Part shown: piece after piece, positions 1 through 33,940 of the stretch
Layout: each line of letters starts with the position of its first letter
Numbering within the stretch: position 1 is the stretch's first letter
Assembly: GCA_021399345.1 (NCBI GenBank)
Contig: JAAFKI010000070.1
Coordinates: 1-33,940, forward strand
DNA length: 33,940 bases
Reading direction: 5' to 3'
From: Candidatus Heimdallarchaeota archaeon
GTDB taxonomy: Archaea > Asgardarchaeota > Heimdallarchaeia > Heimdallarchaeales > Heimdallarchaeaceae
Program-made: the position numbers and the translations under genes
The notes under the pieces: generated by a model
The model's input: only the letters and a program-made list of their open reading frames with translations
Told to the model about the DNA's origin: nothing
Databases searched by the model: none

Positions 1-738
1 GTCTTACCTAAACTGCGAAGACGTTTTACCAGGAAAGGTGCGATCGATTTAGGGTCTATCAACTTTGTAGCCTTTGTGGATAACCTTGGGTCTCAACCAA
101 TTGTTATCAAGGATCATGGAAAAGGAATCAGAAGTATTATTCAATATTATTTGAAAAAACAAACACAATTAAGAGAGCAATATGTCCAGCAGCAAAGAAA
201 CCAATTGAAAACAAGGAATAAACTCAGCTATGGTCCAGCTTATTATTATCTTCGCGAGAAGTGGCGAAAGAAGCTCAAAGATGCCATTCACAAACTCACC
301 AAGTATTTAGTAGACTTGTGGATTGAACGGAATTTACATGAAGTCATCATTGGATATAATGCGAAATGGAAGCAAAATGTCCATTTTTGGAAAAAGATCA
401 CCCAGATGTTTGTAGCTATCCCCTTCATGAAAATTATCCACAAGTTACAGTATAAAGCGGCTGAATATGGAATAAAAGTTGAGCTTATCCCTGAACAATA
501 TACTTCTAAAAGCAGTTTTCTGGATAATGAGTTTCCCAAGAAACGAATAAAGTATGTTGGACAACGAATTACTCGAGGGTTGTTTAAATCTGCTCAAGGT
601 TTTCTCATCAATGCTGATGTTAATGCTGCATACAATATCTTAATCAAAAGCGATCCGAAAGCACTGCCTAAACGGTGTGCGAACGGGGTAGGAGGATACG
701 TGATGTATCCACGTAGAGTGAGTGTTGACCCACAATGA
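1..738 (+). mobile_element. tnpB: IS200/IS605-family TnpB RNA-guided endonuclease (5' truncated by the window edge), rearranged-RuvC-II subtype lacking the zinc finger
   Basis: Frame 1 is open from base 1. RuvC-I AIDLG (Asp at 46-48); IIGYNAKWKQ where RuvC-II normally has Glu; IPF; PEQYTSKSSFLD; RGLFKS; RuvC-III INADVNAAYNIL. Confidence 0.92.
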
Positions 739-790
739 CCTCTCCAAAAGACGTTCGACTATGCTTGGCTAATATGCCAAGATGACATAA
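661..790 (+). ncRNA. Putative omegaRNA/reRNA scaffold and IS right end overlapping the tnpB 3' end (boundaries uncertain)
   Basis: Hairpins GCACTG-cctaaa-CGGTGT (661-678, two G.U pairs) and GGATAC-gtgat-GTATCC (694-710) lie in the last codons of tnpB. TnpB guide scaffolds are known to overlap this region. Confidence 0.5.
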
Positions 791-997
791 ACTCATCATG
801 ATACTTATGTTCCACTTGTGGTATTCTTGATTTTTCCCAAGAAGCATTTGGGAACCTATGCAAAGATTGCTATTAGTCTGGAAGACTTCATCAGCAAGAA
901 ATTCGGTGATGGTTTAAGTCAAATTCCAGCTCTAAAGACTTTAGAAGACTTTATCAAGCAGCTATATACGATAATCAAAGAATCTAGGCTAGTTTAA
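791..997 (+). pseudogene. Orphan 3' gene fragment (THHDTYVPLVVFLIFPKKHLGTYAKIAISLEDFISKKF...KESRLV*), probably cut off by the IS insertion
   Basis: 68 open codons between TAA 788-790 and TAA 995-997, with protein-like strand-helix-helix periodicity and no ATG start, immediately after tnpB. Confidence 0.45.
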
Positions 998-1146
998 ATA
1001 CTATCCAAGAAGAGCTTAGAAACATTTTTGTCGGGAAATTCAAGGTTATGAATAAAAGTTTCAAGTCAACATGTATGTCTTTAATGTTAATTGAATTACA
1101 TTAACAAAAGATATTCAGTGAATTAAATGTTAGGATCTTTTTTTAA

Positions 1147-1347
1147 TTATATTTTGCGAAATTGCTCCTTCTCCTTTAATTTAATGTTTTCAGAGAAGTT
1201 TCCTTCATAATACTCCTTAGAAAGGAACTCTTTTAGTGAATCCCTGACAAGTTCAGACCTCGAGTCGTAATTCCCCATTGACATCATGTCATTCATCCAT
1301 TTAATCATGCTATCAGTTACTTTGAAAGTAATTAACCTCTTCTTCAT
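1147..1347 (-). CDS. Ribbon-helix-helix (CopG/Arc/MetJ) transcription regulator
   Basis: N-terminal beta ribbon LITFKV, a helix, then GNYDSRSELVRDSL (GxY.SRSE.VR pattern); 66 aa. Confidence 0.85.
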   Translation of the reverse strand: MKKRLITFKVTDSMIKWMNDMMSMGNYDSRSELVRDSLKEFLSKEYYEGNFSENIKLKEKEQFRKI

Positions 1348-1514
1348 TTGTTGACCAAGCTATATGCTACACACTATACATATAACTTTTTTGTCGGAAG
1401 CCACGTTTTGTAATACCCAAATGTTACACTGTTAAAAAAAAGATATGATTAATCTTCAGATTCATTGAGTAAATAGTCGATTTTTTTAATGAACTAGATA
1501 AAAAGCGTATAAAT

Positions 1515-2633
1515 TTATTCAGAATCTATTCCAAATTCTGCTATTTCTTCTAGCTCATCAGCTTCTTTTTTCCACGCAGAGTACTTTTTCATTATTCCTT
1601 CAATGTCTCCTGATATTGACCTTGCAAGTTCTGCTCCCGTGGCTTTCTCAGCATCAATTTCCTCTACTTTCTTTATTTCTAAGATTGGTGCACCTTTTAG
1701 TTCTTCTCTTGCATCCTTCTCTTCTTCTATTCTATCGAGCCAGCTTCTATATTTGTCAATTTCCTCTACTTCAGTTCTATGATCCTTTATCATCTGAAAA
1801 ATTTCTGTCCTTATCGGTTTTGAGACATCCCAGGTCATTTGCCAGATTAAATCACTCTGATATTGCGAAAACTTCCTATCCATTTTGTTTTCAATAAAAG
1901 AAACAAATTTCCAAAATTTATCTCCTAAGATATCTGATATTTTTTTCTCCGCTGTTTCTTCATCAGATTCAATACTTAATGCGGTTTGAATTCCTTCTAA
2001 TTGTTCAAAGACATATTTTCTAATATAAGGCCACAAAGTTGGGAATTCTAGTAATTCTTCTTTTTCTTTTACTTGCTCAACTTCTGGTGTTTCTTCTGTG
2101 TGTTTTTCTTTCTTTTCTTTCACAGATTGTATCAGTTCATCTATGTCTTTGTACCCATTGTTCCTTGCGATCATTTTTAGAGCTGAATCTATAGAAAACA
2201 GTAGAGATGCAGGATGTTCCAATTTCGATTCACTCATTAAATCTTCCACAGCTAATTCTGAACCTACAGCCCCTAATGACAAAGCAGCTCTACTTTTTAC
2301 AATTACTTTTGGATCTTTTCTAAGCGAAATTAAAAGAGCAGATATCGCTTGAGGTGAAGAAAACTTTCCTAAGGACCTTGAAGCGGCTAGTCGGATTTTC
2401 TCTTCATTATCCATAAGACAATAGATCAGTGTTTCAATAGCTCTATGGTCAGCAATTTCAGATAAAGCAATAATCGCATAGGTTCTATTTTCAATTGTAT
2501 CTTGATTTACTACTTTTATTAATGGTACAACAGCTCTCTCGTCTCTTAGCTCTCCTAGTGCTAGAATGGCTTCTTCTCGTTTTTTAGCTTCCTCGTGACT
2601 AAGCTGTTTAATTAGCTTATTTAAGCTGACCAT
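1515..2633 (-). CDS. HEAT (PBS-lyase-like) repeat protein with an uncharacterised helical, acidic C-terminal half
   Basis: Repeats REEAILALGEL..ERAVVPLI, RTYAIIALSEI, RLAASRSLGKF, KSRAALSLGAV. ATG at 2633 (MVSLNKLI) preferred over the TTG at 2705. Confidence 0.85.
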   Translation of the reverse strand: MVSLNKLIKQLSHEEAKKREEAILALGELRDERAVVPLIKVVNQDTIENRTYAIIALSEIADHRAIETLIYCLMDNEEKIRLAASRSLGKFSSPQAISALLISLRKDPKVIVKSRAALSLGAVGSELAVEDLMSESKLEHPASLLFSIDSALKMIARNNGYKDIDELIQSVKEKKEKHTEETPEVEQVKEKEELLEFPTLWPYIRKYVFEQLEGIQTALSIESDEETAEKKISDILGDKFWKFVSFIENKMDRKFSQYQSDLIWQMTWDVSKPIRTEIFQMIKDHRTEVEEIDKYRSWLDRIEEEKDAREELKGAPILEIKKVEEIDAEKATGAELARSISGDIEGIMKKYSAWKKEADELEEIAEFGIDSE

Positions 2634-2705
2634 GTTAAATATAAGAAATACTAAAAATATAAGGGTTTTGTGCTCTTTTGTGAATTTTATACACACTTTT
2701 GACAA

Positions 2706-3662
2706 TCATAATTGCTTTCGAAAGCTATAATCTTCTTTTGCAATTAGTGTAACAGCTGAATTTTCCTTCTCATCGATTATTTTCAAATCAGAATCTTTTA
2801 TTATTTCTTCTGAAAACGCTCTTATCTTCTCATACCTTGGCATAATTTCATAAGATAGTCTCTTTCTAGCATCTCCAACGGACATAAATCCCTTGGGTTC
2901 CAGAAAGTGTGCTTCAGACTTTTCAAACCATTCTCTGAACTTTTCTGGTTCAATCATATTATAATCAGGTACTAAAGTTAATCTCATAACTTTCCGTGTT
3001 TTCAAAGATGGGAGAAGATCTATTGTTTGCAGAATCTTGTCCCAGGCATCCTTATCTGACGGTCTTGCTGTTTTTTCAAATGATTCTTTTGTTGGCGCAA
3101 TCATAGTCAGATATAGTTGAGATGGTAATGTATCAAGTTTTTCTAGAACATCTGGATTGGTTCCATTTGTTACCAAAAAGGTAGTCATTTTCCTAGAATG
3201 AAATTCTTCTATCAGCTCTCCTATTCGAGGATAAAAGGTAGGCTCTCCACTTAATGAGATAGCTGCATGTTTAGGATTAAATGCTTCATCATATTTCTCC
3301 ATAGGAACCTTAGCATGGTGTTTGTAACCTGCTATTAGTTTACGCTGATGATAAATCATAGAATCAACAATTGTTTCTGGATCATCTACTTGACAATCCA
3401 TTATTCCTTTATTATACCATGAAGCACTTCGCCAACAGAAAACGCATTTCAAATTACACCAGATAGTTGCTGGAGTGCATTGTAGACATTGATGAGAAGT
3501 GATGCCATAGAATTGACTTTTGTAGCAAACCCCTTCTCCCTTTAGTGAGTGTTTCAACCATGCACAGGTTTTAACAGCTGAATGATTACCTGCGATTCTA
3601 TACTGTTGTTTCTCAAGCTTTTCTTTTACTTCGCTTGGTATGGTACATGGTTCTATAGACAT
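2706..3662 (-). CDS. taw1: tRNA 4-demethylwyosine synthase (radical SAM, Taw1/TYW1)
   Basis: HSAVKTC, CYKSQFYGITSHQCLQCTP, radical SAM CNLKCVFCWR, ISLSGEPT, FLVTNG. Confidence 0.96.
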   Translation of the reverse strand: MSIEPCTIPSEVKEKLEKQQYRIAGNHSAVKTCAWLKHSLKGEGVCYKSQFYGITSHQCLQCTPATIWCNLKCVFCWRSASWYNKGIMDCQVDDPETIVDSMIYHQRKLIAGYKHHAKVPMEKYDEAFNPKHAAISLSGEPTFYPRIGELIEEFHSRKMTTFLVTNGTNPDVLEKLDTLPSQLYLTMIAPTKESFEKTARPSDKDAWDKILQTIDLLPSLKTRKVMRLTLVPDYNMIEPEKFREWFEKSEAHFLEPKGFMSVGDARKRLSYEIMPRYEKIRAFSEEIIKDSDLKIIDEKENSAVTLIAKEDYSFRKQL

Positions 3663-3747
3663 TAAAACACCAAATAATGAATTCTATTTCAATATATCGA
3701 ATAGAATGAAATTAAAAAAATATTCCAAAATTGGAAAAAAGACGTAT

Positions 3748-4143
3748 CTACTTTTTAACTAAAGACTCCAAAGTAATTTCATCTAGAAATCCAAATCTAC
3801 TCTGATCACTTAACCAGGATTGAGCTTGGAAATCATTATCAAAAATCTTGATTTTGTCTTTAATCTCTTTATTTTTTATTTTCTTCTTCTTTTTGAATAA
3901 GAAGGCAATGTTAAGAATTATTTTTCCTTTTATTGCTAGCATGTTAGCAACTATATTGGCAATTTCTTCAGCCTCATTAGGGTCATAAGCTGTAACATCG
4001 ATAAGATAAAACAAGGGTTTTTTAGCATTATCAATCTGTTCTTTTAGACATCTTTCTAACTCTTTCTCCATCTTATCATCATAAGACCCTTCAAACCCCA
4101 TACGAACAATAACCTGGGAAATATACCTCACATGAATTGTCAT
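3748..4143 (-). CDS. SpoIIAA-like (STAS/SEC14) domain protein
   Basis: Alpha/beta pattern LFYLIDVT and NIAFLF, ending IKIFDNDFQAQSWL (F-x5-A-x2-WL). ATG at 4143 is the likely start. Confidence 0.55.
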   Translation of the reverse strand: MTIHVRYISQVIVRMGFEGSYDDKMEKELERCLKEQIDNAKKPLFYLIDVTAYDPNEAEEIANIVANMLAIKGKIILNIAFLFKKKKKIKNKEIKDKIKIFDNDFQAQSWLSDQSRFGFLDEITLESLVKK

Positions 4144-4286
4144 TAAATCACTTATCAAACGTTAATATTTATCTTTGATGAGATACTTAAAAACGATTTG
4201 ATTTAACCATATTTGCCTTACTTGAAGAAACCATGCTTCCACACTAGAATTAATAAATGCATTCTACAAATTCTTGTTGGTTGAGA

Positions 4287-4808
4287 ATGGATCAAGAAAA
4301 TAGCATGGACGAAACCCCTTCAGAAAAGTCTTCCTTCTTTGATAAAGAGAGAAACTTGCGGCTTTCAAAATTCGTTATAGTTAGTCTTGTAGGTTTAGGT
4401 CTAAATTATCTCTTTCTCTTTCTTATGATGTTAATTCTCGAATCATCAGGATTAACTGGAGTGCTGTTCACAGTTTGGTTTCTAAACGTTTCAGATGTTT
4501 TAGTTTCACAAGCTGTTGCTATAGCCATTGTGATGATATACAATTATATAATTAACAAAATATGGACTTTCAAGAAACAAGAGAAAGAGGTCGAATTTAA
4601 CACATTCTGGCAATTCATAAAATTCGCAATCGTGGGTGCCTCAGGAACTGTGATCAACCTTGGGCTAGTTTATGTCTTCTATGACCTAATCGGTTGGAAC
4701 GAATATCTTGCAGTTACAATAGGCTTTGTAGTATCAGTTCTAACCAATTTTATCCTCAATGATATTTGGACATTCAACCCAAAATTCGGCAAAGAGAGAG
4801 AAAAATAA
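4287..4808 (+). CDS. GtrA-family lipid-linked glycan flippase
   Basis: Four TM helices in two symmetric halves: KFVIVSLVG..NY / KFAIVGASG..NL and NYIINKIWTF / NFILNDIWTF. Start codon uncertain. Confidence 0.9.
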   Translation: MDQENSMDETPSEKSSFFDKERNLRLSKFVIVSLVGLGLNYLFLFLMMLILESSGLTGVLFTVWFLNVSDVLVSQAVAIAIVMIYNYIINKIWTFKKQEKEVEFNTFWQFIKFAIVGASGTVINLGLVYVFYDLIGWNEYLAVTIGFVVSVLTNFILNDIWTFNPKFGKEREK

Positions 4809-4810
4809 TT

Positions 4811-5158
4811 TTAGGTTTCTTTTCCACAATTTGAACAGAAGGTTGAGTCTTTTTCTATTTTATGCTTACAATCATCACAGAATCTAACATTGTAATCTTT
4901 TTTTTGTTGTTCATATTCCTTAGTAACTTTACTGTGATGGGAAGCTAAATTTCCGTACAAAGATGCTCTTCTAGAAGAAAACCCTCGTCGAGATAAGAAC
5001 CAAAAAAAGACAAAAAGTACAATGGCAATTCCAGATACAGTTAGAAATATGACTAAATCCTTATAGAACCAATAGTATACCCCTACAAGTACTATTATGA
5101 GTACAAACCAGGTAAAACCACCAAATCTATAACGTTTTCTTTCCAAAGTCATGTTCAA
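4811..5158 (-). CDS. Two-TM membrane protein with a C-terminal zinc ribbon
   Basis: Two hydrophobic helices, then FCDDC...FCSNCG. Confidence 0.75.
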   Translation of the reverse strand: MNMTLERKRYRFGGFTWFVLIIVLVGVYYWFYKDLVIFLTVSGIAIVLFVFFWFLSRRGFSSRRASLYGNLASHHSKVTKEYEQQKKDYNVRFCDDCKHKIEKDSTFCSNCGKET

Positions 5159-5178
5159 ACATCTCTTAGTAAAAGCGG

Positions 5179-6945
5179 TTATAAATTATCTTCTCCTTCT
5201 TCAAAATTATTATTTTCAGGTGAAAGGAACTCAAATTCTAAGATTTTTAGTTGCTCTAAATGGAATGGGAACGGTTCTGGAAACAATGGAAATTTCTTCC
5301 TCCAATCCTTTTTATCGGTTATCCAGGAGTTAAAATCTAGTGGATTTATCGGTTTGTCAAACCTTAGAGGTCGCTCTGCTTTTTCTCCTTTGATTATCTT
5401 GTCAATTTGCTCTCTAAATTTCTCATAGTAATATTGTTCTGAAAGATTTAATATTTTGAGCATTTTGGCATCTGTGTACTCATCATCTGCTTTCATTAGA
5501 AATATTTCCGCTCGAGGAATGTTGTTCCTATACAGTTGGTAGAGAGCAAGCATTGTATAGCTGTAAATAGGTACATACCTGTTATTGAAGAGCATCAAAT
5601 AAACTTCAGCAGATCTATCGAAGTAATTCTGAGATAATCTCAAGTGTTCAATGTTTTCTTCTTCAGCCCATCTTATCAACCAATATCTAGCTAGTAAAAG
5701 GGAGAGTTCTGGATCACCGATATCTATTCTTTGTGTCTTAATTATTTCCTCCATTGTGCTAACATCATCTACCAGGTCGTAGACATAAGCTCCAAAGGAG
5801 ATTTTTGCATAAATTCCAATCAGATTAAATGAAATTCCTATCTCTTCTCGTTTAGATCTACTTAGAAGATCTTTGACATACCCCTCTATCTCGCTGAGAA
5901 TTTCTTCAACAGCAAACTTAATTGCAGACTTTGTTAATTCAGGTTTCTCATCTTTTAGATCTCCAACAAATTTTGAATTCTTATATTGAGTTTGTAATAA
6001 GTTATTGAGTATTTGATAGAATCTAGTTTCGAGAAGCAATGCCTTCTGCTGAATATAGAAACTTCTAATTGTCTCGCTGAACAGCTCATCATTCTTATAC
6101 GGTTCAATTTCACTTAAAGCTCTTGAATTTTCCATGTACGCTAAATTCAGAAACTCAGCAACATTCTCATTTGTAAAACGAGCACTGAGCAGGTGGAGTT
6201 GAGCTTTTAGTGAAAAAAGGGAAGATTCAGAAATTTTAGTTTTAAGTAATTCAAAAGGCTCTTCATCTAGCTCTTTTAGGTAATGATGACCCAACCTTGC
6301 TTTTTCAAGAGCTTCATCAAATAGCTTACACCAATCTAGAAAGTCTTCTTTAGGAATCACAGGAACAGTAACTAAAAAATTATAGAGAGTAAGGACAAGA
6401 ATTTGAGCATAATTAGTTGCAGATTTGATGATATTTTTTTTCTCAAATTTAGTTAAATCTAGTCTCAAAACTGAATCAAGCTGCATGTAATCAATTAAGA
6501 AATTCAAGTGTTGCTTTTCCTTGAATAACAATTCTGAGATTTTATCTTTTGATGGTGACTTCCCATACACAAGTGTCTGCTCGATTGCACCATCCAAAGT
6601 ATAGTATGGATTTAATCCTTTCAACTTTGAAAACAAATCGATAAATGCTGACAAAGCTGGATAGAGCATGAATTGAGAAGTACAGTGTTCTACGGCATTC
6701 CACATAACTTTGATACTGTAAACTAGGAAATCGAAATAATCTTTCTTATACACACCAGATAATCTGAATAATCGAGAAGTGTAAGTTTTGAAATGAGCAA
6801 TTTTTGTAATAAAAAGATCAACATCAACGTTTTTCTGAGTAAGAGTTGAAACTATATCATCTACTTGTTTTTGAACAAAAAGAATCTTCTCCTTAGGTTG
6901 TAATGTAAGGAATAATTTCTGTTTCTCTTCAAATTCATTACTCAT
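5179..6945 (-). CDS. Hypothetical all-alpha protein (possible TPR-like solenoid)
   Basis: 588-aa ORF with helical amphipathic periodicity and no recognisable catalytic motif. Confidence 0.7.
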   Translation of the reverse strand: MSNEFEEKQKLFLTLQPKEKILFVQKQVDDIVSTLTQKNVDVDLFITKIAHFKTYTSRLFRLSGVYKKDYFDFLVYSIKVMWNAVEHCTSQFMLYPALSAFIDLFSKLKGLNPYYTLDGAIEQTLVYGKSPSKDKISELLFKEKQHLNFLIDYMQLDSVLRLDLTKFEKKNIIKSATNYAQILVLTLYNFLVTVPVIPKEDFLDWCKLFDEALEKARLGHHYLKELDEEPFELLKTKISESSLFSLKAQLHLLSARFTNENVAEFLNLAYMENSRALSEIEPYKNDELFSETIRSFYIQQKALLLETRFYQILNNLLQTQYKNSKFVGDLKDEKPELTKSAIKFAVEEILSEIEGYVKDLLSRSKREEIGISFNLIGIYAKISFGAYVYDLVDDVSTMEEIIKTQRIDIGDPELSLLLARYWLIRWAEEENIEHLRLSQNYFDRSAEVYLMLFNNRYVPIYSYTMLALYQLYRNNIPRAEIFLMKADDEYTDAKMLKILNLSEQYYYEKFREQIDKIIKGEKAERPLRFDKPINPLDFNSWITDKKDWRKKFPLFPEPFPFHLEQLKILEFEFLSPENNNFEEGEDNL

Positions 6946-7077
6946 TAATAGTATAATGACATAGAAATTGATAAAGACTACTAAACTATCAAAAAATAAA
7001 ATTTAAATACTTTCAATGTTTTAAAAGCCAAGAGAAACATTTATAAGAATCCAAAGACAGTATATCATAAAGACGAT

Positions 7078-8424
7078 ATGTTGAGACATATGATAGGGAC
7101 AGCAGAAAAAATAGGATTTGCCGTATTAACTTTGATAATTCTAGGTGGTTCAGGGTATATCTTTAGCACTCTAGATATTCAACCGTTTTTCTTTGCAAAT
7201 CCACCAGGGGAGTTTGATCCACCAGGGGAGTTTGATCCACCAGATGTGACTGATCCACCAGATATAGGAAGTTTGAGAACGATAATAATAGAATCAAATT
7301 CAGATTTTATTCTATACGATTTACCAGGAAGTGGTTCAATTGAAAATCCCTATATAATTGATGGTAGTACAGGAGAATACACTAACTATAAAATTAAAAT
7401 CTCTGGAATAACAGTTCATGTTATCATTCAAAACTGCACTTTTCTAGGTTCTGGTGGCTTTTTAGATGATGGTATCACATTAGAGGATATTGAATTTGGT
7501 GGTATTACTATCACAGGAAATGAGTTTAAAAACAATTTTAGAGGAATTTCTCTACGCACGTATGTAGTCCTTCATATAACCCATAATAGCTTTAAAGATA
7601 ATGAATTTGCAGGAGTAGCAAGTTACTATTCTAAAAATATGCACTTAACAAATAATAGTTTCTTCAATTCAGGATTACATATTATGTCAATCACCTACTA
7701 TTTAGATACAATCACTATCGAGGATAATTATGTGAATGACAAAAAACTTGGTTATTTCGGAAACACTGATAATTTAACTATTACTTGTGGTCAAGAATAT
7801 GGTCAACTAATCTTTATTGGATGTGAAAATATATACATATCCAATGTAAATATCCAAAACACAAATGAAGGAATTCTTTGTATTTACAGTTCTAACATAA
7901 CGATTACAGGAAGCTCTATTTCTGGATGTATCACTGGTATAATGTTCATAGTTTGTAGTGAAATATACATACTAGAAAATATAATTGACGAAAACCGAGA
8001 AGGATTTAGCTGTGCAGCAAGTAACGGTGTTATCAAGGATAACATAATTTCAAATCATATGTATGGATTACGTCTTTCTAATTCGCGCTCACTTCTTATA
8101 GAAGGAAATCATTTGAATCATAATAGTAATTTTGCTATGTATCTCTTTCGATCAAGTAACAATCTAATTACAGATAACAGATTTGAATCTTCGGGAATTG
8201 GATTGAAGCTAACTGATTATTCAGACAATAATTTGATTCATCATAATATTTTCAATCTGAATAATAATCAAGCAGAAGATAATTGTCAAGGCAACATTTG
8301 GTATGATGCTATCGCTTTACATGGCAATTTCTGGTCTGACTTCAGTGGAGAAGGAGTTTATAGTATAGCTGGTTTAGCAAATGCTGTAGATCCTTATCCT
8401 CATACTATAGATGACTCCTATTGA
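7078..8424 (+). CDS. Membrane-anchored right-handed beta-helix (NosD/CASH) surface protein
   Basis: N-terminal TM; GSGSIENPYII motif; repeated I..N.F..N..GI.L rungs; C-terminal GNFWSDF...Y.IAG...DPYP. Confidence 0.88.
   Translation: MLRHMIGTAEKIGFAVLTLIILGGSGYIFSTLDIQPFFFANPPGEFDPPGEFDPPDVTDPPDIGSLRTIIIESNSDFILYDLPGSGSIENPYIIDGSTGEYTNYKIKISGITVHVIIQNCTFLGSGGFLDDGITLEDIEFGGITITGNEFKNNFRGISLRTYVVLHITHNSFKDNEFAGVASYYSKNMHLTNNSFFNSGLHIMSITYYLDTITIEDNYVNDKKLGYFGNTDNLTITCGQEYGQLIFIGCENIYISNVNIQNTNEGILCIYSSNITITGSSISGCITGIMFIVCSEIYILENIIDENREGFSCAASNGVIKDNIISNHMYGLRLSNSRSLLIEGNHLNHNSNFAMYLFRSSNNLITDNRFESSGIGLKLTDYSDNNLIHHNIFNLNNNQAEDNCQGNIWYDAIALHGNFWSDFSGEGVYSIAGLANAVDPYPHTIDDSY
7201..7263 (+). 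repeat. In-frame 18-bp tandem repeat (about 3.5 units) encoding PPGEFD-PPGEFD-PPDVTD-PPD
   Basis: CCACCAGGGGAGTTTGAT twice exactly (7201-7236), then CCACCAGATGTGACTGAT and CCACCAGAT. Confidence 0.9.
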
Positions 8425-8433
8425 AGTAATGTG

Positions 8434-10257
8434 CTAGAGATTATCCAAACCTAATATATTCAATTCTTCTTTTGTTGGTACACCTTTAGCATCTAAACCT
8501 CTTTTCTCATAAAGAATTCTTCTTGATTCGATGAAATCTTCTTCACTTACAAAAGCTGTTTTGCCTTTAGCTCTACCCGATGGAAGAGGTTCTTTCATAA
8601 ACCGTTTAGGAAGATTATCAAATTCAATTGGTTTTTTATCTCCAAATTCTCTCATATTAAACAAACGTTTCATAATCCAAATTCTTCGAGCAACGTCAGT
8701 TAATTCCTCAGCAGTTACTTCTTTATCCCAAGCAGCTGAGAGAATATTAACACAATCATCAAAACCTAATGCAGGTTTGATACTGTGTGTGAAATGGCAT
8801 ATTGATAAACAATCTTTGATTGTTTTAAGGTCTTGTTGCTCTACTAAGGAATCGATTATCTTGATTGCGCTTTTTTCAGGAATTTCTGAGGTCGAAGGCC
8901 ATCCACGCAAATGCGAAGCCCCTACTGCAGCTGTAGCATAACTCAATCCAAGACCAAGTTTAGCACGTGGATCCCAAGCTGCAAAAGGTAATTTTTTCAC
9001 GTGAATTGCTAAGTCTTGTATATTCCAATGTTCAGCTGCTTGAGCAACACCATCAGCTAAGATATCACCTATATCTTGACGATAAGCTATTTTGTCAATA
9101 AGCTCTAGAAATTTATCAATATTACCGAACTCAATATCATCAAATTCTGGTCCCTCAACAAGTCCTTTTTCTATTGCTTCCATCGTCATTGCTATTGCGC
9201 TACCAGTACTAATTGTGTCGAGTCCTAGCTCATTACATAAATAATTAGCATGAATAACTGCTTCAGAATCACTAATCCCACAATTTCCTCCTAACATGGC
9301 TAGTGTTTCATATTCTGGTTTGGCTATTTCTTTTCTATCTTCCTCAACCCAATCAAAAACAGATGCATCTAAGGTTTCACTGCAGCCTATAGGACACTGA
9401 TAACAAGGACGTCGGAATCGTTTATATTTTTCAGCAAAAGCTTCATGTCCCAGATTATCTATATCTTCAAATTCCCCAGATTGCCAGTTACGGGTTGGGT
9501 AGTGATCAAGATCATTAGCTACTTTGACTAACCAGCTAGTCCCATGTTTATGAAGTAGATGACCATCATCTTTTGCATTTCTTGCTCTCTGAACTATATC
9601 CTTTCTTACCAATTCTATCTTCTCAGGTTTTCCATTTGTGGGTCGAGTTGAACCCTTAACTGCTACTGCTTTGAGATTCTTTGACCCAAATACAGCTCCC
9701 AAGCCTCCTCTTCCAGCATTTCGAAAATTATCAGAAGACGAACAAGCAAAATTAACAAGATTTTCTCCAGCTGGTCCTATTGTTAAGACCCTCATTTTTG
9801 GTTCTCTTTCTAACGCTTTAATCAGAACATCAGTTTCATAGACAAATTTTCCCCAGAGATCTTTTGCATCCTTAATCTCAACTTTTTGGTCCTTTATTGA
9901 GATATAGACAGGTTTGGAGGATTTACCTTCAATAATAATCAGGTCATATCCTGTAAATCTAATCTCTGGTCCAAGAAAACCACCAACATTACTATCTAAA
10001 TACAAACCAGTTAACGGGCTTTTTGTTCCAATTGCATATCGTCCACTCACAGGTACTTTTGTCCCCTGAATTGGTCCAGGAGCAATAATGATTTTGTTTT
10101 CAGGAGATAAGGGGTCGATATTTGGTTCTAGTTCTTTGTATAGATAATAAGTTATGTAACCAGTTCCCCCCATATAATCTAAAACAACAGATTCAGGAAT
10201 TTTTTCTGTGGAAATACTATTGTCTGTTAGATTAATTCGCAGAAGCTTATCATTCAT
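8434..10257 (-). CDS. aor: Tungsten aldehyde:ferredoxin oxidoreductase family protein (paralog 1)
   Basis: KSPLTG, AGRGGLGAVFGSKNLKA, [4Fe-4S] PCYQCPIGC plus ICHF, PEYET, CNELGLDTISTG, GASHLRG. Confidence 0.95.
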   Translation of the reverse strand: MNDKLLRINLTDNSISTEKIPESVVLDYMGGTGYITYYLYKELEPNIDPLSPENKIIIAPGPIQGTKVPVSGRYAIGTKSPLTGLYLDSNVGGFLGPEIRFTGYDLIIIEGKSSKPVYISIKDQKVEIKDAKDLWGKFVYETDVLIKALEREPKMRVLTIGPAGENLVNFACSSSDNFRNAGRGGLGAVFGSKNLKAVAVKGSTRPTNGKPEKIELVRKDIVQRARNAKDDGHLLHKHGTSWLVKVANDLDHYPTRNWQSGEFEDIDNLGHEAFAEKYKRFRRPCYQCPIGCSETLDASVFDWVEEDRKEIAKPEYETLAMLGGNCGISDSEAVIHANYLCNELGLDTISTGSAIAMTMEAIEKGLVEGPEFDDIEFGNIDKFLELIDKIAYRQDIGDILADGVAQAAEHWNIQDLAIHVKKLPFAAWDPRAKLGLGLSYATAAVGASHLRGWPSTSEIPEKSAIKIIDSLVEQQDLKTIKDCLSICHFTHSIKPALGFDDCVNILSAAWDKEVTAEELTDVARRIWIMKRLFNMREFGDKKPIEFDNLPKRFMKEPLPSGRAKGKTAFVSEEDFIESRRILYEKRGLDAKGVPTKEELNILGLDNL

Positions 10258-10402
10258 GTTTGTCCAGAAAATATACTTCTTATAAATATTGTTCTTCTTC
10301 TATTCTTCTTTGCAATTTCAAGGTCTTAGAGAATTTTAATTAAAACAAAAGCCTATATACACTAGAAAAATCACTTGTGAAAATTCAGTTCAAAGTTAAA
10401 TT

Positions 10403-10418
10403 GAAAGATATTTATAAT
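10403..10418 (+). promoter_or_regulatory. Archaeal BRE/TATA promoter of the methyltransferase (leaderless spacing)
   Basis: GAAAGATA-TTTATAAT ends 22 nt before ATG 10441. Confidence 0.55.
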
Positions 10419-10440
10419 CTCTTGACTATGCTAAAATAGC

Positions 10441-10968
10441 ATGACTAGGATATTAGCTAATATTGAGTTCCAGGTTATGAGCTTTTTTTTTAAGTTTCGA
10501 GATATACTCATTCCTCCTCAGAAAATTTTAAATGAAATTGGTATAAGTCCTGGTTTCTTTTTACTTGATTATGGATGTGGTCCTGGTAGTTTTAGTTTTG
10601 CTGCATCTGAACTAGTTGGAAAATCTGGTAAAGTTTTTGCTTTAGATATTCATCCTCTTGCATTAAAAAAAGTTAAGAAAAGATCCTCACAACGAGGATA
10701 TTCGAACATCGAAACAATATATTCAGATTGTGATACTGGTTTAGGAGACAGTTCTATAGATGTTGTTTTATTGTTTGATACTATTCATATGTTAAGTGAG
10801 CCTGAGAAAATATTACAAGAAATTCGTAGAATATTGAAACCTAAGGGAACTTTATCTCTAACTATTCACCGACCTGACAAAAAGAAGGCTATTCTGAAGG
10901 TAGAAAAAACAGATTTGTTCCAGTTCTCATTTAAAGGAAAACACACCTACAATTTCTTGAAAAAGTAA
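10441..10968 (+). CDS. Class I SAM-dependent methyltransferase
   Basis: Motif I LLDYGCGPG, VFALDIHP, SIDVVLL, RILKPKG. Confidence 0.92.
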   Translation: MTRILANIEFQVMSFFFKFRDILIPPQKILNEIGISPGFFLLDYGCGPGSFSFAASELVGKSGKVFALDIHPLALKKVKKRSSQRGYSNIETIYSDCDTGLGDSSIDVVLLFDTIHMLSEPEKILQEIRRILKPKGTLSLTIHRPDKKKAILKVEKTDLFQFSFKGKHTYNFLKK

Positions 10969-10985
10969 GAGAAAAAAAGGAAATT

Positions 10986-12803
10986 TTAGTCATCAATTTT
11001 TAGACGTTTAATTTCATCTTTTTTAGGTATTCCTACTTCATCTAAACCTCGTTTTTTGTATAAAAGCTGTAAAGATTTCTTGAAATCCTCTTCATTGACA
11101 AAAGCTTTGCTTCCTTCTGCTCTACCCGATGGTAAAGGTTCATTCATGAATCTATTGGGAAGAACATCATAATCAATTGGTTTGTAATTATCGAACTGAT
11201 TGATATTGAAAAGACGTTTAGTTATCCAGATTCTTTGTGCAATCTCCATCATTTCTTCTTTAGACACTTCTCTATTCCACATAGCAGATAGAATGTTTTG
11301 TCTGTCTTCAAAGCTGAAGCCTTCTTTGATAGCATATGAAAAAGTACAGACTACTAAACAATCTATGAGAGATTTGTAATCTTGCTGCTCCATAAGTGAA
11401 TCAACTACATCTAATGCACTCTTGTCTTTTGGAACCTCAGAAGTGGCAGGCCATCCACGTAAATGTGAAGCTCCTACTGCAGCTGTAGCATAGCTCAAGC
11501 CTAATCCCAGTTTTCCTCTAGGATCCCAAGCTGCAAATGGAAGGCCTTTGACATGTATTGCTAAGTGTTCTATTCCCCATTTTTCTGCTGCTTGTGCTAC
11601 TCCTTCTGCTAGAACAGCTCCAAATCCTTTTCTGTAAGCTATCATTTCTAGAATTTCTAGAATTTTCTCTTTATTTCCAAACTTTACTCCTTCAAATTCT
11701 GGTCCTGATAACAATCCTTTTTCAACAGCTTCCATTGTCATTGCTATAGCACTACCAGTACTAATAGTGTCGAGTCCAAGTTGATTACACAAATAATTGG
11801 CATGTATCAGTGTCTCAAGATCACTTAATCCTACATTCCCACCCAACATTGCCATTGTCTCATATTCTGGTCTAGCTATTTCTTTTGCATCTGTCCAAGG
11901 AAAAGCAGAGGCATCCAGTGTGCTTGAACACCCAATTGGGCAGTTATAACAGGGCCTTCTAATAGCAGTATATTTCTCATCTAAATCCACTCCACTTAAT
12001 TTCTCATGTTCTTCAAATTCTCCCGATTGCCAATTGCGTGTCGGATATTGACTCATCTCATTTGAGAACCCTACAGCATTACTTGTTCCATATGTGAACA
12101 TTTCAGATCCTGAATCCTTAGCAGTTTTTGAACGTTTGAGTAAATCTTTTTGTATTTCATCTATCTTTTCTTGATTTCCATTTGTTGGTCGAGTTGATCC
12201 TTTTATTCCTACAGCTTTGAGATTCTTTGATCCAAATACAGCTCCTAACCCTCCTCTTCCTGGATTTCTGTGACCATCAGCTGTTGGACATGAAATTTTG
12301 ACTAGATTTTCTCCTGCTGGACCTATACAGATAATTCTCATTCTAGTCTCTTCTTCGTCTTCTCTAATCTTAGCTTCTGTTTTATTAGCATATTTTCCCC
12401 ATAGATGAGCTGCATCTTTTATTTCCACTTTGTCATCTTTAATGGAAATATAGACCGGTTTCTCCGATTTCCCTTCAATTATTATTAGATCATATCCAGC
12501 CATTCTAATCTCAGGGCCAATAAATCCTCCACAGTGAGAATCTAGAAAATGATTTGTTAAAGGGCTTTTAGTACCTACCGCATATCTACCAGTAATAGGA
12601 ATCTTTGTCCCTTGTGCAGGTCCAGGAGCAATAATAATTTTGTTTTCAGGAGATAAAGGATCTATTTTCTCTTTGAGTTCTTTGAACAAGTAGTAACTAA
12701 TGAAACCAGTTCCACCAATATACTGTTTAATTACTTTCTCAGGTATCTCCTCAATACTTATTTTCCCCTGTGTAAGATCAATTCTAAGAAGCTTATTATT
12801 CAT
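10986..12803 (-). CDS. aor: Tungsten aldehyde:ferredoxin oxidoreductase family protein (paralog 2)
   Basis: KSPLT, PGRGGLGAVFGSKNLKA, PCYNCPIGC plus VCTF, PEYET, CNQLGLDTISTG, GASHLRG. Confidence 0.95.
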   Translation of the reverse strand: MNNKLLRIDLTQGKISIEEIPEKVIKQYIGGTGFISYYLFKELKEKIDPLSPENKIIIAPGPAQGTKIPITGRYAVGTKSPLTNHFLDSHCGGFIGPEIRMAGYDLIIIEGKSEKPVYISIKDDKVEIKDAAHLWGKYANKTEAKIREDEEETRMRIICIGPAGENLVKISCPTADGHRNPGRGGLGAVFGSKNLKAVGIKGSTRPTNGNQEKIDEIQKDLLKRSKTAKDSGSEMFTYGTSNAVGFSNEMSQYPTRNWQSGEFEEHEKLSGVDLDEKYTAIRRPCYNCPIGCSSTLDASAFPWTDAKEIARPEYETMAMLGGNVGLSDLETLIHANYLCNQLGLDTISTGSAIAMTMEAVEKGLLSGPEFEGVKFGNKEKILEILEMIAYRKGFGAVLAEGVAQAAEKWGIEHLAIHVKGLPFAAWDPRGKLGLGLSYATAAVGASHLRGWPATSEVPKDKSALDVVDSLMEQQDYKSLIDCLVVCTFSYAIKEGFSFEDRQNILSAMWNREVSKEEMMEIAQRIWITKRLFNINQFDNYKPIDYDVLPNRFMNEPLPSGRAEGSKAFVNEEDFKKSLQLLYKKRGLDEVGIPKKDEIKRLKIDD

Positions 12804-12818
12804 AAACTTCTGAAGTTT
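12804..12818. promoter_or_regulatory. Perfect 7-1-7 palindrome abutting the aor2 start codon (candidate operator)
   Basis: AAACTTC-T-GAAGTTT lies between a minus-strand CTTAAAAA TATA-like box and the ATG. Confidence 0.35.
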
Positions 12819-12947
12819 TACACGTTTTTAAGTATTATTCCCAAAAAAGAAAAAGAAGAAGGTAGATTATTCTCTCTTTTTTCTTTTTCTTAAGTTTAAA
12901 ACAAGAATACGAAACTTAAAAATATCTTAGCTTTTCTCTTTATTTAG

Positions 12948-13244
12948 ATGATTTATCACACAGTTTCTCCTTGTAAGAAAAAGAAAGGATTTGAGGGAAT
13001 ACCTGAGGAATTTCACGATGTATCATTACAACAGCTTAAAGATGAACTACTTGGTAATCTAAAATCCTACAAGTTGCTTAGAGAAACGAAGGTAATGTTA
13101 ATTTTTCAAGATGAAAAAAAAGGTAATAAACTATCCATTTTCCCTTCATGCCGAGTTTTTGTTCATGGAGATTTAAAGGAAGATGAAGCAATAGTTATCT
13201 TTGAACAAGTGAGTAAATCTATTGAAAGAATAATTGCGTCTTAG
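12948..13244 (+). CDS. Small protein resembling the C-terminal (TBP-like alpha/beta) domain of some MoeB/ThiF proteins
   Basis: N-terminal PC motif, ..SL..L...L, MLIF, LSIFPSCRVFVHG...EA; TATA-like CTTAAAAA about 25 nt upstream. Confidence 0.5.
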   Translation: MIYHTVSPCKKKKGFEGIPEEFHDVSLQQLKDELLGNLKSYKLLRETKVMLIFQDEKKGNKLSIFPSCRVFVHGDLKEDEAIVIFEQVSKSIERIIAS

Positions 13245-13297
13245 TTCATATCGTTTTTTCATAACAATTATATAGTCTCTCCTTCTTTCATAGTGAT

Positions 13298-14086
13298 GTG
13301 CAAGGCGGAGTACATCTTCTTACAGGCTTACTTTTAGCTAGTTTTAGCAAAAGAAAAGAGTACAAACTGGGAGCAGTTTTGGGAGCCATACTTCCAGATT
13401 TTGATATTTTCATTATGGCTTTCGTCTATCTGTTTATTGGTGAAAAAGCTTCTGTTGTTCATCGGTCTTTAACTCACAGTCTTTTGTTTTTAATTGTAGT
13501 TCCAGGAATTGTTGTAAGTTTAAACTTTATTCCAAAGATTAAGAATAAGAAAAATTATGACTTTCTTGGTTTAGGTATAGGATTATTCTTTGGTCTTGCT
13601 GTACATATTTTAATTGATATGATGTATTTGACTGGAGTTTATTTTCTCTGGCCTTTCTCCTCACAAGATATCGGTTTTCCAATTGTAGCCTTTGCCAATA
13701 TTGATCAAGGAATAGCTAGTAATGTTCTAAAGCTAAAATTGATTCAAACTACTGATTTCTACACTGATATATTCTTTTTCTTCATTCCAGTCCTTGTATT
13801 AGCTTACAAAATGGATGTTCATAAGAAAATCAGATTACCAATCCTTGTTATTGTGGTTGTAGACTTCCTTGTAACAACTGTTTTTGTTGGTTTAGCCTTT
13901 AACACGAATATTTCGTATGTAGACCATGTAATTTACCTCTATTACCTTGGCACTTTCTTTCTATTACTTTCGGTGATTGCGCCCATACTTTTTAGAAATG
14001 TCATTAGAGAGTTCAAATTCAATATCGGGGAAATGTCGATAATGATTGGATTGTTAATATTTTCACAATTCCTGCTTTATTTCTAG
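13298..14086 (+). CDS. YdjM-family membrane-bound metal-dependent hydrolase
   Basis: H..TG, GAILPDFD, HRSLTHS, HILID motifs; multiple TM helices. Confidence 0.9.
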   Translation: MQGGVHLLTGLLLASFSKRKEYKLGAVLGAILPDFDIFIMAFVYLFIGEKASVVHRSLTHSLLFLIVVPGIVVSLNFIPKIKNKKNYDFLGLGIGLFFGLAVHILIDMMYLTGVYFLWPFSSQDIGFPIVAFANIDQGIASNVLKLKLIQTTDFYTDIFFFFIPVLVLAYKMDVHKKIRLPILVIVVVDFLVTTVFVGLAFNTNISYVDHVIYLYYLGTFFLLLSVIAPILFRNVIREFKFNIGEMSIMIGLLIFSQFLLYF

Positions 14087-14089
14087 AAA

Positions 14090-15724
14090 CTAGATAAAGT
14101 CTTGAACATCTAATTCTGTTAAAAGCAAGAAAATGTCTTCTTTAACTAATGTTTTACTGACTACTTCCATTAGCTTGTTGATGACCTTTTCTGGTAAAAC
14201 CTGTTCATCTGCTATCATCAATTCCTTAAATAGACTTATTACTCCTTCTAGAACTTCAGGATCAGCTGATAAGTAGAGTAATGTTTTGATGAACTGTTTA
14301 ACATCACTTGGAATCAATTTTCTCGAAACTATCAGATCGGAAAATGTCAATAGTACTTGTTCTGTAACTCCTATATCCTTATGCAATTTTAGGCATTCTA
14401 CGAAGATATTTGCAAATTCAGTTGAGAAACTTTCTGGATTGTTTAGGATTATACTCTCTATAATACTATATGCTCGGAATGCTACAAATGGATGATATGA
14501 TTTGAGCGTGATATCGTCTAATGTTTGCAAAATAATGTTAGTAAGGTCTGAATCAAGGTTCATGAAAGAATATTTTTCTACATTTTGTAGAGCAGTATAA
14601 CAAATATTTTCCTCTTTTGTATTAAGAACTATACTCATTATAACACTAATTGCTGATGAAAAAATATCAGGGGAAGCTTGAAGTATAATTTGAGTAAACA
14701 ACTCTATAGCCCTTATTCTGACGTTTTTATTATGATGAGATTTAAGAATCTTAATTATTCTCTGAACATTTTCCTCACTTAAGTAACTTTTTTCGATAAT
14801 TGAATTAAGCGCTTTTAATCCCATCTCACGGAGACGGTCTTCATATGTTGCTCGAACAATCCCAATCATTAAATCAATCAGATAAGGGATTTTTTCTTCT
14901 CTAGTCAACACTAAATCAGGATAAGCTTTTATTGCTGTTTCTCTTATTTTCTGATCATAAGAAAATTTGAGCAATTTCACAATATCAGTTGTAAATTGAT
15001 TCAGTTTTGCTAATGTTCTTTTTCTGACAATAATTTCTTCGAGACTTCTAAAAGCCACAATTCTCATCTCGAAGTCTTCAGATGCTTTAAAGATCATAAT
15101 GTATGCTTCAGCTATTCCAAAATAAGGCGTGTATTTGTCAATATTTGTGATAATGTTATTTAAACAACCTATAGCGTTTAATCTTTCAGTTTCTTCAGAA
15201 CTCATTCTTAAGATTTCCACAATCGCAATTGCAACATCCCTACCCATATCAGGATCTTCAATAGGCAGCAACAATATTGAGTTCACCAATCCCTTTACAT
15301 TGGGTTGTTTTGGTAAAAACCTGTCTTTTTCCACTGCTTTGAAAAGTTGTTTAAGTTCAACAGAATCTTTCCAATTGAATTTGATTTTTCTCATTCCTTT
15401 CCTAATAATTTCAAATTCCTTAGTGAGATTAAACAGCTGATTATCTATTTTAGTTTCATAATTTACAGTTTCACTTCTTATTCCCTCAATTATTTCTCCT
15501 TCTGTTTCTTCTGATGTTATTAAGGAAGCTAAAGCTCGAGAAGCAGCGTCTCTTACTTTTGGATTAAGGTCGTTTAATTGTGAATTTAGAAGAGCTTCTA
15601 GAACCTTTGAGTGACGATAATTACTCAAGATATATGCGGCTCTTTCCCTCTGTAGAGGTATAGAGCTATACTTCAATTGCTTAATTAAAGCATCAATATC
15701 TGAAGAATCTTCTGAGTCACTCAT
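14090..15724 (-). CDS. HEAT/ARM alpha-solenoid protein
   Basis: About 40-aa repeats: QRERAAYIL, VRDAASRAL, ERLNAIGCL, MRIVAFRSL, IRETAIKAY, LREMGLKAL, VRIRAIELF, VAFRAYSII. Confidence 0.85.
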   Translation of the reverse strand: MSDSEDSSDIDALIKQLKYSSIPLQRERAAYILSNYRHSKVLEALLNSQLNDLNPKVRDAASRALASLITSEETEGEIIEGIRSETVNYETKIDNQLFNLTKEFEIIRKGMRKIKFNWKDSVELKQLFKAVEKDRFLPKQPNVKGLVNSILLLPIEDPDMGRDVAIAIVEILRMSSEETERLNAIGCLNNIITNIDKYTPYFGIAEAYIMIFKASEDFEMRIVAFRSLEEIIVRKRTLAKLNQFTTDIVKLLKFSYDQKIRETAIKAYPDLVLTREEKIPYLIDLMIGIVRATYEDRLREMGLKALNSIIEKSYLSEENVQRIIKILKSHHNKNVRIRAIELFTQIILQASPDIFSSAISVIMSIVLNTKEENICYTALQNVEKYSFMNLDSDLTNIILQTLDDITLKSYHPFVAFRAYSIIESIILNNPESFSTEFANIFVECLKLHKDIGVTEQVLLTFSDLIVSRKLIPSDVKQFIKTLLYLSADPEVLEGVISLFKELMIADEQVLPEKVINKLMEVVSKTLVKEDIFLLLTELDVQDFI

Positions 15725-15842
15725 AGTATTAATTTACCATTTACTTCTGAGTATAAGAATTTTATTTTACTTTTAAATGAAGTTTTTGGATTCAACTTAC
15801 TAACAAAAAATCTTTATTGAAGCAGAATCTGAAAAGGGTAAG

Positions 15843-16832
15843 ATGAAAGTTCTTTTTATGACAAATGTAAAAGAAGAAGAAAAGAAAATTACCAAAAAAA
15901 CTATAGATTCTTCAGTCTTACTTACATACTATTCTGAGCTTGACGATGAAGAACAAAACAAGGCATTACAAATAGCTGATATCATTGTTGGTGGCAGACT
16001 AACTGACGAACACCTTGCAACTGTTAAGAATCTAAAATTTCACCAAATTTTAGGTACAGGATTGAATAGACACAAACTTAGTTTCTATAAGGAAAACAAC
16101 ATAATGCTATGCAATAATCATTCCCATGCACCAATTATTGCTGAACATGGCTTCTCTCTTCTTAATGCAGCTACAAAAGAGTTAGACAGAAATGATAAAC
16201 TCTTAAGAGAAGGAAATTGGGATTATAGAAAATTTCAGTCTGTAACATTATTCGATAAAACCATGCTATTCTTGGGATATGGAGAAATCGCTAAACAATT
16301 CAAAAAAATGTGTGACCCATTTAATATGAAATATCTAGCAATTAAAAGAGGTAAAGATTCTACAGTAGAAGATGTTGAGTTTTTTACAGTTGAGGAGAAA
16401 CTTGAAGCAATCAAACAAGCAGATTTTATCTTCAACAGTTTACCTGGAACCACAAAGACAGAAAATTTTCTAGACCAGAAGGAATTTGCTGTTATGAAGT
16501 CCTCAGCTATTATTGTTAATGTTGGAAGAGGGATAACAATTAATGCTGAAGCAATATTTAATGCCTTAAAAGACAAGAAAATAAAAGCAGCTGCCATTGA
16601 TGTCTGGTATAATTACCCACAAAGAAGAGGAAGTGATGAACAGGATCCAATCCCCTGTTATCCATCTGATTTTCCATTTCAAGAACTTGATAATATTATT
16701 ATGAGCGCTCATAGAGCATGGAATACAGACTTTCCTAGAAGATATTTTCTAGATGCAGTTATACCTAACATCAACCGTTTTATTCGAGGAGAAGAATTAA
16801 AAAATAGGGTAAATTTAGATGAAGAATATTAA
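15843..16832 (+). CDS. D-2-hydroxyacid dehydrogenase family protein
   Basis: IAEH, GYGEIA nucleotide-binding loop, NVGRG, AAIDVW..YP, SAH. Confidence 0.92.
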   Translation: MKVLFMTNVKEEEKKITKKTIDSSVLLTYYSELDDEEQNKALQIADIIVGGRLTDEHLATVKNLKFHQILGTGLNRHKLSFYKENNIMLCNNHSHAPIIAEHGFSLLNAATKELDRNDKLLREGNWDYRKFQSVTLFDKTMLFLGYGEIAKQFKKMCDPFNMKYLAIKRGKDSTVEDVEFFTVEEKLEAIKQADFIFNSLPGTTKTENFLDQKEFAVMKSSAIIVNVGRGITINAEAIFNALKDKKIKAAAIDVWYNYPQRRGSDEQDPIPCYPSDFPFQELDNIIMSAHRAWNTDFPRRYFLDAVIPNINRFIRGEELKNRVNLDEEY

Positions 16833-16833
16833 T

Positions 16834-17706
16834 TCACTCATCTGTTTTTGATTCTAATTTGACTTTCTCAGATTTCTTTTGTATTCTGTTTCCTACTATT
16901 GAAGCTATTATAAGCATTAGAATTAGAACACCAAAGATGATGAAAAAGATCATGTTGAATTGCCCTGAAACTGCTTCAAATTGCTCTTGAGTTAGTGTAA
17001 GAATATATTCTGGTGCATTTCCACTTAATAATTTCACACCAAGAAATGCATAAAATATTGAACGTGGAATGGATCCGATAAAAGTTGCTAATGTATACTG
17101 TTTCCACCTAATATTAGAAATTCCTGCTGCATAAGATATGGGATCAAACATCACAACAGGAACAGCTCTTCCTACAATAATTGCCCAGACACCCCATTTC
17201 TCTATCCATTTATCCATTGCAATAACAAACCTGTCAGCAAAGCCAATATGATCACCTGTAGATTCTAGAATAGGTCTTCCCCCTTTGTTCGCAATATAGA
17301 ATGTTACAACACCACTTAAAACTGATCCAATAACTCCAACGAGTAATCCAAGCCAGATTCCATAAAGCATCCCCCCGCATAGCAATACTAATTCAGAAGG
17401 GATTGGGACAATCAAGCTTTGAATGATCATAAGCGCTAGAAAGAGAAAAATGGACCAATAACCCATTCTAACAAGGGGAGCTAGGAAATAATCTCGGATT
17501 ATCTCGAAAAGAAATGTTTTATCTATTATAATCATAATTAGTACAGCTACAGAAATAATGACTAATATCACAAAAAACGCTACAAGAACAATGCGTTTCT
17601 TTGTCCAAACTACTTTCTTTCTTCCAGTAGGAGTTAATGAATCATCGTTTTTCAAAGAATCATCATCGACTGAATCAGTATTACTTGATTCTATTGAGCT
17701 GCTCAT
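16834..17706 (-). CDS. VTT-domain (TVP38/TMEM64/DedA superfamily) membrane protein
   Basis: QSLIVPIPSE, GGMLYG..LG, GRAVPVVMFDPISYAAG, ATFIGSIP. Confidence 0.9.
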   Translation of the reverse strand: MSSSIESSNTDSVDDDSLKNDDSLTPTGRKKVVWTKKRIVLVAFFVILVIISVAVLIMIIIDKTFLFEIIRDYFLAPLVRMGYWSIFLFLALMIIQSLIVPIPSELVLLCGGMLYGIWLGLLVGVIGSVLSGVVTFYIANKGGRPILESTGDHIGFADRFVIAMDKWIEKWGVWAIIVGRAVPVVMFDPISYAAGISNIRWKQYTLATFIGSIPRSIFYAFLGVKLLSGNAPEYILTLTQEQFEAVSGQFNMIFFIIFGVLILMLIIASIVGNRIQKKSEKVKLESKTDE

Positions 17707-17968
17707 CTTGTTCTATCAACTTGCTTTACTATTTAAACTTTTCAAAGCAGAAAAAAGGATAATATGAGAAGACATCATACAAAATAAGAATACCTTTCTC
17801 AATTTAAGACAAAGAATATATAGAAACAAACCTCTTTTTCATGCATTACAGTTTCCAAAAATAGGTTAGAAGCATTCTCGCGGCTTTTTGAGAGAATTTT
17901 CTAATCACCACATACTTAAAACTGTTAAGCAATAGAAATATAAGTGCAAATATATTGAAAGTATTAGA

Positions 17969-20900
17969 ATGAAGAGAAAAAAGCCCCTTTATCTATTATT
18001 CATTATTATCTTATTTGTTTCATCAACAGTATCACTTAGTCAGCAATTGAGAGTGAATGCTCAAACAGGAATGGATGAAGATCTATTCTTACTCCTTAAC
18101 AGAACCGGAGATGAAATAGGTATAGAATCTAAATCAACTGTTGATACTTCAGGTAATTTTCATTTTCTCGCACGAATTTTATATGAAAATGGTACATTTA
18201 TGATAATTCACAAGGTAAATGGCGAAACCAACATTGTAATGATCGAAGAAAACTCTATTGAATATTTCGAGTTGTTTACCATAGATGGGGGGATTGAATT
18301 ATTTTACGCATTTCACACTTTCTTTGGTTATATGAAATTCCATAGATACAACTGGACAGAAACAGCAGGCCCAAATGATGGTGAATTTTATGCTTATAAT
18401 GCTAACATGAACTATCCTCGCATGAAGATCTATTATGAAGAAAATAATACTTTGTTCATGGTTTTAGCTTTCATTCAAAATTGGCCTCCAACATCGGAAA
18501 TTTCTACAACTAGATTTGAATTGTCGCGTTTTTACGAAAATGGAACACATGTTCTTGAGAAAGTTTGTGTTCTAGACTACGAATTTGACTATTTGGTTGA
18601 TTTTCATTATGTCAATGATACAATTTATAGTCTTTACAGATATACTCCTAGATTTTCCTACGTTCATTGGTATGGAACAATAGTTACGAAAGGGTACATC
18701 GATTCTTATGTGTCAAACAATATGACCATACTTGAAGGAGGGTTTGATCCAAAGTTTTATTTGACAAATGATGGGGATTTCAATCTAGCAATGGCAAGAG
18801 GCGACAAGATTTATCGTCTAAAATACTCTATAAACCAAACAATTGATTTTGCCGATTTCAATATTACAACCACAGGAGTTTATCCTTACAATAATTTTTA
18901 TGCTATTCAAGGAGAAAATAACTCAAAATATGTTATTAACTCAGAACCTCATGTTAGTACAGAGGAGTTTTTCTCTGGAGATAACCTGAAGTCTAAGGTA
19001 GCTATCATAACTGACGACTATACAAATTTCACAAAAGAAGAAATTTTCATTTATAATGTACCAGACAAAGATAATTATTATTCATTCTATGTTTATGAAA
19101 CAGAAGATGGAAAAAGAATATTTACACATACAACACTTCTAACGCAAGGAGATTTGCCAGGGCGCATCTTCTCAGAGGAGGAGATGATTGCATTCTATGT
19201 TTCCTCAGACTATGATATTGAAGAATTTAAAAAACTTGGTTTTCTTGGATTAGAGGAACTGAATAGATTCCAGATCTTTTTCAAGAATGTTGGCATTTAT
19301 TTAATAGTTGCTGGATCAGTTATAGTTCTTTTTGCTGCATTGCTTAGAAAGAGAGTGAAAATTAGTTTCATTCTAATTAAAAGATACTTGACTAGACCAA
19401 TATATGAGGATAAGAGCAAACTCCTTTTACCTTTTATCAATTTCTGGGTATTCATCTCTAATTTCTTCTCTTCGCTTTTTGATCTTTTTAAAACAAATAA
19501 GAGACGTCATCTAATGAATCTAATTAGCATGACTGTTTTAGCTTTAATCATATTAACAAGTACTGCACTATATAGTTCGAAGAGAGAAGTTTTGTTTGAT
19601 GAATATACAAATACTCTTAACATTCTAAATGATGGAAAAGCAAGTTTATCTCTTACTTACAATTATGATACTGGTAACCAATATGTAAGCATTCCAGCAG
19701 TACAACAATACGAAAAAATAGTTTTAAGTGAAATTTTCACTGGCTTTAAACTGGATCAGGAAGTATTTGCGAGTATTGTGAGTGGTTATGAATATACAAC
19801 TGCTTTCTATGGTATGATAGAGGATATGACGACCAGTACATCTTCTTTAAGAGGTATAACATATATAGCTTTATCAAATAATTACAGCAATTTCATTAAT
19901 GATAGCATTGTTGAGGGAAGATTACCTCAAGCACCTGGAGAAGTTTTATTAGAATACGATATCGCTACTGCTTCAAGTTTAAATGTTACAGTAAATGACA
20001 CAATTACTTTCTGGGGTTCGCAGCTAAATTATTACAACAGTTATCTTGGGGATACACATGTTAATCTAACGATAACCGGATTATTTGACGCTCCAACTCC
20101 AACTGAAATTGAAAATATATGGACAGATTATAATCTTCCATCAGATTCTTCTCAAGCTTTAGCTAGTATTTTTGGGGGTATGGTTTCATTTGGTGATAAC
20201 GCTTGGGCAAACTTAGAAGGATTAAATCCATATTACATGTTTGTAAATACTTACGTTCAATTCTACTATGATTTTAGTAACTTCAAACCAGAGATGTTAA
20301 CACAGTTAAAGGGGGATATTATAGAAATATCAGATGGGAACGCTCATTTCTTGAAATTCACTGGGGATATGAGAAATGGTTACTGGTACTTTAATACTGA
20401 ATTAAATAAAGTAATAGAAATTCTTGAACCAAGAATTCAGTCATCAATGTTATTGTTTTTCATGCTAGCTGTACCAATTCTTTATTTGGCAATATTTCTG
20501 ATATTTGAAACAAATGAATTGTATTCTAAAGGACTAGAACAAGAAGTAGAAATATTTCAAACGAAGGGATTGTCATCTAGAAGAATAGCCTTTAATTATA
20601 TGATTTTGAAGATTTTTGAAGCTATAACAGCATCATTTGTTGGGTTTGGTTTATCCTTTGCTTTAGTACCTCCATTACTTAAAGTTGATTCCTTCCTTAC
20701 ATTCAATCAGCAGAATCAAGTGCTAAATTTCAGTGGTTTGGGATGGGCCACGTTATTTACTGTAATAGCCTTAATAGTAGTCTCTATACCAAAGATTATA
20801 CAGGTTTCAACCAAGAAAACTACTTTCCAAAAAACTCCACAGCGACTTGTTACTCTATTAAAACAAATAAGAATTCCAACAATTCTACTAATTGGAGCTG

Positions 20901-22309
20901 GTATAGGTTTAACAATTCTTTTCTTCAGCTTGTACAAAGTAAATCTAAGAAATCTATCCTCTTCTGGAAATACATCATTTATAATGATAAATATCTATCT
21001 TGCAGGCTTAGGCGTACTATTAGCTCTATTAGGTATTGGATTGTTGCTCAAAGATTTGCATGGAATCATTATGATTGCAATAAGCAAAATTTCGTGGAAT
21101 CGGAGAAAAACTGTAGGATCATTTACATTAGTTGAAGTTCGTTCAGACATCAAACTATTTAGTAACATGTTCTTTGCTTTTCTGTTAATAGTAGGAATTA
21201 CTATTCCATCAATTATGAGTCCCTTAACTGTAGAATTCAATTATGATAAAGATGCATATTTGTACAATGGAGCAGATATATTCGTAAAGAATTGGATGGA
21301 TCAGAATCAATCTCTCTTGCAGGAGATTCAAGCTATACCAGAAGTAGAGAGTACTGCGTTTGTTCATGAAGTAGAAGCTAGTTATGATTTTGAACCGATA
21401 TCAGTTTATCTGATAGAGAATACAACGGAGTTTTTGAACACGGTTAATTCTCCACCAAGTAGGTTATTTGATAATTGGGAAGAGACAATAACAGCACTAG
21501 AAGCTAATGACACAATGCTTAGCACAAAATACTTCTTTGATGATAGAGCAGGTGAGAAACATGAATTCGAATTTGAGTCACTCTTTCCACCATTGAATTT
21601 TACATTCGAAATATATGACATATTCAATTATATACCAATCTTTTACACAGCTGGAGAATATATTCCAGGAGTAACAGTGAGAATTGCTGGAGTGGTAATG
21701 ACACAATATAATTTCGAAAGAATAAGGGAAACTTTCTACATATCAAGCGAGATAATCAAAGATAGGTTGCTCATTAAACTGTCAAAAGACGCAGATCATG
21801 AGCAGATAGGGCAATATCTAATTGAAGAACTGAACCTAAACATAGATTCAGCAATTACTGATAGTGATGATAGACAATTTGAAACATTTCCATTCTTCAA
21901 TATAGTTTCGGCAGAATTCGCTCTTTCAATGCTAGTATGTTTGATAGCTATAGCTTTCATAAGCATAAGCAATCCCATAAAGATTCTACAACAAAGAATA
22001 ACCAAAAATGATAGACTAAAGAAGATGGGAATATCTACAAAAAGAATTATACGCTTAACGATGTTCGAAGCGATGTTCACTGGGATTATACCAGGATTAT
22101 TATTAGGAACAGGAGTGGGATTCGCCATAATGTGGGGATTCACTTGGGCAACGAAGAGATTCTTCTATAGTGGAATAAATTATCTGTGGAAATTCAACGC
22201 ATTAGCATTCATTATAGCTTACATAGTAGCACCTGTACTTTTCATGGGGATATTTTATCTGTCGATGAAAAGAAATTATGCAAAATATATGCCAAGGAAT
22301 CTGGAGTAG
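17969..22309 (+). CDS. Giant MacB/FtsX-type (type VII) ABC permease with an extra N-terminal extracellular domain
   Basis: Signal peptide; about 400-aa beta-rich domain; TM; EGRLPQAPGEVLL; two FtsX-like modules (EVEIFQTKGLS; RLKKMGISTKRI..LTMFE); GADIFV; many N-x-S/T sequons. Confidence 0.88.
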   Translation: MKRKKPLYLLFIIILFVSSTVSLSQQLRVNAQTGMDEDLFLLLNRTGDEIGIESKSTVDTSGNFHFLARILYENGTFMIIHKVNGETNIVMIEENSIEYFELFTIDGGIELFYAFHTFFGYMKFHRYNWTETAGPNDGEFYAYNANMNYPRMKIYYEENNTLFMVLAFIQNWPPTSEISTTRFELSRFYENGTHVLEKVCVLDYEFDYLVDFHYVNDTIYSLYRYTPRFSYVHWYGTIVTKGYIDSYVSNNMTILEGGFDPKFYLTNDGDFNLAMARGDKIYRLKYSINQTIDFADFNITTTGVYPYNNFYAIQGENNSKYVINSEPHVSTEEFFSGDNLKSKVAIITDDYTNFTKEEIFIYNVPDKDNYYSFYVYETEDGKRIFTHTTLLTQGDLPGRIFSEEEMIAFYVSSDYDIEEFKKLGFLGLEELNRFQIFFKNVGIYLIVAGSVIVLFAALLRKRVKISFILIKRYLTRPIYEDKSKLLLPFINFWVFISNFFSSLFDLFKTNKRRHLMNLISMTVLALIILTSTALYSSKREVLFDEYTNTLNILNDGKASLSLTYNYDTGNQYVSIPAVQQYEKIVLSEIFTGFKLDQEVFASIVSGYEYTTAFYGMIEDMTTSTSSLRGITYIALSNNYSNFINDSIVEGRLPQAPGEVLLEYDIATASSLNVTVNDTITFWGSQLNYYNSYLGDTHVNLTITGLFDAPTPTEIENIWTDYNLPSDSSQALASIFGGMVSFGDNAWANLEGLNPYYMFVNTYVQFYYDFSNFKPEMLTQLKGDIIEISDGNAHFLKFTGDMRNGYWYFNTELNKVIEILEPRIQSSMLLFFMLAVPILYLAIFLIFETNELYSKGLEQEVEIFQTKGLSSRRIAFNYMILKIFEAITASFVGFGLSFALVPPLLKVDSFLTFNQQNQVLNFSGLGWATLFTVIALIVVSIPKIIQVSTKKTTFQKTPQRLVTLLKQIRIPTILLIGAGIGLTILFFSLYKVNLRNLSSSGNTSFIMINIYLAGLGVLLALLGIGLLLKDLHGIIMIAISKISWNRRKTVGSFTLVEVRSDIKLFSNMFFAFLLIVGITIPSIMSPLTVEFNYDKDAYLYNGADIFVKNWMDQNQSLLQEIQAIPEVESTAFVHEVEASYDFEPISVYLIENTTEFLNTVNSPPSRLFDNWEETITALEANDTMLSTKYFFDDRAGEKHEFEFESLFPPLNFTFEIYDIFNYIPIFYTAGEYIPGVTVRIAGVVMTQYNFERIRETFYISSEIIKDRLLIKLSKDADHEQIGQYLIEELNLNIDSAITDSDDRQFETFPFFNIVSAEFALSMLVCLIAIAFISISNPIKILQQRITKNDRLKKMGISTKRIIRLTMFEAMFTGIIPGLLLGTGVGFAIMWGFTWATKRFFYSGINYLWKFNALAFIIAYIVAPVLFMGIFYLSMKRNYAKYMPRNLE

Positions 22310-22317
22310 TGATAAAA

Positions 22318-24060
22318 ATGATAAGATGTGTAGACGTAATTAAAATTTACCACGATCCAGTAACAGAATACAAAGTATCTGCATTAAGAGGACTAGATTT
22401 AGATATAGGGGACGGAGAGCTTGTATCGATCATTGGTCCGTCTGGGGCGGGTAAGACCACTTTAATGAACATTCTGTCAGGGGTCGATACTCCAACTGGT
22501 GGATTGGTGATGATAAGAGGGGTACAACTGGATTTACTAACTGAAAAAGAAAGAAGAAAATTCAGATATGAAAACATAGGTCTTGTAAATCAATTTACAA
22601 GCAAGAATCTCTACTCACAACTAACAGTTAAAGATAATGTTCTAATGCCTATGAAAATGAAATATACTCCAAGAGAAATGGCTAGAAAAGAAATGGAAGA
22701 ATTACTAAAATTATTCAACCTATCACATGTGAAAAACAACAAAGCAGCAAAAATAAGTGGAGGGGAGTCGATGAGACTTTCCATAGCCATAGCTTTGGCA
22801 AGACAACCACATTTCATTCTCGCAGATGAACCTACTGGTCAATTAGATTCGAAAAACACTTTCAGTATAATTGACACTCTAAAAGGAGTAAATAAAGAAT
22901 TAGGCACAACTATGGTTATTGTCACTCATGACGTTAGATATCGAAATGTTTTCGAAAAGAGCTTCCTCATTCGTGATGGAAGACTTGTTGGCGTGGGTTA
23001 TGAAGCAGAAAGACAAAAGTTAGATATTTTTAAGGATGCTTCTGAATTGAACCGAGCCTACATTGATCCTTCTCATATGCTTCAAATTCCGGATAGAGTT
23101 AAGAATTCAATTGCTCTTCGAGAATTTGCTGAATTTGAGGTTCATCCTTCAAAGAAACTAGCAATGCTTTGGAATCCTGATCTAGTAACTAAAGAAGAAG
23201 TTTTCAATATCCTTCAGCAACCTCCAGAGGAATATAAGGAGACAGTAGATGAACTTTCGTTTGACGATGTTCGATATCTTTTCGAAAATGAATTCAAATA
23301 CAATCCAAAAGCTATGGACTATATTCGCATAAAGGGATTAGAAAAGGGTTATCGAGTTTTTGGTCAACTTCACCCAGTTATTAAAGGCATAGATCTTACC
23401 ATTAAGAAAGGTGACTTTCTTTTTATCTCTGGTCCATCTGGAGTAGGAAAAACCACCTTACTTAATACTATTGCAGGGCTTTTGATTCCTGACAAGGGGT
23501 CAGTTCGCATTGGCGACTATTCAATAGGAAAGGCAGATGATACATCCAGATCAGATTTTAGATTGGAGAACATAGCCTATATAACTCAATATCACAGTCT
23601 TTTTGAGCCAATTCAACTGAAAGATAATCTAATAGTTCCTTACATATTTCTTGACAAGGAATACAATCCAGATATCGGAAATGAAATAACTAAAAATGTT
23701 CATATCAGTCATAAATTAGAATCATATCCTGATGAATTATCAGCTGGTGAAAAACAGAGAGCAACTTTATCCTTGGCTCTTACTCGACAAACTCCAATTC
23801 TGCTTGCAGATGAACCTACAGCCAATATGGACTCTGATTTAGCAAGAGAGATTATGGATGTTTTAATGAATTTCGTGAAAGAGAACAACGCGACCTTCAT
23901 CATGTGCAGTCATGATTTATCTCTATTAAGACCTGGTTTCAGACATCTTCGTATTTCTGATGGTCTTATTACAAATGATTCTAGAATTACTCAAGACTCT
24001 TTGAAAGGGATACTCAAAGAATATCTGCAAATACAAGAAGATTATACTAATAAAAAATAA
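22318..24060 (+). CDS. LolD/MacB-family ABC ATPase with two NBDs separated by an AbrB/MraZ-like segment
   Basis: NBD1: GPSGAGKT, ISGGE, ILADEPT, VTHD. NBD2: GPSGVGKT, LSAGE, LLADEPT, CSHD. ATG 22318 is 8 nt after the permease stop. Confidence 0.9.
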   Translation: MIRCVDVIKIYHDPVTEYKVSALRGLDLDIGDGELVSIIGPSGAGKTTLMNILSGVDTPTGGLVMIRGVQLDLLTEKERRKFRYENIGLVNQFTSKNLYSQLTVKDNVLMPMKMKYTPREMARKEMEELLKLFNLSHVKNNKAAKISGGESMRLSIAIALARQPHFILADEPTGQLDSKNTFSIIDTLKGVNKELGTTMVIVTHDVRYRNVFEKSFLIRDGRLVGVGYEAERQKLDIFKDASELNRAYIDPSHMLQIPDRVKNSIALREFAEFEVHPSKKLAMLWNPDLVTKEEVFNILQQPPEEYKETVDELSFDDVRYLFENEFKYNPKAMDYIRIKGLEKGYRVFGQLHPVIKGIDLTIKKGDFLFISGPSGVGKTTLLNTIAGLLIPDKGSVRIGDYSIGKADDTSRSDFRLENIAYITQYHSLFEPIQLKDNLIVPYIFLDKEYNPDIGNEITKNVHISHKLESYPDELSAGEKQRATLSLALTRQTPILLADEPTANMDSDLAREIMDVLMNFVKENNATFIMCSHDLSLLRPGFRHLRISDGLITNDSRITQDSLKGILKEYLQIQEDYTNKK

Positions 24061-24140
24061 TCATCTTCTTCCTTTTTTTAAAATTAATCGTATTTAGGAA
24101 AAGTTAAAATTACTTAGATAGATTTTCTTTTGTAATCACT

Positions 24141-25685
24141 ATGAAACACTATCTCGAAGTACAATTTACATTAAGTGGTCCCTTACCTTCTGAAAGTAAG
24201 GGTGAAATTGAAGAACTTTTCAAACGATTCAGTGAAAAAACCCAAGAATCAAGAGATAAAGGGGAATTCAAGATAACTTCATGGAAAACTAAGGAAACTA
24301 AACTTGATATAATAATTACATCTGTTGATTCACTTTCTCCACATGTGGCAGTACTCAGATTAAGGAAACAGCTCTCTGCTGCGATAGGTAAAAAATACCG
24401 CGTAGGACTAAGAGGTTTTGCCTTTATCAAATATATCATTGAAACAGAATTGGAAGAAAAACCTGTTAAAGAGTTCACTTTACCATTAGTAAAAAATCTA
24501 GAGTTCTTTGAAGAAGAAGGAAAGAGTTTTGTTAAAATCGAAATTGATCCAGAAATCGAGGAAGACTTTGTAGAAAAAGGAGCAATTGAACGTATTGTGC
24601 GTCGAGTAGGTGAAAAAATTTCCAAACAACATTATGGAGCTAAGAAAGAACATCATCAAATTTCCTGGTATAGTGGGGAAAAGAAACATCATACTGAAGA
24701 AAATCCTACTCAGCTTATGCAAAACGCAAATTGGATTCAACGAACAAATTACAGAAACCAGTGGATACTGACTCCTACTATAACCGCTTTAGCTGAAGCA
24801 TTAAAACAAATAATGATAGATTATATTTATGAACCTCTAGGGTTCGATCAAATGATGATACCAAAACTGGTAGATTGGTCAATTTGGTTGAGATCTGAGC
24901 ATGCTGAAGGAATTTATCAAGGGGGTTTTGAACCCTATTTCGTAGTTCAACCAAAGTCTGCTGACCCCGAATACTTTGAAGAGATTGCGGATTATATAAC
25001 AATAACAAAAACTATCCCTACAGAGAAACTAGCTGAGAAAGTTTCTGCGCCCATTGGAGGATTATCTTACGCCCAGTGCCCCCCATTTTGGTCATTTTTA
25101 CAAGGTAAAACCATAGCAAAAAAAAGCCTTCCAATTAAAATATTTGACTGGAGTGGCCCCACCTATCGCTATGAGTCAGGTAGTGCTTACGGATTTGAAA
25201 GAGTTGATGAATTACACCGTATTGAAACATTATTCATAGGTTCTCCTGAACAAGCTAAAGAAATAGGAATACAAGTCAAAGACAAACTTAGGGTTATCTT
25301 TGAAGAAGTTCTTGATTTAGAGGTTAGAGAAGCCAAAGTTACTCCCTGGTGGTTACAACAATCTGCTCATGAGGATGAAATGGATACTGCTGAAGATCTA
25401 GTTGTCGGAACTATAGATTACGAAGCTTATATGCCCTATAGAGGTACTCGAGAGAAGAGTGAATGGTTAGAAATTCAGAATATTTCTATAATTGGTCAGA
25501 AATATCCAAAAGGTTTCTCTGTTAAAGCTGAAGGAAATATTGAATTGTGGTCTGGATGTGGTGGTGGTAGTTTCGAGAGATTTCTTACAGCTTTTATTTC
25601 TCAGAAAGGTTTGGACATGAATAATTGGCCTGAGAAATTTAAGAAATATATTGATAAACTTCCAGAACCAGTAAAATTCCATTAA
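24141..25685 (+). CDS. serS: Serine--tRNA ligase, methanogen (zinc-dependent) type
   Basis: N-domain HVAVLRLRK.L...IGKKYRVGLRG; YAQCPPFW; SGPTYRYESG..GFERVDELHRIE; WLEIQN; WSGCGG.SFER. Confidence 0.93.
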   Translation: MKHYLEVQFTLSGPLPSESKGEIEELFKRFSEKTQESRDKGEFKITSWKTKETKLDIIITSVDSLSPHVAVLRLRKQLSAAIGKKYRVGLRGFAFIKYIIETELEEKPVKEFTLPLVKNLEFFEEEGKSFVKIEIDPEIEEDFVEKGAIERIVRRVGEKISKQHYGAKKEHHQISWYSGEKKHHTEENPTQLMQNANWIQRTNYRNQWILTPTITALAEALKQIMIDYIYEPLGFDQMMIPKLVDWSIWLRSEHAEGIYQGGFEPYFVVQPKSADPEYFEEIADYITITKTIPTEKLAEKVSAPIGGLSYAQCPPFWSFLQGKTIAKKSLPIKIFDWSGPTYRYESGSAYGFERVDELHRIETLFIGSPEQAKEIGIQVKDKLRVIFEEVLDLEVREAKVTPWWLQQSAHEDEMDTAEDLVVGTIDYEAYMPYRGTREKSEWLEIQNISIIGQKYPKGFSVKAEGNIELWSGCGGGSFERFLTAFISQKGLDMNNWPEKFKKYIDKLPEPVKFH

Positions 25686-25737
25686 AACCTAATCCTCTGC
25701 AAAAGAGATATTAATATGATAGAGGTAATTAGCTTTA

Positions 25738-26274
25738 ATGAAAAAAGGAAATCTTTTGCTCCTTGTTCTTCTTTTTCTTTTACCAATAATCACTACTTCA
25801 AATAATTCTTGTAAATTACTTTCTAATTCTATAGATGATCAGTTGCCAGAAACTATAATTGAAATAACCCAAATAATAACCTACCCAGAAGTTGTTTATG
25901 TTGGTCAATTGGTTTTTGTGAATTGTACAGTTGAAAATAATGGGCAGTTTCAAACTGCAGAGATAGTGAATGTGAAAATTAACCCAACAGTTAGTCTGAC
26001 AGGACAAGAGCTTTATTTGGAGGGATCTATTGAACCAGGAAAATATAAAACTGCTAGTTTCAATTTAACTGCAATTAGCGCAGGAGTGGGGAACATTACG
26101 ATTATTGTATCAACAGAAAATGCTCAAACTATTAGCAAGTCTGTTTTAATCGAGATTCAGGAAGAAAACATAAGTACAACAAATTATGCTTTTCATGCAG
26201 CTTTACTAGTTCTTCCCTTAGCCATATTCGTAATCTCAAAACAAGCTAAACAAAGGAAAAGAAAAAAAGGTTAG
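25738..26274 (+). CDS. CARDB/Ig-like surface protein with a C-terminal TM and basic tail
   Basis: Signal peptide; P..VYVGQ..V..TVENNG, IEPG...F.L...SAG; C-terminal TM then KQRKRKKG. Confidence 0.8.
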   Translation: MKKGNLLLLVLLFLLPIITTSNNSCKLLSNSIDDQLPETIIEITQIITYPEVVYVGQLVFVNCTVENNGQFQTAEIVNVKINPTVSLTGQELYLEGSIEPGKYKTASFNLTAISAGVGNITIIVSTENAQTISKSVLIEIQEENISTTNYAFHAALLVLPLAIFVISKQAKQRKRKKG

Positions 26275-26395
26275 TATTTATAGGATTTCTCATCAGATAT
26301 TGAATTGATCTTATGTTCTTCTCCATTTTACTTTTTGTTAATAAATCTGTTAAGATTTAGATAACTTTAAATTTAGACACTTTCCCTAAAAAACA

Positions 26396-27418
26396 ATGAT
26401 AGACTTACGTTCTGATACCTTTACACTTCCTTCAAAGGAGATGTTGGAAACTATTCTAACTGCTGAACTTGGAGATGATGTTTGGGAGGAAGATCCAACT
26501 GTAAAAGAGCTTGAAGCTTTAACCGCTAAGATACTTGGTAAGGAAGCGGGTCTATTAGTTTCTAGTGGTACTCAAGGAAATTTAGTAGCAAATATGACAC
26601 ATCTTAATCGTGGGGATGGTGTTGTTCTTGAAAAAGAGAGTCACATCTACTTATACGAAGTAGGAGGGCTTTCACAACTAATTGGAGGATTTCCTTTTCT
26701 AATTGAAGGAAATAATGGTTTAATGGATCCTAAGGATGTTGAAGCGATTTTTACACGAGGTTATAATGTCCATTGGGTAGATCCGAAACTTCTCTGTTTA
26801 GAAAATACTCACAACAGAGGAGGAGGAAAAATTATTCCTAAAGAAAATATTGACCAGTTAGCCAAAATTGCTCATGAAAATAACGGTTTAGTTCATATGG
26901 ATGGAGCAAGAGTATTCAATGCAGCTGTTGCTACAGGAATGGCAGCTTCTAAGATTGTTGAGAACGCTGATAGTGTCCAAATATGTTTAAGTAAAGGACT
27001 TGGCTGTCCTATAGGGTCTGTAATAGCTGGAAATGAAGAATTTATTAATAAAGCCAGAAGACAGAGAAAACTTGTTGGCGGGGGAATGCGACAAGCTGGT
27101 ATTATAGCCGCTCCTGGAATCTACGCATTAAACAACATGATAGACAGATTAGCTGAAGATCATAAACATGCAAAGATGCTTGAAAAGGTTCTTACAGAAA
27201 TTGAGGAATTGAAAGTTAAGCCAGTTGACACAAATATTGCTGTTATTGATACTTCTGCTAGTAGATGGTCTGCTGCTGATGCTCGAGATGGTTTGGAAAA
27301 ACATGGCATTAAAGTAACTTATATGGGAGATCAGTTCTTCCGAATGGTAACCTACTTTGGTATAACTACAGAAGATATTGAGCAAGTTGTTTCAGTAATT
27401 CCAGAGGTCTTTAAGTAG
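26396..27418 (+). CDS. ltaE: Low-specificity L-threonine aldolase (PLP)
   Basis: MIDLRSDT, SGTQGN, LENTHN, HMDGAR, CLSKGLG (PLP Lys), GGGMRQAG. Confidence 0.95.
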   Translation: MIDLRSDTFTLPSKEMLETILTAELGDDVWEEDPTVKELEALTAKILGKEAGLLVSSGTQGNLVANMTHLNRGDGVVLEKESHIYLYEVGGLSQLIGGFPFLIEGNNGLMDPKDVEAIFTRGYNVHWVDPKLLCLENTHNRGGGKIIPKENIDQLAKIAHENNGLVHMDGARVFNAAVATGMAASKIVENADSVQICLSKGLGCPIGSVIAGNEEFINKARRQRKLVGGGMRQAGIIAAPGIYALNNMIDRLAEDHKHAKMLEKVLTEIEELKVKPVDTNIAVIDTSASRWSAADARDGLEKHGIKVTYMGDQFFRMVTYFGITTEDIEQVVSVIPEVFK

Positions 27419-27525
27419 AGAATCTCTATCTTCAAACAATTTTCTCTTACACTCTCAAGCTACATATATATCCGGATATTTTGAGGAGTAACATATACTT
27501 TTTATATCATATTTTTGGTGTTCAC

Positions 27526-28365
27526 ATGATACATGTGTCAATCGATGACTATCTAGACGGTCTATTATCAGACACCGCAGAACCGTCTAAAAAAGCTATT
27601 ATGAAGCTTACTAAATTAATAGAGAATTTTGGAGAAATAATGGTCAAAAGCACCGAAAGAATGGAAGACTATATTGACACTCTCACTAATAGAATCAATG
27701 CTATTGAACATGCATTGGGCGTTTCATCTCGTGCTCCAGCTCCTTCAGCTGCACCATCATTTGATTCTCCTGTAGCTGCACCAGCAGCAGCAGCAGCATC
27801 TCCAAACTTAACAGCAAGTAACTCAAATCCAGTTGCAGCACCTAATTTATCCGCTACAGTTGGAACTCCTGATCTCAGTGGAGGTGGAGGAGGAATTCCC
27901 GCTCCATCTGGTAGTCAAGGATCCACCGGAGGAGGAGTCAGTAGTGCTGATCTTATGAAAGCAGCCTCCAATTTACAAAAAGCACCAGAACCTACACCAG
28001 GCGAACCTGGCGCACCTGGAGAAACACCAGTTTTTAGTCCATTTGGAGTTAGTGCTACCGACATCCAAGATGTTAGATCTGGATTAACTAAAGTTGATCC
28101 TGATGAACACAGGAAAGAAAGAACAGCAGCTGCAAGTGGAGAACCAGGTTCGATGCCTGCTAGCATGGCACTTAACTTAGAAGTCAAAGATGCTTTAGCA
28201 AAACGAAAATCAAGAACAGATGAAGGTGAAGATGCTGAATTTGAACCAACTCCTGTTGCACCAGCATCACCGCAAAAATCAACTAAACAAATGAAAGAAG
28301 CCTTGCAAGGAGAATTACGCGATGCGTTTAGCAGTCTTCTAGAGAGCGACACAAAAGAGGATTAA
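27526..28365 (+). CDS. Hypothetical protein with a coiled coil, Pro/Ala/Gly linker, tandem WH2-like motifs and a C/acidic-like tail (candidate actin regulator)
   Basis: GGTG at 27517-27520 precedes ATG 27526. Internal repeats GVSSADLMKAASNLQKA / GVSATDIQDVRSGLTKV and ALNLEVKDAL / ALQGELRDAF; KRKSR-TDEGEDAEFE. Confidence refers to the CDS; the function is inferred. Confidence 0.85.
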   Translation: MIHVSIDDYLDGLLSDTAEPSKKAIMKLTKLIENFGEIMVKSTERMEDYIDTLTNRINAIEHALGVSSRAPAPSAAPSFDSPVAAPAAAAASPNLTASNSNPVAAPNLSATVGTPDLSGGGGGIPAPSGSQGSTGGGVSSADLMKAASNLQKAPEPTPGEPGAPGETPVFSPFGVSATDIQDVRSGLTKVDPDEHRKERTAAASGEPGSMPASMALNLEVKDALAKRKSRTDEGEDAEFEPTPVAPASPQKSTKQMKEALQGELRDAFSSLLESDTKED

Positions 28366-28458
28366 ATAATATTGCTCTCTTTTCATACATTTTAAATTTA
28401 TATTACAAGAAGAAAATATTGTTGATTTTTTATATTTACAATTACAAGGTCGAAAACA

Positions 28459-30573
28459 ATGACATTAAATTTACAAAAATACATTAACTTTTTATTTAAA
28501 CAAAATACAAAAGAAAAACTGAATGATAACTTACAGGCTATTTTTAAAGAATCCAAAAATTATTCGGACAATATAAATGACCCTTATTATCAATGCAAAA
28601 ATGAAGAATTATTAGAAGTGTTTACTACTTCTTGGTCAGGTATTCAAGAGGAAATATCTGAAAGTATGGTTTATTATGCTTTTACATTATACTGGCTAGA
28701 TGCAATTAGTCTAGAATTGTACAGAGCAATACTACAAGAACTAGGATCTCAAAAACTGATTACAGATGAGTTACTAGTCGCTAGCTATTGGATGTTCTGG
28801 AAAAAACAAAATAAAATCGAAAAACCTAGAAGATATAGCTTTTACTCATTTCTTGAATTTATTAGGAAAATGGGTGTAGACCCTCTTAGTTTTCAAGATT
28901 TCGTCAATACAACTAAAAAGTTATTTCCAAATATGAAACTCTCAGAAAGGGAAATAGAGATTGGCAATGAAATTGAAAGATTTATCAAAAATATACAAGA
29001 AAGACCCCAGTATATAGAAGAGTTTTCAAGCTCAATTACTCCTGATACGATGAAGTATCTAGATTTCTATGTAGATCTTGAATTGATAAATAATCTAGCT
29101 TATTTCTCTGTAAAGAATATTAGTAAACAAATCAATTTAGAAAAGAAGATTTCTCTCGCTAATTTCCAGAAAATAATTGAGAAGGAATATGCCTCGAGAA
29201 AGATGAGAACTGTACCAACAGTCATAGATCCTGTTCTGGAACCCCATCTAGCAAAATTTGATGCAAAAGCTGTTTCAATGGAAAAGCTTGCAACACTACC
29301 AAAAGAACAAATGAAAGAATACGCTTCTATTAAGGCTTATTCAAGTCCAAAAAACGCTCAAAAAATACGTATCAGTTTTCTTGGTGGAGGCAATATTGGA
29401 AACATGGGGATTTTAGTTCAACATGACAATAATGCAATTTTACTTGATTTCGGGATGAGTGTTGCTAATTATTCTATTCCTAGATGGCATCCTTCACTCA
29501 AATATGTAAAAGCTGTTTTGGTAACTCATGCACATCTGGATCACACAGGGGCTTTACCTTATCTCATCAGACCGGAAAACGGGAAAAGGTGGTATGCAAC
29601 TCAGACTACTAAAATGTTAGCTGAAAAACTACTCTACTCAACCTCTTCTATCCTTCGTTCAAAGGGTATTACTAAAAAGAATGCCTCCCCATTTCAGAGT
29701 GTTTTTCTAAACAAATCAAATCTTATTAACCTCTTTAACGAATTTAATCCACTAAAGATTAACAAGACAGTAGAGGTAAGTTCAGGTTTTAAGGTAACCC
29801 CGTATTCAGCATCTCATCTTTATGGAAGTGTAAGTTACAAAATAGATGTTTTTGGAACAACAATTCTATTTACAGGAGATTTTTCAACTGATGAAAGCGA
29901 GTTATTCCCTGGAGCAAAACTTCCAACAGATTGTGATGTAACTATCTTTGATGGTACTTACTATAATAGAGAAACAGTGAAAGAAGATCCAAATACAGTG
30001 ATTTTACGAGCAGCGGAAACATGTGATCGCTTAATTATTCCTGCTTTTTCTGTTGGTAGAACTCAAGAAATGATCAAGAGATTAGAAAGATTAAGAGTAT
30101 CTGCTAAAAGAAGAGTTATGACTACTGGACTTGCAGCTGATGTTTCAAAATCCATGGGTTTAAGAGCTAAATTTGACATAGTCAAAAGCCTCTCAGCTGA
30201 CACTTTTGAAAATAGTGATATTGTTGTAACTGGTCATGGAATGTTACAGGGTGGAACAGCTAGGAAACTGATAGATGAAACCAGTTCAGATGAAAACACA
30301 GGCATTCTTATCTGTGGGTATCAAGCGCCCAACACACTTGGCTTTGCGCTCAAGAACAATCATTCCATTGCTAAAAAGAGATATCAACAAAAGGTATTTT
30401 CAGCTCACATAAGTGGACACAGTAGTTCAGAATCATTGAATGAATTCATCGATAAACTGAGTGGTAAAAAAGTGATGGTTCATACACCTGATAGAACAGT
30501 TCCAAGAGAGGAACATAAAGGGCTTATTATACCAAAATACAATCAGGAAATAATACTTAAAAACAAAATATAA
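28459..30573 (+). CDS. Beta-CASP metallo-beta-lactamase ribonuclease with an about 300-aa uncharacterised N-terminal extension
   Basis: FLGGG, LLDFG, THAHLDH, SHLYGS, FTGDF, DGTY, PAFSVGRTQE, GMLQGG, GYQAPNTLG, SGH, VH. Confidence 0.9.
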   Translation: MTLNLQKYINFLFKQNTKEKLNDNLQAIFKESKNYSDNINDPYYQCKNEELLEVFTTSWSGIQEEISESMVYYAFTLYWLDAISLELYRAILQELGSQKLITDELLVASYWMFWKKQNKIEKPRRYSFYSFLEFIRKMGVDPLSFQDFVNTTKKLFPNMKLSEREIEIGNEIERFIKNIQERPQYIEEFSSSITPDTMKYLDFYVDLELINNLAYFSVKNISKQINLEKKISLANFQKIIEKEYASRKMRTVPTVIDPVLEPHLAKFDAKAVSMEKLATLPKEQMKEYASIKAYSSPKNAQKIRISFLGGGNIGNMGILVQHDNNAILLDFGMSVANYSIPRWHPSLKYVKAVLVTHAHLDHTGALPYLIRPENGKRWYATQTTKMLAEKLLYSTSSILRSKGITKKNASPFQSVFLNKSNLINLFNEFNPLKINKTVEVSSGFKVTPYSASHLYGSVSYKIDVFGTTILFTGDFSTDESELFPGAKLPTDCDVTIFDGTYYNRETVKEDPNTVILRAAETCDRLIIPAFSVGRTQEMIKRLERLRVSAKRRVMTTGLAADVSKSMGLRAKFDIVKSLSADTFENSDIVVTGHGMLQGGTARKLIDETSSDENTGILICGYQAPNTLGFALKNNHSIAKKRYQQKVFSAHISGHSSSESLNEFIDKLSGKKVMVHTPDRTVPREEHKGLIIPKYNQEIILKNKI

Positions 30574-30588
30574 GGGAAAAGTAATTTT

Positions 30589-31914
30589 CTACTTCCCTAA
30601 TCCTATGCTTCTAAATATTATGCCTTTTTCTCTGAATTTTTCATAATCTAGAGTTCTTCTACCGTCAATAAGTAGAGGATTTTTCATATGTTTCTTAAAT
30701 AGTTCAGGAGTTAATTCAAGATATTCTTTCCATTCGGTAACTAAAATACAAGCATCTGCACCATTTAGTATATCTTCAATCTTATTTGATAGTGTTAAAT
30801 TCTCATGGCTTATGATTTCTTTAACATTGTTTATGGCCTTAGGATCAGTAGCGAAAACTTTAGCTCCTTTATCGAGTAAATAGTTGATTAAAGTTATAGA
30901 TACGGCTTCTCTGACATCATCTGTATCAGGTTTGAAAGCTAAACCGAGTACTGCGATTTTCTTATCTTCCAAAGTTCTATCTTCCATTTCTTCTGTCAAT
31001 ATCTTTGCTGCTCTAAATGGTTGAGCTTCATTAACTTGCATGGTAGCTTTAAGTAAATCAGAAGGCACACTCATTTCAACAGATTGATGGTGTAAAGCTC
31101 TAATATCTTTTGGGAAACATGAACCGCCATATCCAAGCCCAGCTCTTAAGAATTTGTCTGAAATTCGGTTATCCATACCTATACCTTTCGCAATATCTAT
31201 TATGTCAGTCCCGATTTTTTCAGCAATATTTGCTATCTCATTAATGAATGATATTTTCATGGCCAAAAAAGAATTTGCAGCAATTTTTATCATTTCAGCA
31301 GATGTTGGATCAACATAGAGAATAGGGCTATCAAGGTCTTTGTATGATTTTCCTATCATCTCCTGAGATTTCTTATCAATTCCTCCTATTACTATTCTAT
31401 CTGGTTCCAAAAAATCTCTTATAGCAACCCCTTCTCTAAGAAACTCAGGATTCATTCCTAAACCAAAATCCTTTCCAGCGATCTTTTGACTAGTTTCTTC
31501 CAATATTGGTTTAACTAGGTTCACAGTTGTTCCAGGGGAGCATGTACTCTTAACAGCAATTACCTTATACTGATCGGTTTTACCTAATTCTTCGCCTATT
31601 TTCTGTGTAGCATCCTTTAGAAAAGTATAATCATAAGCACCGCCTTCTCGTGTAGGTGTCCCAACGCAGATATAGATTAATTCGGATTCTGCTATTGCTT
31701 CACTCATGTTAAGTGTAGCTTTTATGTTTCCTTTAGACACCATGGTTTGTAACATTTCATCCAATCTTTCTTCAAAGATGGGAGCAATACCTTCGTTAAT
31801 TTTTTTTATCTTATCTTCAATAACATCAACACAGATTACATTATGACCTTTACTAGCAAAACAAGTTCCTGTAACCAGACCAACATATCCAGTTCCTATC
31901 ATAGCTATTTTCAT
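30589..31914 (-). CDS. ugd: UDP-glucose/GDP-mannose 6-dehydrogenase family protein
   Basis: GTGYVGL, CVGTP, KST, NPEFLREG, GYGGSCFPKD, GLAFKPDTDD.R, DGR. ATG at 31914. Confidence 0.93.
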   Translation of the reverse strand: MKIAMIGTGYVGLVTGTCFASKGHNVICVDVIEDKIKKINEGIAPIFEERLDEMLQTMVSKGNIKATLNMSEAIAESELIYICVGTPTREGGAYDYTFLKDATQKIGEELGKTDQYKVIAVKSTCSPGTTVNLVKPILEETSQKIAGKDFGLGMNPEFLREGVAIRDFLEPDRIVIGGIDKKSQEMIGKSYKDLDSPILYVDPTSAEMIKIAANSFLAMKISFINEIANIAEKIGTDIIDIAKGIGMDNRISDKFLRAGLGYGGSCFPKDIRALHHQSVEMSVPSDLLKATMQVNEAQPFRAAKILTEEMEDRTLEDKKIAVLGLAFKPDTDDVREAVSITLINYLLDKGAKVFATDPKAINNVKEIISHENLTLSNKIEDILNGADACILVTEWKEYLELTPELFKKHMKNPLLIDGRRTLDYEKFREKGIIFRSIGLGK

Positions 31915-32010
31915 TCTTCTCACAACACACTATGAAGTAAAATATATGAACATTTGTCCAGAAGCTGTCCATACAAAAAAGTTATGAACTCTTTCGGTTC
32001 AAAATACATA

Positions 32011-33321
32011 ATGTCTGTTTATAGGTCCATTGCAGATCAAGTTCACAAGTATATTGATATTTATGATAAAATAATAATTGACATCATCGATACATGGGAA
32101 TTCCAAAGACTAAGACGAATTATACAGCTTGGGGGAGTTTCAGCATCTTATCCTTCTGCTACTCACAGTAGATTTATGCACAGTTTAGGAACGCATCACG
32201 TTGCTAATAGGATAGGTCAATTTCTCCACAAGAAACACCCAGATATCTTTACTGAAGATGAGATTAAACAAGTAAGTTTAACAGCTTTAATCCATGATAT
32301 TGGTCATGGGCCATTTTCTCATATGTTTGAAGATACAACAAAAATGCTATGTAAAAATTATGAAAATTCTAATTGTACTAATAAGTATGGGATATTTCTA
32401 AGACATGAGAATATATCAGAACAAATTGTACTTGATGATGAATCGGAGATCGCGGTAATTTTAGAAAAAGAAGGCTATAATAGAAAGCAAATTGGTAACC
32501 TTATTCAGGGGAAAAGTGTAGATGATAAACCGTTTAAAAATCAAATCATTAACTCACAATTAGATGCTGATGCGCTTGATTATCTAATGAGGGATTCTGT
32601 ATCAACTGGTGTCTCTTTTGGAATGTACAATCTTGAACGATTATTTGATATGATGGAATTAACAAAAGATGGAACAATCACCATAAGAGAAAAAGGAGTA
32701 CAATCTGTAGAGCAAGTGTTTCTAGCTTTGTATATGCAGTTTAGCAGAGTTTACTTCCACAAAACAGTTAGATGTTATGAGTACATGCTAAAACTTTTCA
32801 TTTCTCAATTAATCCAGAAAATCGATGAGGGGAAGAACATAGCCAGTCTTCCATTTTTGAAGGATTTTACAGATAAGCCAAATTGGAAAACTTTGATGAC
32901 ACTAACTGATGATGTGATATATACACAATTGCATTATTCTGTAGCTAAAGAACAAAATGATGATTTCATCAAGAAATTGGCAAATGAAATACTTCGTAGG
33001 AATTTGTTCAAAAGCATTCCATTAACGGAGGATATGGCTGCAAAAGTCTTAGAAAATTCAGATAAAATCAATTTCATTGTAAGGAAACATGGATATCCTA
33101 CAATCAGCTGGGATATAGATCAATTTGGTAGTAGATATTATACTCCTTATGATGAGACTAATCGTAATGCTATTATGATTAAAATGAAAGAAGGTCAATT
33201 GAAACAACTTTCTGAGGTATCAGACGTAATAACAAGCTTGACAAAGCCCAAGTATAACAATCTGTTAATCTTTCCTGCTCCTTGTAGAAACGAAATTAAA
33301 AAACTAGTCAATGAGATATAA
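32011..33321 (+). CDS. HD-domain phosphohydrolase, SAMHD1/dGTPase-like family
   Basis: FQRLRRIIQLG, YPSATHSRFMHSLG, HDIGHGPFSHMFE, HE, DAD.LDYLMRD, VYFHKTVR. ATG 32011 is the likely start. Confidence 0.92.
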   Translation: MSVYRSIADQVHKYIDIYDKIIIDIIDTWEFQRLRRIIQLGGVSASYPSATHSRFMHSLGTHHVANRIGQFLHKKHPDIFTEDEIKQVSLTALIHDIGHGPFSHMFEDTTKMLCKNYENSNCTNKYGIFLRHENISEQIVLDDESEIAVILEKEGYNRKQIGNLIQGKSVDDKPFKNQIINSQLDADALDYLMRDSVSTGVSFGMYNLERLFDMMELTKDGTITIREKGVQSVEQVFLALYMQFSRVYFHKTVRCYEYMLKLFISQLIQKIDEGKNIASLPFLKDFTDKPNWKTLMTLTDDVIYTQLHYSVAKEQNDDFIKKLANEILRRNLFKSIPLTEDMAAKVLENSDKINFIVRKHGYPTISWDIDQFGSRYYTPYDETNRNAIMIKMKEGQLKQLSEVSDVITSLTKPKYNNLLIFPAPCRNEIKKLVNEI

Positions 33322-33339
33322 AAAGAAAAGGAAAAAGAG

Positions 33340-33695
33340 TTAGTAATTGTAGTCATCATTATTTTTTCTGTCATAGGTATTTTCGAATTTCTCTTCAACT
33401 TGAGGTTGTTGTATAGATGATTGAGCTGGTTGATGAGTAGTTTCTTCTAGAGATTCAGTTTCAGCAGTAACTATTCTTGCTTCCTTCTGTTTCTTCTTCA
33501 CTTCCTTTCTGTACTCTAGTGATTCATCTTTCAACCCACAATTCTTACTAAATTATTCTTATCAGTAAAGTCGTTTGAATCATTAGTTATTTCCCTTATT
33601 GAGTAGTTGGCATATGTTTTTTGTTGTGGTACAATCGGAAGTACTAGAAAAACAATAATGACTCCTAAGAAAATAAGATTCTTTTTCGAACTCAT
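33340..33695 (-). pseudogene. Probable remnant of a secreted or membrane protein gene: a 54-aa signal-peptide ORF (33531-33695) joined out of frame to a charged C-terminal tail (33340 to about 33550)
   Basis: MSSKKNLIFLGVIIVFLVLPIVPQQKTYA...RIVG* overlaps a different frame reading CGLKDESLEYRKEVKKKQKEAR...NNDDYNY*. Confidence 0.5.
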
Positions 33696-33750
33696 AATTT
33701 ACAAATAGTGAAATTTTACAAAAAAATGTTCGTATTAAGGCTATCAAAAT

Positions 33751-33775
33751 AAAAAAATTGGGAGAGGTTATCTCC
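33751..33775 (-). terminator. Short hairpin plus T-tract terminator
   Basis: Minus strand GGAGA-taacc-TCTCC-caaTTTTTTT spanning the stop codon at 33768-33770. Confidence 0.5.
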
Positions 33776-33938
33776 TTTTCTTTAAGGCTACTACAATAAC
33801 ACCTATTCCAAAGAATGCAACAAGACCAGTAACCCATTCAAAAGCCAGATTAATAGGACTTGTGATATTTTGCAAGAGGAAGTTGTATTTTATTGTGAAA
33901 CCCATTGCACTTACTTTCATGTAAATTTTGATTTCTTC
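33768..33938 (-). CDS. 3' end of a surface protein with a C-terminal TM anchor and basic tail (runs off the window; not in the ORF track)
   Basis: Manual translation: ...EEIKIYMKVSAMGFTIKYNFLLQNITSPINLAFEWVTGLVAFFGIGVIVVALKKRR*. Confidence 0.8.
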   Translation of the reverse strand, partial: EEIKIYMKVSAMGFTIKYNFLLQNITSPINLAFEWVTGLVAFFGIGVIVVALKKRR

Positions 33939-33940
33939 AA

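Follow-up and report, generated by a model that had tools for sequence, protein, structure and literature searches.

A conserved Asgard protein laid out like eukaryotic actin-assembly factors: an unproven candidate for archaeal actin assembly

Do Heimdall-group archaea possess a protein that assembles actin by means of WH2-like motifs? The question is raised by one ORF of the window analysed here, a 33,940-nt stretch of contig JAAFKI010000070.1 from a Candidatus Heimdallarchaeota archaeon, for which the original prediction proposed the module order of a eukaryotic nucleation-promoting factor (NPF) with resemblance to Ena/VASP proteins. The Asgard actin regulators in the 2026 literature are mainly profilins and gelsolins. 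Since WH2-like LKKT motifs have been described there only inside gelsolin linkers and no nucleator or elongator is named in the literature on Asgard actin regulation, the candidate is new. If it acts as proposed, a multivalent actin-monomer scaffold would fill the Asgard nucleator/elongator gap, WH2-type actin regulation would date to before eukaryogenesis, and a VASP- or tandem-WH2-like machine would be present in Heimdall-group archaea, the closest known relatives of eukaryotes. By analogy of layout the conserved protein is a candidate archaeal actin-assembly factor; it has to be called unproven because all formal sequence tests for actin-assembly families failed.

Translation of the window gives a stop-free ORF at 27526-28365 on the forward strand, which encodes 279 aa plus the stop codon. 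Every element that had been predicted is present by residue position and in the predicted order. The protein begins with a long helix (residues 5-64, 27538-27717, +) that contains many invariant columns within residues 5-61, is the best-conserved part of the protein and can be aligned with the N-helices of the short homologues from Asgard archaea. AF2 models it as two helices (6-14 and 19-63, pLDDT up to 91), and it is probably an element for coiled-coil pairing or anchoring. A disordered linker rich in Ala, Pro, Gly and Ser follows (residues 65-135, 71 residues, 27718-27930, +; pLDDT 34-48). Counted over the 72 residues 64-135, it holds 11 P, 16 A, 10 G and 13 S, and it carries conserved PNL[ST]-type mini-repeats, of which the A-P-N-L-S cores are nearly invariant among homologues and the remainder is variable.

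Two conserved WH2-like units stand behind the linker. Unit 1 (residues 136-155, 27931-27990, +; AF2 helix 140-151) is an S-x-x-D-capped amphipathic helix with the end LQKA-P, and unit 2 (residues 173-199, 28042-28122, +; AF2 helices 177-186 and 192-203) is a capped amphipathic helix with the end LTKV, followed by D-P-D-E-H-R-K-E-R. Within them lie 17-residue repeats, 137-153 with the end LQKA and 174-190 with the end LTKV, both of which fit G-V-S-x-x-D-[LI]-x-x-[AV]-x-S-x-L-x-K-[AV]. The next element is an amphipathic helix with the basic end KRKSR (residues 209-230, 28150-28215, +; AF2 helix 212-232), with E219 and R227 fully and K221 and L224 almost fully conserved in the family alignments; among known elements, the WASP 'C' helix and the VASP 'FAB' element are similar to it. 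An acidic patch (28216-28245, +) with the sequence DEGEDAEFE at residues 232-240 contains a nearly invariant Phe, F239, which is kept in at least 90% of the aligned sequences, family f7 included. As had been noted from the sequence, there is no Trp in this patch. The protein ends with an amphipathic helix and an acidic tail (residues 251-279, 28276-28362, +), with invariant columns from S252 to T276, the core E-L-R-x-A-F-S and an AF2 helix at 252-277 (pLDDT 71-83). This terminal helix is the second best-conserved part of the protein and is likewise common to the short Asgard homologues. With the family alignment as input, AF2 placed its helices, each of them isolated, precisely on the conserved blocks, with pLDDT values below 50 elsewhere. 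The pTM of 0.20 means that neither a globular fold nor packing of helix on helix is predicted.

A word-indexed search returned 60 homologues with 41-97% identity, and those with a name all derive from Heimdallarchaeota, Heimdallarchaeaceae or 'Asgard group' MAGs. The family profile run with HMMER against 1.84 billion cluster representatives (E up to 0.001) found only 15 proteins; except for P0068, an unrelated repeat protein, they belong to the same family or are fragments of it. Among 400 Asgard genomes, profile matches were obtained in 26 of the 30 that belong to f1, the family of the window, in all four of one f4 genus (g13), in 2 of 11 of one f7 genus (g17) and in none of the 135 of the Loki-type family f20. 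The matches within f1 had E values from 1e-38 to 1e-170; weaker, collinear matches occurred in f4, in f7 and among short forms in f13, f31 and f32. The nearest clusters in the ESM Atlas are unnamed Asgard proteins (scores 0.83-0.84), and the N-helix alone returned nothing there. The gene is real, conserved and without annotation; its family is found in Asgard archaea only, and there in little more than one Heimdall family and two sister genera. A restriction of homologues to actin-bearing lineages, which an actin ligand led one to expect, is borne out, as Asgard archaea all have actin. In the host genome the gene is single-copy, and no paralogue or other carrier of its three motif classes was found among the ORFs.

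The alignments separate blocks from linkers clearly. Hardly any variation is seen in the N-helix and the terminal helix, and the units, the basic helix and the acidic Phe are conserved as well; the linkers are free to change in both length and sequence except for the small A-P-N-L-S cores. Since 60 homologues keep the blocks while the linkers vary, the module layout is beyond chance. Selection acts on the blocks, and the number of docking units evolves: one, two or three WH2-like units are present depending on the lineage. Two members from one f1 genus (L027, L028) have three units, the last ending LKKV. The f4 members L032, L047 and P0072 also have three, reading ...A-L-S-S-L-K-K-V and preceded by up to 16 repeats of G-G-P-N-L-G-G-A-P (about 16 copies in L032). 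The f7 members L033 and L046 carry a single unit, G-V-T-L-K-K-A, with four more residues between the helix and L; f7 members also have genuine runs of 5-7 Pro. Such runs occur only in these f7 relatives, and the window copy has none, as had been noted. In f1 and f7 alike the basic helix precedes an acidic patch with its nearly invariant Phe, and the C-terminus of L033, L043 and L044 is the same terminal helix as in the window protein. One member, P0067, repeats the terminal E-L-K-x-A-F-S helix at least four times and not the WH2-like unit. The short proteins (140-190 aa; f13, f31, f32) consist of an N-helix, a Pro/Ala arm and a terminal helix that is basic or of the type E-L-K-x-x-F, and the short Asgard homologues lack WH2-like units. 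Because these relatives are made up of N-helix, arm and terminal helix, the window protein is the long variant, proper to Heimdall archaea, of a more widespread Asgard family, into which the WH2-like units are a lineage-specific insertion.

Whether the units belong to a known class was addressed by profile searches. At the Pfam gathering score of 23.1 bits, WH2 (PF02205) matched neither the window protein nor 32 family members (19 + 13), and no WH2 match was found at the family locus in six-frame scans of 5 chosen and 400 Asgard genomes; the bit scores of the units were below anything reportable. Pfam and NCBIfam gave no domain above threshold on the window protein, and their sole match below threshold, Ribosomal_L12_N, was put down to the Ala-rich hinge behind a helix. 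All PDB chains were searched at E up to 10 with three profiles, built from the whole family, from 30 aligned units and from the C-terminal 75 residues; the matches were low-complexity and generic coiled-coil only, without a WH2, WASP, N-WASP, WAVE, VASP or BRK1 chain among them. Residues 136-200 alone likewise gave only low-complexity and generic coiled-coil matches with PDB sequences. A typed WASP query recovered the N-WASP VVCA in the same library (6uhc_H, 2vcp_D, 3m3n_W; 9dlz_H is also present), and the non-match is meaningful for this reason. The Pfam and PDB negatives are nevertheless low-powered for motifs this short, because a canonically spaced Loki microprotein, described below, also fails both. 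The spacing differs as well: hydrophobic residues of the window units stand at 0, 3/4, 7 and 10 as against 0, 1, 4, 10 and 13 in canonical WH2, the distance from helix to LxKV is 3 residues below canonical, and the units read LQKA and LTKV, thus departing from the canonical helix-linker-L-[KR]-[KR]-[VT] pattern. A WH2 regular expression matched N-WASP controls and none of the window's units; it is worth little, since 1248 of 3556 host ORFs match it. The predicted tandem-WH2 likeness therefore stands as far as units in one to three copies and LKKV in relatives are concerned, and falls short in the non-canonical spacing and the silence of Pfam WH2.

Compared with tandem-WH2 and beta-thymosin proteins (Spire, Cobl, N-WASP V-V, thymosin beta-4; PF02205), the window protein has in common the capped helix, L-x-K-[VA] and the charged tail, as well as a copy number of 1-3 by tandem duplication and Pro/Gly spacers, and it differs in the hydrophobic spacing of its units and in the second residue of LKKV, which is T or Q. 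With the EVH2 half of Ena/VASP, which comprises a G-actin-binding site, an F-actin-binding site and an oligomerising coiled coil, it has in common a probably oligomerising helix with a proline/glycine-rich arm, multivalency by coiled-coil pairing, and one or more WH2-like helix-LxKV units followed by a helix that ends in an Arg/Lys cluster. The Ena/VASP set of EVH1, poly-Pro and C-terminal tetramerisation coil is, however, missing from the window protein, whose coiled coil is N-terminal, which adds the acidic Phe patch and the terminal helix, and for which profiles find no similarity in the PDB. The VCA of N-WASP (6uhc_H) resembles it in two helix-LxK[VA] units, a hydrophobic helix ending K-R-x-S-[RK] and an acidic-aromatic run. 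Unlike WASP/WAVE, the window protein has Phe in place of the conserved Trp, a shorter helix-LxKV linker and an acidic patch that is followed by about 40 more conserved residues instead of being C-terminal, and it lacks a GBD, a WHD and a basic region. The sequence tests place the protein in none of the WH2, WASP/WAVE VCA, Ena/VASP and CCDC53/BRK1 classes. What remains of the proposed NPF/VASP module order is that the order is real and conserved; membership in the WH2, VCA or Ena/VASP families found no backing in Pfam or the PDB.

A possible relative of the units was found in another Asgard lineage. When the unit profile was run against 121 Loki-type genomes, the same ORF of about 50 aa was the best genome-wide match in four of them. 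The spacing of this microprotein is exactly that of canonical WH2 (L0, I4, G7, L10, V13), with three extra canonical linker residues (K-G-V) compared to the window units, and it shares L-[QT]-K-V-D-x-x-E-x-[RK]-K-x-E with unit 2, the second half of which aligns with it; both are Asgard-only. The unit-profile HMM scored 3 to 18.9 bits on the Loki microproteins (best E about 0.002-0.01 in a genome-sized search space), and hhalign of unit and microprotein gave P 2e-4 and a probability of 44-48% over 12 columns with 58% identity. The reverse HMM, from the microprotein to the window family, reached 1-8 bits and was not significant. Of the 121 Loki-type genomes, 111 have the microprotein, and in 83 Heimdallarchaeia genomes it was not found apart from one weak match, so that with the queries used its distribution and that of the long family are complementary. 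It matches neither Pfam WH2 nor any PDB entry, has no coiled-coil or linker architecture, and no longer relatives of it were found. In one genome (G169) the microprotein module is fused behind a genuine Asgard profilin domain (profilin E 1e-10 to PDB 5zza_P; module 32 bits), a fusion that connects the Loki module with the actin system; the repeat profile gives no score on this fused copy. The module also stands behind LRR proteins (20-21 bits). Taken together, these alignments are suggestive of a relationship between the Loki module and the window's units.

The N-helix offered a second lead. Pfam CCDC53 (cut-off 24.6 bits) scored 25.5 bits on L027, 23.5 on L048 and 21.0 on L028, and weak matches were seen in 4 of 19 A1 members, the window protein being among the 19 (best E 0.034). 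Like CCDC53 (WASHC3) and BRK1, the family has a single long N-terminal helix, then a low-complexity region, and '...R-I-x-x-I-E...' is common to them. The hhalign comparison of the Asgard N-helix alignment with human WASHC3 yielded, however, a probability of 2.5% over 29 columns, a weak comparison because the template was one mammalian sequence. A typed helix recovers BRK1 in the PDB, and BRK1 was missed by the family profile. No CCDC53 match above cut-off was obtained in 400 Asgard genomes, where the other matches were ordinary coiled coils, and other family members match ordinary coiled-coil families as well as they match CCDC53. An identity with CCDC53/BRK1 was not upheld on these three counts (WASHC3, BRK1, 400 genomes), and we read the CCDC53 matches as generic coiled-coil likeness.

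Genomic context gives little guidance to a partner. In the window the gene is accompanied by a class II aminoacyl-tRNA synthetase with a tRNA_bind_4 domain (probably SepRS), a CARDB protein, a beta-eliminating lyase-family enzyme (probably threonine aldolase), a beta-CASP nuclease, a UDP-glucose dehydrogenase and an HD protein. The order of lyase-family gene, window gene and beta-CASP homologue, the latter assigned by sequence likeness, is kept in another genus. Conservation of the neighbourhood does not extend beyond f1, the neighbours in other lineages being unrelated, and in six lineages only housekeeping genes and no cytoskeletal genes were found next to it. Elsewhere the host genome encodes two actins, an ARP, two two-domain gelsolins, one weak profilin-like ORF and an ARPC4-like ORF (32.5 bits, above the Pfam cut-off). 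ARPC4-like genes, the Arp2/3 subunit that was searched, were counted in 70 of 400 Asgard genomes; f4 and f7 have the family and lack these genes, and f5 and f14 have the genes and lack the family. Co-occurrence of the two was rejected on account of these mismatched phyletic patterns.

What does the protein do? We are highly confident that it is a scaffold of the cytoplasm, disordered for the most part, with docking helices presented on a coiled-coil anchor. For the ligand, actin is our best single guess, albeit a tentative one. In the scheme that we propose, the N-terminal helix would pair the protein with itself or anchor it to a partner, and a flexible Ala/Pro/Gly/Ser arm would display the two WH2-like units, the basic helix, the acidic Phe patch and the terminal helix. 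With their WH2-like units, several arms joined by the N-helix would collect actin monomers, and the filament would be gripped by the basic helix, so that nucleation or elongation would be favoured. Such a mode would be like that of the EVH2 half of Ena/VASP or of a tandem-WH2 factor and not that of a WASP/WAVE-type activator of Arp2/3; the layout is closer to that of a VASP-like or tandem-WH2-like scaffold than to that of an activator of this kind. As a whole, this actin-scaffold explanation is possible, though well short of probable. We consider it rather doubtful that the larger claim holds, namely that Heimdall-group archaea possess an oligomeric, multi-WH2-like actin-assembly factor with helices that are pre-eukaryotic and related to the Loki microprotein module. 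Against actin it can be held that the N-helix and the C-terminal helix, the best-conserved elements, are without analogue in known actin regulators, that short amphipathic helices in disordered proteins easily look alike, and that the link to the Loki microprotein is borderline and holds in one direction only.

For a scaffold or adaptor whose partner is not actin the chance is close to even, and because the best-conserved parts have no actin-regulator analogue, such partners are collectively somewhat likelier than actin. The N-helix would then dock on, or pair within, a complex, the terminal E-L-R-x-A-F-S helix would be the business end and dock on a conserved Asgard machine, for example a GTPase module, ESCRT/Vps4 or a division protein, and the WH2 likeness of the units, lineage-specific additions, would be a convergence of amphipathic helices. 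The short homologues share only the N-helix and the C-terminal helix with the long form, and the terminal helix is what P0067 multiplies; both observations, together with the failure of the formal actin-family tests, point in this direction. A terminal L-x-x-x-F-x-x-L-[KR] after a Pro-rich arm is also loosely MIM1-like, but the Arg position of MIM1 is occupied by an invariant Ala, for which reason a MIM1 reading of the helix was rejected. Moreover, the gene neighbourhood indicates no such partner in any lineage, and a non-actin partner leaves the LKKV-type endings, the poly-Pro and the basic-then-acidic-aromatic order unexplained.

Another alternative is a true NPF of the WASP/WAVE/WASH type, in which the N-helix would be WHD/CCDC53-like, the units V, the basic helix C and the Phe patch A, and which would activate an Arp2/3-like assembly of the host's ARP and ARPC4-like proteins. 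The V-V-C-A order matches by comparison with the N-WASP sequence 6uhc_H, the host has both an ARP and an ARPC4-like ORF, and CCDC53 is a recurrent top Pfam match on the N-helix. We nevertheless regard an NPF as very improbable: the N-helix family hardly aligns with human WASHC3, BRK1 and WAVE1 chains are missed by the family profile, CCDC53 is not found above cut-off among the 400 genomes, the Trp-less acidic patch precedes 40 further conserved residues, and ARPC4-like genes do not follow the family. In addition, we know of no full Arp2/3 complex in archaea. The WASP/WAVE-type interpretation of the original prediction is thus not sustained, as the N-helix and the C-terminal helix have no WASP/WAVE counterpart and no link to Arp2/3-like genes was seen. 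Improbable, if less so, is a structural or phase-separating low-complexity protein with helices that bind no specific ligand. Roughly half of the chain is rich in Ala, Pro, Gly and Ser and stays below a pLDDT of 50, and the linker's only PDB similarity is to a repetitive fibril protein. Polar residues of the helices are, however, near-invariant at 45-50% overall identity (for example S-T-E-R-x-E-D and S-T-K-Q-M-K-E), which speaks for specific contacts. The actin-scaffold explanation and its rivals can be tested directly with standard assays, since the protein is small and soluble and its motifs are of peptide size; if the ligand is not actin, the protein would still be an undescribed, strongly conserved Asgard adaptor.

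The gene's 5' end can be read in two ways. A TATA-like box, TTTTATAT, was read from the sequence at 27500-27507 (+), about 19 nt upstream of the ATG at 27526. It would be a promoter element, and its distance from the ATG points to an mRNA that is leaderless or nearly so. A GTG at 27535 could also serve as the start, and from the position of TTTTATAT and the N-terminus M-S-I-D-D-Y of many homologues this GTG (276 aa) may be the true start rather than the ATG. The AT-rich stretch with TTTTATAT is also the source of a seemingly conserved upstream 'peptide' in the stop-to-stop ORFs of homologues.

The profile built from the WH2-like units of the family of the 279-aa protein (27526-28365, + strand) gave a borderline match to a microprotein that is conserved in the Loki-type family f20 and is about 50 aa long, as encoded at L079:1462-1611 and L075:1486-1632 (both + strand), with further relatives in the same family. 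This microprotein exhibits canonical WH2 spacing, with a helix, K-K-G, two residues, L-Q-K-V and an acidic/basic tail, and is present in 111 of the 121 genomes searched. In Heimdallarchaeia the search returned none except one weak match, and neither Pfam WH2 nor a sequence search of the PDB gave a match to the microprotein. In a Loki genome (G169, contig C3; L093:1017-1790, + strand) the module is located C-terminal to an Asgard profilin domain, the profilin part matching PDB 5zza_P with an E-value of 1e-10 and the module part scoring 32 bits. This fusion connects the microprotein module with the actin system. Leucine-rich-repeat proteins also carry the module behind them, with 20-21 bits (further fusion loci L091, L092 and L094).

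A second element of the family, the terminal E-L-K-x-A-F-S helix, occurs in at least four repeats in P0067, a divergent metagenomic homologue of 452 aa that has only one WH2-like unit. The helix appears to behave as an independent, multipliable docking motif. The linker of the 279-aa protein (27718-27930, + strand) contains P-N-L-[SG] mini-repeats, which are kept among relatives: their form is A-P-N-L-S in the Heimdall family f1, and an f4 relative (L032:832-2094) carries ∼16 copies of G-G-P-N-L-G-G-A-P. The mini-repeats are not consistently N-x-S/T sequons, and the protein lacks a signal peptide.

The host genome also encodes, on contig C175 (52571-52876, + strand), a 168-aa ARPC4-like ORF that matches Pfam ARPC4 with 32.5 bits (cut-off 22.2). 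Such ORFs were present in 70 of 400 Asgard genomes, with a patchy distribution at family level.

Downstream of the gene for the 279-aa protein lies a beta-CASP/metallo-beta-lactamase nuclease (28459-30573, + strand), whose catalytic part begins near residue 318, behind a helical N-terminal region of ∼300 aa that has no domain assignment. In two f1 genera an ORF homologous to this nuclease, by sequence likeness alone, adjoins the gene. The 514-aa protein at 24141-25685 (+ strand), with a tRNA_bind_4 domain and a class II aminoacyl-tRNA synthetase core, is probably an O-phosphoseryl-tRNA synthetase; the same synthetase gene is located two genes upstream of the homologue L027 from another genus.

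What the first reader, a model, noticed from the sequence alone, without database searches (positions are those of the whole stretch)
27934..28095. Ungapped tandem 17-aa repeat with the WH2/thymosin signature
Seen: GVSSADLMKAASNLQKA (27934-27984) and GVSATDIQDVRSGLTKV (28045-28095) share G-V-S-x-x-D-[LI]-x-x-[AV]-x-S-x-L-x-K-[AV], with a 20-aa Pro/Gly spacer. The DNA has diverged outside the first codons while the pattern is kept, which suggests selection on the motif. Established: WH2 is a short amphipathic helix followed by an LKK[TV]-like tetrapeptide, and tandem WH2s nucleate filaments (Spire, Cobl, VopL/F). Inference: two G-actin binding sites.
Basis: partly seen in the sequence, partly recalled or inferred. 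Interest (0 to 1): 0.8.

Follow-up and report, generated by a model that had tools for sequence, protein, structure and literature searches.

The report
Heimdall archaeal tandem WH2-like docking helices
Two copies of a short, strongly conserved helix-plus-L-x-K motif sit in a mostly disordered protein found only in one order of Heimdall-group Asgard archaea. The protein is laid out like eukaryotic actin-assembly factors, but the motif fails every formal WH2 test I could run and actin binding remains untested.

Summary
Both 17-residue peptides are at the stated coordinates, 20 residues apart, inside a 279-aa ORF (27526-28365, +).

In this one sequence the repeat is not significant (110 of 1000 shuffles match it). 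At family level it is real:
- The two motif profiles align in register (hhalign E 6e-5).
- Leu and Lys of L-x-K-[AV] are invariant.
- Copy number runs from 1 to 3 among relatives, and one middle copy looks like a recombinant of the other two.
- A motif model hits only these two sites in the 3.27-Mb genome.

The cassette occurs only in the window's own order of Heimdallarchaeia (families f1, f3, f4).

The layout is: N-terminal coiled coil, Pro/Ala linker, the motifs, a helix that fits the published WASP 'C' pattern, an acidic run with Phe, and a terminal helix. This recalls WASP VCA and the VASP EVH2 region.

WH2 membership is not shown:
- The Pfam WH2 model and all PDB sequence searches find nothing.
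- The helix has one conserved large hydrophobic residue instead of three.
- The linker is 1-2 residues instead of 4-10.

This scan has found the same family on other DNA before, with the same outcome. Verdict: a good experimental candidate, not a demonstrated WH2.

The parts
27526..28365 (+). Whole gene, 279 aa (P0002), single copy in the genome. Unannotated family of Heimdallarchaeales.
   Evidence: ORF. About 60 homologs at 41-97% identity, all 'hypothetical protein' of Heimdall MAGs. Only 9 clusters among 1.84 billion representatives. Single copy.
27538..27714 (+). N-terminal helices (residues 5-63), a probable coiled-coil oligomerisation domain.
   Evidence: AF2 helices 6-14 and 19-63 with pLDDT 78-90. 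Mean identity 0.79. PDB and Pfam give only coiled-coil noise, plus one relative (P0068) just over the CCDC53 cut-off.
27721..27924 (+). Disordered Ala/Pro/Gly linker with [AG]-P-N-L-[SG] repeats.
   Evidence: pLDDT below 50. Length 54-105 aa among homologs. P-N-L units are repeated up to about 15 times in f4 relatives.
27934..27984 (+). Motif copy 1 (residues 137-153): short helix, then L-Q-K-A.
   Evidence: AF2 helix 140-148. Motif model E 3.7e-9. L150 and K152 invariant.
27985..28044 (+). 20-residue Pro/Gly spacer between the copies.
   Evidence: Length 17-42 aa in homologs.
28045..28095 (+). Motif copy 2 (residues 174-190): short helix, then L-T-K-V. Many homologs read LKKV here.
   Evidence: AF2 helix 177-186. 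Motif model E 2.2e-10. L187 and K189 invariant.
28096..28137 (+). Conserved charged helix after copy 2 (residues 191-204).
   Evidence: AF2 helix 192-204. Mean identity 0.74.
28159..28215 (+). Amphipathic helix ending in the basic cluster K-R-K-S-R (residues 212-230). It resembles the WASP 'C' region and the VASP FAB.
   Evidence: AF2 helix 212-232. L216, V220 and L224 are spaced by three residues and followed by KRK, which fits the C-domain pattern of PMC3298513. The VASP FAB peptide scores best here, but with p about 0.11.
28216..28266 (+). Acidic run containing a Phe, followed by x-Pro.
   Evidence: Alignment. Length is variable and identity 0.47.
28279..28353 (+). C-terminal amphipathic helix (residues 252-276), the most conserved part of the protein. 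It is shared with a 140-aa short form in another Asgard class.
   Evidence: Identity 0.94. AF2 helix 252-276. Short forms in L082 and L083.

Best explanation
The two 17-mers are copies of one duplicable docking module: a two-to-three-turn amphipathic helix, capped by Gly/Asn/Ser and followed at once by L-x-K-[AV].

Inferred, not shown: each copy binds one actin subunit the way WH2 domains and the VASP G-actin-binding site do. [quoted passage not shown] The Leu/Lys anchor would run up the acidic face.

The N-terminal coiled coil would cluster several chains, so the assembly would hold several actin monomers next to a basic helix that may bind filaments. It would then act as a nucleation or elongation factor for the organism's eukaryote-like actin.

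Shown: the module, its conservation, its copy-number variation and the overall layout.
For: The module is real and under constraint. Its copy number is 1-3. In the closed genome G007 the middle copy combines a copy-2 helix with a copy-1 tail, so the copies are interchangeable units. The f4 relatives have three near-identical copies ending LKKV or LKSV. The f3 relatives have one copy.

In P0002 the AF2 helices stop just before Leu, and Gly/Asn/Ser precedes Leu in 43 of 48 copies.

The downstream helix meets the published C-domain pattern and is followed by an acidic run. From the Leu of copy 2 to that helix is 29 residues, against 28 from GAB to FAB in human VASP (coordinates from PMC10340426).

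The genome has the system such a protein would act on:
- two actins about 60% identical to eukaryotic actin;
- two two-domain gelsolins;
- an ARPC4-like gene.

Heimdall gelsolin is known to use the same actin cleft together with an LKKT-like element (PMC9433394). No Asgard nucleator or elongation factor is described in the papers I found.
Against: Pfam WH2 gives no match at E<=10 in the own genome. In five f4 genomes it hits only other loci. hmmscan of 22 family members gives none. Six PDB sequence and profile searches return no WH2, thymosin or VASP chain.

Against the published WH2 pattern (PMC3298513):
- only one large hydrophobic residue is conserved in the helix, at -7, and the others are mostly Ala;
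- the linker is 1-2 residues, not 4-10;
- the first basic residue is Gln or Thr in this protein.

The VASP GAB peptide does not align to the motifs (p about 0.2).

In the f4 relative P0190, AF2 runs the helix into or through LKKV at low confidence. The helix-then-strand shape is therefore not a consistent prediction.

The cassette is missing from the other families searched in this class. In the Asgard genomes of other classes the whole-protein profile found only N-terminal matches, in one family. All of these also have actin.
Confidence: 0.4

Rival explanations
1. The helices are docking motifs for a partner other than actin, for example another cytoskeletal, membrane-remodelling or regulatory protein. 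The protein would be a multivalent disordered scaffold, and its likeness to actin factors would be convergence of short linear motifs.
For: All WH2, VASP and thymosin sequence tests fail. The conserved face at -7, -4/-3, 0 and +3 is an ordinary a/d amphipathic pattern. In P0190 the predicted helix can run through LKKV. A congeneric genome has a 926-aa protein with about eight similar helical units in front of a TPR-like region. One unit matches the motif model (E about 1e-3), which suggests a general-purpose docking helix. The best PDB look-alike of the f4 repeats is a CHMP4B tail, at a noise-level E of 0.36.
Against: No alternative partner is indicated by gene neighbourhood, fusions or any profile match. 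The combination of motif, C-pattern helix, basic cluster and acidic run is what actin factors carry. It occurs in only this ORF of 2847 in the genome, although that pattern was defined after seeing the protein.
Confidence: 0.37
2. The cassette is a true V-V-C-A module. The motifs deliver actin, while the C-like helix and acidic run activate an archaeal Arp2/3-like assembly (ARP plus ARPC4-like).
For: The C-domain pattern is met position by position in most homologs: three hydrophobics spaced by three, a Lys/Arg doublet or triplet, then Ile/Leu/Val. An acidic run with a conserved aromatic or hydrophobic residue follows. The genome encodes an ARP-like protein and an ARPC4-like protein at 32.5 bits, above the 22.2-bit cut-off.
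Against: No ARPC2 was found, in a genome that is 88.6% complete. The aromatic residue is Phe, not the Trp typical of WASP-family acidic tails (my own knowledge), and it is not at the C-terminus, because a further conserved helix follows. The f3 and f4 relatives have different acidic segments. No WH1, WHD or WAHD-type head is present. The CCDC53 likeness rests on one relative.
Confidence: 0.08
3. The motifs have no specific ligand. They would be conserved helical segments that tune the dimensions or self-association of a disordered protein, and the WH2 look would be chance.
For: The single-sequence repeat score is not significant. L-x-K preceded by a hydrophobic residue is a very loose pattern. 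AF2 confidence is low, 48-72 over the motifs.
Against: Leu and Lys are invariant across 40 homologs, motif length is fixed between linkers rich in indels, and the register is preserved through duplication and recombination. These argue for a specific contact.
Confidence: 0.1

Closest known systems
WH2 / beta-thymosin actin-monomer-binding motif (Pfam PF02205; N-WASP, WIP, Spire, Cobl, VopL/F)
   Same: A short amphipathic helix is followed by a Leu-basic-[VAT] anchor. The copies are tandem, separated by Pro/Gly linkers, in a disordered protein. Many homologs read exactly LKKV.
   Different: There is no profile match. The helix has one conserved large hydrophobic residue, not three. The helix-to-Leu linker is 1-2 residues against 4-10. 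The first basic position is Gln or Thr in this protein. Binding is untested.
Ena/VASP EVH2 region (GAB 223-239, FAB 259-278, coiled coil; PMC10340426)
   Same: The order is a Pro-rich region, then a G-actin-site-like motif, then an amphipathic helix with a basic cluster about 28-29 residues later, together with an oligomerising coiled coil.
   Different: The coiled coil is N-terminal, not C-terminal, and there is no EVH1. Tests with the GAB and FAB peptides were not significant (p about 0.2 and 0.11). An acidic run and a further helix follow.
WASP/WAVE/WASH-family VCA module (PMC3298513)
   Same: The order is Pro-rich, V, V, C, acidic. The C-like helix satisfies the published C-domain pattern.
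   Different: The V motifs fail the published WH2 pattern. The acidic part has Phe rather than a terminal Trp (the Trp feature is from my own knowledge). No complete Arp2/3 complex was detected, and there is no family-specific N-terminal domain.
Lifeact (first 17 residues of yeast Abp140; sequence as printed in PMC5708734)
   Same: Residues 4-17 of Lifeact score best on motif 1 (start 141), in a register that matches Leu/Ile, Lys, Leu and Lys.
   Different: The match is borderline (6% of shuffles reach it). The key Phe of Lifeact aligns with an invariant Ala. Copy 2 matches poorly.
LKKT-like element in the D1-D2 linker of Asgard two-domain gelsolins (PMC9433394)
   Same: It is the only WH2-like element so far tied to actin by a structure in Asgard archaea. 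This genome has two such gelsolins.
   Different: It lies inside a folded gelsolin, not in a free-standing helix motif. This genome's own gelsolin linkers show no notable similarity to the motifs.

Membership tests
WH2 (Pfam PF02205) | Match to the curated profile (cut-off 23.1 bits) | tested here: not met
   No match at E<=10 in the own genome. No WH2 row for 19+3 family members. In five f4 genomes the hits are elsewhere and all below cut-off.
WH2 (Pfam PF02205) | N-terminal amphipathic helix of about 10 residues | tested here: met
   AF2 helices 140-148 and 177-186 in P0002. This is a monomer prediction with pLDDT of about 48-72.
WH2 (Pfam PF02205) | Three conserved large hydrophobic residues in the helix, [VILM]-[LM]-x-x-[IL] (PMC3298513) | tested here: not met
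   Only position -7 (Ile/Leu) is a conserved large hydrophobic residue. Positions -4 and -3 are mostly Ala, or Val/Arg.
WH2 (Pfam PF02205) | Linker of 4-10 residues between the helix and LKKT (PMC3298513) | tested here: not met
   There are 1-2 residues (Asn, or Ser-Gly) before the Leu.
WH2 (Pfam PF02205) | L-[KR]-[KR]-[VTA] anchor | tested here: inconclusive
   This protein reads LQKA and LTKV. Leu and the second Lys are invariant. Of 48 distinct copies, 12 have Lys at +1, which gives LKKV or LKKA.
WH2 (Pfam PF02205) | [quoted passage not shown] | not testable with these tools
   The co-folding job was not run by the tool. Biochemistry is needed.
WASP-family VCA | C domain: three large hydrophobics spaced by three, a Lys/Arg doublet or triplet, then a hydrophobic residue (PMC3298513) | tested here: met
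   L216, V220 and L224, then KRK. The closing Ile/Leu/Val is present in many homologs but is Thr in P0002. The pattern alone is loose: 726 of 2847 ORFs carry it.
WASP-family VCA | Acidic tail with a conserved Trp at the C-terminus (feature from my own knowledge) | tested here: not met
   The acidic run has Phe/Leu/Met and is internal. A conserved helix follows it.
WASP-family VCA | Arp2/3 complex present in the organism | tested here: inconclusive
   An ARP-like gene and an ARPC4-like gene at 32.5 bits are present. ARPC2 was not found. The genome is 88.6% complete.
Ena/VASP EVH2 | GAB and FAB sequence likeness | tested here: inconclusive
   The GAB peptide scores best in the Ala/Pro linker, p about 0.20. 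The FAB peptide scores best at residue 212, p about 0.11.
Ena/VASP EVH2 | EVH1 head and C-terminal tetramerisation coil | tested here: not met
   No such Pfam matches. The coiled coil is N-terminal.
CCDC53/WASHC3 (Pfam PF10152) | Match to the curated profile (cut-off 24.6 bits) | tested here: inconclusive
   One relative, P0068, scores 26.9 bits (E 7e-6) over 45 coiled-coil residues. P0002 gives no match. In 83 genomes of the class no match is over the cut-off, and the three weak hits do not coincide with any locus that the family profile found.

The most novel reading that the evidence does not exclude
The Heimdallarchaeales-specific cassette (one to three helix-LxK motifs, a C-pattern basic helix and an acidic run) was inserted into an older Asgard coiled-coil protein. 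In this reading it is a working actin-assembly module. That would make it the first free-standing G-actin-recruiting nucleator or elongation factor known outside eukaryotes. It would be either an ancestor of WH2/VCA/EVH2 modules or an independent invention of the same solution.
Probability: 0.3. Interest if true: 0.9.

Novelty: new variant of a known kind. Interest (0 to 1): 0.55.

Why it matters
Asgard archaea have eukaryote-like actin, profilins and gelsolins. In the papers I could search, no factor that starts or elongates their filaments has been identified. [quoted passage not shown]

A small, soluble, single-copy protein with defined candidate actin-binding peptides, in the lineage closest to eukaryotes, makes that question testable with simple peptide and pyrene-actin experiments. 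If the motifs bind something else, the family is still a conserved multivalent scaffold of unknown role in these organisms.

Tried and rejected
- **Co-folding.** I submitted the own actin (alignment A2) with residues 130-204 (alignment A3). The tool did not fold it because the actin looks eukaryotic. There is no verdict, and I made no further attempt.
- **WH2 profile and PDB searches.** Pfam WH2 was tried by hmmscan and by six-frame genome search. PDB sequence and profile searches used the whole family, motif 2, the pooled motif model and relatives with LKKV. None found a WH2-type match.
- **CCDC53/WASHC3 link for the N-terminal coil.** One relative is just over the cut-off, but none of 83 genomes in the class is. 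I treat it as coiled-coil likeness.
- **Peptide tests.** VASP GAB, VASP FAB and Lifeact peptides were slid along the family profile. None is significant.
- **Gelsolin linkers.** Comparison with the genome's own gelsolin linkers shows no notable likeness.
- **ESM Atlas.** It gave no usable hit for the motif region, and only sub-threshold Asgard hypothetical proteins for the whole protein.
- **MIM1/ESCRT idea.** An ESCRT-III MIM1-type reading of the f4 repeats rests only on a noise-level CHMP4B hit.
- **Proteome regex.** The composite V-V-C-acidic pattern singles out this ORF (1 of 2847, none in 5 shuffles). The pattern was written after seeing the protein, so this is description, not evidence.

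Full report
**Observation.** Window 27934-28095 (+) translates to the two quoted 17-mers with a 20-residue Pro/Gly spacer. They are residues 137-153 and 174-190 of a 279-aa ORF, 27526-28365. Homologs start at the ATG at 27526 or a few codons later, not at the upstream TTG.

The copies share 7 identical and 3 conservative positions, without gaps. At DNA level 24/51 bases agree: 8/9 in the first three codons and 16/42 in the rest. This is an old duplication, not a recent DNA repeat.

**Is it more than chance?** Not from this sequence alone. In this low-complexity protein the ungapped BLOSUM62 score of 33 is reached by the best self-match of 110 out of 1000 shuffles. Family evidence settles it.

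About 60 homologs exist, all unnamed proteins of Heimdall-group MAGs. A search without a word index over 1.84 billion cluster representatives finds only nine clusters, all of this family or fragments of it.

- In a 40-sequence alignment L150, K152, L187 and K189 are invariant.
- The motifs have fixed length and 0.67-0.69 mean pairwise identity. The flanking linkers vary in length (17-42 and 54-105 residues) and have 0.47-0.53 identity.
- Copy number varies. Closed Heimdallarchaeum-type genomes have three copies, and the middle one joins a copy-2 helix to a copy-1 tail. Relatives in family f4 have three near-identical copies ending LKKV or LKSV. Relatives in f3 have one.
- A 22-column model of 32 copies hits only these two sites in the 3.27-Mb genome (E 2.2e-10 and 3.7e-9).
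- Within the class, the model hits only f1 (25/30), f3 (3/3) and f4 (8/12), all families of the window's own order. It hits none of the single f2 genome of that order or the 36 genomes of f5-f7.

**Anatomy of the protein.** The AlphaFold2 model (40-sequence alignment, mean pLDDT 57.9) has these elements:

| Residues | Element |
|---|---|
| 6-14, 19-63 | N-terminal helices, pLDDT 78-90 |
| 68-136 | disorder |
| 140-148 | helix of motif 1 |
| 177-186 | helix of motif 2 |
| 192-204, 212-232, 252-276 | further helices |

LQKA (150-153) and LTKV (187-190) are not helical in this model. The residue before the invariant Leu is Gly, Asn or Ser in 43 of 48 distinct copies, as expected for a helix cap. 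In the three-copy f4 relative P0190, a low-confidence model instead runs the helices up to or through the Leu. The helix-then-extended-anchor shape is therefore suggested for this protein, but it is not a robust family-wide prediction.

After the motifs comes a helix with L216, V220 and L224 spaced by three residues, then KRK. In many homologs Ser-Arg-[Ile/Leu/Val] follows. This is the general pattern that Kollmar et al. give for the WASP-family C domain (PMC3298513; sequences). Next are an acidic run with a conserved Phe/Leu/Met followed by x-Pro, and then the most conserved element, a C-terminal helix (identity 0.94).

A 140-aa short form in another Asgard class keeps the N-terminal coil (E 3.8e-5). 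By eye it also keeps the Pro-rich stretch and the C-terminal helix, but it lacks the motifs, the basic helix and the acidic run. The cassette that contains the finding therefore looks like an order-specific insertion into an older protein.

**Tests of WH2 membership.** All were negative or inconclusive.

- The Pfam WH2 model gives no match at E<=10 in the own genome. It gives no row in hmmscan of 22 family members. In five f4 genomes it hits only unrelated short frames.
- PDB sequence and profile searches return no WH2, thymosin or VASP chain. The queries were the family, motif 2, the pooled motif model and LKKV-bearing relatives.
- The published definition is a helix with three conserved large hydrophobics, a linker of 4-10 residues, and L-[KR]-[KR]-[VTA] (PMC3298513). 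Here only position -7 is a conserved large hydrophobic, the linker is 1-2 residues, and the first basic position is Gln or Thr in this protein. It is Lys in 12 of 48 distinct copies.
- The human VASP GAB and FAB peptides (from PMC10340426) were slid along the family profile. GAB scores best in the Ala/Pro linker (p about 0.20). FAB scores best on the basic helix at residue 212, but with p about 0.11.
- Lifeact residues 4-17 score best on motif 1, with p about 0.06. I treat this as a lead only.

**Context.** The genome is 88.6% complete and belongs to the Heimdallarchaeaceae.

- It encodes two actins that are about 60% identical to eukaryotic actins, and an ARP-like gene.
- It has two two-domain gelsolins and an ARPC4-like gene above the Pfam cut-off.
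- ARPC2 was not detected, nor was a profilin recognisable by Pfam.
- Structures show that Heimdall gelsolin binds the classic cleft of rabbit actin and runs an LKKT-like element up its face (PMC9433394). The surface a WH2-like motif would need is therefore used in this lineage.
- Gene neighbours give no clue. They are threonine aldolase upstream, conserved within f1, and a beta-CASP nuclease downstream. The neighbours are different in f4.

**The decisive calculation could not be done.** The co-folding job with the organism's own actin was not folded by the tool. I did not try to get round that.

**Reading.** The repeat is a genuine, constrained and duplicable docking helix.

- Most likely (about 0.4), it is a divergent, short-linker WH2/GAB-like actin site in an oligomeric assembly factor.
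- Almost as likely (about 0.37), it docks a different partner. A related helical unit occurs about eight times in a 926-aa TPR-like protein of a congeneric genome.
- A full VCA/Arp2/3 mechanism (0.08) or no specific ligand (0.1) is less likely.

**Earlier notes.** This scan's notes show the same family flagged on several other genomes, with the same verdict from other agents. I checked parts of their claims. I found the short form. I found the array protein, but without a recognisable DNA-binding domain. I confirmed that the CCDC53 link is weak. I found no gelsolin-linker likeness for this protein.

Noticed in passing
window 27721-27924; L033 901-2088 (+), L036 862-2022 (+): The disordered linker carries repeated [AG]-P-N-L-[SG] units. 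There are 2-3 in this protein and about 15 near-perfect G-G-P-N-L-G-G-A-P-S units in f4 relatives. The unit is conserved across families, so it may be a binding motif of its own. Profilin is a guess.
   Followed up: no
L081 491-3271 (-) (G030, same genus): A 926-aa protein begins with about eight tandem helical units of about 30 residues that resemble motif 2. One unit reads L-K-K-V and matches the motif model (16 bits). A TPR-like C-terminal region follows. It was not found in the window's own genome with this query.
   Followed up: partly
L082 628-1050 (-), L083 569-1009 (-): A 140-146-aa short form in another Asgard class has the same type of N-terminal coil, a Pro-rich stretch and a C-terminal helix like residues 252-276. 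It has no L-x-K motifs, basic helix or acidic run.
   Followed up: partly
L049 (G000 contig C175, 52571-52876, +): An ARPC4-like gene scores 32.5 bits (Pfam cut-off 22.2) in the same genome. No ARPC2 was detected.
   Followed up: partly
window 28459-30573 (+): In a 704-aa beta-CASP metallo-beta-lactamase protein the Pfam domains start only near residue 318. The first roughly 300 residues match no family.
   Followed up: no
window 24141-25685 (+): A class II tRNA-synthetase core follows the tRNA_bind_4 N-terminal domain (E 5e-23). From my own knowledge, this combination is known from the methanogen-type seryl-tRNA synthetase.
   Followed up: no
window 26396-27418 (+); L030 365-1417; L031 2749-3465: The threonine-aldolase-type (beta-eliminating lyase) gene directly upstream is syntenic with this family in distant members of f1, but not in f4. 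There is no obvious functional link.
   Followed up: partly
window 27500-27507: A TTTTATAT element lies 19-26 nt upstream of the ATG. It could be an archaeal TATA box for a leaderless or near-leaderless transcript.
   Followed up: no

What the first reader, a model, noticed from the sequence alone, without database searches (positions are those of the whole stretch)
28162..28362. Duplicated 'C'/FAB-like helix with basic cap and acidic patch
Seen: SMALNLEVKDALAKRKSR-TDEGEDAEFE (28162-28245) and a second copy of the helix, ALQGELRDAFSSLL-ESDTKED, at the C-terminus. Recalled from memory and to be verified: human WASP ends ...[24 protein letters not shown]...EWDD, and the VASP F-actin-binding helix reads ...[14 protein letters not shown]. 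The KR-x-SR / DEGED resemblance stands out, with Phe where the Arp2/3-binding Trp would be. Inference: an F-actin-binding or Arp-like partner-binding element, possibly a CA precursor predating Arp2/3.
Basis: partly seen in the sequence, partly recalled or inferred. Interest (0 to 1): 0.7.

Follow-up and report, generated by a model that had tools for sequence, protein, structure and literature searches.

The report
Duplicated Asgard docking helix, VASP-like
The end of this Heimdall-archaeon protein carries two diverged copies of one short helix that closes a small, unnamed protein family found in most Asgard archaea. The helix looks more like the filament-binding site of animal VASP than like a WASP "CA" element, so it is a good but untested candidate actin-binding motif.

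Summary
Both helices are at the stated coordinates in a real 279-aa gene (window 27526-28365) conserved in Heimdallarchaeaceae.

The two helices are related. Each matches the C-terminal helix (consensus SPVSLRGAIMGELKxLFAKRK) of a ~130-aa family found in 266 of 400 Asgard genomes, built as coiled coil, Pro-rich linker and helix:
- Copy 1 (res 209-232): hhalign P 92%, E 8e-7.
- Copy 2 (res 251-276): P 66%, E 6e-5.
- No column shuffle reached either score.

The WASP reading is not supported:
- The helix alone is no better than shuffles (p 0.65-0.78).
- "DEGED" occurs only in the closest relatives.
- The protein ranks about 200th of 2847 own-genome ORFs against WASP and N-WASP CA.
- A profile search of PDB sequences finds no WASP, WAVE or VASP chain.

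The VASP FAB likeness is better but still at motif level: p 0.0006-0.003 against shuffles, and 0 bits once HMMER corrects for composition.

The acidic patch and Phe239 (49 of 53 sequences) are conserved in this family but are not universal.

No paper found describes the family. The scan has met this family before on other genomes.

The parts
27526..28365 (+). Whole gene, 279 aa plus stop. It is the long, Heimdallarchaeaceae form of a pan-Asgard family built as coiled coil, linker and helix.
   Evidence: ORF and translation. There are 60 homologous clusters, all Heimdall-type. It is present in 26 of 30 genomes of the family and occurs once in the own genome.
27538..27714 (+). N-terminal conserved helices (res 5-63), a probable oligomerising coiled coil.
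   Evidence: AF2 helices 6-14 and 19-63 with pLDDT 80-90. Only generic coiled-coil matches in PDB and Pfam. hhalign against the short-form N-terminus gives P 88.5%, E 2.7e-6.
27721..27930 (+). Disordered Pro/Ala/Gly linker with invariant P-N-L-S repeats.
   Evidence: pLDDT below 50 for residues 68-136. P106, N107, L108 and S109 are conserved. A homologue has about 15 GPNLGGTPS copies.
27937..27993 (+). Helix plus L-x-K unit 1 (res 138-156, WH2-like). Context only; it lies outside the finding.
   Evidence: L150 and K152 are invariant. Unit 1 against unit 2 gives hhalign P 64% with 0 of 100 shuffles. The Pfam WH2 model does not match.
28048..28104 (+). Helix plus L-x-K unit 2 (res 175-193, reads LTKV). 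Context only.
   Evidence: L187 and K189 are invariant. The unit HMM scores 38 bits here and hits no other protein of the genome.
28150..28221 (+). Copy 1 of the pan-Asgard helix (res 209-232). The helix has invariant E219, L224 and R227 and a basic cap KRKSR.
   Evidence: AF2 helix 212-232. hhalign against the Thor short-form helix gives P 86%, E 5e-6, 0 of 150 shuffles. Against the pan-Asgard helix it gives P 92%, E 8e-7, 0 of 100 shuffles. The HMM scores 15.7 bits.
28219..28248 (+). Acidic patch followed by Phe239-x-Pro241 (res 232-241).
   Evidence: Median of 7 D/E in residues 229-240. F in 49 of 53 sequences; P241 conserved in at least 90%. An acidic run followed by a hydrophobic residue is also seen in the f2 and f4 homologues. 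It is absent from Thor short forms.
28276..28362 (+). Copy 2 of the helix (res 251-276) with an acidic tail to the C-terminus. It is the most conserved part of the protein.
   Evidence: Residues 252-275 are almost all invariant. AF2 helix 251-276, pLDDT 70-82. hhalign against the pan-Asgard helix gives P 66%, E 5.7e-5, 0 of 100 shuffles. Against copy 1 it gives P 46%, 1 of 100 shuffles.

Best explanation
Shown: the stretch holds two diverged copies of a single ancestral short helix.
- In most Asgard archaea this helix (consensus ..P-V-S-L-R-G-A-I-M-G-E-L-K-x-L-F-A-K-R-K) is the extreme C-terminus of a ~130-aa protein made of an N-terminal coiled coil and a Pro-rich linker. In Loki-type forms the linker carries PPPPPG tracts.
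- In Heimdallarchaeaceae the gene grew. Two helix+L-x-K units were added upstream and the terminal helix was duplicated.
- Copy 1 (res 209-232) kept the basic cap and gained an acidic patch with a conserved Phe.
- Copy 2 (res 251-276) lost the cap, became nearly invariant and ends in an acidic tail.

Inferred: the helices are docking motifs for one very conserved partner, most likely actin, in the manner of the VASP FAB and WH2-type helices. In that mode a hydrophobic face sits on actin and a basic cap meets acidic actin surfaces.
- The N-terminal coil would cluster several such sites. The protein could then tether, bundle or help elongate filaments, as Ena/VASP does.
- The acidic patch beside the basic cap would most simply tune or mask it.

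It is not a demonstrable WASP-type CA element. My odds are about 0.9 for the duplication and family assignment, and about 0.4 for actin as the partner.
For: Anatomy:
- The coordinates and predicted helices are confirmed.

Family link:
- The N-terminal coils of the long and short forms align at P 88.5%, E 2.7e-6.
- Colinear with that, copy 1 aligns to the short-form end helix at P 86-92%, E 5e-6 to 8e-7, with 0 of 150 and 0 of 100 column shuffles.
- Copy 2 aligns at P 66%, E 5.7e-5, with 0 of 100 shuffles.
- Copy 1 against copy 2 gives P 46%, with 1 of 100 shuffles.
- With the pan-Asgard helix HMM, this protein is the top hit among 2847 ORFs of its own genome.

Distribution:
- The short form occurs in 266 of 400 Asgard genomes. 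The long form occurs in 26 of 30 genomes of this family. There are 306 short-form proteins in the large database.
- E-L-K is invariant, and L and R nearly so, across Thor-, Loki- and Heimdall-type sequences. This argues for a specific, highly conserved protein partner.

Likeness to VASP FAB (sequence checked in PMC10340426):
- Smith-Waterman against residues 205-245 gives p 0.0006 and rank 18 of 2847.
- The FAB scores 11.9 and 9.1 bits against the two helix HMMs. Only 6 and 14 of 5000 shuffles reach these scores, and no other own-genome ORF does.

Context:
- The genome encodes two actins that are 56-59% identical to animal and plant actins.
- Loki short forms carry poly-Pro tracts before the helix, as VASP and WASP do.
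- Papers up to 2026 name only profilins and gelsolins as Asgard actin regulators.
Against: - No binding of any kind has been tested.
- All formal family tests fail. The Pfam WH2 model finds nothing in the genome or the family at E<=10. PDB sequence searches with the region's profile return no actin regulator.
- With HMMER's composition correction the FAB score falls to 0 bits. The likeness rests on a 16-residue, compositionally biased motif and could be convergent or chance.
- The order of parts differs from VASP: the coil is N-terminal and there is no EVH1 domain.
- A 'helix, basic, acidic' run is generic. The best non-self match in the own proteome is the linker of a Vps4-like ATPase.
- The Lokiactin co-immunoprecipitation in L. 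ossiferum names profilin, gelsolins, an ARF GTPase and BAR proteins, not this family. I could not see the full table.
Confidence: 0.4

Rival explanations
1. The helices dock a conserved partner other than actin, for example the MIT domain of Vps4 (an ESCRT-III-tail or MIM-like motif) or another Asgard-specific machine. The protein would be a general oligomeric scaffold.
For: The motif is short and helical, and in short forms it sits at the very C-terminus after a flexible linker, as MIM helices do. Earlier notes of this scan judged the L-x-K helices of a relative to resemble ESCRT tails as well as actin motifs. The family is Asgard-wide, like ESCRT. Gene neighbours give no cytoskeletal link.
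Against: The MIM1 consensus (D/E)xxLxxRLxxL(K/R), recalled from the literature, is absent in strict and relaxed form from all 92 long and short forms tested. No other protein of the genome, ESCRT-III included, carries a similar helix. The poly-Pro tracts and the FAB likeness point to actin.
Confidence: 0.27
2. The basic amphipathic helix is a membrane-targeting sequence, like the terminal helices of MinD or FtsA. The protein would be a membrane-tethered oligomer.
For: In short forms the helix is terminal, hydrophobic on one side and ends in K/R-rich residues. A flexible linker before a terminal amphipathic helix is the usual layout of membrane tethers (established knowledge).
Against: An invariant Glu and the invariant E-L-K triplet across the phylum are unusual for membrane helices, which keep amphipathicity and not sequence (inference). 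In this protein copy 1 is internal, weakly amphipathic (muH 0.14, mean hydrophobicity -0.30) and followed by 7 acidic residues. Copy 2 is net acidic with an acidic tail.
Confidence: 0.12
3. One reading: copy 1 plus the acidic patch and Phe is a CA-type element. It would engage an Arp-like actin-fold partner (the divergent actin and/or the ARPC4-like protein of this genome) and promote nucleation, as a forerunner of WASP-Arp2/3.
For: The order of parts is the same: Pro-rich region, two WH2-like units, helix with basic residues, acidic run with an aromatic residue. Phe239 is F in 49 of 53 sequences. A sister family (f5) ends in ..KKGW plus acidic residues in 5 of 5 genomes. The genome has an ARPC4-like ORF (32.5 bits) and a divergent 493-aa actin-fold protein.
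Against: The helix is no more WASP-like than shuffles (p 0.65-0.78). The signal is only the acidic run. Rank is about 200 of 2847. There are no WASP or WAVE hits at E<=10. 'DEGED' is clade-specific. The aromatic residue is Phe, not Trp, and is not C-terminal. Thor and most Loki forms have no acidic/aromatic part. No Arp2/3 complex is known in Asgard archaea (literature).
Confidence: 0.06

Closest known systems
[quoted passage not shown]
   Same: A short helix with the pattern G-x-[IL]-M-x-E-[LM]-x-x-[LM]-[LF]-A-[KR]-R-[KR]. It is preceded by a Pro-rich region and, in this long form, by WH2/GAB-like helix+L-x-K units. An oligomerising coiled coil lies in the same protein. The likeness beats composition-matched shuffles.
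   Different: The coil is N-terminal, not C-terminal. There is no EVH1 domain. The helix is duplicated. An acidic patch follows the basic cap. The likeness covers about 16 residues and vanishes under HMMER's composition correction. Homology cannot be claimed.
WASP/N-WASP/WAVE VCA (WH2, central helix, acidic region with Trp; PDB 1ej5, 9dlx, 6uhc)
   Same: The order of parts is the same: Pro-rich region, WH2-like units, helix with K/R, then an acidic run with an aromatic residue.
   Different: The helix shows no sequence likeness above chance. It has Phe instead of Trp, and the Phe is not at the C-terminus. The exact DEGED match is clade-specific. No Arp2/3 complex is known in the host lineage.
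Unnamed pan-Asgard short form (~130 aa; annotated 'hypothetical protein' in Thor-, Loki-, Hod-archaeal records)
   Same: The N-terminal coil, the Pro/Ala-rich linker and the end helix are all shared and colinear. This gene is its long-form orthologue, and no short form is present in this genome.
   Different: The long form adds PNLS repeats, two L-x-K units, an acidic patch with Phe, and a second, capless copy of the helix.
WH2 / beta-thymosin motif (Pfam PF02205)
   Same: A short amphipathic helix followed by basic residues, lying in a disordered region. Copy 1 keeps L224-x-K226 in the register of the upstream L-x-K units (weak: hhalign P 2.6%, 2 of 100 shuffles).
   Different: Neither the Pfam WH2 model nor an HMM of the protein's own L-x-K units matches either copy.

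Membership tests
WASP-family VCA / CA element | Central (C) amphipathic helix recognisably similar to WASP, N-WASP or WAVE C regions | tested here: not met
   Smith-Waterman of the helix alone against WASP and N-WASP CA gives p 0.65 and 0.78 against shuffles. Rank is 213 and 202 of 2847 ORFs. A profile search of PDB sequences at E<=10 returns no WASP or WAVE chain.
WASP-family VCA / CA element | Acidic region with a conserved Trp at or near the extreme C-terminus | tested here: not met
   The acidic patch is conserved, but the aromatic residue is Phe (49 of 53). It is followed by Pro241, a Pro-rich linker and a further 26-residue helix.
WASP-family VCA / CA element | WH2 (V) motif recognised by the family model upstream of C | tested here: not met
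   Pfam PF02205 finds nothing in the own genome at E<=10 nor in 19 family members.
WASP-family VCA / CA element | Host has an Arp2/3 complex to activate | tested here: inconclusive
   Only an ARPC4-like ORF (32.5 bits) and a divergent actin-fold protein were found. The other subunits were not searched. The genome is 88.6% complete.
Ena/VASP (EVH1, PRR, EVH2) | FAB-type basic helix | tested here: inconclusive
   Scores beat shuffles (p 0.0006-0.003) and the own-genome background, but fall to 0 bits with composition correction. The human proteome was not available as a background.
Ena/VASP (EVH1, PRR, EVH2) | EVH1 domain and C-terminal tetramerisation coil | tested here: not met
   No Pfam domain was found in the long or short forms. 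The coil is N-terminal.
Ena/VASP (EVH1, PRR, EVH2) | Binds F-actin and G-actin | not testable with these tools
WH2 motif (PF02205) | Match to the family profile: amphipathic helix plus LKKV | tested here: not met
   A relaxed WH2 pattern finds nothing in 53 sequences. The HMM of the protein's own L-x-K units scores about 0 bits on both copies.
ESCRT-III MIM1 tail | Consensus (D/E)xxLxxRLxxL(K/R) | tested here: not met
   0 of 92 long and short forms match the strict or the relaxed pattern. The consensus itself is recalled from the literature.
Pan-Asgard coiled-coil / Pro-linker / end-helix family (unnamed) | N-terminal coil homologous to the short form | tested here: met
   hhalign of A2 against A6 gives P 88.5%, E 2.7e-6. 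The long-form profile hits short forms at E 2-4e-4.
Pan-Asgard coiled-coil / Pro-linker / end-helix family (unnamed) | End helix with E-L-K ... L ... R signature | tested here: met
   Copy 1: P 86-92%, and 15.7 bits with the HMM. Copy 2: P 66%. No shuffle reaches either score.

The most novel reading that the evidence does not exclude
The helix, basic cap, acidic run and aromatic residue form an archaeal counterpart of the CA element. The aromatic residue is Phe239 here; sister family f5 has a terminal G-W plus acidic tail. On this reading the module engages an actin-fold partner (the divergent actin and/or the ARPC4-like protein), giving Heimdall archaea a nucleation-promoting system older than Arp2/3.
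Probability: 0.06. Interest if true: 0.95.

Novelty: new variant of a known kind. Interest (0 to 1): 0.6.

Why it matters
Asgard archaea have eukaryote-like actin. Only profilins and gelsolins are named as its regulators in the papers read here, and no nucleator or elongation factor is known.

This family is small and occurs across the phylum. It joins an oligomerising coil, a Pro-rich tether and a VASP-FAB-like end helix, so it is a concrete, cheap-to-test candidate for that missing activity.

This finding adds three things:
- The Heimdallarchaeaceae version carries the helix twice.
- One copy has a charge-paired basic/acidic flank and a conserved aromatic residue.
- A sister lineage has Trp plus an acidic tail at the same place.

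If the helix binds actin, part of the logic of Ena/VASP or WASP-type factors predates eukaryotes. If it binds something else, it still defines a new, conserved Asgard docking motif.

Tried and rejected
1. Co-folding of the genome's actin (alignment A3) with residues 205-279. There is no verdict either way and I did not try another route.

2. Pfam on the protein, 19 relatives and 10 distant or short forms. Only generic coiled-coil or low-complexity noise appeared, for example CCDC53 at E 0.09 and Ribosomal_L12_N at E 0.017.

3. PDB sequence searches with the whole-protein profile and with the region profile. The best hits were an atypical tropomyosin coil, haemagglutinin HA2 and FlgL, all above E 0.009 and irrelevant.

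4. Test of copy 1 as a third copy of the upstream L-x-K unit. The unit HMM gives -0.6 bits and hhalign only P 2.6%. In f4 homologues a true third unit sits at that position, so the idea is not excluded but not shown.

5. Single-sequence comparison of the two helices: p about 0.1. Only profiles show the relation.

6. Exact look-up of the L. ossiferum and MK-D1-like short forms, to get accession numbers and check the published Lokiactin co-IP table. The sequences are not in the collection, and the paper's supplements are not held.

7. Search for other carriers of either helix in the own genome. None was found. The best is a Vps4-like linker at 12.4 bits.

8. Gene neighbourhood. A beta-eliminating lyase lies upstream and a beta-CASP nuclease downstream. 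The synteny is kept within the family but has no functional link.

Full report
**What is there.** The finding lies in the last third of a 279-aa ORF (window 27526-28365, + strand). The genome is a Heimdallarchaeaceae MAG, judged from the names given to homologues, with about 33% GC. The gene occurs once in the genome. It is present in 26 of 30 genomes of its family, with weaker relatives in the same order. A full HMMER scan of 1.8 billion representatives finds only nine, all from this family.

**Layout of the protein.** AlphaFold2 on 53 sequences gives no globular fold (pTM 0.21). It does predict clear helices at 6-14, 19-63, 140-148, 177-186, 192-204, 212-232 and 251-276. The alignments show, in order:
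- a conserved N-terminal coil;
- a disordered Pro/Ala linker with invariant PNLS repeats;
- two helix+L-x-K units;
- a helix with invariant E219, L224 and R227 and a KRKSR cap ('copy 1');
- an acidic patch (median 7 D/E in 12 residues) ending in Phe239-x-Pro241, with F in 49 of 53 sequences;
- a short Pro linker;
- a nearly invariant helix 251-276 with an acidic tail ('copy 2').

**Is the second helix a copy of the first?** Single sequences do not show it (p about 0.1). Profiles do: hhalign P 46%, E 2e-4, with 1 of 100 column shuffles reaching the score. That is about as strong as the relation between the two upstream L-x-K units (P 64%). The decisive evidence came from outside the family.

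**The wider family.**
- Earlier notes of this scan said that this is the long form of a family found across Asgard archaea. I tested that claim.
- Weak N-terminal hits of the long-form profile in another Asgard family led to ~130-140-aa proteins. A database search with one of them returned 306 proteins, mostly annotated Thorarchaeota.
- A genome survey found the short form in 266 of 400 Asgard genomes, and in 63 of 90 high-quality ones.
- Short forms consist of an N-terminal coil, a Pro/Ala-rich linker and an invariant end helix. Thor-type forms end in MMGELKxLLAARRxK. Loki-type forms have PPPPPG tracts and end in NPVSLRGAIMGELKxLFAKRK.
- The N-terminal coils of long and short forms align at P 88.5%, E 2.7e-6.
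- Colinear with that, copy 1 aligns to the end helix at P 86% (Thor profile, 0 of 150 shuffles) and P 92%, E 8e-7 (pan-Asgard profile, 0 of 100 shuffles).
- Copy 2 aligns to the same helix at P 66%, E 5.7e-5, with 0 of 100 shuffles.
- An HMM of the end helix picks this protein as the best of 2847 ORFs of its own genome. No short form is present in this genome.
- The region is therefore a duplication of the family's signature helix. Copy 1 kept the basic cap. Copy 2 kept G-E-L-[KR]-x-x-F and lost the cap.

**The WASP comparison.**
- The recalled human WASP tail is right where PDB 1ej5 covers it. The N-WASP CA was taken from 9dlx.
- Against residues 205-245 the local scores are 29 and 32 (p 0.03 and 0.012, uncorrected for 12 tests). 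They come from the acidic run. The helix alone gives p 0.65 and 0.78.
- Among 2847 ORFs of the same genome this protein ranks 213th and 202nd.
- 'DEGED' is limited to the closest relatives.
- A profile of the region finds no WASP, WAVE, WASH or VASP chain among 177,635 PDB sequences at E<=10.
- The Pfam WH2 model finds nothing.

**The VASP comparison.**
- The FAB sequence was checked in PMC10340426.
- It aligns to residues 205-245 with p 0.0006 and rank 18 of 2847.
- Against the Thor and pan-Asgard helix HMMs it scores 11.9 and 9.1 bits without composition correction. These scores are reached by 6 and 14 of 5000 composition-matched shuffles, and by no other ORF of the genome.
- With HMMER's composition correction the score is 0 bits.
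- The likeness is real at motif level but too short and too biased to prove homology.
- The order of parts differs from VASP: the coil comes first and there is no EVH1 domain.

**The acidic patch and the aromatic residue.**
- They are conserved in this family. In looser form (an acidic run, then a hydrophobic residue) they also occur in the f2 and f4 relatives.
- Some Loki-type forms end KRRTDD(DDDD). Thor forms have no such part.
- In a sister family of the same class (f5, one genus, 5 of 5 genomes) the protein ends ..ELKEAF[AS]RI[KR]KGW plus 3-4 acidic residues.
- This keeps the CA-like reading alive as a low-probability case, but it does not test it.

**Rival readings.**
- A MIM1-type ESCRT tail: the consensus is absent from all 92 sequences, and no ESCRT protein of the genome carries a similar helix.
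- A membrane-targeting helix: copy 1 is internal, weakly amphipathic and followed by acidic residues, and copy 2 is net acidic. The invariant E-L-K across the phylum points to a protein partner. This last step is inference.
- The pattern 'helix, basic, acidic' is generic. The best non-self hit is a Vps4-like linker.

**What could not be done.** Actin binding therefore remains untested here, as in earlier follow-ups of this family. The published Lokiactin co-IP names profilin, gelsolins, an ARF GTPase and BAR proteins, but not this family. I could not see the full table nor map the orthologue to an accession. No paper in the library describes the family.

**Verdict.**
- The duplication is confirmed and explained.
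- The WASP/CA reading is not supported. The FAB-like reading is partly supported.
- The most likely function is a clustered actin-docking helix in a VASP-like scaffold, at about 0.4. A non-actin protein partner follows at about 0.27, and membrane binding at about 0.12.

Noticed in passing
window 27721-27930 (res 66-135); L008:387-1544: The linker carries invariant P-N-L-S/G repeats (APNLSA). A same-order homologue has about 15 tandem GPNLGGTPS copies. This looks like a repeated short docking motif with no known partner. Loki-type short forms have PPPPPG tracts at the same place.
   Followed up: partly
L019:1222-1782 (-), L040, L041, L043, L044: A sister Heimdall-class family (f5, one genus) ends ..MELKEAF[AS]RI[KR]KGW followed by 3-4 acidic residues, in 5 of 5 genomes. 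That is a Trp plus an acidic tail directly after the basic cap of the family helix.
   Followed up: partly
L004:829-2310 (own genome, contig C125): A divergent actin-fold protein of 493 aa (Actin HMM 167 bits over positions 109-407). Its N-terminal segment holds two Cys pairs (CGKT..., CERC), which looks like a zinc ribbon.
   Followed up: no
L005 (own genome, contig C175:52571-52876): An ARPC4-like ORF of 168 aa. It scores 32.5 bits against Pfam PF05856, above the curated cut-off, and covers the C-terminal two thirds of the model only.
   Followed up: no
own genome contig C123, + strand, 341-aa ORF: A Vps4-like AAA ATPase whose MIT-to-ATPase linker reads ELRELLEKRKERKS..DDEEE. It is the best non-self match to the helix, basic cap and acidic patch profile (12.4 bits), which shows how generic that pattern is.
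   Followed up: partly
L006:967-2262 (G010, family f2): A 432-aa relative has a copy-1-like SEIMGVLSRRRDRKSEEEEIDPEE, a long Lys-rich insertion, and two further ..DAFSAAF.. and ..RLKGAFK.. helices. The end helix has therefore been multiplied more than once in this order.
   Followed up: no
window 27915-28352 (-): A 145-aa antisense ORF overlaps the gene. It has no support from homologues, and the + frame is the conserved one. It is most likely an artefact of the biased composition.
   Followed up: partly
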